DNA from: Octopus sinensis
Lineage: Eukaryota
Reading direction: 5' to 3'
Assembly (NCBI RefSeq): GCF_006345805.1
Contig: NW_021832351.1
Location: forward strand, 1-50,701
Length of the DNA stretch: 50,701 bases
Shown: positions 1 through 50,701 of the stretch, piece after piece
How the letters are laid out: every line of letters starts with the position of its first letter
Numbering within the stretch: the stretch's first letter is position 1
Notes under the pieces: generated by a model
Database searches by the model: none
Told to the model about the DNA's origin: nothing
The model's input: only the letters and a program-made list of their open reading frames with translations
Program-made: the position numbers and the translations under genes

Positions 1-60
1 CTATAAATGATAGATTGTAAATACATGGTTAAAAAAACTCAACCTATATATCTGTATGTA

Positions 61-230
61 TTTACACATTCATAAAACATACATTCATACATACATACAT
101 ACATACATACATGCATGCATACATACATACATACATACATACATACATACATACATACATACATACATACATACATACATACATACATACATACATACGT
201 ACGTACATACATACATACATATACTTATGT
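61..230. repeat. (CATA)n microsatellite, representative of dozens of (TA)n/(CA)n/(CATA)n/(GA)n/(AAT)n tracts in the window
   Basis: Direct reading of tandem CATA units. Confidence 0.98.
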
Positions 231-738
231 TTGTGTGTGTATATTTGCACATATATGTCTCTATGTAAATTTGTGCGGGCGTGCGTACGTACGTACATGT
301 ACGTATATATGAATCGCTATGCGTACACACAGCGCAGCTATTCTCCTTCAGATAGAGGTGCGTCCAATGAATGGCTTTGAGATTGCGGCAACGAGTGGCG
401 GTTAACACTTATTAAGTATTTGTTTTTTCCCCTCTAAAATTATGTCCATGTATAGTAAGTATTTACATCAATTACTTATGTTGGTGTTCGACTCGTTGAC
501 AAAACGGGGATGGTGGTATATAGCCGTAGGTGTAACCATAGTTTTGTGTTTGTTGTCTTTGTTGTTGTTGCTGTTGTTGTTATCGTTCTGTTTGTTATTG
601 TTGTTGCCGTCATTATCAATGGAGTTCTCCAATTATGTCAATCTAGAGGATTGTCATTCTGGTGGAAAGGCTTGCTTACATGATGATGTCCAATGAAGCG
701 TATACGTGCATTCATACATACATATACATACATACAGT

Positions 739-1058
739 GAGGGCGCGTGGCTTAGTGGTTAGGGCATTCGGCTCATGATCGTAAGGTTGTGAGTTCGATT
801 CCCGGCGACGCGTTGTGTCCTTGAGCAAGACACTTTATTTCACGTTGCTCCAGTCCACTCAGCTGGCAAAAATGAGTTGTACTTGTATTTCAAAGGGTCA
901 GCCTTGTCACTCTCTGTGTCACGCTGATTATCCCCGAGAACTACGTTAAGGGTACACGTGTCTGTGGAATGCTCAGCCATTTGCACGTTAATTTCACGAG
1001 CAAGCTGTTCCGTTGATCGGATCAGCTGGGACCCTCGTCGTCGTAACCGGCGGAGTCT
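739..1058 (+). mobile_element. tRNA-derived SINE, family D head + tail type A
   Basis: A-box-like TGGCTTAGTGG and B-box-like GAGTTCGATTCC. CORE-like GTGTCCTTGAGCAAGACACTT. The 3' tail is the same as in the family B copies at 14897 and 22678. Confidence 0.85.
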
Positions 1059-1156
1059 TTAAATACATACATACATACATAACTACATACATACATACAT
1101 GCATACATACATACATACATACATACATACATACATACATACATACATACATACAT

Positions 1157-1210
<54 letters not shown>

Positions 1211-1369
1211 TATCCAAAGAAATTCCAACTGTCTTTTATGATTTATTTATATTCTTTATAATATTAATGTAGAATATATAATATATAGTATAAATAATAT
1301 ATATAGTAAAATGAAATGAAGTATTGATTGTCTTATTGAATAGATGAAATGTTGAATATAAAATATTAA

Positions 1370-1413
1370 GGGACTAGAATACTTTCTTGCATTACAGCAG
1401 TCTTCAAGGTCCC
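1370..1413 (-). ncRNA. Candidate minimal hammerhead ribozyme variant in a PLE-like terminal repeat fragment
   Basis: Minus strand reads GGGAC-CUUGAAGA-CUGC..GCAA-GAA-AGUAUUCU-A-GUCCC: 5-bp stem I, core with one extra U. Confidence 0.45.
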
Positions 1414-1802
1414 AGGTTGTGACAAGAGAGTTTCAACTCCTGTCATATATATATATATTTGTATATGGTGTGTAACGTGAATTTATGGAAAGGAATGCCC
1501 ATGAAACTCACCAAATTTGTTAAAAATGGAGAAGAGATGTTAAGATTTAAGAGGATTTTATTTCAATTCATGCACACGATCGTTTTGAACAGCGATATTA
1601 AAATCATTCAAATTCATGGTTGAAAATAAATAAATATGAAGAATCTATATTAGAAATCTTTTTGGGAATCCTCCAAATTAAAGGATGAAATATAATTCAA
1701 CCGTTTTACATATATATATACATATGTGTATGTGTGTGTATAAATATGTGTGTATAAATATAAATATGTGTGCGCGCGTATATATATGGTCTATAATATA
1801 TC

Positions 1803-1870
<68 letters not shown>

Positions 1871-2228
1871 AGAAAGTTTGTTTGTAAAAGCACGTGGGTG
1901 AATATATAAGAAATAGTAAATGTGAAAAAACGACAGAAGGCTTAAATGTTAAAAAATATATATATTTGTGTCAAAATGTCTGGAGAATATTGGAAAAATT
2001 TTTTTTCCCTTTCCTTAAAATGACATAATTTAAAAAATTTTTAAAGAAATTACGATGCACCGTTTCATCTACTGTTTAATGGTAAACTAACCTGATTAAA
2101 TTAAATCAAGCCAATCTTCCATAGGCCCTTAGATTCGTCAGTAAGAAATAGCCAGATCGGAACAGATATTTTCACGAGGCATTTCTGTCCCTGCCTCGGC
2201 AATATATATATATATATATATATATATC

Positions 2229-2800
2229 AAATAGAACTCAAAAAAATCAACAGAAATCTATTAACGTTTTTGAACAAATTCTACTCGACACATGAACCCA
2301 TGGTTGGGGACAATGAGGAAATCGATTCGAAAAATACAACCTCCGAATTCGTTGAAAACCTTGGAAACTTATGCGAAACAATTAGGACATTTTTCTCTAA
2401 CAACTCGAACCAAGGATCTCCAAATAAGGCAGCATATGGGATCAATGCTCTAACAACATACCAAATGAAACACCACATAGTATCACGATGAAACAAATCA
2501 CTCAGAGATAGAAAGTTCGCCTTTTGGAAGATGATCTAAAATAACAACAAAGCGGATATATACGAAAAATGATTCAATCGGATACCGTTAATTCTCCCAC
2601 GTGAACTCCAGATCAAAGCCAATACAGAGGAACCTGAAAGATAAAGACGCCTCAAGGAAACAACGGCACTGGAAATAATGAGAAAGGAAATAGAACTTCT
2701 AAAACTGAGGGCCTAGACGAATGAAGATAAAGTAAAATCCATCGATGAAGAGATCAACCAAGAAATTAGCAAAATGACCCAATGTGTACGACCAAGAGAA
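2229..2800 (+). pseudogene. Degenerate N-terminal ORF region of a Penelope-like retroelement
   Basis: ORF 2270-2491 continues in frame through stops as SR*NKSLRDRKFAFWKMI*NNNKADIYEK*FNRIPLILPRELQIK...EIELLKLRA*...KSIDEEI. This resembles PLE N-terminal regions by recall; not searched. Confidence 0.55.
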
Positions 2801-3550
2801 GATCTTTAAACTATGGAAAGAGCATTATGATAAAGAACTGAAATCCCTCCAACGCTGGGAGAAAAGGGCCACTTTGGTCTCAAACTTTGAAACCATCTTT
2901 CAAACAGAGCACGCTTCCTGAAAAGAAGAAAATCAAAACAACGTCAGTAAAAAAATGCGAAGACCCAACTGTGGGATATGCGTCAATTTAATTGAGGGAT
3001 CAGAGTTCTCCTTCAAACAGGGACAACGTTTCACAGTGAAAAGCAACTTCACATTACTTCGGAGAAGCTGATACACGCACTAACCTGCTCTGGGTGTCAA
3101 GAGCAATACGCAGGCCAAACAAAAATCAGTCTACGTCAAAGGATGGCTCTGCACAGATCCCATTTCGAAATTCCGAAAAACAGAAAAATAGCATTCAACC
3201 AACACATCGACATTTCCCCCTCTATCAATTCAGGGACGATTCAACCTGTAGCCCACGAATTAGTAAATAGTCGTTCTTTATCGCAAAATACAGACCCCTT
3301 TTGAATGCATCTACAACAAATAACATGCCCAGCACGACCTTAGAATAACACAAACGCAAATATTAAAAACGATACATTTAAAAGAGACCAAGAATTCATT
3401 CAAAACAGTCCCAACCACTACCATCAACCACAGCAATCCACTTTTCTAGGTCACTTGACCATTTAACATCCTCCTACTATCATACCACTCCCGCATTCTT
3501 TTATTTTTCTTCTTCTTCTTTTTATATATATATATATATGTGTGTGTGTG

Positions 3551-3600
<50 letters not shown>

Positions 3601-3692
3601 GTATGTGTCATTTTGTTTGTATAAAATACTCAAATTGAATTGAGTTTATAATTGTTCAATTTATTGTTTTATTTTCCATTTCTTATTCATAT

Positions 3693-3784
<92 letters not shown>

Positions 3785-4496
3785 GTGGATGATAATACTT
3801 TGAAAACAAGGGTTTAATATTAAATTTTATATCTATCTATGTGTGTGCACTTGTGTGTGTGTGAGAATTTGATAGAGTAAATGTAATTTACGCCCAAAAT
3901 TTAGTCAGATTTTGATTAAAATACCGAGTATTTCAGAGCAAAATATCTCATTAAGTTTCACCTGCATTTATTATCGCTTGCTGTTGCTCAGTTCTACTTT
4001 GTTGGTTTAGTTTTCAACGTCCAGTATGTCTGACTCATTGCATTTTATTATATGTAAGATAAGATCAGAAAACGGAATGAACCTTCAAAATACAAAAGAC
4101 AGGCAAAACAACTGAGCAGAGAATTGTTATAGCGAGAAAGAAGAAACACTTTTCGATAATTTAGAAATTCATTTCACAAAGAATTATAAACTGAAACAAA
4201 TTCAACAGCTTCGACCACTAAAGTGTTATTCACGAAAAAAAAAAAAAAAACGCGAGTACATACATACATACATACATACATACATACATACATACATACA
4301 ATGTGTACGTAATCATGCATGCATAAATACTCAGTTGACGTTGAAATTCCAATGAAGGAGCCTTGGATCTGGGTTAGAAACCGACTCTTTCTCTATTGGC
4401 AGGAAATCTTGAAATGAAATTGAATAACGATATACATACATACATATATACACTCATATGCATATACATTTACACACACACGTACACACACGCACG

Positions 4497-4599
<103 letters not shown>

Positions 4600-5507
4600 T
4601 ATGTATACTCATAAATCGTGGACTCTGTCAGATGACAGATAAGAGTCGAGCAACGTCTTGCTGAACGATCTGCGCAAATTGTTTACGGCGGTCAAATGTT
4701 TGCGCAGCGCATTAGCTCACACTTTTTCCATAAAATCGATTTCTGCTGGTGAACGTTGTGCAACACTGTCATATGTCGAAGTAAACACAGAGCAACTTGG
4801 AACATGAAGCATCGCCCAGTCCTGGAATTGAAATCAGAATCTTGCCCTAACCCCCAGGCTCCGCGTCTTTGTATCCATCCATTAATACTGATACACAAGT
4901 ATATGAGTTCAGAAATGACACGCAACAATACAAAGAGACAGAAGAAAATAGGCCAGAAGCGAATTAGTTTAATCGTTTCAGGTGTGCTTATATTATTTAT
5001 ATTAAGAAAGTACCAGGTAGAGTTGGAATTGATAGTTAAGTAGCAGGTGAGTTTTTTAACGTCGTCTTTAGTATGATGTATGGAGGTAGAGACCTATTGT
5101 ATTCCTGGGGATAATTAGAGTGAAATATTTCAATTAATGAGGTTAGTGTTCTTTTCTGGTAAATTTTAACTGTTGATAGTTTATAATTCTATATAAAAGC
5201 GAGACAGGAAGTCGATAAAAGCTGCTCTCAGCCTGACACTATATCGCCCCATTTGTCGTTTAATTCTGCTCTCTGATTGTTAGTCTTAATGAGAGGCAAA
5301 GATTTACGAGAATACATACGTTTTGTTTGTTTTTGAGAAATTTCAGAGACGGAATTTAAACGTCTGTGTCTATCTTTTTGTAAGATTATTGTATTGCGAA
5401 TAAAAAAACAATAGGAAAACTAAAACCTGTCTTTTCATTCTTCGTCTTTCCTTCTGGCGAGACTGGCTTGACATGGTAATACATACACACACACACACAC
5501 ACACAGA

Positions 5508-5540
<33 letters not shown>

Positions 5541-5568
5541 CACACACACACACTACATACATACTACA

Positions 5569-5631
<63 letters not shown>

Positions 5632-5632
<1 letters not shown>

Positions 5633-5853
5633 CTAGCACTATGACCTGGCGTTGCCGGGTCATAGTGCTAGTGCATGCATATACAGCTGCGTGCGTGCGC
5701 ACATACACGCGAGTACTGTCCAAATCTCCGACCAATCACATACAGCTAGCTGGCATTCAATTGGCGTATCAAATTTCGGGCATTTTGATTGGGTTTTGGA
5801 TAGAAAATTCACAAAAAAGGCGGCCGTAGGTTGCCCATGACTGGTTTAGGTGA
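5632..5853 (-). mobile_element. Non-autonomous Helitron, 3' end (hairpin + CTAG|T); interrupted by the SINE array
   Basis: Minus strand CCCGGCAACGCCAGG...GCTAG-T matches the 3' end of the Helitron at 19236-19632. Confidence 0.6.
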
Positions 5854-5874
5854 AGGTAAATACGATTCGCTTTG

Positions 5875-7375
5875 TTTAAGGCGGCGAGCTGGCAGAAACG
5901 TTAGCACGCAGGGCGAAATGCGTAGCCGTATTTCGTCTGCCGTTACGTTCTGAGTTCAAATTCCACCGAGTTCGACTTTGCCTTTCATTCTTTCGAGGTC
6001 GATTAAGTAAGTATCAGTTACTGAGGTCGATGTAATCCACTTAATCCCTTTGTCTGTCCTTGTTTGTTCTCCTCTGTGTTTAGCCCCTTGTGGATAGTAA
6101 AGAAATAGGTATTTCGTCTGCCGTTACGTTCTGAGTTCAAATCCGCCGCCGAGGTCGACTTTACCTTTCATCTTTCGAGGTCGATTAAATAAGTATCAGT
6201 TACTGAGGTCGATGTAATCGACTTAATCCCTTTGTCTGTCCTTGTTGTTCTCCTCTGTGTTTAGCCCCTTGTGGATAGTAAAGAAATAGGTATTTCGTCT
6301 GCCGTTACGTTCTGAGTTCAAATTCCGCCGAGGTCGACTTTACCTTTCATCCTTTCGAGGTCGATTAAATAAGTATCAGTTACTGAGGTCGATGTAATCG
6401 ACTTAATCCCTTTGTCTGTCCTTGTTTGTTCTCCTCTGTGTTTAGCCCCTTGTGGATAGTAAAGAAATAGGTATTTCGTCTGCCGTTACGTTCTGAGTTC
6501 AAATTCCGCCGAGGTCGACTTTACCTTTCATCCTTTCGAGGTCGATTAAATAAGTATCAGTTACTGAGGTTGATGTAATCGACTTAATCCCTTTGTCTGT
6601 CCTTGTTTGTTCTCCTCTGTGTTTAGCCCCTGTGGATAGTAAGAAATAGGTATTTCGTCTGCCGTTACGTTCTGAGTTCAAATTCCGCCGAGGTCGACTT
6701 TACCTTTCATCCTTTCGAGGTCGATTAAATAAGTATCAGTTACTGAGGTCGATGTAATCGACTTAATCCCTTTGTCTGTCCTTGTTTGTTCTCCTCTGTG
6801 TTTAGCCCCTTGTGGATAGTAAAGAAATAGGTATTTCGTCTGCCGTTACGTTCTGAGTTCAAATTCCGCCGAGGTCGACTTTACCTTTCATCCTTTCGAG
6901 GTCGATTAAATAAGTATCAGTTACTGAGGTCGATGTAATCGACTTAATCCCTTTGTCTGTCCTTGTTTGTTCTCCTCTGTGTTTAGCCCCTTGTGGATAG
7001 TAAAGAAATAGGTATTTCGTCTGCCGTTACGTTCTGAGTTCAAATTCCGCCGAGGTCGACTTTACCTTTCATCCTTTCGAGGTCGATTAAATAAGTATCA
7101 GTTACTGAGGTCGATGTAATCGACTTAATCCCTTTGTCTGTCCTTGTTTGTTCTCCTCTGTGTTTAGCCCCTTGTGGATAGTAAAGAAATAGGTATTTCG
7201 TCTGCCGTTACGTTCTGAGTTCAAATTCCGCCGAGGTCGACTTTGCCTTTCATCCTTTCGGGGTCGATTAAATAAGTACCAGTCTACGCACTGGGGTCGA
7301 TATAATCGACTTAACCCGTTTGTCTGTCCTTGTTTGTCCCCTCTTTGTTTAGCCCCTTGTGGGTAGTAAAGAAAT
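5875..7375 (+). mobile_element. Family A SINE: one head plus 8 head-to-tail ~181-bp body units, flanked by a 21-bp TSD
   Basis: Units start at 5928, 6109, 6290, 6471, 6650, 6831, 7012 and 7193. AGGTAAATACGATTCGCTTTG occurs at 5854-5874 and 7376-7396. Confidence 0.95.
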
Positions 7376-7728
7376 AGGTAAATACGATTCGCTTTGCTTT
7401 GCAGTTTTTTTTTTCTGTGAGACTTTTGGTGGCTGACTTTCAGGAAATATCAGATGAACGAATTTACTTGGGGGTTAAGTGTGGGATAATTATTTCCGAT
7501 TGTTATCGCTGTGTGAAGTATTTACTGTTCGTCTGTGTTGCTGTTGTTGATGTTGACGTGGCTAATTTCTCTATATTATTAAACAATTTGTTTTGTAGTT
7601 TTTGTTGTTACCCTTTTACTGTGTTTGTTATTCTTCATTTTATGTTGTTTTTGTTTGTTTGTTTTTTTTCGTTTACTTATTTGATGCTTTTTCTTTTCAC
7701 TCTTATGCGTTGTTTTATTTTCTATAGT

Positions 7729-8108
7729 CTGCTTGTTTCAACTCATTTGACTGCGGCCAAGCTGGGGCACCGGCATGAAGAATTTTTTCGTCGAACGAAT
7801 CCAGCCAGTATTTTTTTTAAAGCGTGGTATTTATCCTATCGGTCTCTTTTGCCGAACTACTAAGTTACGGAGATGTAAGCAAAGCAGTGGTAGTAGGACA
7901 AATACAGTCGCATGCACACACATCATACCACACACACACCACACACCGCGCGCGCGCGCACACACACACACATCTGACAGGTTTCTTTCAATTTTCCTCT
8001 ACCAAATCCACACACAAGGAACACTTACTCAGGGTGCCACGCAGTGGGACTGAACCCGGAACCCTATGGTTGGGAAGCAAACTGTTTTACCACACAGCCA
8101 GCCTACGC
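7729..8108 (-). mobile_element. Family C SINE (CORE-like, internal CA microsatellite), degenerate
   Basis: Reverse-complement match to the full copy at 46304-46720. Confidence 0.85.
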
Positions 8109-8889
8109 ATATGTTTGTCAAATGTTTGAGTTATCTAACCCTGCCTGGTTTCCCTTCCCATGAAGTTTGCAAATTTTTTTTTTGGATGGATAATTGGTAC
8201 AGTATGTTTCTATGTCGCCTAGTGGCATATGCATATGTCTAGTGGTGGTGGTGGTGGTGGTGGTTGTGGTGGGGTGTCGGGGGGATTCATCTGTGTATAC
8301 AGTACCTATGTTGTTTGTTAAGTGTGTGACTGGTGATTGATTGCTGTTGATGTATATTACTGCCGTTCGTTATATCCGTGGAGAAAACTGTTGGTGTGTT
8401 TCTTTTTAATAATGACGTTATTACTGCAATGTTTGAACTTTTGAAAATTGGTTGACGTGTTTTTTTTTTCTTTCTGCAATCGGGGGTGGGGATACTTTTT
8501 TTTGGTTTGTTGTTAATTGATGTTATCAGAGCGATGATATATTCATTGTGTCGTGTATAATAATGGGTAATTAATTAATTGCGAAGTTTTGCATGTGTGA
8601 GGAGGATTCTATGAAGAGAAAATAGAAAATGTCTTCAGCAGAAATTATAAAACTGGAGCACGCTTGTCAAAGCTATCTAACAAACAGTCACAAATTACAC
8701 ACACACACACACACACATGTACAGGCAACACAGACGCACACACACACAAGCATTATATACATATATGTGTTTACGACGTGTTCTTGTGTCTCCTGTCCAG
8801 GTTTGATTTACGCGTTCTCTACCACAACCTCGTTTATGCTTAGCAGCCCTTCCTGTTTGTTTTCACTGTCTTGTTTGTGTTACCAATTC

Positions 8890-9070
8890 TGACCCTCCGC
8901 AAAATCCCAAATTTTATTTAATTTGCTTTGCGGGAGTAACTGTTTTATCGAAAGCGTGTATTGTTGTTAAATGCTCGAAACACGAGACTAGAGAAACAGC
9001 CAGCAACTGATGACGGGTCGTTCTATATGTTATTTGTTTTGTTTTCCATTTGTGTCTTTCGTTGTTCGAA
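8890..9070 (+). mobile_element. PLE-like terminal repeat fragment with permuted GAAAC...CUGAUGA motif
   Basis: Hairpin CTCCGCAAA...TTTGCGGGAG, then GCTCGAAAC...CTGATGACGGGT. Same architecture as 10030-10160. Confidence 0.4.
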
Positions 9071-9146
9071 AAAATAGCTTAAATTCTATGTACACATACT
9101 TCGTATTTTTTGTTGTACACGTTTCATGACGTCCTGTGCCCACATA

Positions 9147-9183
<37 letters not shown>

Positions 9184-9185
9184 CC

Positions 9186-9464
9186 GTGACCGTGACCGAC
9201 AAGGCTATCAGATGTTGCTACACATCGCTGGTCACAATGCGTTCGCATTGTTTTAGCCTTCAAATGACGCCACCCCGCTGGCGAGCAGGCCAACAGAAGA
9301 AAGAGTGAGAGAAAGTTGTGGTGAAAGAGTACAGCAAGGATCACCACCTTGGAGCTTTTAGGTGTTTTCGCTCAATAAACACTCACAACGCCCGGTCTAG
9401 GAATCGAAACCGCGATCCTACGACCGTGAGTCCGCTGCCCTAGTCACTAGGCCATTGCGCCTCC
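9186..9464 (-). mobile_element. Family B SINE with tail type C
   Basis: Head (rc) GGAGGCGCAATGGCCTAGTG and body shared with 16617 and 22678; different 3' tail. Confidence 0.85.
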
Positions 9465-9495
<31 letters not shown>

Positions 9496-9499
9496 TAAC

Positions 9500-10280
9500 A
9501 TATTTATACGACTAAACGCACGCACCCTGTTAAGTAAGATTGTTCTGTTTATCAAGTTAGCCTGATATAAACTCTCACGCGACTCTGCATCTTTCTTTCT
9601 TTCTCTCCATTCCCTTTTTCGTCTTTTTCCCTCACTTAACTTGTCTCTTCCTCTCTCTCTCATTCTTCATTCTCTCTCTCCCTTTCACCATTCTTCATGG
9701 TCTCCTCGCACCATTCCCCTTCTTCTCTCTCTTCCTCTTGCTCCTCCTCCCCCATTCCCGTCGTCCATCTGCGACGATACTTCCGTCGTAACGCTATCCT
9801 GTCTTTTCTCGCCCGCCTTCTAAGGCTACTGGTCGACATTTTTTCTCTCTCGTCGTCCACTATAATCCAGCGTTTGCAATACTTTTTTCGTCTGGCGTTA
9901 ACAGCCCTTCTTATCTTGTTCTCCTTGTCCTGTCTCTCACTGTTATATATTTATTTTTCCACTGTTTATATATATATTTTTTACTGTTTATATGTTTGTA
10001 CTGTCGTTACCGTCTTGCTTTTTTTACCCCTCTGCGAAAAGATCTCAGAATTTTAATTGATTTGCTTTTCGCAGGAAGGAAGTTTTCTTCGAAGTATACG
10101 TCTCGCTTTTATCCTTCGAAACGTTTAGTAGATGAAACCTTAGCGACTGAAGAAGGGGATTTTTCGTTGTGCTTATTGTCCTGTATCTCTTTTTTTGCTT
10201 GTCTTGTTCCTTGGTTTGTATCTATGTTTTTCGTCTCTCTATGTGTTCGACGTCTTTTTTTGGTGTCCTGTACACATATA
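9500..10280 (+). mobile_element. PLE-like terminal region embedded between (TA)n tracts
   Basis: Pyrimidine-rich 3'-like sequence, hairpin CTGCGAAAAG...CTTTTCGCAG, motif CCTTCGAAACGTT...CTGAAGAAGGGG, flanked by (TA)n. Confidence 0.4.
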
Positions 10281-10355
10281 TGCGTGTATATGTACATGTA
10301 GAGGTAGGTACGTACATATATGTTTATATATATGCATATGTTCTATTTTATTAAC

Positions 10356-10449
<94 letters not shown>

Positions 10450-10529
10450 AGGCGCAATATATATTATTTACGTTATATATATATGTGTGTTTGTGTGTGT
10501 GTATGTATATGTATGTATATAAATATATA

Positions 10530-11435
10530 GATGTAGTGGGTCTTGCAAGCATGAAGTGGATTCGATCCACCATAACCAAATTTAAATTAACAGTTCAGCA
10601 GAACTTTTCCCACGGTGGAACAATGGTTTTTTTGTGACAGCAGTTTTACATTTGTCAGATTGCCCTTAGGCCGAAATCATGACTTCGCCATTTGACCCTT
10701 ATAACCTCTTCTATTTCAGCAAAAGCTAGAATAGAGATCGCAAAACCACCAACTAAATCTATTGTTCTCAATGATATGACTATCCTTCTGGATAGTTATA
10801 AAATCATAAACCCCAAGCAAATAGTTAGTTCAGTCACATGGTGACGACTCAACCAGTTCAGTCACCTCGGTGACAACTCAGTGAGAACGAAATCTGGCTG
10901 ACCCGTTAGAACCTTGGTCAGACGGAGAAATGAAGTTTACTGTCAGCAACTGTGAGGCAACACCCTACAACTCTCACTAGCTCTAATTCTGTTCTCTTAC
11001 ATCATTTTCTCTCCGCATATACTACTAAACAATGCAGAGAACACTAGCACAAACTTTACTTCGCATGCTTTTGCTTTTGGATTTATTATTACCTGCTCGT
11101 CGAGGCAAGGTATTGTAACGTAACGATAAATAAATACTTCCTTAGAACTTCATGCATTGTTCATCTTTCACATCCTACAACTTGTCGTTTTAAAAACAAA
11201 TTTTTATCGTTACAACTGTTGACTCTAACATTTCATATTCTTGTGTACCTAATCAATCTCACCCGTTACAATTGGTAACTACACTAATTAAAACCTAACT
11301 CTTACAAGTGGTGACCCTCGACTTCAACTTAAAACTCTACCGTTACAAACTGGCGATCCGGACGTTGCACTATAACAAGGTTCGCTACAAAAACAAATCT
11401 TTCATCGCTTACAACTGGTAACCTCAACCGTTACA
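10530..11435 (+). mobile_element. Gypsy/Ty3 LTR retrotransposon 3' fragment (possibly CsRn1-like): decayed pol tail, PPT remnant, 3' LTR
   Basis: Decayed frame ...LRHL...RTKSG*PVR resembles the RRHL/TRSGR pol C-terminal tail. Purine tract GAGGCAAGG precedes the LTR. tRNA-Trp PBS-like motifs are typical of the CsRn1 clade. Confidence 0.6.
11114..11435 (+). repeat. LTR (322 bp) with TGTAACG...CGTTACA termini and internal PBS-like array
   Basis: 7-bp terminal inverted repeat TG...CA; AATAAA-like signal at ~11127; five TTACA-n(2-3)-TG(G/T) motifs inside. Confidence 0.7.
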
Positions 11436-11463
11436 TACATAATATATATATATATGTGTGTGT

Positions 11464-11500
<37 letters not shown>

Positions 11501-11645
11501 GCGTGCGTGTGTGTATATGTATATATATATATATATATAATATATATATAGATATGTATATATATGTATATATATATAGTATATATATATATGTATATAT
11601 ATAAGTATATATATATATATATGTATATATATATGTATACATGCA

Positions 11646-11677
<32 letters not shown>

Positions 11678-11684
11678 CACACAC

Positions 11685-11816
11685 CCACTCCTGCGCCTCA
11701 ACACACCCACTCCTGCGGCTCCACACAGCCACTCCTGTGTCCCCACACAGGCACTCCTCCGCATCCACACACCCACTCCTGTGACTCCACACAGCAACTC
11801 CTGTGCCTCCACACAG
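11685..11816 (-). repeat. 22-bp minisatellite x6 derived from the family C SINE 5' end
   Basis: Unit (rc) AGGCGCAGGAGTGGCTGTGTGG matches the first 22 nt of the SINE at 46304 and (rc) near 21416. Confidence 0.9.
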
Positions 11817-12528
11817 CCATTCTGGCGGTATTATTATTATTATTATTATTGTTATTAGTCTTTTTCTCTTTATTATTATTGCTGCTCTTTCAGTTGTCGT
11901 TGTTGTTGTTGTTGTCGTTCTTGTTGGTTATGTAATGAACTCTGCTGCTGCTGCTGTTGTTGTTGTTGTTGTTGCTGCTGCTATTAATAGAGTCGTATTG
12001 TCATTGTTGTTGAAGTGACGAAATGCTCGTTGAGACGGTGATGGTAGCAATGGGAGGGAGGGAGGGAGGGAGGACCGACAAAGAATAGAATATGTTTGGT
12101 GGTGGTGGTGGTGGTGGTGATGGTGTTAGTGGTCGACGATGGCGTAAGAATTGCGTTCTACTTCCTTCATCACTTTTGCTCTGAAACCTTTCCGCTTTCG
12201 TTCCTCCCTAGAATGGGATCTTGAAAATATCAACTCACAAACAATGCTTCCCTCCATCGACACCATCTCCCGCCCCTCATTTCCTCCACCACTGCAGGCG
12301 TCGCCGTTGCCTCCCACCCCCGCACAACAGCAACCACAGGCTAATGAGGAATTTATTACGTGGTCGTTCATTCTGCTAGAAATAGTAGACAAACCCTCCT
12401 CTCAAATTACAGATTCACTTCTTAGAAAGAAATCTGCTTGTCTCTCGTCTGTCTATTGTCCTCAAGGTTTTGTGTTCGGCATTGGTGGCCAATAAAGAAA
12501 GAACTACCACCACCACCACCACAAACGA

Positions 12529-12700
12529 ATTAAGTCGATTATATCGACCCCAGTGGGTAACTGGTACTTATTTAATCGACCCCGAGAGGGTGAAAGGCAA
12601 AGTCGACCTCGGTGGAATTTGAACTCAGAACGTAACGGCAGACGAAAAACCTCTTAGCATTTCGCCCGGCGCCCTAACGTTTCTGCCAGCTCGCCGCCTT
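12529..12700 (-). mobile_element. Family A SINE, 3'-truncated
   Basis: Reverse complement of head AAGGCGGCGAGCTGGCAGAAACG through the central domain. Confidence 0.9.
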
Positions 12701-12754
12701 ATATACAAATCATTCATTAGAACAGGAAAAACGCTAATATAAATTTTAAACTGT

Positions 12755-12802
<48 letters not shown>

Positions 12803-12806
12803 AGTG

Positions 12807-12842
<36 letters not shown>

Positions 12843-13202
12843 AGTGCGTGTGTGTGTGTGTGTTACGTTCTGTTTTAGAGTTAGGTTGCGTGTCTTGTAA
12901 ACATTTATTGACGCTTTAATAGAAATTGAACCATTGATGAAGTACTACTAAAAAGAAAATAAGTATGTTAAATTGAGAGGAAGAAAAGAAAAGGAAAAAA
13001 GAAAAAGGAGGAAAAAAAGAAAGAGTAAAGTGCTTTATGTTATGTTTAAAAAATATTGCAAAATGGAAGAACAATTGTAGAGAATTTATATAACGGCTCA
13101 AATAATTGCAATGGTATGTAATACGATAGTTAATTGTGTAAATACATGATAAAAAGGGACTGTAAAAAAAAGATTAATGGTACTACATGTGATGATCAGC
13201 TT

Positions 13203-13274
13203 TCCCATGTAGTCTAGTGGTTAGGATTCCTGGCCTTCACCCAGGCGGCCCGGGTTCGATTTGCGGCATGGGAA
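13203..13274 (+). tRNA. tRNA-Glu(TTC) gene or recent pseudogene
   Basis: Acceptor stem TCCCATG/CATGGGA and anticodon arm CCTGG-CCTTCAC-CCAGG; near-identical to eukaryotic tRNA-Glu. It has U33C and one T-stem mismatch. Confidence 0.8.
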
Positions 13275-13288
13275 CGCGTACTTATTTA

Positions 13289-13529
13289 AAGGCGGCGAGC
13301 TGGCAGAAACGTTAGCAAGCCGGGCGAAATGCGAAACCGTATTTCGTCTGCCGTTACGTTCTGAGTTCTGAGTTCAAATTCCGCCGAGGTTGACTTTGCC
13401 TTTCATCCTTTCGGAGTCGATAAATTAAGTACCAGTTATATACTGGGGTCGATGTAATCGACTTAATCGCTTTGTCTGTCCTTGTTTGTCCTCTCTGTGT
13501 TTAGCCCCTTGTGGATAGGAAAGAAATAG
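13289..13529 (+). mobile_element. Family A SINE, full length
   Basis: Head through AAAGAAATAG tail; internal TTCTGAG duplication. Confidence 0.92.
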
Positions 13530-14314
13530 GTACTGCATATGATGAGGGGCGCATGCAACCATTCATAACCTCATTGTTATATAATCATCTCATTCATATT
13601 CGTTTTATGTATTGTCCCCTCTGTGGTGTCCTGTCTGTTCTTGTTTGTCCCCCTCTATTTTGGGCCCTTGTGGCTAATAAAGAAACTTGTAAACATTTAT
13701 TGACGCAAGTTGAGGTATGCTTGTGTTCTTATTTTTTAAGACGGTAGGCTGTAATTTTAGGGAAATTTAGCTACTATTTCTAGAAAGGCGAGTGACCATG
13801 TAGAGACTCGTTTGTTGCCTAGTGGTAGGAGTAGTAGTGGTGGTAGTGGTTGTGATTGGGGTGGTAGGATGTGATAGAAACTTATTGTTTATGAGTTTGA
13901 AATTTTCTAGTAATTTCCTTTGTAAGGGAAGAACGGAAATATCTACAGCGTTTCTTGAACCACACACAGCAACCCCACAAGTGTTCTGTGGTATGGGATT
14001 TAGTGTGTATACAATGTATGTTTGAGGGATGAGGAGTTTAGGGGAGTAGGTGATGATAAAAGTAGATTATATATAGAACACAATGTGACATTAAAAAAAT
14101 AGATTACGCAGACAAACTCACAAACAAATAAGTAATTGTCGACAATTCCGACAAATGAGCATCACATGGATAAATATAGATAGAGATAAATAGATAGATA
14201 GATAGAGAGAGGAAGAAGAGGAGTGAGAGGGAGGGAGGGAGGAAGAAAGATAGATAGATAAATCAACAGATTTATATATATATATATTATATTATATATA
14301 TGTATACAGAGAGA

Positions 14315-14351
<37 letters not shown>

Positions 14352-14367
14352 TTACTTGAAAATGGAT

Positions 14368-14610
14368 GCGTGGCATTCACAAGGCCTATCCTGTGTGACC
14401 CCTCCGTCCGGCATTCGCCATGATAGATCGCTAGTCACTACACATTCTTTATATTCTCTCCTTGTTTCTTTCTGTGTTCCTTTCTGTGGAAGAGCGTAGG
14501 CTCGAAACGTTAAAGACTTTTTCAATTCCCAAGCGTTATACTAATACATCTGTTTGTTGTCTACACCACCTGCCTTCGTCTTTTGTTTTTTGTGTGAATT
14601 CTCCCTATAT
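14368..14610 (+). mobile_element. PLE-like terminal repeat (family also at 26965 and 45490)
   Basis: Shared GAAGAGCGTAGGCTCGAAAC...GAGCGTTATACTAATACATCTG...CTTCGTCTTTTG, ending in (TA/CATA)n. Confidence 0.7.
14480..14515 (+). ncRNA. Minimal hammerhead-like fold (PLE type; palindromic ACGU stem III)
   Basis: CUUU-CUGUGGA-A-GAGC(GUAG)GCUC-GAA-ACGU-U-AAAG; core A6 is replaced by U. Confidence 0.6.
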
Positions 14611-14642
14611 ACATACAATACATACATACATACATACATACA

Positions 14643-14710
<68 letters not shown>

Positions 14711-14768
14711 ATGTATGTATGTGTGTGTGTGTGTATGTGTGTGTGTGTGTGTGTATATATAACTACAT

Positions 14769-14845
<77 letters not shown>

Positions 14846-14896
14846 GTGATAGAGAGAGAAAGTAAGATAGATAAATCAACAGATATATATATCGTC

Positions 14897-15276
14897 GTGG
14901 CATTCCGTCGGTTACGACGACGAGGGTTTCAGTTGATCCAATCAACGGAACAGCCTGCTCGTGAAATTAACGTGCAAGTGGCTGAGCACTCCACAGACAC
15001 TTGTACCCTTAACGTAGTTCTCGGGGAGATTTAGCGTGACACAGAGTGTGACAAGGCTGGCCCTTTGAAATACAGGTACCATAGACACAGGAAGAAAGAG
15101 TGAGAGAAAGTTGTGGTGAAAAAGTACAACAGGGTTCGCCTCCAACCCCCTGCTGGAGCCTCGTGGAGCTTTAGGTGTTTTCGCTCAATAAACACTCACA
15201 ACGCGCGCTCTGGGAATTGAAACCGCAATCCTATGACCGCGAGTCCGCTGCTCTAACCACTGGGTCATTGCGCCTC
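14897..15276 (-). mobile_element. Family B SINE with tail type A, full length
   Basis: Reverse complement of head, body and tail; homologous to 22678-23042. Confidence 0.9.
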
Positions 15277-15281
15277 ACACA

Positions 15282-15331
<50 letters not shown>

Positions 15332-15448
15332 TGACTGTTTAACAGCTTGTGAATAAATATTTTCTCTGTTCCATAAACCAAGAAACATTTTAATATATCG
15401 AATATTCGAAACTTGATTGAGTCCATAGACACCTGCTACATGTAATAT

Positions 15449-15522
<74 letters not shown>

Positions 15523-16616
15523 GAGAGAGAGAGTCGTTAAGGAGAGAAAAAGTAAGAGGAAGGGAAAGAGAAAAAGAGGAAGAAGTGAGAGAGAGAGAGA
15601 GAGACAGACAGAGGCGTTAAGGAGAGAAAAGGTAAGAGCAAAGGAGAGAGAGATTAAGTCCATATTAGTTATATAGATATACTAACGGGGAGAGCAGACC
15701 GGCATACATACGTACACACACGTACATACATACATGCATGCATACATACATACATGCTAAAAGTCTGCAAGACTTTCCTAAAACTTGAAGGGCGATACTT
15801 TATTCCGCAGCCTTGCTCCCAAGTAGGTGTCTCGTCAAAATTAATTCTAAATTTAAAAAGAGAAAGAGAACATACACGCTTGTATAACAGATAGACAGAT
15901 AAGGAAAAACAAAATGTGTTTTTGCTTTTTACCTCGATTCCTCGAAACAGTTCTGGGTGGACTTCTAAAATGACTTAAACCGAACTTGAACCAGAAAACT
16001 TTAAGACTGTCCGATCTTCAGTGAGTGGAGTGGGAAACGTAGGTCCTACACAAACGATTCGTACCACTACACGCAAATATTTTTATGGTAGACGTTCACG
16101 TGATTTGTTTGTTGACGTAACAATGAAATTCAACTCGGTCGTGTTTGACCAATGAAAGAACTTCTATCTGGTTGCTTGATCTTCTAGAAATAGTAACCAG
16201 GTCTTCCCCAAACTACAATTTAGCATCTTAAAAAGGAATGAGTGAAAAGATAATTTTGTGATTGATGGATTATGACTGGGCGTTGGAGAAACGGTATTCA
16301 TGTGACCAAAATGTTTTAGATAATCCCTCCAAAGGTTTTGGGCAGGGCTGTATTAGGGAGAAAAATATAACAAAGACAAAAACAACAGCAGCAGCAACAG
16401 CCGTCCAAGAATCTGGACCTGGAGATCTCCATTTCCAGCGACTTCGAGGGCCACTTCCCAGGGGCGTCAACGAAGTGCCCTCGACAGCAACAAGACAACC
16501 AAAGTTTTTTTTCAAGGTCTGGGGTCTCCCACCCCTAAGCCCTAGACCATCACCTAATCACCCCTACCCGTCTTGTTGCTTAACAACAACAACAACAACA
16601 GCAGCAGCAGCATCAG

Positions 16617-16992
16617 TGGAGGTGCAATGGCCCAGTGGTTAGGGCAGCGGACTCGCGGTCGGAGGATCACGGTTTCGATTCCCAGACCGGGCGTTGTCTG
16701 TGTTTATTGAGCGAAAACACTTAAAGCTCCACGAGGCTCCTGCAGGGGGTGGTGGTGACCCCTGTTGTACTCTTTCGCCACAACTTTCTCTCACTCTTTC
16801 TTCCTGTTTCTTGTCCCCGACTTCCTACGCAACCGCTGATCCTGGATGCGCATTCATCCATCCGTCGATGCTCTCGGTGTCGGGGGTTGACCTGCTTTAT
16901 CTTCTGCGGGTCTTACGAATAGCAAGGGACCACGTTACGGACTTCTCCCACTACTGGGACGAATACCGCTTCGCTCAACAAACAAACAAACA
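16617..16992 (+). mobile_element. Family B SINE with tail type B ending in (AAAC)n
   Basis: A/B boxes TGGCCCAGTGG / GGTTTCGATTCC; body shared with the other B copies; distinct 3' ~180 bp. Confidence 0.88.
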
Positions 16993-17687
16993 AACAAGCA
17001 GCAACCTATGGTTTGTGAAAAATATTCATGAATAGTAACCGATATTAGTGTTCGTACAAAAGCTTCAAGAGAATGAGATACAACAGAAAAAAAAAGGTAA
17101 AAATTAGGTAATTAAATAATGACATTACATTACATGACATTACATATAACCCTGGTGTTTTACATCTCCCCGAATACTGGTTAGAAAAAAAAGACACGTT
17201 TATAGTTCAGTATGTAAGTGGGTGTCGGCAGATTTAACTCATGGGGGAATTAAGCAGTGAAATTATAAAATATGCAGCGAGGAAAAAACAAAATAGACAA
17301 TGGCTAATATTACATTTTAATTTATTTTCTGCAAATACATGAAGTAACGCAAGAAAAGATTTGGCGTTTTTGTTTTCCTTTTGAAGTTTCGTTTATAAGC
17401 AGTGGGCAAATGCGAACACAATGGTGCAGAAACGCAAGGAATATACGCAAGAGAAATAGTGTAAAATGGAATCGTTTTGAAATGAGATTCGTTAAATGAG
17501 CTGCGGTTCCTAGTGAACTTATATGTATTCCAGGTCGCATGAATTGAAGTCAGAGTCTACTTTCTGCTAGACTATAAACAAGAAGACATTGCGACTGCGA
17601 GGTTTTCATTTGAACCAAACCGCTAATAGGAAAAATAATGACAAGTTTGAATTTGTATTTTTCTATGAAGCCATATATATTTAGATA

Positions 17688-18084
17688 CTAACAGTATAGC
17701 CCAGCGTTGCTCGGGCTTGTTTTCTTTTCGACACTTTAGAACTGGAACTTTTGAAAAGTAAACATTTTGCATTATGTAGCTTGTTATTCTCTTTAAGTGA
17801 ACATGTTTCTGGTTGAAATACACCGAAAAATGGCGACACAGCAGTCAAAAAATTGTAAAAAATAGGGATTTTCATAGAAAAGAAGCACCTTTCTGATGTA
17901 AATAATTTTTGGTGTTAACATGGTCCGATTTGAATGTTTTCTTCTACGAAAGAAAGAGCAAGCCTTCTTCTATCATACTCTCAATTTTGGTCAACTTGCG
18001 CCACAGGGTCTCGGAGGAGATAGTGTTAGTTGTAAGCTACCAAACCTGCCACACAAGACAACTTCAGCTTTATATAGAGAAAGA
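17688..18084 (-). mobile_element. Non-autonomous Helitron (3' CTAG decayed to TTAG)
   Basis: Inverted homolog of 19236-19632; 5' A|TC and 3' hairpin are present. Confidence 0.85.
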
Positions 18085-18408
18085 TTTAGTGTTGAACAAG
18101 AAACGTCGGACTTCTTAAGTTTCAATGTTACTCCATGGACCTCTCTGTTTGAAGTCATATCAAACAGAAACTCCAACAGGGAAAATGACAAACCATTATT
18201 TCCAAAATAACAAACAATTCGACTTCTTTGCTATTGCTTCGCCTTCGCTAAGGCGGAGGTAATATTTTCAGTCGTGTTTGTTTGTCTGTGGACAAAATAT
18301 CTCAAGAACCGCTGGATGTTTGGCCTCATGACTGGCATGAACTGATTAGATCTACTTATATCTACCTACCTACATAACTACCTACCTACGTAACTATCTA
18401 ACCTACCT

Positions 18409-18641
18409 ATCTATTTCTTTACTACCCACAAGGGGCTAAACACAGAGAGGACAAACAAGGACAGACAGACGGATTAAGTCGATTATATCGACCCCGGTGT
18501 GTAACTGGTACTTATTTAATCGACCCCAAAAGGATGAAAGGCAAAGTCGACCTCGGTGGAATTTGAACTCAGAACGTAACGGCAGACGACATACCGCTAA
18601 GCACTTCGCCCGGCGTGCTAACGTTTCTGCCAGCTCGCTGG
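18409..18641 (-). mobile_element. Family A SINE with ~54-bp flanking direct repeat
   Basis: Flank 18355-18408 is repeated at 18642-18699 with a 4-bp insertion. Confidence 0.9.
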
Positions 18642-19235
18642 CTTATATCTACCTACTTACCTACATAACTACCTACCTACGTAACTATCTAACCTACCTT
18701 CTTACCTATCTATCAACCTACATGCTTACGCACGTACGTACATAAATATACACAACGATATACACAAGCACACATCGCGCGTGCGCATACATACATATTC
18801 AGTTTGTTGCTAGTTCAAAATAATCTCATTAAAAGAATATTTCCTTTAAAATAATAAAAAAAAAAAACCTGTAAGTTGATCCACGTTTCATTCATGCTAA
18901 TTAAGCGTTAGTGTATCTTAGAAAAATAAGTTAATGATTAAGAACTCATTAAAATATTTCTCAACGTCGTATTATGTGCAGGAAATTCTAGAGTAACTTC
19001 CGTTATGACGAGCATCTCCTCAACAGACGGCAGGTATAGCACTCACTTATAACAACTTGATACAAACTTGAATTCATTTTCTTTTATTATTAAATTATTC
19101 ATGTTCAGTGAGTGGTCGTTAGGTGGCGGATAAAATAACTAGCTTAATGCTTACTTGTTTCTCTCGTTGTTCTGAGACCAAAATCTCCAAAGGCTGAGTT
19201 TGTCTTTAATCTCCTTCCGCGAGCCATAATATAAA

Positions 19236-19632
19236 TCTCTTTATATATAAAGCTGAAGTTGTCTGTGTGTGGCAGGTTTGGTAGCCTTCAAATAACACTA
19301 TCTCCTCCGAGACCCTTCGGCGCAAGTTGACCAAAATTGAAAGTATGATAAAAGAAGGCTTGTTCTTCATTCTGTAGAAGAAATAATTTCAATCGGCCCA
19401 TGTTAACACCAAAAATTATTTACATCAAAAAGGTGCTTTTTTTCCATGAAAATCCTTAGTTTTTACAATCTTTTGACTGCTGTGTCGCCATTTTCGGTGT
19501 ATTTCAACCAGTAAAATGTTCACTTAAAGAGAATAACATGCTACATAATGCAAAATTTTTACTTTTGAAAATTTCCAATTCTAAAAAGTCGAAAAGAAAA
19601 CAAACCCGAGCAACGCCGGGCCAAACTTCTAG
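19236..19632 (+). mobile_element. Non-autonomous Helitron
   Basis: Canonical A|TC start, 3' hairpin CCCGAGCAACGCCGGG (19605-19620), CTAG|T end, no TSD. Confidence 0.9.
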
Positions 19633-20255
19633 TTATCAATAAAGTACATATGGCCATCTTACTCAACTGTTCATCAATTTTTTTTTTTCTTTTAGTTTCA
19701 AACGATATTGTTGTTATTCTGGGGACAGCCCAGTATCTCTGCAGTCTGCGGGCACGCATATACACATACACACACGCACAGGCTGCAATCAAGCAGATAC
19801 GAGCACGCGCTCAGACGAGGACGCGCGCAGACGAGCACGCGCGCACACACGCCAAACACGTGAGAGCGTGCGCGTCCGCAAATATGTGCGTCTGTCTGAC
19901 GTTATGTTTATGCTAGAATCTCAAAATCGCTGTTTATGTTGTGTCTCAATATGTACCGCTCAACACATCATTTCACCATGTTTGGCTTGGCCTTTACACA
20001 ATGGAACCGTGAACTCCTGGCTTCGCAGAGAGCAGCGTTTTATTCTTTTATTCTTTTACTTGTTGTAAAAGCACAGCCTTTAGTCGAGCAAATTGACCCC
20101 AGGAGTTATTCTTTGTAAGCCTAGTACTTATTCTATCAGGGTCTTTTGCCGAACCGCTAAGTTACACAAACACACCAGCATCGGTTGTCAAGCGATAGTG
20201 GGGACAACCACACACACACACAATACATACATACCACACACACACACACACACAC

Positions 20256-20305
<50 letters not shown>

Positions 20306-20355
20306 CATTATATAAATACATACATATATATATAATATATATATTATATATATTA

Positions 20356-20386
<31 letters not shown>

Positions 20387-20433
20387 CATAATATATATAT
20401 ATATTATATACATACATATATCTATACACACAC

Positions 20434-20484
<51 letters not shown>

Positions 20485-20489
20485 CTTTA

Positions 20490-21095
20490 TATACCGCACC
20501 GCTCACACGGACCCCGGCCTTCTGAGTGCCTTGGATACCAATTCCTGGATTTTTACACCTACGGATTACTGTTACCATTCTTCCGGAGTACGCCACTGAA
20601 ATCGTGATTCGAAATCAAAAAAATTTGTCCGTGACTCTTTCACTTTTTCCTCGTCCTCTTTTTACCTTTCTTCTTCTACTTCCACTTTTCCACTTGTGTC
20701 GCCACCACTTACACCTACACAGACATTCACTACTTCTCAACATGCCTGACTTGCACTCGTTCCTCCAACACCTTCAATCTCTTCTTTGCCGTTTTCTTGC
20801 TCCCCCCACCAATGCTTGCAACCCGCACAAAAACGTTCTCACTTACTTTTTAAAAAAACTCGCCACTCTTTCTAACATTTCCTTCCAGTCATTCAAAATG
20901 TGACCTCGTGTGTACCGTTGGCGATTTTTTTTCCTCTGTTTTCCCTTCTCTGGATCTTTCCTTCTCCTATGTTCCGATGAAGAGCTCCGCTCGAAACGTT
21001 AAATCCTTCTTTCATTCTTTCCTGAGCGTCCAATAATACATTGTTCCCACGTCCCGGTTGTTGTGTTTTTTTTCTGCTTTCTTGTTTGGATTTGA
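20490..21095 (+). mobile_element. PLE-like 3'/terminal repeat fragment in (TA)n
   Basis: Contains the hammerhead-like motif at 20969-21004, followed by CCTGAGCGTCCAATAATAC like the 14368 family. Confidence 0.6.
20969..21004 (+). ncRNA. Minimal hammerhead-like fold
   Basis: CCGAUGA-A-GAGC(UCC)GCUC-GAA-ACGU-U; U4C substitution and weak stem I. Confidence 0.5.
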
Positions 21096-21214
21096 ACTAT
21101 ATATAAATATATATATGATATATATCTATATGCATATATATATACACCATATATATATGTGTGTGTATATATATAATACACATATTATATGTATATATAT
21201 ATGTACATATACAT

Positions 21215-21253
<39 letters not shown>

Positions 21254-21962
21254 CGACAGGCTTCTCTCAGTTTCCGTCTACCAAATCCACTCACAAGGCT
21301 TTGGTCCGCCCGAGGCTATAGTAGGAGACACTTGCCCAAGGTGCCACGCAGTGGGACTGAATCCAGAACCATGTAGTTGGTAAGCAAGCTACTTACCACA
21401 CAGCCACTCCTACGCCTATATATATATTTATTTTATTATAAATGCCAAACACCACACCACACCACACACTCGCCTCCCGAGTTTCATTTTCCATACAATA
21501 TGTGCGATTCTTTGTTTACTCATCTATGGTACACTAGGTATTTTCTTTTAATATATTTTAATTAATGTGTTATATTGTGCAGTACTGTACTGTATTTTTA
21601 TTTATTGGTTTTTAGGCGTGAAATAATACCTCAGAAATAATTAAAAATCTAAGGAAATATAAATAGCTATCGGCCGCAGAAACCCGTCGTATACTGAGGA
21701 GTCCGTGATATAAATATACATATATTAGCCAGAAATATCTGCGATGGACTGAGGGCGCGAGAGGTGAACCGCGATAAGACGAATGGTTTCTGTACCTGTA
21801 TATTACACACATAGCAAAAAGACTCTAACCCACATCCTAACACCTCCTTCGGCACCGCCCACACTCACACCCACTGGCTACACACGCACACACACACACA
21901 CACACACTCGCATGCGCTCACATATGAACATACACCAGGCGTACACATGCATAAACAAATGC

Positions 21963-22006
<44 letters not shown>

Positions 22007-22243
22007 GTACCTGACGTATTAGAATGCCTGCTTAACTAGAGTTATCTTATTTGATCAAATCGACCTCAGTATTATTTCAAGCCTAGTACTTATTTTAGCG
22101 CTCTCTTTTTGACGAATCTCTAATTTGCGGGAATGTAAACAAACCAGCATTGGTTATCAAGCGATGATAGACAAACCTAAATACGCACCTCGCAAAAAAA
22201 AATACAGAAACAAAAAAAAGACGCGTGATCACACACACACACG

Positions 22244-22282
<39 letters not shown>

Positions 22283-22677
22283 ACACACACACATACACAC
22301 ACATGCGTAGAAAAGTGCACGTAGTGGTGCGTGGGCAAACACGTATTCATATACAGTTACAGTTTTCTTGTTTATCTCTCTCTAGAAATACATCGTAATC
22401 TACCAAAATGCAAAGTACTGTTCGAAAAGGAATTTCATATTCATCCTTCAGCTATTTCCATATCTAATTTTCTAATTTTGTTATTTCCCGTCTCATCTCT
22501 CATTTTCCTATTTTTCCTATTTTTACTGATAAATGAATGTGAAATGTTGTGCAGACTAACAAATCATATACAGAGAACACGTAGCTGACACAATTAAAAA
22601 AATTACTATCACCTGTTTTAAATAAGAAATGATATTTGTGAATTATTTCAATACGAGATGTTAAAGATATGAATTAC

Positions 22678-23042
22678 TACGGCACTCCGTCGGTTACAAC
22701 GACGAGGGTTCCAGCTGATCCGATCAACGGAACAGTTTGCTCGTGAAATTAACGTGCAAGTGGCTGAGCACTCCACAGACACATGTACCCTTAACGTAGT
22801 TCTCGGGGAGATTCAACGACAGAAACAGGAAGAAACGGGTGCGACAGAAACAGGAAGAAAAAATGAGAGAAAGTTGTGGCGAAAGAGTACAGCAGGGTTC
22901 GCCTCCAACCCCCTGCCGGAGCCTCGTGGGGCTTTAGGTGTTTTCGCTCAATAAACACTCACAACGTCCGGTCTGGGAACCGAAACCGTGATCCTACAAC
23001 CACGAGTCCGCAGCCCTAACCACTAGGCCACTGCGCCTCCAC
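22678..23042 (-). mobile_element. Family B SINE with tail A and 15-bp TSD
   Basis: AAAGATATGAATTAC at 22663-22677 and 23043-23057. Confidence 0.95.
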
Positions 23043-25172
23043 AAAGATATGAATTACAACAAATAGAACTGACAAGGTACTTAGTGTATCATTTACACGG
23101 TTGATCGTACTAAACTGCATGACTTTGTCATTTGAATCTGCAAAACCAACCCTACGGCTGAGAATTAGAAGCTCAGCACATCAACAATGCATTTTTCCTC
23201 TTTCCAAGGCCATCTGTTAATTAGAGCAGAAACAATGTACTCAGAAGGTGTGCCGTTTTTATTTTACATGTGTACTAGAGAGATCTGATTTCGCTAAAGA
23301 GTATCAGATCGAAACCGTGTAATTTGATGCGTGTTACTTAAAAGGCAATAACAAATAACCACGCTTCAAGGCTTCTTGTATTTCCACAACCGGCCTTCAA
23401 TAATATTATGGCTGAGACTGAAACAATAAACAAAATGGTTACTTACTCAACACGCTCTAAAAGCAATCAAGGCCCTACCTCATCATGTTCCTACCTTATC
23501 AAGGGCCTACGACATCAAGAGAAGAGGTTTATGATTTTAGTATAGATATCAGATTCATTTTTCATAAACCTCCGACCTGCCTTTGCTTGCTTGAGATGTC
23601 TTTTATATCATACCGCACTATCACGATAATAATAATGATTTTTGTTTCGTTTTTGCTTTTGTCATTTCTTTTACAACCTCCAACTTCTCTCTAAAATCTG
23701 TGACAGTTGGTGTCTAAGCATACACAATCCATATCACAGCAAGTGTGTTTATTTTCTTGTGTCTTTTGGCTGGTTTCTTGTTTTTCTTTTTTTTTTTTAA
23801 TGTTGACTGTAATTTCATTGCCACAGTCGTCAGTGTTGTTGCGCCGTGCTTTTCAAGTAACAAAATTAAGATTACAGTCTTTTTCCTCTTTATTCTTACT
23901 AGTATCTAAGGCGGCGAGCTGGCAGAATCTTTAGCACACCAGACAAGATGTCTCCCAGCATTTCTTCCAGTTTTACGTTCTGAGTTCATATTCCGCCGAG
24001 GTTGATTTTGACTTTCCTTCCTTCCTGATTCATTATATAAATTACCTGTAAACACTAATGGAACAGTGGAGTCGATGCGATCGACTATCCTCGTTTCCCC
24101 AAATTTCAGATCCTGCACATGTGGGAGAAAACGAAAGAGTTCTTAGGCGAGGGTTGGATAAAGCACTTTGCGGCATTTCCCTCAATTCATTACATTCTAA
24201 ATCGAAACCCCACCGAGGTACACTTTGCCTTTCACCCTTTCGAGGTTAATAAAATAATTACCACCCTGCTCAAATTGCCGACCATGTGTCAATATTTAAA
24301 ACCGTTCTTTGTCGTGTCTTTGTTCCAGTTAGAATGTTTTGTAGTGTCAGTATTGCTAATAACAGAAATATTACAATACGCTTTTGGGAATTTCTAAACG
24401 ATGGACGTGGGATTTTAATTGCCTTTTCGCAAAAAATACAAAGAGAAACAAAAATGACTGCTGCTATTTAAGTTAGTAAATTGGCTGCCGCCTTTTTCAC
24501 GATTCCTCACCCACTATTAACGCTGTAGCCATTTTGAAGAGAATTCCTGTGGTGCAGGCAGAAATAAAGGAAAATAAAATGTCTTCCTGTAAATAGGAAG
24601 GACTTATAATTAGGTTTGAAGCATCTCCACTGTTATTACATAGACTGTATATACACACGAAAACTCATTAACTTCAGAGAAAACGCATGTAACTCAAACT
24701 ACGAGATGCTCCAATATAAGAATTTTTCACGGTGAAATCCAAGAAGCGGCAGCAGCAGTAGTAGTGGTAGTAGTAGTAGTAGTAGTAGTAGTGTAGTAGT
24801 AGTAGTAGTAGTAGTATGAGGGAATGTGCTGTAACAGCGCTTTGCTGCATCCACCATTTGTACGTGATTCCATAACTCCTGGCAGATGAAACTTTTGCAT
24901 CACTCAGGCAAAACCCCTCCAGCCCATGGGTCTGTTTGGGTGTTCGTTGCTGGTGACCGTTTTACAAGGTCAAAGTGCAAATCCTACCTCAGCCTCTTTT
25001 AGTCGCCTTTTACGACTCGCAGGGGAAACATCGGGGTCTATTCTTTGATGCGCCAGTCCCCATGCAGCACGATGGAGTGAGCGGATGGGGTTGAGGGGAA
25101 GACCATACTGCTGCAAAAAGCTATGACACACACACAAGCATACACGCACAGTGGGAGAGAGAGAGAGGAGAG

Positions 25173-25218
<46 letters not shown>

Positions 25219-25898
25219 AAACAAGGACACAAGCACGTGCGAACATAAGGATACACATCTTAGAAGAACAGAACGGAGTAAGTGGAGCAAGAACACACAC
25301 GAAAACGAAAAATAGCGCTGAAGAGGTCACAGATGTGTGATCTCTTTCCCCTTTGCACTCGTTTCATTTACTCTTCTACCCTCTTTAAAAGCAACCTTTG
25401 CCTCGCAATTACAGCTGTACCACCAATGATACCTTAGTCCTATATTTTAGGATCACATTGTAGTTTAATTGCCATTTTACCTCTTAGAGTTTATTTATAA
25501 TCTCCGATAACTAGTTAGAACCATTACAATTAACTGTTTATACTTATATGAATCTGTGGCAAATAAATAGCTTTTGATACTTCAGGTTTAAAACAATAAG
25601 TAGTAACCTGAGCTGCCTTTTCATTTGTATATTTGTAAATTTTTCCAAAATGTAGTAGTAATCGCCAACCACATGCCACTGACCATAAGGAGGTCGCAGT
25701 GTATTAAATTTCTTTACTGGATCTCTATACTGTTCACCCATGATAAGAGCCTACAATGGCTTAAGACTGAGAGCTAAAAACGGATATCCCAGTTCTATGA
25801 AATACCACATTGACCAAATTCTTTTCTCTCTTCATTTTTCTTCCTGTGGCAGTTAATTTGTTTCGTCTCTGAAGGAGATAGCTTAGGGTGGTGGTTAC

Positions 25899-25993
25899 CT
25901 ATATCTTCAGTCACTCTATCGAGCGAGTGATATCTTGGTATCTGAAGCAGAGATGGGATAGTTTGACCGAAAGAACCGGTTATTGCAAGCAAT
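25899..25993 (-). CDS. Candidate exon of an unknown gene
   Basis: Long poly-pyrimidine tract + AG, AG|GTAACC donor, one open frame LLAITGSFGQTIPSLLQIPRYHSLDRVTEDI; no recognised homology. Confidence 0.2.
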
Positions 25994-26736
25994 CTATCAA
26001 AAAAAAAAAAGAAAAAAGAAAAAAAAACACACATTTGGCCAAATTTGGACATACGACAGTTTAACATAATAGCAACGATATATAATATTAATAATAATAA
26101 TAATATTAATAAACATACATATATATATATTTATATATATATATATATATATATCAGTCTGCAAGGAAATGGCTAAATTTTGCCCTGTTTATAATTATAC
26201 CATGTGTTACATATATATAGCAAAAATTTAGATTCAGATGAATATGATACTTAAGTTAAGGCACTAGAATTTAGTACGGTATTATCCATACAATTTCAAA
26301 GTAAGAGGATTAAAATAAAAATAAGCAACAAGGATATCCAGAGGTAATGCAGTACCATCGCTTCATGCAACTCCATTTAATTGAACAATGCAATCATTAC
26401 ATTACTAAATAATTACTAAACAATTACTAAACCATTACTAAACAAGTGGTTCGGGTAAAGAGGATGACCGGAGCTTATACATGTAGATTTTTTGATGGAG
26501 ATTGTTAAAAGAAAGTTTTTGTCACAAAACCGGTAACAGATGACAAATTAGTGGCAGCCATTAAACGAAAATACGTACTAATATCGAATGAAATATTTCT
26601 TTATGCTTGCGATTCCATTGTTAAATTCTGTCTAAAGATTCCATCAAAATTTGAAAATGAAATGTAATTTAATAAACACTGTCTGCAATCATTCAATGTG
26701 TGAGAATATTTTTAGGACAGCATGTACACATTCGTG

Positions 26737-26874
<138 letters not shown>

Positions 26875-26933
26875 ATATATATCTATATATATATTATATA
26901 CATCTACATACATACATACATACATATATATAG

Positions 26934-26964
<31 letters not shown>

Positions 26965-26966
<2 letters not shown>

Positions 26967-27125
26967 TACACATATATTTTTCTCTCCTTGTTTTTTCTGT
27001 GTCCATTCTGTACAAGAGCGTAGGCTCGAAACATAAAAGACTTCTATTCCTGAGCGTTATACTAATACATCTGTTTGTTTTGTACACCACCTGTCTTCGT
27101 CTTTTGTTTTTTTCGTAACTCTCCC
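26965..27125 (+). mobile_element. PLE-like terminal repeat with decayed hammerhead (27008-27039)
   Basis: CTGTACAAGAGCGTAGGCTCGAAACATAAAAG; homologous to 14480-14515; flanked by (TA)n. Confidence 0.7.
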
Positions 27126-27172
27126 GATATATATATGTGTGTATTTATATATATATTATATATATATATTAT

Positions 27173-27208
<36 letters not shown>

Positions 27209-27620
27209 CTAGCAGCTAAGTCCGGTTTCACCCGGTCTGTTTGGATGATGTGGCTGTGATCATTTTCGGTTAGGCATAATTTATAACAGCGTTTCTCAAC
27301 CTTATCATTTTGGGTCCCTTGTTTTGATTGGAGCCTCCAGCTGTATGGAAATTTCCTGTCCCCACCCCGTTAGAAACAGCTTCTAAGCAACTGGTTGTTT
27401 TAATGGCGGAAGAAAGAGGGGAATTCCATTTGAAAAAGTTTTAATCGGTTTTCTTGGTAAGTATGGGAGTTAGGGAAAAAATACAAACCGCATTCCAATC
27501 TATGCACACGTCTCCACATGTGTGTCATTTTCCGCACGAATCCATCAAGCCGTTTGGCTGTGAACTTCAAGACAAGAAATAATATAACGATCGCCCATGT
27601 CCAATTTATATGATATAATA
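27209..27620 (-). mobile_element. Non-autonomous Helitron (different family), 5' end approximate
   Basis: Minus-strand hairpin ACCGGGTGAAACCGG followed by GCTGCTAG|T at a (TA)n edge. Confidence 0.55.
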
Positions 27621-27627
27621 TATATAT

Positions 27628-27910
27628 ACAATTGCAGCGTGGAAGGTGTTTATAAGCCATTTAAGAAACACACAAAAGCCGTTCGACAAAAGTCCGTGCT
27701 GCATCAGAGATGCAGCACGGACTTTGTCAGTGAACAGGTCGCGGATTTTAGCGACGAAAATATTTTGACAAATTAAACTTAAATGTTGAAGTGAATCGAA
27801 CGGCTTTTGTGTGTTTCTTAAATGGCTTATAAACACCTTCCACGCTGCAATTGTTTTCGTTTCAGCACACGATCTCAGATCAAATTACTTGCTATGCGAG
27901 TACATCTCCG
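27628..27910 (+). mobile_element. PLE-like terminal repeat with partial inverted duplication
   Basis: 59-bp perfect inverted repeat 27628-27686 / 27796-27854, inner 17-bp hairpin, hammerhead between the arms; flanked by (TA)n. Confidence 0.7.
27723..27772 (+). ncRNA. Minimal type I hammerhead ribozyme with G3:C8 core swap
   Basis: UUUGUCA-GUGAACA-G-GUCGC(GGAUUUUA)GCGAC-GAA-AAUAUU-U-UGACAAA: 7-bp stem I, 5-bp stem II, palindromic stem III. Confidence 0.75.
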
Positions 27911-27920
27911 TAATATATAT

Positions 27921-27950
<30 letters not shown>

Positions 27951-27956
<6 letters not shown>

Positions 27957-28059
27957 GAAAGAAGATTTGAAAATGCAATTTTAAAAGATGTTTATTTAAA
28001 CATCTTTAACAAAAATAAACATCTTTTAAAATTGCATTTTCAAACCTTCTTTCGTATAT
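27951..28059. repeat. Short foldback palindrome (47-bp arms, 1 mismatch)
   Basis: ATATACGAAAGAAGATTTG...TTTATTT / AAATAAAC...CTTCTTTCGTATAT. Confidence 0.85.
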
Positions 28060-28095
28060 AATTCCACTCGTGCGGTACCCTACAACTCCACTTTG

Positions 28096-28132
<37 letters not shown>

Positions 28133-28899
28133 TATATATATATATACGCACACACGTATGCATAATATATTACAGATGATGTTTGGGAGTTTGACTCCAG
28201 ATTAACGATTATAAACATTTTATATTCATGCAGCAGTCTAAAGACTTGTTGTACACATTAAAATTCAAGTGATAATTGGAGAACTTTTATCTCGGTTGTG
28301 CTGTAGAGAAACGTATCTGATCTTACCATTTTCAACATGCTGTGTTCCTTCCTCTCTTCCGACTCCCCGACCCACAAAAAAGTGCTGAGCTAGAAGTAAG
28401 AAAGCCGCACCAATAATTGTAAAGCTTGTGTATTATCAAAATTGTAGGGTTTACAAAAACCAGCTGGCAGTTAACGAGCATGAGAAATATAAGGTCGTGT
28501 TTTTGAATTTATACGCAGAAAGAAATGGCTTTAAGGAAGAATAAGGAAATGAGATTCGACCTCGGCAGGTGGAAAGTTAATGTCAAAATAAATCAAAGAT
28601 AAGGACGGATTACGACTAGAAAATAAATAATTGTTAAAATCAAAAAACAAAATGGGAAAGAAACACGGAAAGTAAAGAATAGAAAATTTTCTTGCAAATG
28701 TAATTCAACTGTACGTGATTAACAGAATGCGAATATATGAGCAGAGAAAGGTGTCTCTACGTAGTAGATCAATCCGTTTGAAATTGTAGTTATATTTTCC
28801 TAAAATATCTCTCGAATGAATTTAAAGCATTTAGAATATTTTGATGCTGTGATGCGGGGTGCACCACGTCTAAATAAAAGATGTAATATTTACTGACAG

Positions 28900-29007
28900 A
28901 CGTCCGCTTGATCAGGGTGGAAATGGAGCTAAGCAACACCATCCACGTTATCCTCCTCATCATCAACGTGATGAACGACAGAATAATCAAAGCCACCAAC
29001 ACAGACG
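28900..29007 (+). CDS. Candidate 108-bp frame-symmetric exon (His/Gln/Arg-rich peptide)
   Basis: ACTGACAG| acceptor, ACG|GTATGA donor, open frame RPLDQGGNGAKQHHPRYPPHHQRDERQNNQSHQHR; weak pyrimidine tract. Confidence 0.3.
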
Positions 29008-29108
29008 GTATGAGAAGGAATATATAAATTCCTTCAACCTTCTAGAAATAGAAGTCACATCACTTTCATATCACTGCAAATATACATACATACTATATAC
29101 ATACGTAT

Positions 29109-29143
<35 letters not shown>

Positions 29144-29167
29144 ATGTGTGTGTGTTTGTTGTGTGTG

Positions 29168-29203
<36 letters not shown>

Positions 29204-29205
<2 letters not shown>

Positions 29206-29397
29206 TGTCTGTCCCCCCACCATTGCTTGACAACCGATGTCGGTGTGTTTACATCCCCGTAAGTTAGCGGTTCGGCAAGAGAACCCGATAGAATAAGTAC
29301 TAGGCTTACAAAGAATAAGTCCCGGGGTCGATTTGTTCGACCAAAATCGGTGCTTCGGTATGGCCGCAGTCAAAGTTTTGAAACAAGTAAAAGAATC
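29204..29397 (+). mobile_element. Family C SINE 3' half
   Basis: Matches ~46500-46700. Confidence 0.85.
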
Positions 29398-29404
29398 AAA
29401 TATA

Positions 29405-29790
29405 TTCTTTTATTCTTTTATACATTTACTTGTTTCAGTCATTTGACTGCAGCCTTGCTGGAACACCGGCTTGAGTCGAACAAATCAACCCCTGGACTTA
29501 TTCTATTGGTCTCTTTTTGCCGAACCACTAAGTTACGGAGACGTAAACACACCAACATTGGTTGTCAAGCGATGGTAGGGGTACAAACGCAGACAAATAA
29601 CAAATACATACATTTATATACATATAGATATACGACGGGCTTCTTTGAGTTTCTGTCTGCCAAATCCAATCACAAGGCTGTGTGGTTGGCCCGAGGTAAT
29701 AGTAGAAGACACTTACACAAGATGCCACGCAGTGGGAATGAACCCGGAACCATGTGGTTGCGAAGCAAGCGTCTTACCACACAGCCACAC
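29405..29790 (-). mobile_element. Family C SINE, near full length, tail-to-tail with the previous copy
   Basis: Reverse-complement match to 46304-46720. Confidence 0.88.
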
Positions 29791-30825
29791 AGCAGATGGC
29801 ATGGTCGCGAATGGAATGATTTTGATCATAAATTTGCTCGATGGCGACTGATCTGAAGAGACAGAATTGTTAGGAATAATAACCATTATTGTTAAGAAGT
29901 GCTTCGAATAAAAGCAAAGATCGAAGGATTTCTTAAAGGAATGTAAGACTATCGTTAATCAAAAGCGAACCGTCTAAACGACATTATACAAAAACGTGGT
30001 AAGCCGGATATTATTATCATGAAGAGGTGGGTTGGTGAGAGCAAGAAGTATGTGTAAGCGCAAATATCCGAATGTAGTGATGACTATGAACTTGGAAATT
30101 TTGTTACTTCCTCACAAGATGAAACACAGACATGTATAACAAGATTCTACGTGACAGTTTATAAACATCTCGGAGTCATAATGTGGGCCAAAGGACAGGG
30201 GTGAACAGCTTGGAGAATTAGTATTTTTTTAAATAGTCGTTTGGTACTTCTTGCATTTTATTGTCCTTCCCTCCACTTATAAAAGAAAAACAGGCAAAAG
30301 AAAATATATACTAAAAATACATTGTTTTTATTCTACGAAACCCAAGTCTTGAGGAAATGTGTCTTGGCAGTAAAGTTAAACAAAGGGTGTTGGTAGTAAT
30401 GTGGTACAAAAGAATCTAAATACCTCGCCTTGAATGACAGATGTCTCAGTGCTAAAATAATATTTACAATGGTTTCTTACATAGGTATAAGGCTACGTGT
30501 GAGGAGGTGCTGAGAGGTTCCTGGGTTTGAGTAAAAGAAAATACAGGAGGATCAGTTAATTAAGATTTTATCCAACATATATTACCCTTCCTGATTCACA
30601 CACTTATTGCAGCGCTCCTTTAGTTTTTATAAGCCCCGTGAAAGAGCTCGGAACTTTGGGACTTCCAAACAGGCCTTTCGTGACACCCTAAGAGCCAGGA
30701 ACTTTTCAGCAGCCACTCGTATTTCTTATGAAGAAAGAATGATCAACACAATGATCAAACCGACACTGAGGTTTGAATGGATAATGTTTTATACCTGAAA
30801 AAATGAAATGCGAAATTATTGAGTG

Positions 30826-30866
<41 letters not shown>

Positions 30867-30894
30867 TATATATATATATATATATATAACAGTA

Positions 30895-31061
30895 AAGGAA
30901 TGGCTATAATAGGGCATTCAACTCACTAGAAAGAGCAGCCAAACTCAAACCGGTAAATAAAACGTTTTATTTCTCTTTCAATTTCAGAATTACAACTATT
31001 TAGCGGTTTGAGTTTGGCTGCTCTTTCTAGTGAGTTGAATGTCCTATTATGGCCATTCCTT
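30895..31061. repeat. Long palindrome, 58-bp arms
   Basis: 30895-30952 pairs with 31004-31061; two differences, both G.U on the + strand. Confidence 0.95.
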
Positions 31062-31158
31062 ATATTGTTGAATGTATATTATATAGTCTTTGACTATCTT
31101 TTCTTTCTCGCTAGACCGCTGGTAGCGGAGAATTTTTTCTAGAATTTTTTGCTACCCT

Positions 31159-31256
<98 letters not shown>

Positions 31257-31519
31257 GAATACAAAATATGGGACAAGAATGCAAAGCATCCAGACAGCTA
31301 GATGATACAAAAAAGGGACAAGAAAAACACGGACGGGTCATTCGAAGTTTTCTTTTCTCAGTCAAGTTCCAGATTATCTTTGCAATTTCGGCTGGTTATA
31401 CTCGAGATTGCTCCAATTTGGCACTAGATTCCTTGGAAGGAAGCAGCGAATATATACGAAAACAAGAACACACACACATATATACACATCTATATAAACA
31501 CATATACACACACACACAC

Positions 31520-31556
<37 letters not shown>

Positions 31557-31824
31557 TCCTATGATGGTTGTTTCGTGCTTAAGGAGAAGGCTTGCTTGGT
31601 TCAATAACTCTGAGAGCAATGTCGCCGAGAGCCGAACTCTGGCTAGCGTTATCCATGGTAACAAGATCGAAGGAAACGATCCAAAGTGAACACGACCAAA
31701 ACTGTCTCAAGACCTTGCGGCAGTAGTTAACATTTGACTTCAGTAACGTTTGAACTGTCGGATAAGGGCAACGACAGACGTGCTGGTGCGATTCGGCACG
31801 TAATCGATTTAACGGCAATATATT

Positions 31825-31998
31825 AGTTTCTACTCTTGGCACAAAATCCGAAATTGTGCGGGGAGTGGGCCAGTCGATTAGATCGACCCCAGTAAGGCAA
31901 AGTCGAACTCGGCCGAATTTGAACTCAGACGGTAAAGACAGACGAAATACTGCTAAGTATTTCGCCCGGCGTGCTAATGTCTCTGCCAGCTCGCCGCT
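31825..31998 (-). mobile_element. Family A SINE (alternative tail), internally deleted
   Basis: Reverse complement of family A head, with the GCACAAG...TAGAAA-type tail. Confidence 0.85.
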
Positions 31999-32016
31999 TA
32001 TCAACAGCAATATATT

Positions 32017-32398
32017 CTTTTCTACTCTAGGCACAAGGGGGAGGGGGCCAGTCGATTAGATCTAGCTCAGTACACAACAGGCACTTAATTTATCGATCCC
32101 GAAAGGATGAAAGGCAAAGTCGATCTCGGCAGAATTTGAAATCGGAACGTAAAGACAGACGAAATACCTATTTCTTTACTACCCACAAGGGGCTAAACAC
32201 AGAGAGGACAAACAAGGACAGACAAACGGATTAAGTCGATTATATCAACCCCAGTGCGTAACTGGTACTTATTTAATCGACCCCGAAAGGATGAAAGGCA
32301 AAGTCGACCTCGGCGGAATTTGAACTCAGAACGTAGCGACAGACGAAATACCATTAAGCATTTCACCTGGCGCGCTAATGATTCTGCCAGCTCGCCAC
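32017..32398 (-). mobile_element. Family A SINE heterodimer (tail-1 unit joined to tail-2 unit)
   Basis: Junction GAAATAC|CTATTTCTTT at 32161-32177 is the reverse complement of the array junction. Confidence 0.9.
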
Positions 32399-33780
32399 AT
32401 TTCAATGGCAATATATTGCCACTTCTTCACTTGCTACTGTTTGCCTCATGCTGCGTCACATGTGTCACTGAATATGGTTCTTAAATCATAGTGTGAGACT
32501 CAGTCCTGGGAAACTTGAAAACCATCATTTATAGAAATGTTCACATCTAATCACCTGTCTGATTAGATGTGAGCACCTCTGTAAATTTACGTTTGAAGCC
32601 TGGTTTCAATGAGCTATTGGTACCAGTGCTCATATACTATTAATGGCACTTCGAGAACTATGGAAACAAATCGTATTTCTTTTCTCCTATGGAACTAAGC
32701 CATCATACTTATGTAAAAACCACAAGGACATTCCATAAATACCTACATTTACATATGTACATCTGTATTTGTCCCCGTGTGGAGTATTATATAATTATAA
32801 ATATGCTGTGGTTTTATTTAGAATTTTTTTTCTATTTAATCTCATTAGTAGCTATAATTATGAATATTTTTGAGAAAGTTTTTGTCCTCACACTATACAT
32901 TGCAGCCCCACACCGAATTTTATTATTATTATTCCAGTTTATTTCGTTCATTTGCTTCTGCATTTTTTTGGCGTTTCACAAACAAACCTTATAATTTGAT
33001 CTCAGCAAAACTAAAAGTGTCAAGTTTGCATAGTTCAAGTGGATAGTTGTGGTTATCATTATTTTCTCACCGATATTAACTCATTATGTCCCAGAGTTTT
33101 TAAATTTCTGAATATCACTTCTAAATTTTTACAGATGAATGAAAACGGGTTAAATTGAAACAAATTAATTATTAAAACTCCTTTACTTCAAGTAGAAATG
33201 GAAATACTCAGTGTCCCATAAATAGGACACTGAGACAATATGATATATCTTATTTAATGTTTTCATCTAGTGTCCTATTTATAGAACAGTATGACTTAGT
33301 GGGTTAAGAAAAAAAAAATGACGTTTCCGACTGGAATTTATACAGCGTTAACAACTTTTCTCATCCAGATTTCAATGAAATATTTCGTCCTTTTACGATT
33401 CTAACATCATGACGGCTATCTTTTCGTATAGCATACCGGATGTTCAAACAGCCAATGTTTACCCAAGATCCCTGACTTTAGTCTCCCACAAAAGAGAAGC
33501 AATATAACAATGTTCTACCCTTCAAATGTTTGATCAATATTTTTTCTTATACGATTCATTGATATTTCCATTCAGCTGTCCTTTCGACAATGGATCACAG
33601 AGGACCTGACGGTACAAGTCTGCAACACTTCAATATATAAAGAATGGTACAAATGCCCCCAAATTTAGATGTCTTGGTGTCTGATTTAATTGATTGTCTA
33701 ATCATTATTGTACAGGTAGAGTCAGCCTTGATCTTTGAAGGTATTTTGTGGTTTAGTCTCAAGCCAGCTCGATTATGGTT

Positions 33781-34015
33781 AAAGGCGGCGAGCTGGCAGA
33801 AACGTTAGCACACCGGGCGAGATGCTTAGCGGTATTTCGTCTGCCTTTACGTTCTGCGTTCAAATTCCGCCGAGGCCGACTTTGCCTTTCATCCTTTCGG
33901 GGTCGATTAAATAATTACCAGTTACTCACTGGGGTCAATGTAATCGACTTAATCCGTGTGTCTGTCTTTATTTGTACCCTCTGTGTTTAGCCCCTTGTGG
34001 GTAGTGAAGAAATAG
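33781..34015 (+). mobile_element. Family A SINE with 16-bp TSD
   Basis: TCGATTATGGTTAAAG at 33769-33784 and 34017-34032. Confidence 0.93.
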
Positions 34016-34396
34016 TTCGATTATGGTTAAAGACCTACGATTTAAGGTATTCCAGCTGTCAATATCTGTTTTTTTATTTTGTTTATGTAGGACTACGCTT
34101 TTCAAGGATGATGGGGTACCGTATGAGAGAACTTGACTACTATTTCTAGCAGATCATCCGACTAGTTGAGGACCACACTACATACGCAGGCATTTAATAA
34201 TTTATCCTATAGGGATTAGTGAAGTAATCTGGGTTTGTTTCATTCTCTCCACTGATCGTTCTGTCTTGTAATCCTGGAGATCTCGTTGTTGCCATAGTGA
34301 GGTGGGGATGTAAGGAAGGCTCAGTTGCTGCTCTGCTCACCCATAGAGGATGATTCATGATTTCACACTTAGCTGCAAGAGTAGGTTCTGAATAGG

Positions 34397-34692
34397 GCTA
34401 CAGGAAATTTCGCCGTAAACATTTTTGCCGTCAGAAAATTTGCCGTAAAAAAACAAAAATAAAAAGCAACAACAACAAAAACAACAACAACAACTTCAAA
34501 ACAAACAAAAACAAGCAAAAATTATCTGTTTTCTTAAAATAGTAACTTCATTAACTAACTTACCAATTAAAGATAATTATTTTTTAGTGAGTTATCTAGC
34601 TTACAGTCTGTTTGGGTGCCTCCTTTACAGTGAAATTTCCTACAGCAAATTTTCCCACAGCTAAAATGTTTAGGACGAATTTTCTGGAAACG
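34397..34692. mobile_element. Possible MULE-like non-autonomous DNA element
   Basis: 10-bp direct repeat TCTGAATAGG (34387-34396, 34693-34702), weak TIRs, subterminal AAATTT(T)GCCGT repeats mirrored at the other end. Confidence 0.4.
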
Positions 34693-34945
34693 TCTGAATA
34701 GGTAAGATAAGACTGTACAACGTTCACATAATTTCCAACATGGGTTCGGAAACCAGCTCTGTGGACTAGGCTCATCGGAAACTAATCTTCTACAATTTTC
34801 TAAATACCGTCATGATTGGCGTAACACAGAGTTTGTCTTTTGATCGGGTACAAATACAGGTTTTGAAAAGGAAACAAGAGATGGATTGCCTAAACCTCTG
34901 AAAAATACTGGTGCTAACTTCAGCCAGATGAAGGATTTTCAAGAT

Positions 34946-34946
34946 T

Positions 34947-34999
<53 letters not shown>

Positions 35000-35160
35000 G
35001 AGAGAGAGAGATGAGAGAGAGAGAGGGGAGAGACAGAGAGAAGAGAGAGAGAAGTGAGAGAGAGAGGGAGAGAGAGGGAGAGAGAGAGAGAGGGAGAGAG
35101 AGGGGAGAGAGAGAGAGACAGAGAGAGAGAGGGAGAGAGAGAGGGAGAGAGAGAGAGGGA

Positions 35161-35191
<31 letters not shown>

Positions 35192-35295
35192 GAGAGAGAG
35201 GAGAGAGAGAGGGAGAGAGAGGGAGAGAGAGGGAGAGAGAGGAGAGAGAGGAGAGAGAGGAGAGAGAGGAGAGAGAGAGAAAGAGAGAGAGAAAG
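34946..35295. repeat. Compound (GA)n/(GGA) microsatellite
   Basis: Direct reading. Confidence 0.97.
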
Positions 35296-35329
35296 TGAGA
35301 GAGTGTTTGTGTGTATGTGTCTGTGTGAT

Positions 35330-35374
<45 letters not shown>

Positions 35375-35837
35375 GTGTGTGTTTTTGTGTGTATATATAT
35401 ATATATATATATACATATATATACATGTGTGTGTGTGTGTAATTTTATCACAGAAACGGAGAGGAATTAAATGTTTTAAGGAGGAACATCAGTGGAAACC
35501 CGACTATACCTGCCAAACCATTAATCTTTACCATACCTGTAATCTACATCGATATCATATGGAGAATAATATTTATTTTTTTTTTTAATTTGGCACCAAG
35601 TCAGCAATTTTGAGAGGAGGGGCAAGTCGCTTACATTGACCACAATTCTCAATCGGTTCTTATTTTATCAACCCTGGAAGGCAAAATCGACCCCTGTGGC
35701 ATTTGACTATAGTGAAGAGCCGGGATAAATGTCGCTAAGCATTTTATCCGGCATTGAAGCGATTCGGCCAGAACGCACCTTTCATAGAAAGAGTCATATA
35801 AATAAATAACTTACATATTAAATAACTAAATAAATGC

Positions 35838-36080
35838 GCCCTTTTAAAGCCTAGCCAGGCTCATGGGCCCAGTTTGCCGGTTTCCATGGCGTACGTGTTC
35901 CCAAGCTGGATGGGACGCCAGTCCCTCGCAGCGTTACTCATTTTTGCCAGCTGAGTGGACTGGAGCAACGTGAAATGAAGTGTTTTGCTCGAGAACACAA
36001 CGCGTCGCCCGGTCCAGGAATCGAAACCACAATCTTACAATCATGATGCTGACACCCTAACCACTAAGCCACGCGCCTCC
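35838..36080 (-). mobile_element. Family D SINE with a different tail from the copy at 739
   Basis: Head and CORE-like body shared with 739-890; distinct 3' part. Confidence 0.85.
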
Positions 36081-36913
36081 AAACTTAAGTCAGTAATTCA
36101 TTATTTAATTCGTGTTCCTACGTAGGAAAATAACAGATCCATTACAGAGAGATAGAATTAATGAGTCATACATTACTTTTTTCTATTTACATAACGTTTT
36201 ATAGAGAAAAGCTTGTATTCAATTTTAGTATTCTCATTATATTAACCTTATTCTGTACCTTATTGAATGGACGTAACCCTCCCTGTTTCCAAATATCTCG
36301 CCATTACTTGAAATGTTAACCAATGCAAACGAGTCCACTAACCCGCAAGATCAAACTCTTTCTCTCTCTCCTTGAATCTTGAAAATTCTTTATCTGACCG
36401 AAGTTTTCGCCCGCCTGAGTGTCTCCGTTGCGTAGGACTGCGCAGTATCTGCTCTCTGTATCTTCCTTTGCATTAAGCGAATCCACCCGCTCATTATCCA
36501 TATTTATCTTAATTACTAACACAGAAGACTGTAAATTACAACCAATAATTTTTTATCACAGAATGAAGAGGAACTAAATGATCTGTAGAGGAACATCAGT
36601 GTGCCAATCCACCTTCTCACCATTTTACCTTATCTTTGATATCAAAATCTTACAGTAAAAAGGCTAACTAAAATTTATTAATAGAGCAACGATACAAGAT
36701 CTCATCCTGTCGTGGGTGTAGTGAGTCAAGTTCAACCATATTAATACTTAACTGGTAATTTTTCACATAATTCATCAGTTCAAAACTAGGAAACATCGGA
36801 GCTGATTCAAGTTGGACTTGAATGTTGCAGTGAAAATGCCTCTTGTCCAGCGCTCAACTAATTCTGCTATGAGCGTCGTCTTGCGCAGAGATAAAGAAAA
36901 ATGAAATTTTATA

Positions 36914-37080
36914 TACAGTATTTTAACATGCATAAGGAACCTCCATTTTCGTCAAAAATTAGGTTAAAAACATATGGGAGTTTCTTATACATGGATAGTA
37001 TTATAATCCCTTACAAAACTTTTTTCCAAATTTTAAGCCCCAAAAGTTAGAGGGTTCCTTATACAGGTTAAAATACAGTA
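36914..37080. mobile_element. Tc1/mariner-pogo-type MITE
   Basis: ~28-bp imperfect TIRs TACAGTATTTTAAC..ATAAGGAACC with TA ends. Confidence 0.7.
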
Positions 37081-37905
37081 GTTTAATTTTCGGAAGAACA
37101 TCTCAGCTTAAATCTTGTGAGCAACAAAGAGCTGCTTGGATCCTCGATGCTCAACGCGTGGTTACTTCGAAACGAGACGATAGTTTCTGTCAATAACGTC
37201 ACCCTTTAGTTGCCTTACAACCAAGATTCGTCTATTAACCTTCCCCAATTACACTTCACAAATAACAGCTTTCAAACACGTGTAAAAATACTGCGTCGCA
37301 TATGAAGAGATGGCATTCAGTGCTGTAATTCGTTTCAAAAGCGACGGTGAATTTCTTTTTATTTAATCTAAAGTTAAGAACAGAATTAGAGAAAAACTAT
37401 CTGTGAAATAATTATGGCTGAGGAAAGAGTAAGTAGGGTAAAGCAACAAATTATATAATAACTGCTTTGTTGTACTGTTTGGTTAATATTATATAATGAA
37501 TAATCACTTCTATTTTTATGTACTAACCATGTTGCTGAAGATTATTGGAGTCGAACCGCTCCATATAATCTAGGTTTTCTTCTCACAATAAAGCTATTCA
37601 TTACAAATGAAAAGGAAGAAGAGGCGAAAAAAGAAAAAGGAATGAATTAAATATTGCAGAGAAAGTGAAACACAGAATTTTTATATCGCTCAAGGTAATA
37701 GCGATATTTTGGTGTTCTTGTTGTGCGATGAGTAGCTGAGCGGGTGAGATAATGGCCATGGAATTCATGGCCGTATCAGTACTTGCTGCTCTCTTTTATC
37801 TAGCCCTAAGTATTGTAAATTACTTCCTTTGTTGCACAATCTAAATCCCCGATGATTAATGACGAGCATTTAGCATTATCAATACTGTATAAGATATGAC
37901 TTAAT

Positions 37906-38776
37906 AATATCAGGGTAATAAAGATTTTAGAAATGTTTACTACCAGTGGCCTAGCGTATTGAAAAATTAGTCAATATAAATACAGTGTACATTTAGACAC
38001 ATACGAGGTATCCGTCATAGGATTCCTGGCACGCTAGAAGGAACAGCTAAAGTCCAACTTCATTTTTCGTTCCCTTCGAAGTTTTATCCCTAATAGTGAT
38101 TTGGACTTTGGCTGTTCCTTCTAGCGTGACAGGAATCCTATGACGGATACCTCTTATGTGTTTATATGTAAACTGTATATATATATATTAATTAAATTAG
38201 AGATAAAACCACTAAAATAAAAATAATTAATATAATTTACAAAATATAAAAAATATTAAATTTAAAATTTAGATTATTTAAATTCAAAATTATTAATTTA
38301 TATTTATATTTATATTCATTATTAAAATTAGATATATTATAATTATAATAGTAGGCTTTCCATTTAATCCTAGAAACAAAATCCTTAATATTATTAATAA
38401 GTTTCAAAATATATTCTTTCCTAGAGGGTATTGGAATATCCTTCAAAGATGAAATATATATGTATATATATAATTGATAATATCAGGATAATAAAGATTT
38501 TAGAAATTTGTACTACCAGTGGTCTAGCGTATTGAAAAATTACTCAATAGATTACATATTATTAATATAAAATATAGTGTACATTTAAACACATTAAGAG
38601 GTTTCTTCCTTAGGAATCCTTTACGCTAGAAAGAACAGCAAAAGTCCAAACCACTAATTAGCTGTCCCTTCGACAATTTATCCCTAATTAGTGGTTTGAA
38701 CTTTAGCTGTACCTTCTAGCGTAAGGGATTCCTATGATGGAAACCTCTTAATGTGTTTAAATGTACACTGTATATT
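37906..38776. repeat. Tandem pair of leader+long-palindrome units flanking a PLE ORF fragment
   Basis: Leader 37906-37980 is repeated at ~38478-38570; hairpins at ~37980-38180 and 38571-38776. Confidence 0.9.
38237..38452 (-). pseudogene. Truncated PLE ORF N-terminal motif
   Basis: SLKDIPIPSRKEYILKLINNIKDFVSRIKWKAYYY resembles the SLKNIPIPS..Y...LI.K......RMRWKA.FF motif of Penelope-like elements (recall). Confidence 0.65.
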
Positions 38777-39129
38777 ATAAGAGATGATTTATTTAGTTTT
38801 CCAAGGCTATTTGTCGTCTCTACAGTTATTGAATACATACGCATATGAATTATGAAGCTAGCTACAGCAATATAATAATAATAATAATACTTTGTTCTGG
38901 AGAGCAATATCCGATTTAGTTCGAGCTCTTATCATAAAGTATCGGGATTGTTACTATAATAACGGAGCTAAAGAACATAGAGTGAAACCGCTTGGCGCGG
39001 TGTTTTTACACGTGTTTTGGAAGCTGTTGACATTAAACTCTATCGCACATGCAGGCTAAGCTATAACGTTGTCGCTCAATTCCGTTGTTTATAGCAGTGC
39101 TTGGAAGTAAACTGTGTACAGTGTGGTCG

Positions 39130-39335
39130 TCTCAAAAAGAAGACCGGGTCTCAGCTGAAGAGAATTTCTTTACTTGTGTTGAAGAAGCGGAAAACGTATT
39201 TTGAAAACGGTCACAAGTGACGAATCGTGAGTCTTTGTTCATGGCCCCGAAACGAATCACATTGAAATGAATCCCACTTGAAAGGAGCAAGATTTCAAGA
39301 CGTTGAGGAAATCCAAAAGAATGCGACGAGTATAT
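39130..39335 (+). mobile_element. Mariner transposase deletion remnant
   Basis: Decayed KTVTSDES.VFVHGPET (TGDESW.F.YDPET-like) joined to LKGARFQDVEEIQKNAT. Confidence 0.7.
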
Positions 39336-39384
39336 GGCTTCAGACAACGATATAATTCGAAGGAAATTAAATGCCAGATTGATA

Positions 39385-40243
39385 TACGAGGTCTGATCAA
39401 TAAGTATCCGGACTGTTGCCGTACTAACGAGGCTAAAGCACGCAGAGTCAAGCCGCTTGACACAGACTGACCTTGAACACAGCTGTGTACGTGCATTACG
39501 TTTTAACGTTCTAGCTCACTTCCTCTGTTTACAGCAGTATTTGGAAGGAAGGTGTGTAGCGTGTGATCGTCACATTGACCATAACACAGAAATTTGGCGA
39601 TACCTGCTCAGTGACCTTCGCAAAGTTGCAGAAAGTGTATGGAGAGAAGTGTATGAATCACGCACAAGAGTACGAGTGGTTCAGATGTTTTCAAGAGGGC
39701 CTAAAAATGTCGATATTGACGAACGTTCTGGGAGACCCTCAACCAGAGAAACATCGCAGTTGTGCGTGCAAGTGTGAGGGAAAATCGTCGAATAACCATC
39801 AGTGAGTTATCAGATGATCTGCAGACTAGTTACGGTTCATTTCAGTCCATTATCTCTGAAGATTTGGGTATGAAGCGCGTGCCTGCCAAATTTGAGTCAC
39901 AACTGCCTTCAGCTGACCAAAAGTTGCACAAGATCTCTTTGCGTCGAGAACGCTGAAAACAGTTTGAAAACTTTGCATAGGCCTCTGAGCAGGAATCGTC
40001 AAGCTTTTGGCAAAATTTAATGCAGATTCTCTGATCAACTTTCTTTGTCATGGTCAAAGCGACAATCACACACTACACACCTTCCTTCCAAGGCCTACTG
40101 TAAACAGCGAAAGGGAGCTAGAATGTTAAAACTTAGTGCGCATGCACAGCTGTGTTCATGATCTCTGTCAAGCGGCTTGATTCTGTGGCTTTTAGCTTCG
40201 TTACTATACCAACAGTCCGGATACCTTTTGATCAGACCACGTA
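39385..40243. mobile_element. Mariner derivative made of two inverted 5' ends
   Basis: TIR TACGAGGTCTGATCAATAAGTATCCGGACTGTTG at both ends. Transposase N-terminal remnants on both strands (ERSGRPST, ENRRITISELS; KVDQRICIKFC). Confidence 0.85.
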
Positions 40244-40525
40244 TGCTGTAGTTTTATTTTCAAAGCACCAGCTGCGATACATTTTGATGACACCGCGCAT
40301 GTGTCAATTGGCTTATATTGTATTAAAGGTTTTAATTAATATTAGAACCATAAGTGAATTCTGAATTGACTGTAGATCAAACAAAATCCAAATGTGAGCA
40401 TTCTTGAGTATAAGCAAATTTCGTAACAAAAATATGTTTCGCTATCTATAATATTTTGTGGATGGATGACTTTTATTTACATTATTTACATTTGATGGAT
40501 ATTTGTCCTCATCTTATTTGTTGTT

Positions 40526-40571
40526 AACACAACGTTTCGGCTGATATACCCTCCAGCTTTCATCGGGTGTC
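40526..40571 (-). ncRNA. Minimal hammerhead-like fold in a PLE-like terminal repeat (~40480-40620)
   Basis: GACAC-CCGAUGA-A-AGCUG(GAGGGUAUAU)CAGCC-GAA-ACGU-U-GUGUU. Confidence 0.6.
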
Positions 40572-40645
40572 TTGGGGAAATTTCGAACCTGGGTTCTCAT
40601 TCCTAAAGTATTTTTCGATGTTATTGTTATTATTATTATTATTAC

Positions 40646-40690
<45 letters not shown>

Positions 40691-40734
40691 CATTATTATT
40701 ATTATTATTATTATTATTAACCACTACGCCATAT

Positions 40735-40808
40735 GCCCGTGGGCGTCGTGGTTAAGAGCGCGGGCTACTAACCCCAAGATTCCGAGTTCGATTCCAAGCA
40801 GTGACCTG
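40735..40808 (+). mobile_element. Short tRNA-derived (Ser-like) SINE head or tRNA pseudogene
   Basis: GTGGTTAAGAGCG A-box-like, GGG-CTACTAA-CCC arm, GAGTTCGATTCC B box; acceptor stem not formed. Confidence 0.6.
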
Positions 40809-40874
40809 AATAATATGTAGGTATATATGTATATATACGTATGAACATATATATATATACGTATGTATGTATAC

Positions 40875-40905
<31 letters not shown>

Positions 40906-40911
40906 CACACA

Positions 40912-40992
<81 letters not shown>

Positions 40993-41367
40993 TCACATAT
41001 ATACCTTAGAAGAGAGTGCACAAGAAACGGATGTGGATTCTTCAAATTCAGTCTATTAGTGACACAGTGAAGATGTGTGAGACATTCCAAAGATTTTCCA
41101 TCTAAAATTTTTTACATGAATAGATGAACACATATGGCTATGTGCATAGACAGCTCCAGTAACACACCAATTCAACAGTATATTTAAAGAAAACTCAAAG
41201 TCATACATGCGAATATATATATATATATAAATTAGAATTGATAAAAGGTGGTCTTTTTCTAATTTATGTTTATATATATATTATATTTTGTGGAATTTAG
41301 TATTTCTAAATTGAATTTTTCCTTGTACGTTTGGAATAATATTCCCTCAAATTATTATTATTATCAT

Positions 41368-41467
<100 letters not shown>

Positions 41468-43441
41468 GACAGACCCATCCCTCTTCCCACCTAATGAAAA
41501 AGAACTAGAAACCCTTAATGTAGTATTATTCTAGCATATCAAGGTTACCAATGATGACGATAATGCAAACAACAAAACCACCGTAGACCATGTACCTTTT
41601 AAGAAATGTTAAGTTTTGCAGAATGAAGGACAACTCGTTACGACGAGACAATCGGATATAAAAGGTTCAGAGACAACAAGCATATGAAACGTATATGCCC
41701 ATCATCAGCTGCCTAGCGAATATAACAAAGCTTTCGATACCTGTGCGCATACACACACACACACAAACATGCACACGCACAGACACTCAGACACACACCT
41801 CTCTCTCTCTCTCTCTCTCTCTCACAGATGGACATATTTATGTAAAATCGAAGACTAGATGTGGAGAGTAAAGTGTCAACTCTTGGTACATTTAGCCAAC
41901 CTATTTTTGCAAGTTTAACTTACACAACTATTGACTGTCCTTCGAGAAAAAAAAGAACAAAAAACAAAACAAACATCAATGTCCTAGTTTCACATTTCTT
42001 TGAAATAAAAGAATTTTGTGACAACAGAAAATTTAGTAAGAAATCACATTTATCAGTTTTAACAACATACAAGATAACCTGTACAACTAAGAGTTATTCG
42101 ATATCTCGAACTGTTTAAATATATGATCATTGTATTGTATTTTATCAAATCCCTGCTGTTCCTCTAGTGTTTAGCAAATATATTGCAAAGGAAATTTGAT
42201 TGTAATGTTTGATAAAGTTTTAGTTGTTAGGCAGTGTATGAACTAAAAAGGAATCCGATTTATCTGTGGCGACAGTATGTATTGTTAGACAAAAGGGCGT
42301 AGTAATTGCTTTAAAAAGGATAATACCAGATCAGATTGTTTGTTTTATACCAATCAATGTCTTAATGTCTGGTTTCAAATTGCATTGCAATCGTTGAACA
42401 AAAATAATTGATATCCAGTGAGTTTATTTAGTTTCACTTAGTTTCACTCAGTTTCCTTACTGCTGTTAGTTTAGAAATAAAGACTCCTCGTTCGAATCCA
42501 GTCGCATGCTCAGATTTCTAATTGCTAATCTAAGGGCAATCCAAGGGTAATCCAAGAGCTCATGGTTGTATTTGAAATAAACTTATATTTAACCGATGAA
42601 AGACATATAAGAATATAACAAGGCTGTTGCTGCTACTGCTGCTGCTGCTGATGATGATGATGATAATGGTGATGATGCTGATGGCGATGATGATGATCCT
42701 CGTTGTGATGATAATGTCCAGTACAGATATGGTGTGAGGAGATTTATCAATCATTGAATTGTGGCAACAACTCGACATTTTCGTCTCAGTCAAAAAGATC
42801 GTCAGTAGATTTTACATTCAACTCTGTATGTCAGTGAATGAAATGTTGTCAGTGTTGCGGAAACTATCACTGACCGAAGTGGTCATCGACTAGACTTAAC
42901 TAACACTGTTAACAGCAGAACGTGTTGAATATGCAAATTAGTCTAGCCAGTATACTTTAAATACTAATATCGGTTGTTTTAGACTTCATTTGTTCGTGAC
43001 TAGTTAAGGAAGGTGCTCAGCTGCTGACGGAACTCTGAGCAAAGTTGAAATATATATATACTGCTATTCCTTCTTTTTTGTCCCCGAAAAAATTGTACAT
43101 ATAAACATAATGTTTACATTCGTCTTATAAAGTTTTGGCAAAAGAATCTATAGATATATTCTGTAGAACAACATATTATTGGTTATTGCAATATTGTAAT
43201 ACAGACATCATCCTATCTAACCTTATTATGTTATCAAAAAATATAACAACCATCGAAACTGTAAGAACATCTGGTAACTTGACTGATGAAAGAAGGCCAT
43301 GAATGACCCGTCCAATTTTTTTCCTGTTCTTCTGACTTGATTCTCTTGTCTGCCTTTGTTTTATTGTCCTCTATTGCGTTTTGGCTCCATTTTTTTATAT
43401 TTACATATACATATAGCGGGGTACATATACCTTTGCTCATA

Positions 43442-43508
<67 letters not shown>

Positions 43509-44034
43509 TTACCAGTGAGCTACAATGAAAAGCATGAGAAACATATGATATATTATTTATTTTTTGTGCAGGAGTTCCTTGCAACGCGTAATTTATTTTA
43601 AGGGGTACGCAAGGGTAAAAATTGTTGAGAAACACTACAATATACTAAGGTGCTTTGCTAAACGCTTTTTCTTTCTGAATGTTTGAGTACAAACTCCGCC
43701 GAGCTAGAGTTTGTCTTTCATTCTTTCGAGGTTGATAAAATAAATGTCAGTCGGGAGCTCAGATACCAAGGTTGCTGATCTTGCCTTTCAACCGTCTACG
43801 ATCAATAAAATCAATATCAGTCAAGTACGAGGTTCAATACAACCGAATGATTCAATATAACCGAATGATCGCTACTAGAAAGAGAAAGTTCATTTTGAGG
43901 CAAGGATTGAAAATTCACCAAAACAGTCAAATCTACAGCAAATATAGGTTAACAACTATACTAGATCTAATACAGCCAGATGCTTTGAATCGGCTACACT
44001 TGTTTATCGTTCGTTCATTACTCTACGGCCATTC

Positions 44035-44243
44035 TACAGGGTGTCCACAAAGTCTGGGTACATGGGGATTAACACATACTTTAAGAAATTATTATTTCTT
44101 ATATTTAATTCTTTATGTTATGATTTCATTTACTCCATGTACCAACATGGGAATTAACACAATCTAAGAAATTGTTTCTGATATTTAATTGTTTGTTATG
44201 ATTTTATTTACTCCATGTACCCAGACTTTGTGGACAGCTTGTA
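44035..44243. mobile_element. Tc1/mariner MITE with internal tandem duplication
   Basis: ~31-bp TIR TACAGGGTGTCCACAAAGTCTGGGTACATGG, TA ends, two ~80-bp internal units. Confidence 0.85.
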
Positions 44244-44627
44244 GAGCTCTGCCTTCAAGGAATTATTTTTAATAATTGGGGTTGATCTTATTAAACCTCA
44301 ATATTCAAGAGATCTGATTCGTATTTCAGCCTGTTACATATTTTATCGAATGGCCAAGTCACCATTTTAAATTAAGGGAAGTAACTCAGCACGCTCGTTC
44401 ACGCAAACACAAAACGATTACATGCACTCGCCAAGTAATTTACCTTTCTAATTCATTAGCTTACCAAACGCTACACAGAAAAGGACACTTGCTCAAGGTA
44501 CGGCCCTGTGGGGTGGAATCACATAGTTATGTCTCTACCTATTATGAGTATTCTAGCAACTGAATGGCTATGGCCTATTTATTGAAGTTTCTCTGCACTC
44601 TGAGTAAAATCTAAACAACATTGTGAA

Positions 44628-45010
44628 TGCTTACCAACCACATAGTTCCGGGTTCAGTCCCACTGCGTGGCACCTTGGGCAAGTGTCTTCTACTATAGCC
44701 TCGGACCAACCAGAGCCTTGTGAGTGGATGTGGTAGACGGAAACTGAAAGAAGCCCGTCGTATATATGTATATATATATGTATGTGTGTGCATATGTTTG
44801 CGTGTCTGTGTTTGTCCACTCCCCAACATCGCCTGACAACCGATGGTGGTGTGTTTACATCTCCATAACTTAGCGGTTCGGCAAAAGAAACCGATAGTAT
44901 AAGTACTAGTTATCCAAAGAATAAGTCTTGGGGTTGACTATAGGCGGTGCTCCAGCATGGCCGCAGTGAAATACTGAAACAAGTAAAAGTGTAAAGAGTA
45001 AAGAGTAAAG
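44628..45010 (+). mobile_element. Family C SINE, slightly 5'-truncated
   Basis: Matches ~46335-46720; (GTAAAGA)n tail. Confidence 0.88.
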
Positions 45011-45311
45011 AGTAAAAAAGTAATTTGATAAAAATACTAAATACCACTGGCAAATAAAAAAGGTTGGGTCTGTTCTATGGTATTTGGGTTACATGCGAGA
45101 ATGAAAATTCAATAGTTTTGCTTGTGTAAAAAATGGTGACTAGTAATTACCTAGAAATGTACTTTGCATTTGATATTTCAGTCTCCGCTTAATATTAATA
45201 ATATACTATTTTTATAGCTGATCTCATGGGGTAATTGTTAACAATCTGGACTTTGAATTCAGCGAGGTGAGTTTTCTTCTTATAGGCACAATCGCGACAG
45301 TGGGGTGAGAA

Positions 45312-45443
45312 GTTTGTTTCTCAACCATATGGTTCTGGGTTCAGTCCCACTGCGTGGTACCTTAAGTGTCTTCTACTATAGCCGCGGGCTGACCAAAGCC
45401 CTGTGAGTGAATTTCTTTGACGGAAACGTAAAAGATGCTCGTC

Positions 45444-45487
<44 letters not shown>

Positions 45488-45830
45488 CCGCCATGATTGA
45501 CCGCTAGCTCCAAGGGTTTTTGTTTTAATTCTCTCCCTATTTCCTCGCGTTCCGTTCTGTTGAAGAGCGTAGGCTTGATACGTAAAAGACTTTCTCACCT
45601 TCCCGAGCGTCAAACTAATACACCTGTCTTCGTCTTTTGTTTTTCTGTAAATTTCAACTATATATGTGTGTGTGTGTCCGTCCCACCACCGATTGCTAAC
45701 CGGTGTTGGTGTGCTTAAAAGAGACCAATAGCATAAGTACTGAGTCATTTCATTCGACTAAGTTTCCTTAAGGCGGTGCTCTAGTATGGCCGCAGTCTAA
45801 TGACTGAGACAAGTAAACGATAAAAAAGAA
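45312..45830 (+). mobile_element. Family C SINE interrupted at its internal microsatellite by a PLE-like repeat
   Basis: 5' half ~45312-45450, 3' half ~45665-45830. Confidence 0.75.
45490..45660 (+). mobile_element. PLE-like terminal repeat with decayed hammerhead (45557-45589)
   Basis: CTGTTGAAGAGCGTAGGCTTGATACGTAAAAG; same family as 14480. Confidence 0.7.
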
Positions 45831-46079
45831 AAATATAATCATCCTAATCAAATTTCTTCAAAAACCATCGTTCTAAAGATACGGTGCTGAACGTAACGCG
45901 GTGGTATTGTTATATTGTTATATCTCATTACGTTACGTCACTTTTCTATTCGCTTCCTTTCGCATGACTGACATATTTTCTAGAAATTTTTCTGTGTTTG
46001 TCTCCTATTGCACTGTTACGTGATAATTAATGGAAAGAGCATCCGACCCTTAGGTCAAATATTAGCGTCAAATTCAAAG

Positions 46080-46245
46080 ATTGGCAGTTTCAGTAAGTCG
46101 ATTACATTGGCCCCAGGGCTCAACTGGCACTTTTTTATTTACCTCGAAAGGATGAAAGGCAAAGTCGCTCTCAGAACGTAATGGTGGACGAAATACCGTT
46201 AAGCATTTTCCCCACCGTGCTAACGATTTTGCATTTTCGCCGCCA
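46080..46245 (-). mobile_element. Family A SINE, degenerate
   Basis: GAAAGGATGAAAGGCAAAGTCG...CAGAACGTAA...GAAATACC. Confidence 0.75.
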
Positions 46246-46303
46246 TCTTATGGTCAAATATTAAGTAGAGAATTTGGCTATAAATTTTTATAGTAGTATA
46301 TAA

Positions 46304-46720
46304 AGGCGCAGGAGTGGCCGTGTGGTAAGTAGCTTGCTTACCAACCACATAGTTCCGGCTTCAGTCCCACTGCGTGGCACCTTGGGCAAGTGTCTTCTAC
46401 TATAAGCCTCAGGCCGACCAAAGCCTTGTGAGTAGATTTTGTAGACGGAAACTGAAAGAAGCCCGTCGTATGTATGTATGTGTATGTATATGTTTGTGTG
46501 TCTGTGTTTGTCCCACCCCCCCAACATTGCTTGACAACCGATGCTGCTGTGCTTACGTCCCCTTAATCCAGCGGTTCGGCAAAAGAGACCGATAGAATAA
46601 GTACTAGGCTTACAAAGAATAAGTCCTGGGATCGATCTGCTCCACTAAAGGCGGTGCTCCAGCATGGCCGCAGTCAAATGACTGAAAGAAGTAAAAGAGT
46701 AAAAGAGTAAAGAGTAAAGG
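46304..46720 (+). mobile_element. Family C SINE, full-length reference copy
   Basis: Head AGGCGCAGGAGTGGCCGTGTGG, B-box-like GGCTTCAGTCCC, CORE-like CACCTTGGGCAAGTGTC, internal microsatellite, (GTAAAAGA)n tail. Confidence 0.92.
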
Positions 46721-47204
46721 GAACAAAAGGAAGCCGGCTGCTGTAGGATCTGAAATAATGGGCGTAAAGTGCCATAGTCTAGTCACACTTTGTAGGAATT
46801 TGGTGATTTAGAGATTTTAAATATCTACTGTTTCAGGAAAATAATCTATTTAATGCCAATCTCTAGTGTAGATAAGCAGCTACTCCTTTTGGGAAGGTTA
46901 ACGCTCGTATTAGTCAGATCCAACCTGTGAGGTTATCCGGGGTGGTACTATAAAGAGAAAACTACAACACCTCAATTCGGCACTTATCCTCCTTCGAGTT
47001 ATCTGATTACAACGGCCCTACTATGTGATCGGCTCTTGTTTTATCAACCCCGAAAGCATGAAAGGCAGGTCTGATTTTGCTGGGATTTGAACTCAGAACG
47101 TACAGAGCCAAAATAAATGCCAATCCACTAATTGTATTTGATAAAATAATGGCACCATCCATGTGCAGAGGTCGGTAATGTCCTTTCTCCTAAAATATCT
47201 TTTA

Positions 47205-47400
47205 TCTGTTTCGGTCGTCAGATTGCGGCCATGCTGGGGCACTGCCTTGAAGCATTTGTAGTCGAATCAATCAACTCCAGTAGTTAGCTTTTCTAAGCCT
47301 GATATTTATTCTATCAGGTTTTCGTCTCCCCGCCGAACTGCTGAGTAACGGAGACATAAACACAACACCAGTTGTGAAACGATTGTGACTGACAAACACA
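47205..47400 (-). mobile_element. Family C SINE 3' half, degenerate
   Basis: Reverse complement of the CAGCATGGCCGCA tail region. Confidence 0.7.
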
Positions 47401-47759
47401 GACATACACATACACACACTTGTGTATGTGTGTATATATATATATATTGATTCTGTAGGGTATATAATACCATTTGCTAAAATCAGAGCCAACGCTCCAA
47501 AAACCACCATAAACTCACGATAAAGTTACACACGAGCAATGCAATACACATATGAGAAACAGGCTTACCTTTGCATTGAATACATCAGTAAGTAATTTAT
47601 ATTTCAATATCAATTGTTTTCATGTTTTGCATGACAAACATGCTCTGCGATCTTCAGTTGAAAATAACATTTTAACATCTATTTCTAAAATATTCACTAC
47701 ATTATCTCGTGTGCGTTTCTTAATTTAAACGTCCTGCTTCGTTTAAAAGAAAACTATGT

Positions 47760-48432
47760 TTGTCGCAAAAAGAAAAACAAGTCTTAGCTGCGCAGGATAT
47801 CTTTGATTGTGTCGAGGAAGAAGAAAACATTTTGAAAACGGTCAAAACAGGAGATGAATCGTGGGTCGATGGCTATATCGCCGGAACCAGTATTCACAGC
47901 AGAAAAGATTTCATGATTTAAGGCAACCCAATGCCACAAGAGAGCTGCACCCTATTCTAAAATAAAAACGGAGTTCCAGGAATGCTTCCGTTGATGGACA
48001 CAACGCTGGATTACGTTTGGGGGTTTCAGACAGGGGTCTCCATCGAAGGGGACCAAATGCAGAATTGACGTGTTGTATTTTTTTTTGTAGCACCAACCCT
48101 AACACTTGTTGATCAGATCTCGTACATTTTTAGACTGCAGTTTGTCTACAGTTTCACTAATTTTAGCATCACTGAAAGAGGATAAAAAACTAATAATAAT
48201 TAAAGCTTTTTTTTTATTGTTAATCTGTTTATTTAGGCAGCATTTTAATTTAAATATTTACAAGACATGTTTGTTTATGATGGAGTGCAGTAGAAAAGAA
48301 AATATTCTATAAGAAGCGAATGTTCTGCACGTCGGCATCAAGTGGACAAAGTTCTCTTTGAAATGAATTAACTTCTGAAATAAACAGAAATAAAGCGCAT
48401 GACCATAGCATTTGTTAATCTGAATAAATAGA
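47760..48432 (+). repeat. Copy 1 of a ~680-bp direct duplication (mariner remnant + flank)
   Basis: Homologous to 49250-49924; mariner TIR (rc) TTGATCAGATCTCGTA ends at 48124. Confidence 0.9.
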
Positions 48433-48433
48433 C

Positions 48434-48488
<55 letters not shown>

Positions 48489-48493
48489 TAATA

Positions 48494-48566
<73 letters not shown>

Positions 48567-49249
48567 CAGACACCACGTGTTTCTGTGTTTGTCAGTTACA
48601 ATCGTTTGACAGCTAGTGTTGTGTTTACATCTCCGTTACTCAGCTGTTCAGCGGGGTGGGAGGGACCTGATAGAATAAATATCAGGCAAAGAAAAGATAA
48701 TTACTGGAGTTGATTGATTCGACTACAGATGCGTCCAGGCAGTTCTCCAGCCATAACTGAAACAAAAGATAAAAGATATTTTAGGAGAAAGGACCTTATC
48801 GACCTCTGTAAATGGATGGTGCCATTATTTTATCAAATACAATTAATGGATTGGCATTTGCTTTGGCTCTGTACGTTCTGAGTTCAAATCCCAGCAAAAT
48901 CAAACATGCCTTTCATTCTTTCAGGGTTGATAAAACACAGAGCCGATCACACAGTGGGGGCCAATGTAATCGGATAGCTCTTTCCGAAAGCTTTTAGTTT
49001 TGTGCTTTAACTAGCCACAATCGTTTTAGTAAAGTCAGGGTTGAATTTAACTACAAAAGGATTTCAACACCGAGCCTCAAGAAGCATAACTAAATATGAG
49101 TTCTGACCAAAAAGTATAAGTTCAGTTGTTATAGTGACGGAACTAAAGGCTGCTTAGCTCAGATTGACCTTGAACTGTCGCGCATGTGGACAAAGTTATA
49201 ATGGTCTCGCACATTTCTGATGTTTAATGCAGTACTTGGGTGTGGGTGT

Positions 49250-49924
49250 CTCAAAAAGAAGAACGGGTTTCAGATGCGCAGGATATCTTTGTGTCGAGGA
49301 AGAAGAAAGCATTTTGAAAATGGTCAAAATAGGGTATGAATCGTGGGTCTATGGCTAAATCCCCGGAACCAGTCTTTGCAGTAGAAGAGAAAATTTCATG
49401 ATTTAAGGCAATCCAAGAGAATGCGACAAGGCAGCTGCTCCTTGTCCTAAAATAAAAAAGGAGTTCCAGGAATGCTTCCGTTGATGGACACGACGCTGGA
49501 TAAAGTTTGTGGGTTCAGAAAGGGGTCACCATCGAAGGGGAACAAATGCAGAGTTGACATGTATTTTCTTTTTGTAGCACCAACCCCAACACTTGTTGAT
49601 CAGATCTCGTACATTTTTTGGCTGCATTTTGTCTATAGTTTCACTAATTTTAACATCCACTGAAAGAGGATAAAAAAAAACTGATAATAATTAAAGCTTT
49701 TTTTTTTATTGTTAATTTGTTTATCTAGGCAGCAATTTAATTTAAATATTTACAAGACATGTTTGTTTATGATGGAGTGCAGTAGAAAAGAAAATATTGT
49801 ATAAGAAGCGAATGTTCTGCACGTCGGCATCAAGTGGACAAAGTTCTCTTTCAAATGAATTAACCTCTGAAATAAACAGAAATAAACCGCATGACCATAG
49901 CATTTGTTAATCTGAATAAATAGG
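49250..49924 (+). repeat. Copy 2 of the ~680-bp direct duplication
   Basis: TIR ends at 49611, followed by the same ~300-bp flank. Confidence 0.9.
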
Positions 49925-50139
49925 CCCGTATATTGAATATACGTAAGAACTAAAAAGACGCTGTCAAAACACACATACATCATCCCCCACACATACGCGC
50001 GAACACACAAACATACACATACGCACACACTCGCGGCATTTCGTCCGTCTTGAAGTTCCGAGTTCAAATGACGCCGAGATCGACTTTGCCTTTCATTCTT
50101 TCAGAATTGTTTGAGCCGAGCAAAAAATAAAAAAAAACA

Positions 50140-50691
50140 GTGCAATAAGTGTACAACAACATGCAGTAAACGAATATGAAAAAAATGCGCGCTGGCGAAC
50201 GGGGTCAGAGAAAGGACTCGGAAAATTCACATTGGAAATGTTCTGAGTCCTCTCTTCACCACTTCCCCATCTGTCTGAGAAATTTTATTCTTCATATTCG
50301 TTTACTACACATTATTTCACACCTAGTACACGATTTTTTTTTCAGTTTTTGTGACGGGGGATGAGTGGGGTGCGGAGTCGGATAATTCACACGATCCAGT
50401 AACGCGGGTCAAACACTGGAGTTTAAAGGTCAAGGTCAGAATTTTCCGAGTCCTCTCCCCGCCCCCGCTCCTGTTCGCCGGCGCGCATTTTTTTCATATT
50501 CGTTTACTACATGTTGTTTTACACCTATTACACTGTTTTATCCCGCCCCCTTTTTGTGACTGGGTGTCGAAGATGGGTTATTGGATCGTGTGAATTATCC
50601 GAGTCCGCCACCCCGTCACAAAAATTGATGAAAAGATAGTGTACTAGGTGTGAGATAATGTGTAGGAAACGAATATGAAGAAAAAAATTTC
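50140..50691. repeat. Unclassified element with two interleaved inverted-repeat pairs
   Basis: A 50140-50228 / A' 50439-50533; B 50279-50403 / B' 50577-50691. Confidence 0.8.
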
Positions 50692-50701
50692 GCCGACGGA
50701 C

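What the first reader, a model, noticed from the sequence alone, without database searches (positions are those of the whole stretch)
5854..7396. Eight-unit SINE concatemer within a single TSD, with a structurally suggestive junction
Seen: one head, then eight ~181-bp units each restarting mid-tRNA-head (GTATTTC) directly after the 3' end (AAAGAAATAG), with a 21-bp TSD around the whole array. The 3' end GAAATA is complementary to the re-entry site TATTTC, which in the monomer pairs with GAAATGC in a head hairpin. Units 2-7 are near-identical, unit 1 differs slightly, and unit 8 is consensus-like. No TTTT Pol III terminator was seen in the unit. Inference: multimers arise from a circular or multimeric RNA, or from a structure-guided RT jump (retrozyme-like, but with no visible ribozyme), followed by recent DNA-level expansion of one unit.
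Basis: partly seen in the sequence, partly recalled or inferred. Interest (0 to 1): 0.8.

Follow-up and report, generated by a model that had tools for sequence, protein, structure and literature searches.

The report
Eight-unit SINE-derived tandem array
A short retrotransposon (SINE) sits here as one head followed by eight copies of its body inside a single insertion scar; this kind of SINE-derived tandem array is already known, but the join between copies looks as if it was made during reverse transcription and only later multiplied by ordinary DNA slippage.

Summary
One 48-nt head (5880-5927) is followed by eight units of about 181 bp (5928-7377). Each unit joins the complete SINE 3' end (…AAAGAAATAG) to internal position 49 (GTATTTC…). 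A perfect 21-bp target-site duplication flanks the whole array, and the 1.5-kb element has no T4 run.

It is a SINE-derived tandem array, a kind already described in squamates, bivalves and plants.

New here:
- The same junction occurs at a second locus (32168|32167, minus strand). There it joins two different SINE subfamilies inside that locus's own duplication.
- In the focal array, the head plus units 1-7 carry markers of one subfamily and unit 8 those of another (P about 5e-6). The founding dimer therefore had two sources. It was not an in-situ duplication or a copy of one RNA circle.
- Units 3, 5, 6 and 7 are identical, so most of the copy number is recent DNA-level amplification.
- Position 49 lies at the top of a conserved 12-bp hairpin. 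It is the only truncation point whose RNA 5' end pairs with the 3' terminus.
- No ribozyme was found.

Best reading: a reverse-transcriptase template jump, then unequal exchange. A self-targeted insertion is a live rival. Interest is moderate.

The parts
5854..5874 (.). Left copy of the 21-bp target-site duplication AGGTAAATACGATTCGCTTTG
   Evidence: Exact 21-mer found only at 5854 and 7376 in the window
5875..5879 (+). TTTAA spacer between the duplication and the head. Together with G5880 it forms the T(T/A)AAG motif that precedes every copy of this family
   Evidence: Sequence read
5880..5927 (+). SINE head, positions 1-48 (GGCGGCGAGCTGGCAG…). It is present once only
   Evidence: nhmmer with a family profile matches model positions 1-233 at 5880-6109; all later units start at model position 48
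5911..5938 (+). Head hairpin, positions 32-59: 12-bp stem, 4-nt loop UAGC. The re-entry base G49 (5928) is the second base of the 3' arm
   Evidence: Minimum-free-energy structure and pair probabilities; conserved in 10 copies, with 2 pairs kept through changes on both sides
5928..6108 (+). Unit 1 (positions 49-233). It carries the derived U1-7 changes but keeps G in TTTGCC, and has 6 private substitutions
6109..6289 (+). Unit 2
6290..6470 (+). Unit 3 (identical to units 5, 6 and 7)
6471..6649 (+). Unit 4 (179 nt; one substitution and two 1-bp deletions)
6650..6830 (+). Unit 5
6831..7011 (+). Unit 6
7012..7192 (+). Unit 7
7193..7377 (+). Unit 8. It is consensus-like and belongs to a different subfamily from the head and units 1-7. 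Its last two bases (AG) overlap the right duplication
7376..7396 (.). Right copy of the 21-bp target-site duplication
7405..7414 (+). T10 run, the first possible Pol III terminator downstream of the array
32168..32397 (-). Second locus: full-length A-type SINE ending in …AAAGAAATAG
32016..32167 (-). Second locus: B-type SINE body. It starts at position 49 (GTATTTCG…) directly after the A-type 3' end and has a different tail (…GCCTAGAGTAGAAAAGA)
32398..32416 (-). Second locus: duplication copy 1, ATATATTGCCATTGAAATG
31997..32015 (-). Second locus: duplication copy 2, ATATATTGCTGTTGATAAG
31824..31996 (-). Second locus: separate full B-type SINE with an internal deletion. It is followed by duplication copy 3 (31805-31823, ATATATTGCCGTTAAATCG)
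13291..13530 (+). Monomer of the same family. It shares six diagnostic states with the focal head and units 1-7
18411..18641 (-). Monomer with a target-site duplication of about 50 bp, inside a TAGG microsatellite
33784..34015 (+). Monomer with the 16-bp target-site duplication TCGATTATGGTTAAAG (33769-33784 and 34017-34032)

Best explanation
This is a non-coding SINE-derived tandem array with no evident function. It was built in two stages.

**Stage 1 (inferred).** During one target-primed reverse transcription event, the partner LINE's reverse transcriptase copied a consensus-type SINE RNA from its 3' end. This copy is now unit 8. The enzyme stopped at position 49, at the top of the 12-bp head hairpin. 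Either the RNA had been cut there, or the refolding hairpin ejected the cDNA end. The enzyme then jumped, without sequence overlap, onto the 3' terminus of a second SINE RNA of another subfamily and copied it to its 5' end. The 3'-terminal GAAAUA of the acceptor can pair with UAUUUC at positions 50-55 of the donor, which would hold the two ends next to each other. The product was head + unit + unit inside one 21-bp target-site duplication. This architecture matches U6-L1 template-switch chimeras.

**Stage 2 (shown by the unit relationships).** The upstream unit accumulated changes. It was then amplified at the DNA level, by unequal sister-chromatid exchange or replication slippage, to seven copies. 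Four of these are still identical. The edge units (1 and 8) stayed outside the homogenised core.
For: 1. The array, the junction, the target-site duplication and the absence of T4 runs are confirmed.
2. The junction uses the exact 3' terminus seen in monomers with unrelated flanks: AAATAG followed by GTAAAT, GTACTG, ATAGGT or TTCGAT. That end has meaning only as an RNA end or a priming point.
3. The identical junction at 32168|32167 joins an A-type element to a B-type body with a different tail, inside that locus's own duplication.
4. The focal founding dimer had two sources. U3 and monomer 13291 share 4 of their 9 and 10 substitutions (simulation P about 5e-6). They also share the head states G43 and C48. 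U8 has none of these and is closer to unrelated copies than to its array-mates.
5. Position 49 is the second base of the 3' arm of a hairpin predicted with probability near 1 and conserved in 10 copies.
6. Of 180 possible truncation points, only 48-51 give an RNA with a terminal panhandle. The summed pair probability is 5.8 of 6 at positions 49 and 50; the median over all points is 0.02.
7. U3 = U5 = U6 = U7, and U1-7 share derived changes that U8 lacks. This is the edge-versus-core pattern of arrays evolving by unequal exchange.
8. Template-switch chimeras (a full-length acceptor followed by a 5'-truncated donor, flanked by one duplication) are documented for the L1, L2 and RTE clades (PMC4476161).
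Against: - Only two junction-bearing loci could be examined. No further copies of this genome could be reached.
- The terminal complementarity is 6 AU-rich base pairs (-4.2 kcal/mol). In full-length RNA it loses completely to the head hairpin (pair probability 0.000). It could act only on a 5'-processed RNA or on a stem opened by the enzyme.
- The panhandle test is post hoc: about 4 of 180 positions qualify.
- There is no microhomology at the junction to show a jump.
- The target sites of this family often begin with (AG)GTA, and SINE positions 48-51 read GGTA. An insertion into a resident copy explains the same junction (see rivals).
- The papers on comparable arrays favour unequal homologous recombination (PMC11481361, PMC10702118).
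- No RNA data exist.
Confidence: 0.45

Rival explanations
1. Self-targeted insertion. The partner endonuclease prefers sites beginning (A)GGTA or GTA, and the SINE itself carries GGTATTT at positions 48-54. A new SINE copy was primed at a nick at 48|49 of a resident copy (head + unit 8). The 3' part of the new cDNA, complementary to the head, annealed to the resident head lying directly upstream. The net result is the addition of one body unit with no extra duplication. DNA-level amplification followed, as in the main model.
For: - The duplications start with AGGTAAAT (focal), AGGTAGGT (18411) and GTACT (13291). In each case these bases are also present in the upstream copy, so they come from the target.
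- Two of four independent flanks begin with GTA. The chance is about 0.002 by my own calculation from the base composition.
- This reading explains the heterodimers at both loci equally well.
- PMC4476161 states that tripartite chimeras can arise either by double template switching or by a second retrotransposition into the first insertion.
Against: - The motif rests on 3 of 5 sites.
- This family makes target-site duplications of 16-50 bp. A normal insertion at 48|49 should leave a nested structure with a duplicated internal segment and a second head. None is seen in the window.
- The model needs a homology-assisted resolution at both loci.
Confidence: 0.22
2. Multimeric master copies. The junction arose once, or a few times. 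Dimers lack an internal Pol III terminator, so they are transcribed whole and retrotransposed as dimers. Both loci would then be descendants of such masters.
For: - The element has no T4 run, so read-through of several units is possible.
- Both loci have the same junction to the base.
- SINE-derived satellite variants with one uniform unit at many loci are known (PMC10702118).
Against: - The two loci are two different heterodimers: 13291-like + consensus-like, and A-type + B-type with another tail. Their heads are quite different. Each would need its own master.
- Units after the first lack the A-box region of the head.
Confidence: 0.1
3. Purely DNA-level origin. A monomer was duplicated in place by slippage or unequal exchange at the 3-nt microhomology GTA. 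This GTA is shared by position 49 (GTATTT) and the first bases of the 3' flank (GTAAAT). The duplicate was then amplified. The second locus would be a coincidence.
For: - In the focal locus the flank does begin with GTA, so the junction AAATAG-GTA-TTTC could be made this way.
- Other SINE-derived tandem repeats with other breakpoints lie in the same window: a 22-bp unit at 11678-11819, and a core duplication at 43649-43853.
- The literature favours unequal recombination.
Against: - An in-situ duplication gives identical founding units. Instead, the head plus U1-7 and U8 carry the markers of two subfamilies (P about 5e-6).
- The second locus has the same junction with an unrelated flank and joins two subfamilies.
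- A DNA breakpoint has no reason to fall on the exact SINE terminus twice.
Confidence: 0.08
4. Circular RNA, or rolling-circle reverse transcription (retrozyme-like). A unit-length RNA (positions 49-233) is circularised, or its paired ends let the enzyme run round it repeatedly, giving a multimeric cDNA in one insertion.
For: - The unit-length RNA is predicted to close its ends in a 6-bp panhandle.
- Animal non-LTR retrozymes are tandem units of similar size (bioRxiv 10.64898/2026.07.22.740005).
Against: - No hammerhead or other self-cleaving ribozyme matched at E<=10 on either strand over 5800-6500, nor at gathering score over the whole window.
- The founding units differ in subfamily at both loci. 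One circle cannot give that.
- The unequal ages of the units do not fit one multimeric cDNA: 0 differences among four units against 6 to 11 substitutions for the edge units.
- A circle of 49-233 cannot supply the head.
Confidence: 0.04
5. The copy number is an assembly artefact: a dimer or short array inflated by mis-assembly of near-identical units.
For: - Three consecutive identical units span 543 bp.
- Several differences in units 2 and 4 are 1-bp indels in homopolymer runs, typical of long-read errors.
Against: - Units 1, 2, 4 and 8 are distinguishable, and the array is anchored on both sides by unique sequence and a perfect duplication.
- The junction itself is seen independently at the second locus.
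Confidence: 0.08

Closest known systems
SINE-derived satellites (sSats) of squamate reptiles (Vassetzky et al. 2023, PMC10702118)
   Same: - Tandem repeats are made from a portion of a SINE, with a longer terminal unit that runs to the SINE terminus.
- Units of about 130-215 nt can include the B-box part of the head, the body and the 3' part.
- Short loci of 2-8 units are common.
- Longer arrays are more homogeneous.
- The same unit structure recurs at many loci.
   Different: - Host and SINE family differ.
- Here the unit ends exactly at the SINE 3' terminus, and the array is bounded by one intact target-site duplication.
- The founding units come from two subfamilies.
- The squamate paper proposes unequal homologous recombination or repeated insertion, not a template jump.
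TSD1-(SINE)n-TSD1 arrays in the blood clam Scapharca broughtonii (Martelossi et al. 2024, PMC11481361)
   Same: - The array sits inside a single target-site duplication.
- The first element has a complete head, and the later units share one head truncation.
- The last unit has a complete tail.
- Arrays have 4-15 units.
- The other array type, TSD-(SINE-TSD)n, is also seen here at the second locus.
   Different: In the clam the internal units are also truncated in the 3' tail, so the breakpoint lies inside the element on both sides. Here every unit keeps the complete 3' terminus, which points to an RNA end.
LINE template-switch chimeras such as U6-L1, also U6 with L2 or RTE (Doucet et al. 2015, PMC4476161, citing Buzdin et al. 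2002 and 2003)
   Same: A complete acceptor RNA copy is followed directly by a 5'-truncated donor copy. Both have the same orientation, and one target-site duplication flanks the pair. The jump lands on the acceptor's 3' terminus.
   Different: - Here donor and acceptor are both SINEs of one family.
- The donor breakpoint is fixed at position 49, whereas L1 truncation points vary.
- The product was later amplified as DNA.
Animal non-LTR retrozymes and Penelope-like element pseudo-LTRs (bioRxiv 10.64898/2026.07.22.740005)
   Same: Head-to-tail tandem units of a few hundred nucleotides, thought to arise through RNA and reverse transcription.
   Different: Retrozymes are defined by a hammerhead ribozyme in each unit. 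None was detected here. This element instead has SINE-type variable target-site duplications and a Pol III-like head.

Membership tests
SINE (Pol III-transcribed, LINE-dependent short retroposon) | Short, non-coding, dispersed in many copies | tested here: met
   The consensus is 233 nt. A family profile finds 27 segments in 50.7 kb, including 5 near-full-length copies outside the array. There is no ORF above 60 aa.
SINE (Pol III-transcribed, LINE-dependent short retroposon) | Flanked by target-site duplications of variable length | tested here: met
   21 bp (focal), 16 bp (33784), about 50 bp (18411) and about 19 bp (second locus).
SINE (Pol III-transcribed, LINE-dependent short retroposon) | Head derived from tRNA, with A and B boxes | tested here: inconclusive
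   - ARAGORN and the Rfam tRNA model do not detect the head, even at E<=10.
- The best A-box and B-box matches are 8 of 11 each; GAGTTCAAATTCC is B-box-like.
- The central hairpin has 12 bp, unlike a tRNA anticodon arm.
SINE (Pol III-transcribed, LINE-dependent short retroposon) | 3' tail shared with a partner LINE | not testable with these tools
   No LINE is recognisable in the window. A tail-only fragment at 13631-13686 could be a 5'-truncated partner or a truncated SINE.
SINE-derived satellite / SINE tandem array | Head-to-tail repeats of a SINE portion, with a terminal unit that extends to the SINE end | tested here: met
   One head plus eight units covering positions 49-233.
SINE-derived satellite / SINE tandem array | The same unit structure recurs at several loci of the genome | tested here: inconclusive
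   Two loci in this window have the identical junction. The rest of the genome could not be reached.
LINE reverse-transcriptase template-switch chimera | A complete acceptor copy joined at its 3' terminus to a 5'-truncated donor, in the same orientation, within one target-site duplication | tested here: met
   This holds at both loci. Donor and acceptor are of different subfamilies.
LINE reverse-transcriptase template-switch chimera | Made in a single retrotransposition event | not testable with these tools
   This needs allelic or orthologous intermediate states. A second insertion into a resident copy gives the same sequence.
Non-LTR retrozyme | A self-cleaving hammerhead ribozyme in each unit | tested here: not met
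   cmscan against all 4227 Rfam families gave no ribozyme match, at gathering score over the whole window or at E<=10 on both strands over 5800-6500.
Non-LTR retrozyme | Circular RNA intermediates | not testable with these tools
   There are no RNA data. The heterodimeric founding units argue against a single circle as the template.

The most novel reading that the evidence does not exclude
The SINE RNA is cut, or reverse transcription is blocked, at the top of its conserved head hairpin. The remaining RNA (positions 49-233) has self-complementary ends (UAUUUC…GAAAUA). These ends hold a 3' terminus next to the enzyme as it runs off the template. The partner reverse transcriptase therefore re-initiates there, either on another SINE RNA or on the same one. 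This would be a ribozyme-free, structure-guided route to multimeric retrocopies, and it would regularly seed SINE-derived satellites with one fixed junction.
Probability: 0.15. Interest if true: 0.7.

Novelty: new member of a known kind. Interest (0 to 1): 0.4.

Why it matters
How tandem satellites are first seeded from dispersed repeats is still argued. The published SINE-derived arrays are attributed to unequal recombination without direct evidence.

This locus, with its neighbour at 32 kb, separates the two stages within one array. The founding junction bears the marks of reverse transcription: an exact RNA 3' end, partners from two subfamilies and a single target-site duplication. The later amplification bears the marks of DNA exchange: identical core units and diverged edge units.

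If a genome-wide census confirms a fixed 233|49 junction, this family would be a tractable system. It could be used to test template jumping by a stringent-type LINE enzyme and to ask whether RNA structure sets the unit boundary of a young satellite. If the census shows mixed junctions, this is an ordinary SINE-derived minisatellite.

Tried and rejected
**Searches for more copies of this genome**
1. I scanned metagenome contigs with the 15-nt junction. The pattern was too short: 120 chance hits, none containing the SINE on BLAST.
2. I scanned viral and prokaryotic genome contigs with conserved 22-25-mers of the SINE. There were no hits.
3. I searched the protein collection with a 73-aa stop-free translation that spans the junction on the minus strand, hoping for ORF calls on host contigs. 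It gave one hit, a 543-bp metagenome contig (L121) with a monomer of the same family and no junction.
4. No convincing coding ORF exists in the window, so orthologous loci could not be reached through a protein.

**Identity and literature**
5. Searching papers for the SINE's own sequence strings gave only chance matches.
6. Rfam and ARAGORN detected neither a ribozyme nor a tRNA in the element.

**Mechanisms considered and rejected**
7. A homology-driven switch or deletion using the GAAAT shared by the tail and the 5' arm of the hairpin would give AAAGAAAT|GCTTAGCGGTATTTC, which is not the observed junction.
8. Pairing of the cDNA 3' end with the acceptor 3' end fails because the two have the same sense and are not complementary.
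9. Fold-back priming would give inverted copies, not direct ones.
10. A solo copy beginning near position 46 at 50033 might be a 5'-truncated run-off product. It follows a CA-rich microsatellite and has a different 3' part, so it is not usable evidence.
Full report
**What is there**

Tandem Repeats Finder reports a single array at 5928-7380 with period 181, 8.0 copies, 97% matches and score 2682. The sequence and a family profile search show one 48-nt head at 5880-5927 (GGCGGCGAGCTGGCAG…). Eight units follow, starting at 5928, 6109, 6290, 6471, 6650, 6831, 7012 and 7193.

Each unit covers positions 49-233 of a 233-nt element. Each junction reads …AAAGAAATAG|GTATTTCGTC…. The junction 15-mer occurs seven times in the array and once elsewhere; shuffles give 0.13 matches.

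The 21-mer AGGTAAATACGATTCGCTTTG occurs exactly twice in the window, at 5854-5874 and 7376-7396. It brackets the whole array. Its first two bases (AG) overlap the last two bases of the element. There is no T4 run in the 1.5-kb element. A T10 lies 26 nt downstream of the element, at 7405-7414.

**What kind of element it is**

The window holds further copies of the same family:
- 13291-13530 (+).
- 18411-18641 (-), with a target-site duplication of about 50 bp inside a TAGG microsatellite.
- 33784-34015 (+), with a 16-bp duplication.
- 12521-12697 (-), 3'-truncated.
- More distant relatives that share the core …CCGAGGTCGACTTTGCCTTTCATCC….

Variable-length duplications, small size, lack of coding capacity and high copy number make it a SINE.

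The tRNA origin of the head could not be shown. ARAGORN and the Rfam tRNA model see only a genuine tRNA-Glu gene at 13203-13275. A permissive Rfam scan of 5800-6500 gives no tRNA hit. Box matches are 8 of 11.

The window is very rich in microsatellites (94 TRF rows). It also carries a second SINE family at 21270-21416. I recall that sequence from octopus genomes. That is memory, not a test.

**History of the array**

Units 3, 5, 6 and 7 are identical over 181 bp. Units 2 and 4 differ from them by a few changes, several of them 1-bp indels in homopolymer runs. Unit 1 differs by 6 substitutions. Unit 8 differs by 11 substitutions and 2 indels, yet it is only 6 substitutions and 1 indel from an unrelated copy at 32168-32397.

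All of units 1-7 share about nine substitutions, a 4-5-bp deletion and a 1-bp insertion that unit 8 and the other genomic copies lack. Units 2-7 share one more change. The order was therefore:
1. A founding structure of head + unit a + unit 8.
2. Changes accumulating in unit a.
3. The split of unit 1.
4. A very recent multiplication giving units 2-7.

Identical core units with diverged edge units are the usual signature of unequal exchange or slippage.

**The founding junction was not made in place**

Where units 1-7 differ from unit 8, they match monomer 13291-13530 at four body positions. Unit 3 has 9 substitutions and the monomer 10 against the majority of the other copies, and 4 are shared in the same state. 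Simulation gives P about 5e-6. One of the four lies next to the deletion and depends on the alignment.

The focal head shares two further states with that monomer, G43 and C48. Together they turn a U·G pair at the hairpin top into G-C. Unit 8 has none of these states.

So the head plus unit a came from one subfamily and unit 8 from another. An in-situ duplication of a monomer would start with identical units. So would repeated copying of one RNA or one RNA circle.

**A second, independent locus**

On the minus strand, a full A-type element at 32168-32397 ends in …AAAGAAATAG. It is followed at once by GTATTTCG… of a B-type body at 32016-32167. The B type has its own diagnostic changes and a different tail (…GCCTAGAGTAGAAAAGA).

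This pair is enclosed by two copies of a sequence of about 19 bp: ATATATTGCCATTGAAATG and ATATATTGCTGTTGATAAG. A separate full B-type element (31824-31996) and a third copy of that sequence (ATATATTGCCGTTAAATCG) follow.

The same junction, to the base, therefore joins two different subfamilies at a site with an unrelated flank. This locus also shows the other known array type, in which elements are separated by repeats of the duplication.

**Why position 49**

Positions 32-59 form a 12-bp hairpin with a 4-nt loop. It is predicted with probability near 1 in five of six copies. It is kept in ten related copies, with two pairs maintained through changes on both sides. G49 is the second base of the 3' arm, so the repeat unit starts at the top of this hairpin.

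The 3'-terminal GAAAUA is complementary to UAUUUC at positions 50-55. The duplex is worth -4.2 kcal/mol, against -15.6 for the hairpin arms. In full-length RNA the tail does not compete (pair probability 0.000). An RNA that starts at 49 or 50, however, is predicted to close its two ends in a 6-bp panhandle, with a summed probability of 5.8 of 6.

I folded every possible 5' truncation from 1 to 180. Only 48-51 gave terminal pairing above 3; the median was 0.02. The test is post hoc, though, and amounts to roughly 4 chances in 180.

**Most likely mechanism**

The junction uses the exact 3' terminus that monomers show next to four unrelated flanks. That terminus has meaning only as an RNA end or a priming point.

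A complete upstream copy, a 5'-truncated downstream copy, the same orientation and one target-site duplication together form the architecture of LINE template-switch chimeras such as U6-L1. These are also made by L2 and RTE elements (PMC4476161).

I therefore favour a template jump during one insertion. The enzyme copied the unit-8 RNA, stopped at the hairpin top and resumed on the 3' end of a second SINE RNA. DNA-level amplification followed. The cause of the stop is inferred, not shown. It could be a cut RNA, a blocked enzyme, or ejection of the cDNA end by the refolding hairpin.

**Rivals**

*Self-targeted insertion (0.22).* The duplications of this family begin with AGGTAAAT, AGGTAGGT and GTACT. 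These bases also occur in the upstream copies, so they belong to the target. SINE positions 48-54 read GGTATTT. A new copy primed at a nick in a resident SINE, and resolved by annealing to the resident head, would give the same sequence. The cited paper notes the same ambiguity for tripartite chimeras. Against this reading: the motif rests on few sites, and no nested unresolved form is seen.

*Multimeric master copies (0.10).* These are possible because there is no internal terminator. However, the two loci are two different heterodimers.

*Purely DNA-level origin through the GTA microhomology with the focal flank (0.08).* The two-subfamily composition and the second locus contradict it.

*Circular RNA or a retrozyme-like route (0.04).* No ribozyme was found, the founding units differ, and a circle cannot supply the head.

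*Assembly artefact.* Inflated copy number cannot be excluded without reads.

**Comparison with what is known**

SINE-derived satellites in squamates have the same layout: a SINE portion in tandem, a terminal unit reaching the SINE end, and a unit structure repeated across loci (PMC10702118). Blood clam SINE arrays include a TSD1-(SINE)n-TSD1 type with one complete head and a shared head truncation. There the internal units are also cut in the tail (PMC11481361).

The present array differs in three ways. It keeps the complete 3' terminus in every unit, it shows two-source founding units, and its breakpoint sits at a structural landmark. It is a new member of a known kind. Its value is as a clean case for testing how such arrays are seeded.

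**Limits**

Only two junction-bearing loci were available. All attempts to reach more of this genome failed. No RNA or read data exist. The choice between a template jump and self-targeted insertion rests on plausibility, not on a decisive test.

Noticed in passing
window 31805-32416 (minus strand): Three diverged copies of one target sequence of about 19 bp (ATATATTGC…) separate and flank an A/B chimeric SINE and a second B-type SINE. This is a TSD-(SINE-TSD)n arrangement, and it implies either repeated insertion into the same site or unequal exchange between the duplications.
   Followed up: partly
window 5854, 13286, 18405 (starts of target-site duplications): Three of five 3' junctions of this family are followed by (AG)GTA: AGGTAAAT, GTACT and AGGTAGGT. 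These bases are also present in the upstream duplication copy, which suggests a target preference. The SINE itself has GGTATTT at the re-entry site.
   Followed up: partly
window 5875-5880, 12698-12705, 13282-13290, 18642-18648, 33779-33784: Every copy is preceded by T(T/A)AAG. In two copies (33784 and 18641) the motif lies inside the target-site duplication. In two others (the focal copy and 13291) it lies between the duplication and the head. Duplication lengths range from 16 to about 50 bp. This looks like 5' joining guided by microhomology, or a specific second-strand cut.
   Followed up: no
window 13203-13275: A genuine tRNA-Glu (UUC) gene (46.8 bits in Rfam, also found by ARAGORN) lies 15 bp upstream of a SINE monomer at 13291-13530.
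   Followed up: no
window 13631-13686: An isolated fragment is homologous only to the last 55 nt or so of the SINE tail (…CCCTTGTGGCTAATAAAGAAAC), 100 bp downstream of a full SINE. It may be the 3' end of a strongly 5'-truncated partner LINE.
   Followed up: no
window 11678-11819 (also 21270-21416 and 46306-46330): A 22-bp minisatellite (6.5 copies, with a 66-bp higher-order period) is made of the first 20 nt or so of the head of a second, unrelated SINE family (GGCGCAGGAGTGGCTGTGTGG…). Full or partial copies of that family lie at 21270-21416 and near 46306. This is a second SINE-derived tandem repeat in the same 50 kb, with a quite different breakpoint.
   Followed up: partly
window 23910-24300: Two different SINE relatives abut head to tail, with only TTAG between the 3' end of the first and the head of the second (about 24140-24145).
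   Followed up: no
window 43649-43853: A diverged relative contains an internal tandem duplication of the conserved core: model positions 33-139 are followed directly by 72-171.
   Followed up: no
window 47037-47407 and 48577-48937: An inverted repeat with arms of about 370 bp (85-93% complementary), 1.2-1.5 kb apart. Each arm contains a diverged SINE relative.
   Followed up: no
L121 (ENA ERZ23499442, scaffold_285125, 543 bp): A short metagenome contig carries a monomer of this same SINE family next to the 3' part of the second SINE family. Host DNA of this or a related species is therefore present in that metagenome sample.
   Followed up: no
whole window: Microsatellite density is very high (94 TRF rows in 50.7 kb, mostly TA, CA, GA and ATAC types). 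G+C is 37%, and there is no convincing coding ORF.
   Followed up: no

What the first reader, a model, noticed from the sequence alone, without database searches (positions are those of the whole stretch)
11114..11435. LTR carrying a serial array of fossil 'LTR-end + tRNA-Trp PBS' units
Seen: inside one TGTAACG...CGTTACA LTR, five motifs of (CG)TTACA + 2-3 nt + PBS-like sequence: TGTTGACTCTAAC (11217), TGGTAACTACAC (11273), TGGTGACCCTCGAC (11309), TGGCGATCCGGACG (11351), TGGTAACCTCAAC (11416). A weaker sixth is at ~11175, and the last relic abuts the true end. Known: TGGTGACCCCGACG is complementary to the tRNA-Trp 3' end, the primer of CsRn1-clade Gypsy elements, and a PBS normally occurs once, outside the LTR. 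Inference: U5 grew by repeated duplication or capture of the att-end+PBS, with each superseded PBS decaying. Alternatively the array provides alternative integrase ends, alternative primers or tRNA-fragment decoy sites. I do not recall this being described.
Basis: partly seen in the sequence, partly recalled or inferred. Interest (0 to 1): 0.85.

Follow-up and report, generated by a model that had tools for sequence, protein, structure and literature searches.

The report
LTR with repeated primer-site modules
A 322-base terminal repeat left by an old Gypsy-type retrotransposon contains five to seven internal copies of its own end joined to a tRNA-Trp primer-site-like sequence; this is unusual and suggests how such repeats can lengthen, but it rests on one decayed copy.

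Summary
All four CGTTACA heptamers in the 50.7-kb window lie in 11114-11435. Five strong and two weak modules of (CG)TTACA + 2-3 nt + TGGTrAC... occur there and nowhere else. Their majority consensus, TTACA-AC-TGGTGACCCCAA, matches 11 of 12 bases of the published CsRn1-clade tRNA-Trp primer-binding site (PBS). A metagenome scan found real elements with CHCC/DUF7041 Gag that carry the intact junction CGTTACA + 1-2 nt + TGGTGACCCCGACGTGA(T).

These relatives support both LTR borders. Position 11114 follows a decayed polypurine tract (PPT; rank 14 of 101,370 on a PWM built from relatives). The last 18 nt match an LTR end of a relative at 16/18. So this is a 3' LTR of a decayed, 5'-truncated CsRn1-like Gypsy element with the array inside it. 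None of seven related LTRs has such an array.

The "fossil PBS" reading is only partly right. The last unit is a U5 box conserved across the clade, not a neutral relic. Three of the four other strong units (u1, u3, u4) keep PBS-type bases at diagnostic positions. If the whole array is U5, little room is left for U3 and R. No second copy, full-length member or host tRNA could be reached, so the mechanism is inferred: serial duplication of the att-end+PBS junction. It is a new variant of a known kind, of moderate interest.

The parts
11102..11113 (+). Decayed polypurine tract GAGGCAAGG plus linker TAT, directly upstream of the LTR start. It marks the LTR as a 3' LTR.
   Evidence: It aligns with the PPT/LTR-start junctions of five relatives. 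A PWM built from those relatives ranks this position 14th of 101,370 in the window.
11114..11435 (+). 322-bp LTR, TGTAACG...CGTTACA, of a decayed CsRn1-like Ty3/Gypsy element.
   Evidence: Borders are supported (5' side; 3' side). The size falls within the 201-398 bp range of related LTRs. There is no second copy in the window and no gag or pol remnant.
11114..11130 (+). LTR 5' terminus TGTAACG[TAACG]ATAAA. It is the inverted partner of 11203-11213 and of the LTR end.
   Evidence: Inverted repeat I1 has 11-nt arms that are 100% complementary. The 7-nt inverted terminal repeat can be read directly from the sequence.
11129..11134 (+). The only AATAAA in the LTR, 15 nt from its start. Its position is odd for a polyadenylation signal if the whole array is U5.
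   Evidence: Read from the sequence. In relatives AATAAA lies 55-90 nt before the LTR end.
11174..11191 (+). Module u0 (weak): CCTACA + AC + TTGTCGTTTT.
   Evidence: Direct repeat D3: 11163-11185 is 78% identical to 11397-11419, the u5 region.
11208..11229 (+). Module u1: CGTTACA + AC + TGTTGACTCTAAC (8/12 to PBS-Trp).
11264..11284 (+). Module u2: CGTTACA + AT + TGGTAACTACAC (7/12).
11301..11322 (+). Module u3: CTTACA + AG + TGGTGACCCTCGAC (9/12 ungapped; 13 matches with one 1-nt insertion).
   Evidence: The spacer is homologous to that of u2 (D6).
11341..11364 (+). Module u4: CGTTACA + AAC + TGGCGATCCGGACG (11/14).
11383..11389 (+). Additional att-like site CGCTACA, inside a block (11382-11402) that is homologous to 11185-11205.
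   Evidence: Direct repeat D4, 81% identity, 197-nt spacing.
11407..11435 (+). Module u5 plus the true LTR end: GCTTACA + AC + TGGTAACCTCAAC + CGTTACA. The last 18 nt, GTAACCTCAACCGTTACA, are the clade-conserved U5 'GTAACC box' plus the att end.
   Evidence: 16/18 identical to the L016 LTR end GTAACCACAAACGTTACA. Also similar to L034 AGTAACCTCACCCACA, L018 TGTAACCACCCGTTACA and L027 GTAACTTCACCTACA.

Best explanation
Segment 11114-11435 is the 3' LTR of an old, 5'-truncated Ty3/Gypsy element of the CsRn1-like group (tRNA-Trp primed, CHCC/DUF7041 Gag). Its U5-proximal two thirds are built from repeated, now diverged copies of the element's own junction module: the last ~15 nt of the LTR (..CTCAnCCGTTACA), a 2-nt spacer, and the first ~13 nt of the tRNA-Trp primer-binding site.

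Shown here:
- the LTR borders;
- the module structure;
- the identity of the module with intact junctions in related elements;
- that seven related LTRs lack such an array.

Inferred mechanism: the junction was duplicated several times in the 5' LTR-leader region of replicating ancestors. The likely cause is template switching or slippage between two short direct repeats that flank the att end in this clade, namely the conserved U5 'GTAACC box' (TGGTAAC..) and the PBS (TGGTGAC..). Whenever priming used the downstream PBS copy, everything upstream became part of U5 by definition and was copied into both LTRs. The LTR therefore lengthened by one unit, and the internalised PBS copies were free to drift. 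Later block duplications inside the LTR added further copies (for example 11185-11228 and 11382-11428). The most terminal PBS-like box is not a relic. It is a conserved U5 element whose function is unknown; candidates are a second integrase half-site or a tRNA contact.
For: - Array reality.
- Consensus: the majority consensus of the units, built without reference to any tRNA, is AACCGTTACAACTGGTGACCCCAA. This matches 11 of 12 bases of the published CsRn1-type PBS TGGTGA(G/C)CCCG(T/A) (PMC2582038). PBS-Trp ranks 23rd of 262,144 and is the best of a 20-tRNA panel.
- Intact junctions: CGTTACA + 1-2 nt + TGGTGACCCCGACGTGA(T/G) occurs in L010, L012, L013 and L016. The match extends 5-6 nt beyond the bases I specified in the search.
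- Clade identity: L012 and L016 encode DUF7041 Gag with the CHCC knuckle.
- 5' border: the PPT+TGT PWM gives rank 14 of 101,370 (alignment).
- 3' border: 16/18 identity to the L016 LTR terminus, and the GTAACC box is shared with L018, L034, L027 and L036.
- Clade architecture: complete relatives have 201-398-bp LTRs, a 4-bp TSD, PPT-TGT and ACA + 1-2 nt + PBS.
- Rarity: the window LTR has four 12-mers at 8/12 or better to the PBS, all preceded by TTACA. Seven related LTRs have 0-2, none preceded by TTACA.
- PBS origin: u1, u3 and u4 carry G at position 5, and u3 and u4 carry G at position 11. These are the PBS states. The box has A at both (read; box sequences).
- Local repeat-proneness in relatives: L018 has a 22-nt x3.1 leader repeat that starts at nt 10 of the PBS. 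L027 has a 13-nt x3.1 repeat over the box. L035 has three GTGATC in the leader.
- From my own knowledge, not checked here: retroviral vectors with two PBSs that initiate at the downstream site yield proviruses whose LTRs include the intervening sequence.
Against: - There is only one decayed copy. No second copy is in the window and no family member was found in any reachable collection.
- It is therefore not shown that the array was present in a replicating element rather than formed in place.
- The modules start about 50 nt after the LTR start. If they are all U5, U3+R would be implausibly short. A motif that sits just after AATAAA in L036 and L027 lies between u1 and u2, which suggests u0 and u1 may lie upstream of R.
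- The last unit is a conserved box, so at least one 'relic' is not a relic.
- Spacers between most units cannot be aligned.
- The local GTTAC/GTrAC hairpins are not thermodynamically significant.
- The host tRNA-Trp is unknown, and the acceptor-stem part of the PBS differs in one relative (Nephila element).
Confidence: 0.5

Rival explanations
1. The array arose at the DNA level by replication slippage or unequal exchange that duplicated the LTR-terminal module (GTAACC box + att end). This could have happened in a master copy or in place after insertion. The true PBS was never involved. The PBS-likeness is simply inherited from the clade-conserved box.
For: - The box is itself PBS-like: it is the PBS with three transitions.
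- It is conserved in several families at the same place.
- The minimal unit, 22 nt at 11414-11435, equals spacer + box + att end.
- This genome region is very prone to micro- and minisatellites.
- Block duplications inside the LTR are evident (D3-D5).
Against: - A 3' LTR is not followed by AC+TGG, so in-place duplication cannot create the TTACA+2 nt+TGG joints unless the unit already lay inside the LTR.
- u1, u3 and u4 carry the PBS-type G5. u3 and u4 also carry CGAC(G), which the box lacks.
- The unit consensus is closer to the PBS (11/12) than the boxes of any relative are (7-8/12, and by hand).
Confidence: 0.27
2. The LTR is short (11114-11214, bounded by the 11-12-nt inverted repeat). The modules downstream lie in the leader of a following element, in a tandem LTR-internal-LTR-internal arrangement. 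That would make them a leader repeat like the one in the L018 family, later truncated by the microsatellite.
For: - Perfect 11-nt inverted repeat between 11120-11130 and 11203-11213.
- Relatives carry PBS-overlapping tandem repeats in the leader.
- The L016 and L018 contigs read pol-LTR-PBS-gag.
Against: - A 101-bp LTR is half the size of the shortest related LTR, which is 201 bp.
- The final 18 nt at 11418-11435 match the LTR terminus of relatives and are followed by non-element DNA.
- No Gag remnant lies downstream or anywhere else in the window.
Confidence: 0.1
3. The segment is not retrotransposon-derived. It would be a degenerate minisatellite, or a DNA transposon or MITE with TGTAACG inverted termini and subterminal binding-site repeats, whose core happens to resemble a PBS.
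For: - The termini are inverted repeats.
- Each core is a near-palindrome (GTTAC-N5-GTrAC).
- No TSD flanks the segment: GTAT on the left, TACA on the right.
- There is no coding partner in the window.
Against: - The PPT+TGT match has rank 14 of 101,370.
- The terminal 18-mer is homologous to LTR ends of CHCC-Gag elements.
- The identical junction occurs with a full 17-18-nt PBS-Trp in real elements.
- All modules are in direct orientation, unlike the subterminal repeats at the two ends of a DNA transposon.
- A missing TSD is expected if only the 3' LTR survives.
Confidence: 0.03

Closest known systems
CsRn1-clade Ty3/Gypsy LTR retrotransposons (CsRn1, PwRn1, AgCR-1 to -14; PMC2582038)
   Same: They share a tRNA-Trp PBS (TGGTGA(G/C)CCCG..), TGT...ACA LTR termini, a G-rich PPT directly before the 3' LTR, and LTRs of a few hundred bp. 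Relatives fetched here with the same CGTTACA/PBS junction have the CHCC Gag knuckle.
   Different: The window holds only a 3' LTR and a PPT, with no gag or pol. The LTR contains 5-7 internal att-end+PBS-like modules. None of the seven related LTRs examined has these, and the paper does not mention them.
Tandem repeats inside LTRs and 5' leaders of LTR elements (for example U3 enhancer repeats of gammaretroviruses and leader repeats of Drosophila gypsy/ZAM-type elements; from my own knowledge)
   Same: These are also short units multiplied inside the non-coding control regions, with copy number evolving by slippage or template switching.
   Different: In the known cases the unit is a transcription-factor or insulator site. 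Here the unit is the integrase end plus the primer-binding site, which are the two cis signals that normally define where the LTR stops.
Leader repeat of the L012/L017/L018 family found here (metagenome and Logan contigs)
   Same: It belongs to the same clade and has the same CGTTACA + T + PBS-Trp junction. Its 22-nt x3.1 tandem repeat (CGACGTGATCGGCAGTGTTACG) begins inside the PBS and contains GTTAC.
   Different: Those repeats lie downstream of the working PBS, in the leader, and copy only its 3' half. In the window the modules lie upstream of the LTR end and copy the 5' half of the PBS plus the att end.
Retroviral vectors with two primer-binding sites (dual-initiation experiments; from my own knowledge, papers not in the searchable library)
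   Same: They show experimentally that initiation at a downstream PBS moves the upstream PBS and the intervening sequence into the LTR. This is the step inferred here.
   Different: The constructs are engineered and carry one extra PBS. A natural serial array has not been described, as far as my searches reach.
U5 elements that flank the PBS and contact the primer or the att end in retroviruses (U5-IR stem, primer activation signal; from my own knowledge)
   Same: Like these, the conserved GTAACC box sits 8-16 nt upstream of the LTR end and resembles or complements neighbouring signals.
   Different: No pairing with a tRNA or with the att end is demonstrated here. The predicted hairpins are not significant.

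Membership tests
LTR of a CsRn1-like (tRNA-Trp primed, CHCC-Gag) Ty3/Gypsy element | TGT...ACA termini with short inverted repeats | tested here: met
   TGTAACG at 11114 and CGTTACA at 11429-11435.
LTR of a CsRn1-like (tRNA-Trp primed, CHCC-Gag) Ty3/Gypsy element | Polypurine tract directly upstream of the 3' LTR | tested here: met
   GAGGCAAGGTAT|TGT scores rank 14 of 101,370 on a PWM built from five relatives.
LTR of a CsRn1-like (tRNA-Trp primed, CHCC-Gag) Ty3/Gypsy element | LTR 3' terminus homologous to that of clade members | tested here: met
   The last 18 nt match L016 at 16/18 (9 of the 11 bases not fixed by my search pattern). The GTAACC box is shared with L018, L034, L027 and L036. 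An unconstrained whole-LTR local alignment is only borderline (p about 0.05).
LTR of a CsRn1-like (tRNA-Trp primed, CHCC-Gag) Ty3/Gypsy element | PBS complementary to the tRNA-Trp 3' end, 1-3 nt after the 5' LTR | tested here: inconclusive
   No 5' LTR or working PBS is present. Only internal PBS-like units exist, and their consensus matches at 11/12. The host tRNA-Trp is not available.
LTR of a CsRn1-like (tRNA-Trp primed, CHCC-Gag) Ty3/Gypsy element | Gag with CHCC knuckle, and pol (RT, RNase H, integrase) | tested here: not met
   tblastn of 107 Gag and Pol proteins of relatives against the window gave nothing below E=0.04. There is no ORF of 120 aa or more nearby. The coding part has been lost, so membership rests on the cis signals only.
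LTR of a CsRn1-like (tRNA-Trp primed, CHCC-Gag) Ty3/Gypsy element | 4-bp target-site duplication | not testable with these tools
   Only the 3' LTR survives, and its partner flank would lie beyond the lost 5' LTR. The 4 nt after the LTR are TACA.
Solo LTR | Identical 4-bp TSD on both sides of the single LTR | tested here: not met
   GTAT on the left and TACA on the right, 0 of 4 matching. A PPT on the left shows that internal element sequence is still attached.
Simple tandem repeat / minisatellite | Head-to-tail copies of one unit with a constant period | tested here: not met
   TRF finds nothing at a minimum score of 30. Spacing of att-like sites is 35, 56, 36, 41, 42, 24 and 22 nt. Only some spacers are homologous.
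DNA transposon / MITE with subterminal repeats | Terminal inverted repeats flanked by a TSD, with binding-site repeats in inverted orientation at the two ends | tested here: not met
   There is no TSD. All modules are in one orientation.

The most novel reading that the evidence does not exclude
In this Gypsy lineage the LTR grows stepwise. The att-end+PBS junction is duplicated, driven by the PBS-like U5 box. Priming then shifts to the downstream copy, and the former junction is swallowed into U5. The retained PBS-like boxes would not be junk. They would work as extra tRNA-Trp or 3'-tRNA-fragment binding sites, acting as primer-loading pads or as decoys against PBS-targeting small RNAs, or as extra integrase half-sites. 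This would be a natural, serial version of the dual-PBS experiment and a new route of LTR evolution.
Probability: 0.2. Interest if true: 0.7.

Novelty: new variant of a known kind. Interest (0 to 1): 0.5.

Why it matters
The att end and the PBS are the two signals that define where an LTR stops. Finding them repeated inside an LTR gives a concrete, testable route by which U5 can lengthen and by which primer sites can be replaced without loss of function at any step.

The comparison also turned up a PBS-like 'GTAACC box' conserved at the U5 end of several diverged CsRn1-like families. PBS-overlapping tandem repeats occur in their leaders as well. Together these suggest that the region around the primer site is a hot spot for duplication in this clade.

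There is a practical consequence. LTR-finding software that anchors on 'CA + PBS' could mis-place LTR ends in such families.

If the array turns out to be a one-off local expansion, it is only a curiosity.

Tried and rejected
1. A second LTR copy or coding remnants in the window: none (blastn; ORFs; tblastn).
2. Rfam: only the tRNA-Glu at the gathering threshold, and nothing meaningful in 10500-11500.
3. Junction scan of viral contigs: 8 hits in contigs without LTRs, judged to be chance.
4. Exact look-up of ten window ORFs in the protein collection: none present. The look-up may have been weakened by alternative start codons.
5. Six-frame pseudo-protein of 10531-11437 searched against 5.8 billion proteins, to catch spurious ORFs over other copies: no hit.
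6. Three-core array pattern scanned in metagenome contigs: 0 hits.
7. Protein search with the L016 Gag alone, to find relatives closer to the window's LTR end: only itself.
8. An alternative left border at 10532 (TGTAGTGGG, TSD TAGA/TACA 3 of 4, resembling the L018 LTR start) was considered. I dropped it in favour of 11114 because of the PPT score.
9. The upstream 28-nt repeats at 10826-10885 were tested as further modules. They do not score on the module PWM.
10. The hairpin idea (GTTAC/GTrAC): single-unit folds are not better than shuffles, and the whole LTR gives only z=-2.3, driven by the 11114/11203 inverted repeat.
11. Reading the minus strand as PPT + U3-start repeats was rejected, because the stretches are not purine-rich.
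12. Host identification by SINE sequence in the literature: no hit.
13. Literature search for natural multi-PBS or PBS-like arrays in LTRs: nothing relevant.

Full report
THE WINDOW

The window is animal DNA. It is extremely rich in micro- and minisatellites and in SINE copies, with no long ORFs. The host is not identified. It contains one tRNA gene, tRNA-Glu.

OBSERVATION

The heptamer CGTTACA occurs four times in 50,701 bases, and all four lie inside 11114-11435. TTACA occurs six times there against 0.58 expected. The 17-mer CGTTACAANTGGTRACC with up to 3 mismatches finds 5 sites in the window, 4 of them here, against 0.74 expected for the whole window.

Direct-repeat analysis shows that homology between units includes about 12 nt upstream of TTACA (..CTCAnCCGTTACA). 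In some pairs it also includes the spacers: u2/u3, and 11185-11228 against 11382-11428. The period varies from 22 to 56 nt, and TRF reports no tandem repeat. Besides the five strong modules there is a weak one at 11174-11191, homologous to the u5 region (D3), and an att-like CGCTACA at 11383-11389.

IS THE UNIT REALLY 'LTR END + tRNA-Trp PBS'?

Taken singly, the 14-mers are not above chance: 2 window hits with up to 3 mismatches against 1.06 expected. The context is what matters. Among 164 TTACA sites on both strands, only the array sites reach 8-9 of 12 matches to the PBS-Trp 12-mer within 0-5 nt, and the background maximum is 7.

The units are copies of one ancestor, so the fair test is the consensus. 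A PWM built from the five cores without reference to any tRNA gives AACCGTTACAACTGGTGACCCCAA. That is TTACA + AC + TGGTGACCCCAA, which matches 11 of 12 bases of the CsRn1-clade PBS published as TGGTGA(G/C)CCCG(T/A) (PMC2582038). On the PWM of the five PBS-like 12-mers, the Trp sequence ranks 23rd of 262,144 possible TGG+9-mers.

The strongest evidence came from a metagenome scan for CGTTACA-N1-3-TGGTGACCCCGA. Four eukaryotic contigs (L010, L012, L013, L016) carry CGTTACA + 1-2 nt + TGGTGACCCCGACGTGA(T/G). Their match to tRNA-Trp runs 5-6 nt beyond what I specified. L012 and L016 encode Gag proteins with a DUF7041 domain and a C-x2-H-x9-C-x3-C knuckle, which is the CHCC signature of the CsRn1 clade. 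So the ancestral unit of the window's array is the real junction of a real lineage.

IS IT AN LTR, AND WHERE ARE ITS BORDERS?

There is no second copy in the window. No gag or pol remnant is detectable with 107 related proteins. The flanks show no TSD: GTAT on the left, TACA on the right.

I used Gag homologues to fetch related elements, reading only their LTR and leader parts. Complete insect and spider copies have 201-398-bp LTRs, a 4-bp TSD, a G-rich PPT followed by TGT, and ACA + 1-2 nt + PBS.

A PWM of the PPT/LTR-start junction from five relatives ranks window position 11114 14th of 101,370 positions. The window has TCGAGGCAAGGTAT|TGTAACG, against for example GACGAGGGGGTAT|TGTGGCG in L031.

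At the other end, the last 18 nt, GTAACCTCAACCGTTACA, are 16/18 identical to the LTR terminus of L016, GTAACCACAAACGTTACA. Nine of the 11 bases not fixed by my search pattern match. They also resemble the termini of L018, L034, L027 and L036.

The PPT shows that this is a 3' LTR whose element has lost its 5' part. That explains both the missing TSD and the absence of a PBS after 11435. The array is thus most probably inside the LTR.

HOW UNUSUAL IS IT?

In seven related LTRs there are 0-2 twelve-mers with 8/12 or better to the element's own PBS, and none is preceded by TTACA. The window's LTR has four, plus one at 7/12, all preceded by TTACA + 2-3 nt. My literature searches found no description of natural arrays of this kind. 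These searches covered only the held library.

WHAT THE RELATIVES CHANGE IN THE INTERPRETATION

1. The last 'relic' (TGGTAACCTCAAC) coincides with a 'GTAACC box' that is conserved 8-16 nt upstream of the LTR end in families whose Gag proteins are only 21-65% identical. It is therefore a selected U5 element, not a decaying fossil. The box equals the PBS with three transitions (G5A, C9T, G11A).

2. Units u1, u3 and u4 carry the PBS state G5. Units u3 and u4 also carry G11 and CGAC(G). This argues that they descend from a true PBS rather than from the box.

3. The PBS neighbourhood is repeat-prone in the clade. L018 has a 22-nt x3.1 leader repeat that starts at nt 10 of its PBS and contains GTTAC. 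L035 has three GTGATC in the leader. L027 has a 13-nt x3.1 repeat over its box.

MECHANISM (INFERRED)

The att end is flanked on both sides by short direct repeats: the box TGGTAAC on the left and the PBS TGGTGAC on the right. Slippage or reverse-transcriptase template switching between them duplicates [box-att end-spacer] and leaves an intact PBS downstream.

More generally, any duplication of att end + PBS followed by priming at the downstream copy moves the upstream copy into U5, and hence into both LTRs. Repetition of this step, plus block duplications inside the LTR (D3-D5), gives the observed patchwork.

PROBLEMS

- The modules begin about 50 nt after the LTR start, and the only AATAAA is at 11129-11134. 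If everything downstream were U5, U3+R would be too short.
- A motif that lies just after AATAAA in L036 and L027 occurs between u1 and u2. So the transcription start may have moved into the expanded region, or some units arose by DNA-level duplication.
- Local hairpins are not significant.
- The host tRNA-Trp is unknown.
- No other copy of this family could be reached.
- In-place expansion and the leader-array alternative therefore cannot be excluded.

VERDICT

The reading 'serial fossil PBSs in a growing U5' is plausible but only partly supported. This is a new structural variant of a known kind of element, of moderate interest. It is decidable by a simple genome-wide search in the host assembly.
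Noticed in passing
window 5883-7266; dispersed copies at about 12520-12640 (-), 13362, 23974, 24191, 33848, 43677, 48872 and 50052: At least seven head-to-tail copies of a 181-nt SINE-like unit. The same SINE tail (..GTTCAAATTCCGCCGAGGTCGACTTTGCCTTTCATCC..) is scattered through the window.
   Followed up: no
window 13203-13275 (+): A tRNA-Glu(TTC) gene or pseudogene (46.8 bits in Rfam) is followed directly by the SINE body. It may be the tRNA-derived head of that SINE family.
   Followed up: no
window about 39397-40100 (+): A stop-free stretch that looks like the N-terminal part of a mariner-type transposase (..RRITISELSDDLQTSYGSFQSII..). I saw this by eye only.
   Followed up: no
window 11436-11819: The LTR is followed by a compound (TACA/TA/TG)n microsatellite and then a 22-nt minisatellite, CACACAGCCACTCCTGCGCCTC x6.5. 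The right flank of the LTR may therefore have been remodelled.
   Followed up: partly
window 10826-10885: Two 28-nt tandem units, AGTTCAGTCAC-N3/4-GGTGACnACTCA (GTCAC/GTGAC inverted arms), lie about 230 nt upstream of the PPT, in what should be the element's 3' internal region. They do not score on the module PWM.
   Followed up: partly
window 11240-11253: CTTGTGTACCTAAT is 13/14 identical to a motif that lies just after AATAAA in the firefly element L036. The Nesidiocoris element L027 has TTGTCTACCT at the same place. This may be an R/U5 landmark sitting between modules u1 and u2.
   Followed up: partly
L018 1514-1583 (also L012, L017); L035 50-125; L027 6849-6885: Relatives carry tandem repeats that touch the primer site. 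L018 has a 22-nt x3.1 leader repeat starting at nt 10 of the PBS. L035 has three GTGATC in the leader. L027 has a 13-nt x3.1 repeat over the U5 box.
   Followed up: partly
L028 6899-6920 (Nephila pilipes element, LTRs 100% identical): Its PBS reads TGGTAACTTAGGACGTGAT. The T-arm part matches tRNA-Trp, but the acceptor-stem part differs from the canonical TGGTGACCCCG. The primer tRNA sequence, or the choice of primer, therefore varies between host taxa.
   Followed up: no
L027 flanks (6691-6700 and 11145-11154): The Nesidiocoris element has the same 10 nt, TCAACAACGG, on both sides instead of a 4-bp TSD. It may have inserted into a repeat, or the locus may be a duplicated one.
   Followed up: no
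L016 1-1060; L018 100-1620: These contigs read pol 3' end - LTR - PBS - gag. This means either tandem elements sharing one LTR or assembly through a collapsed LTR. It limits what they say about LTR ends.
   Followed up: no
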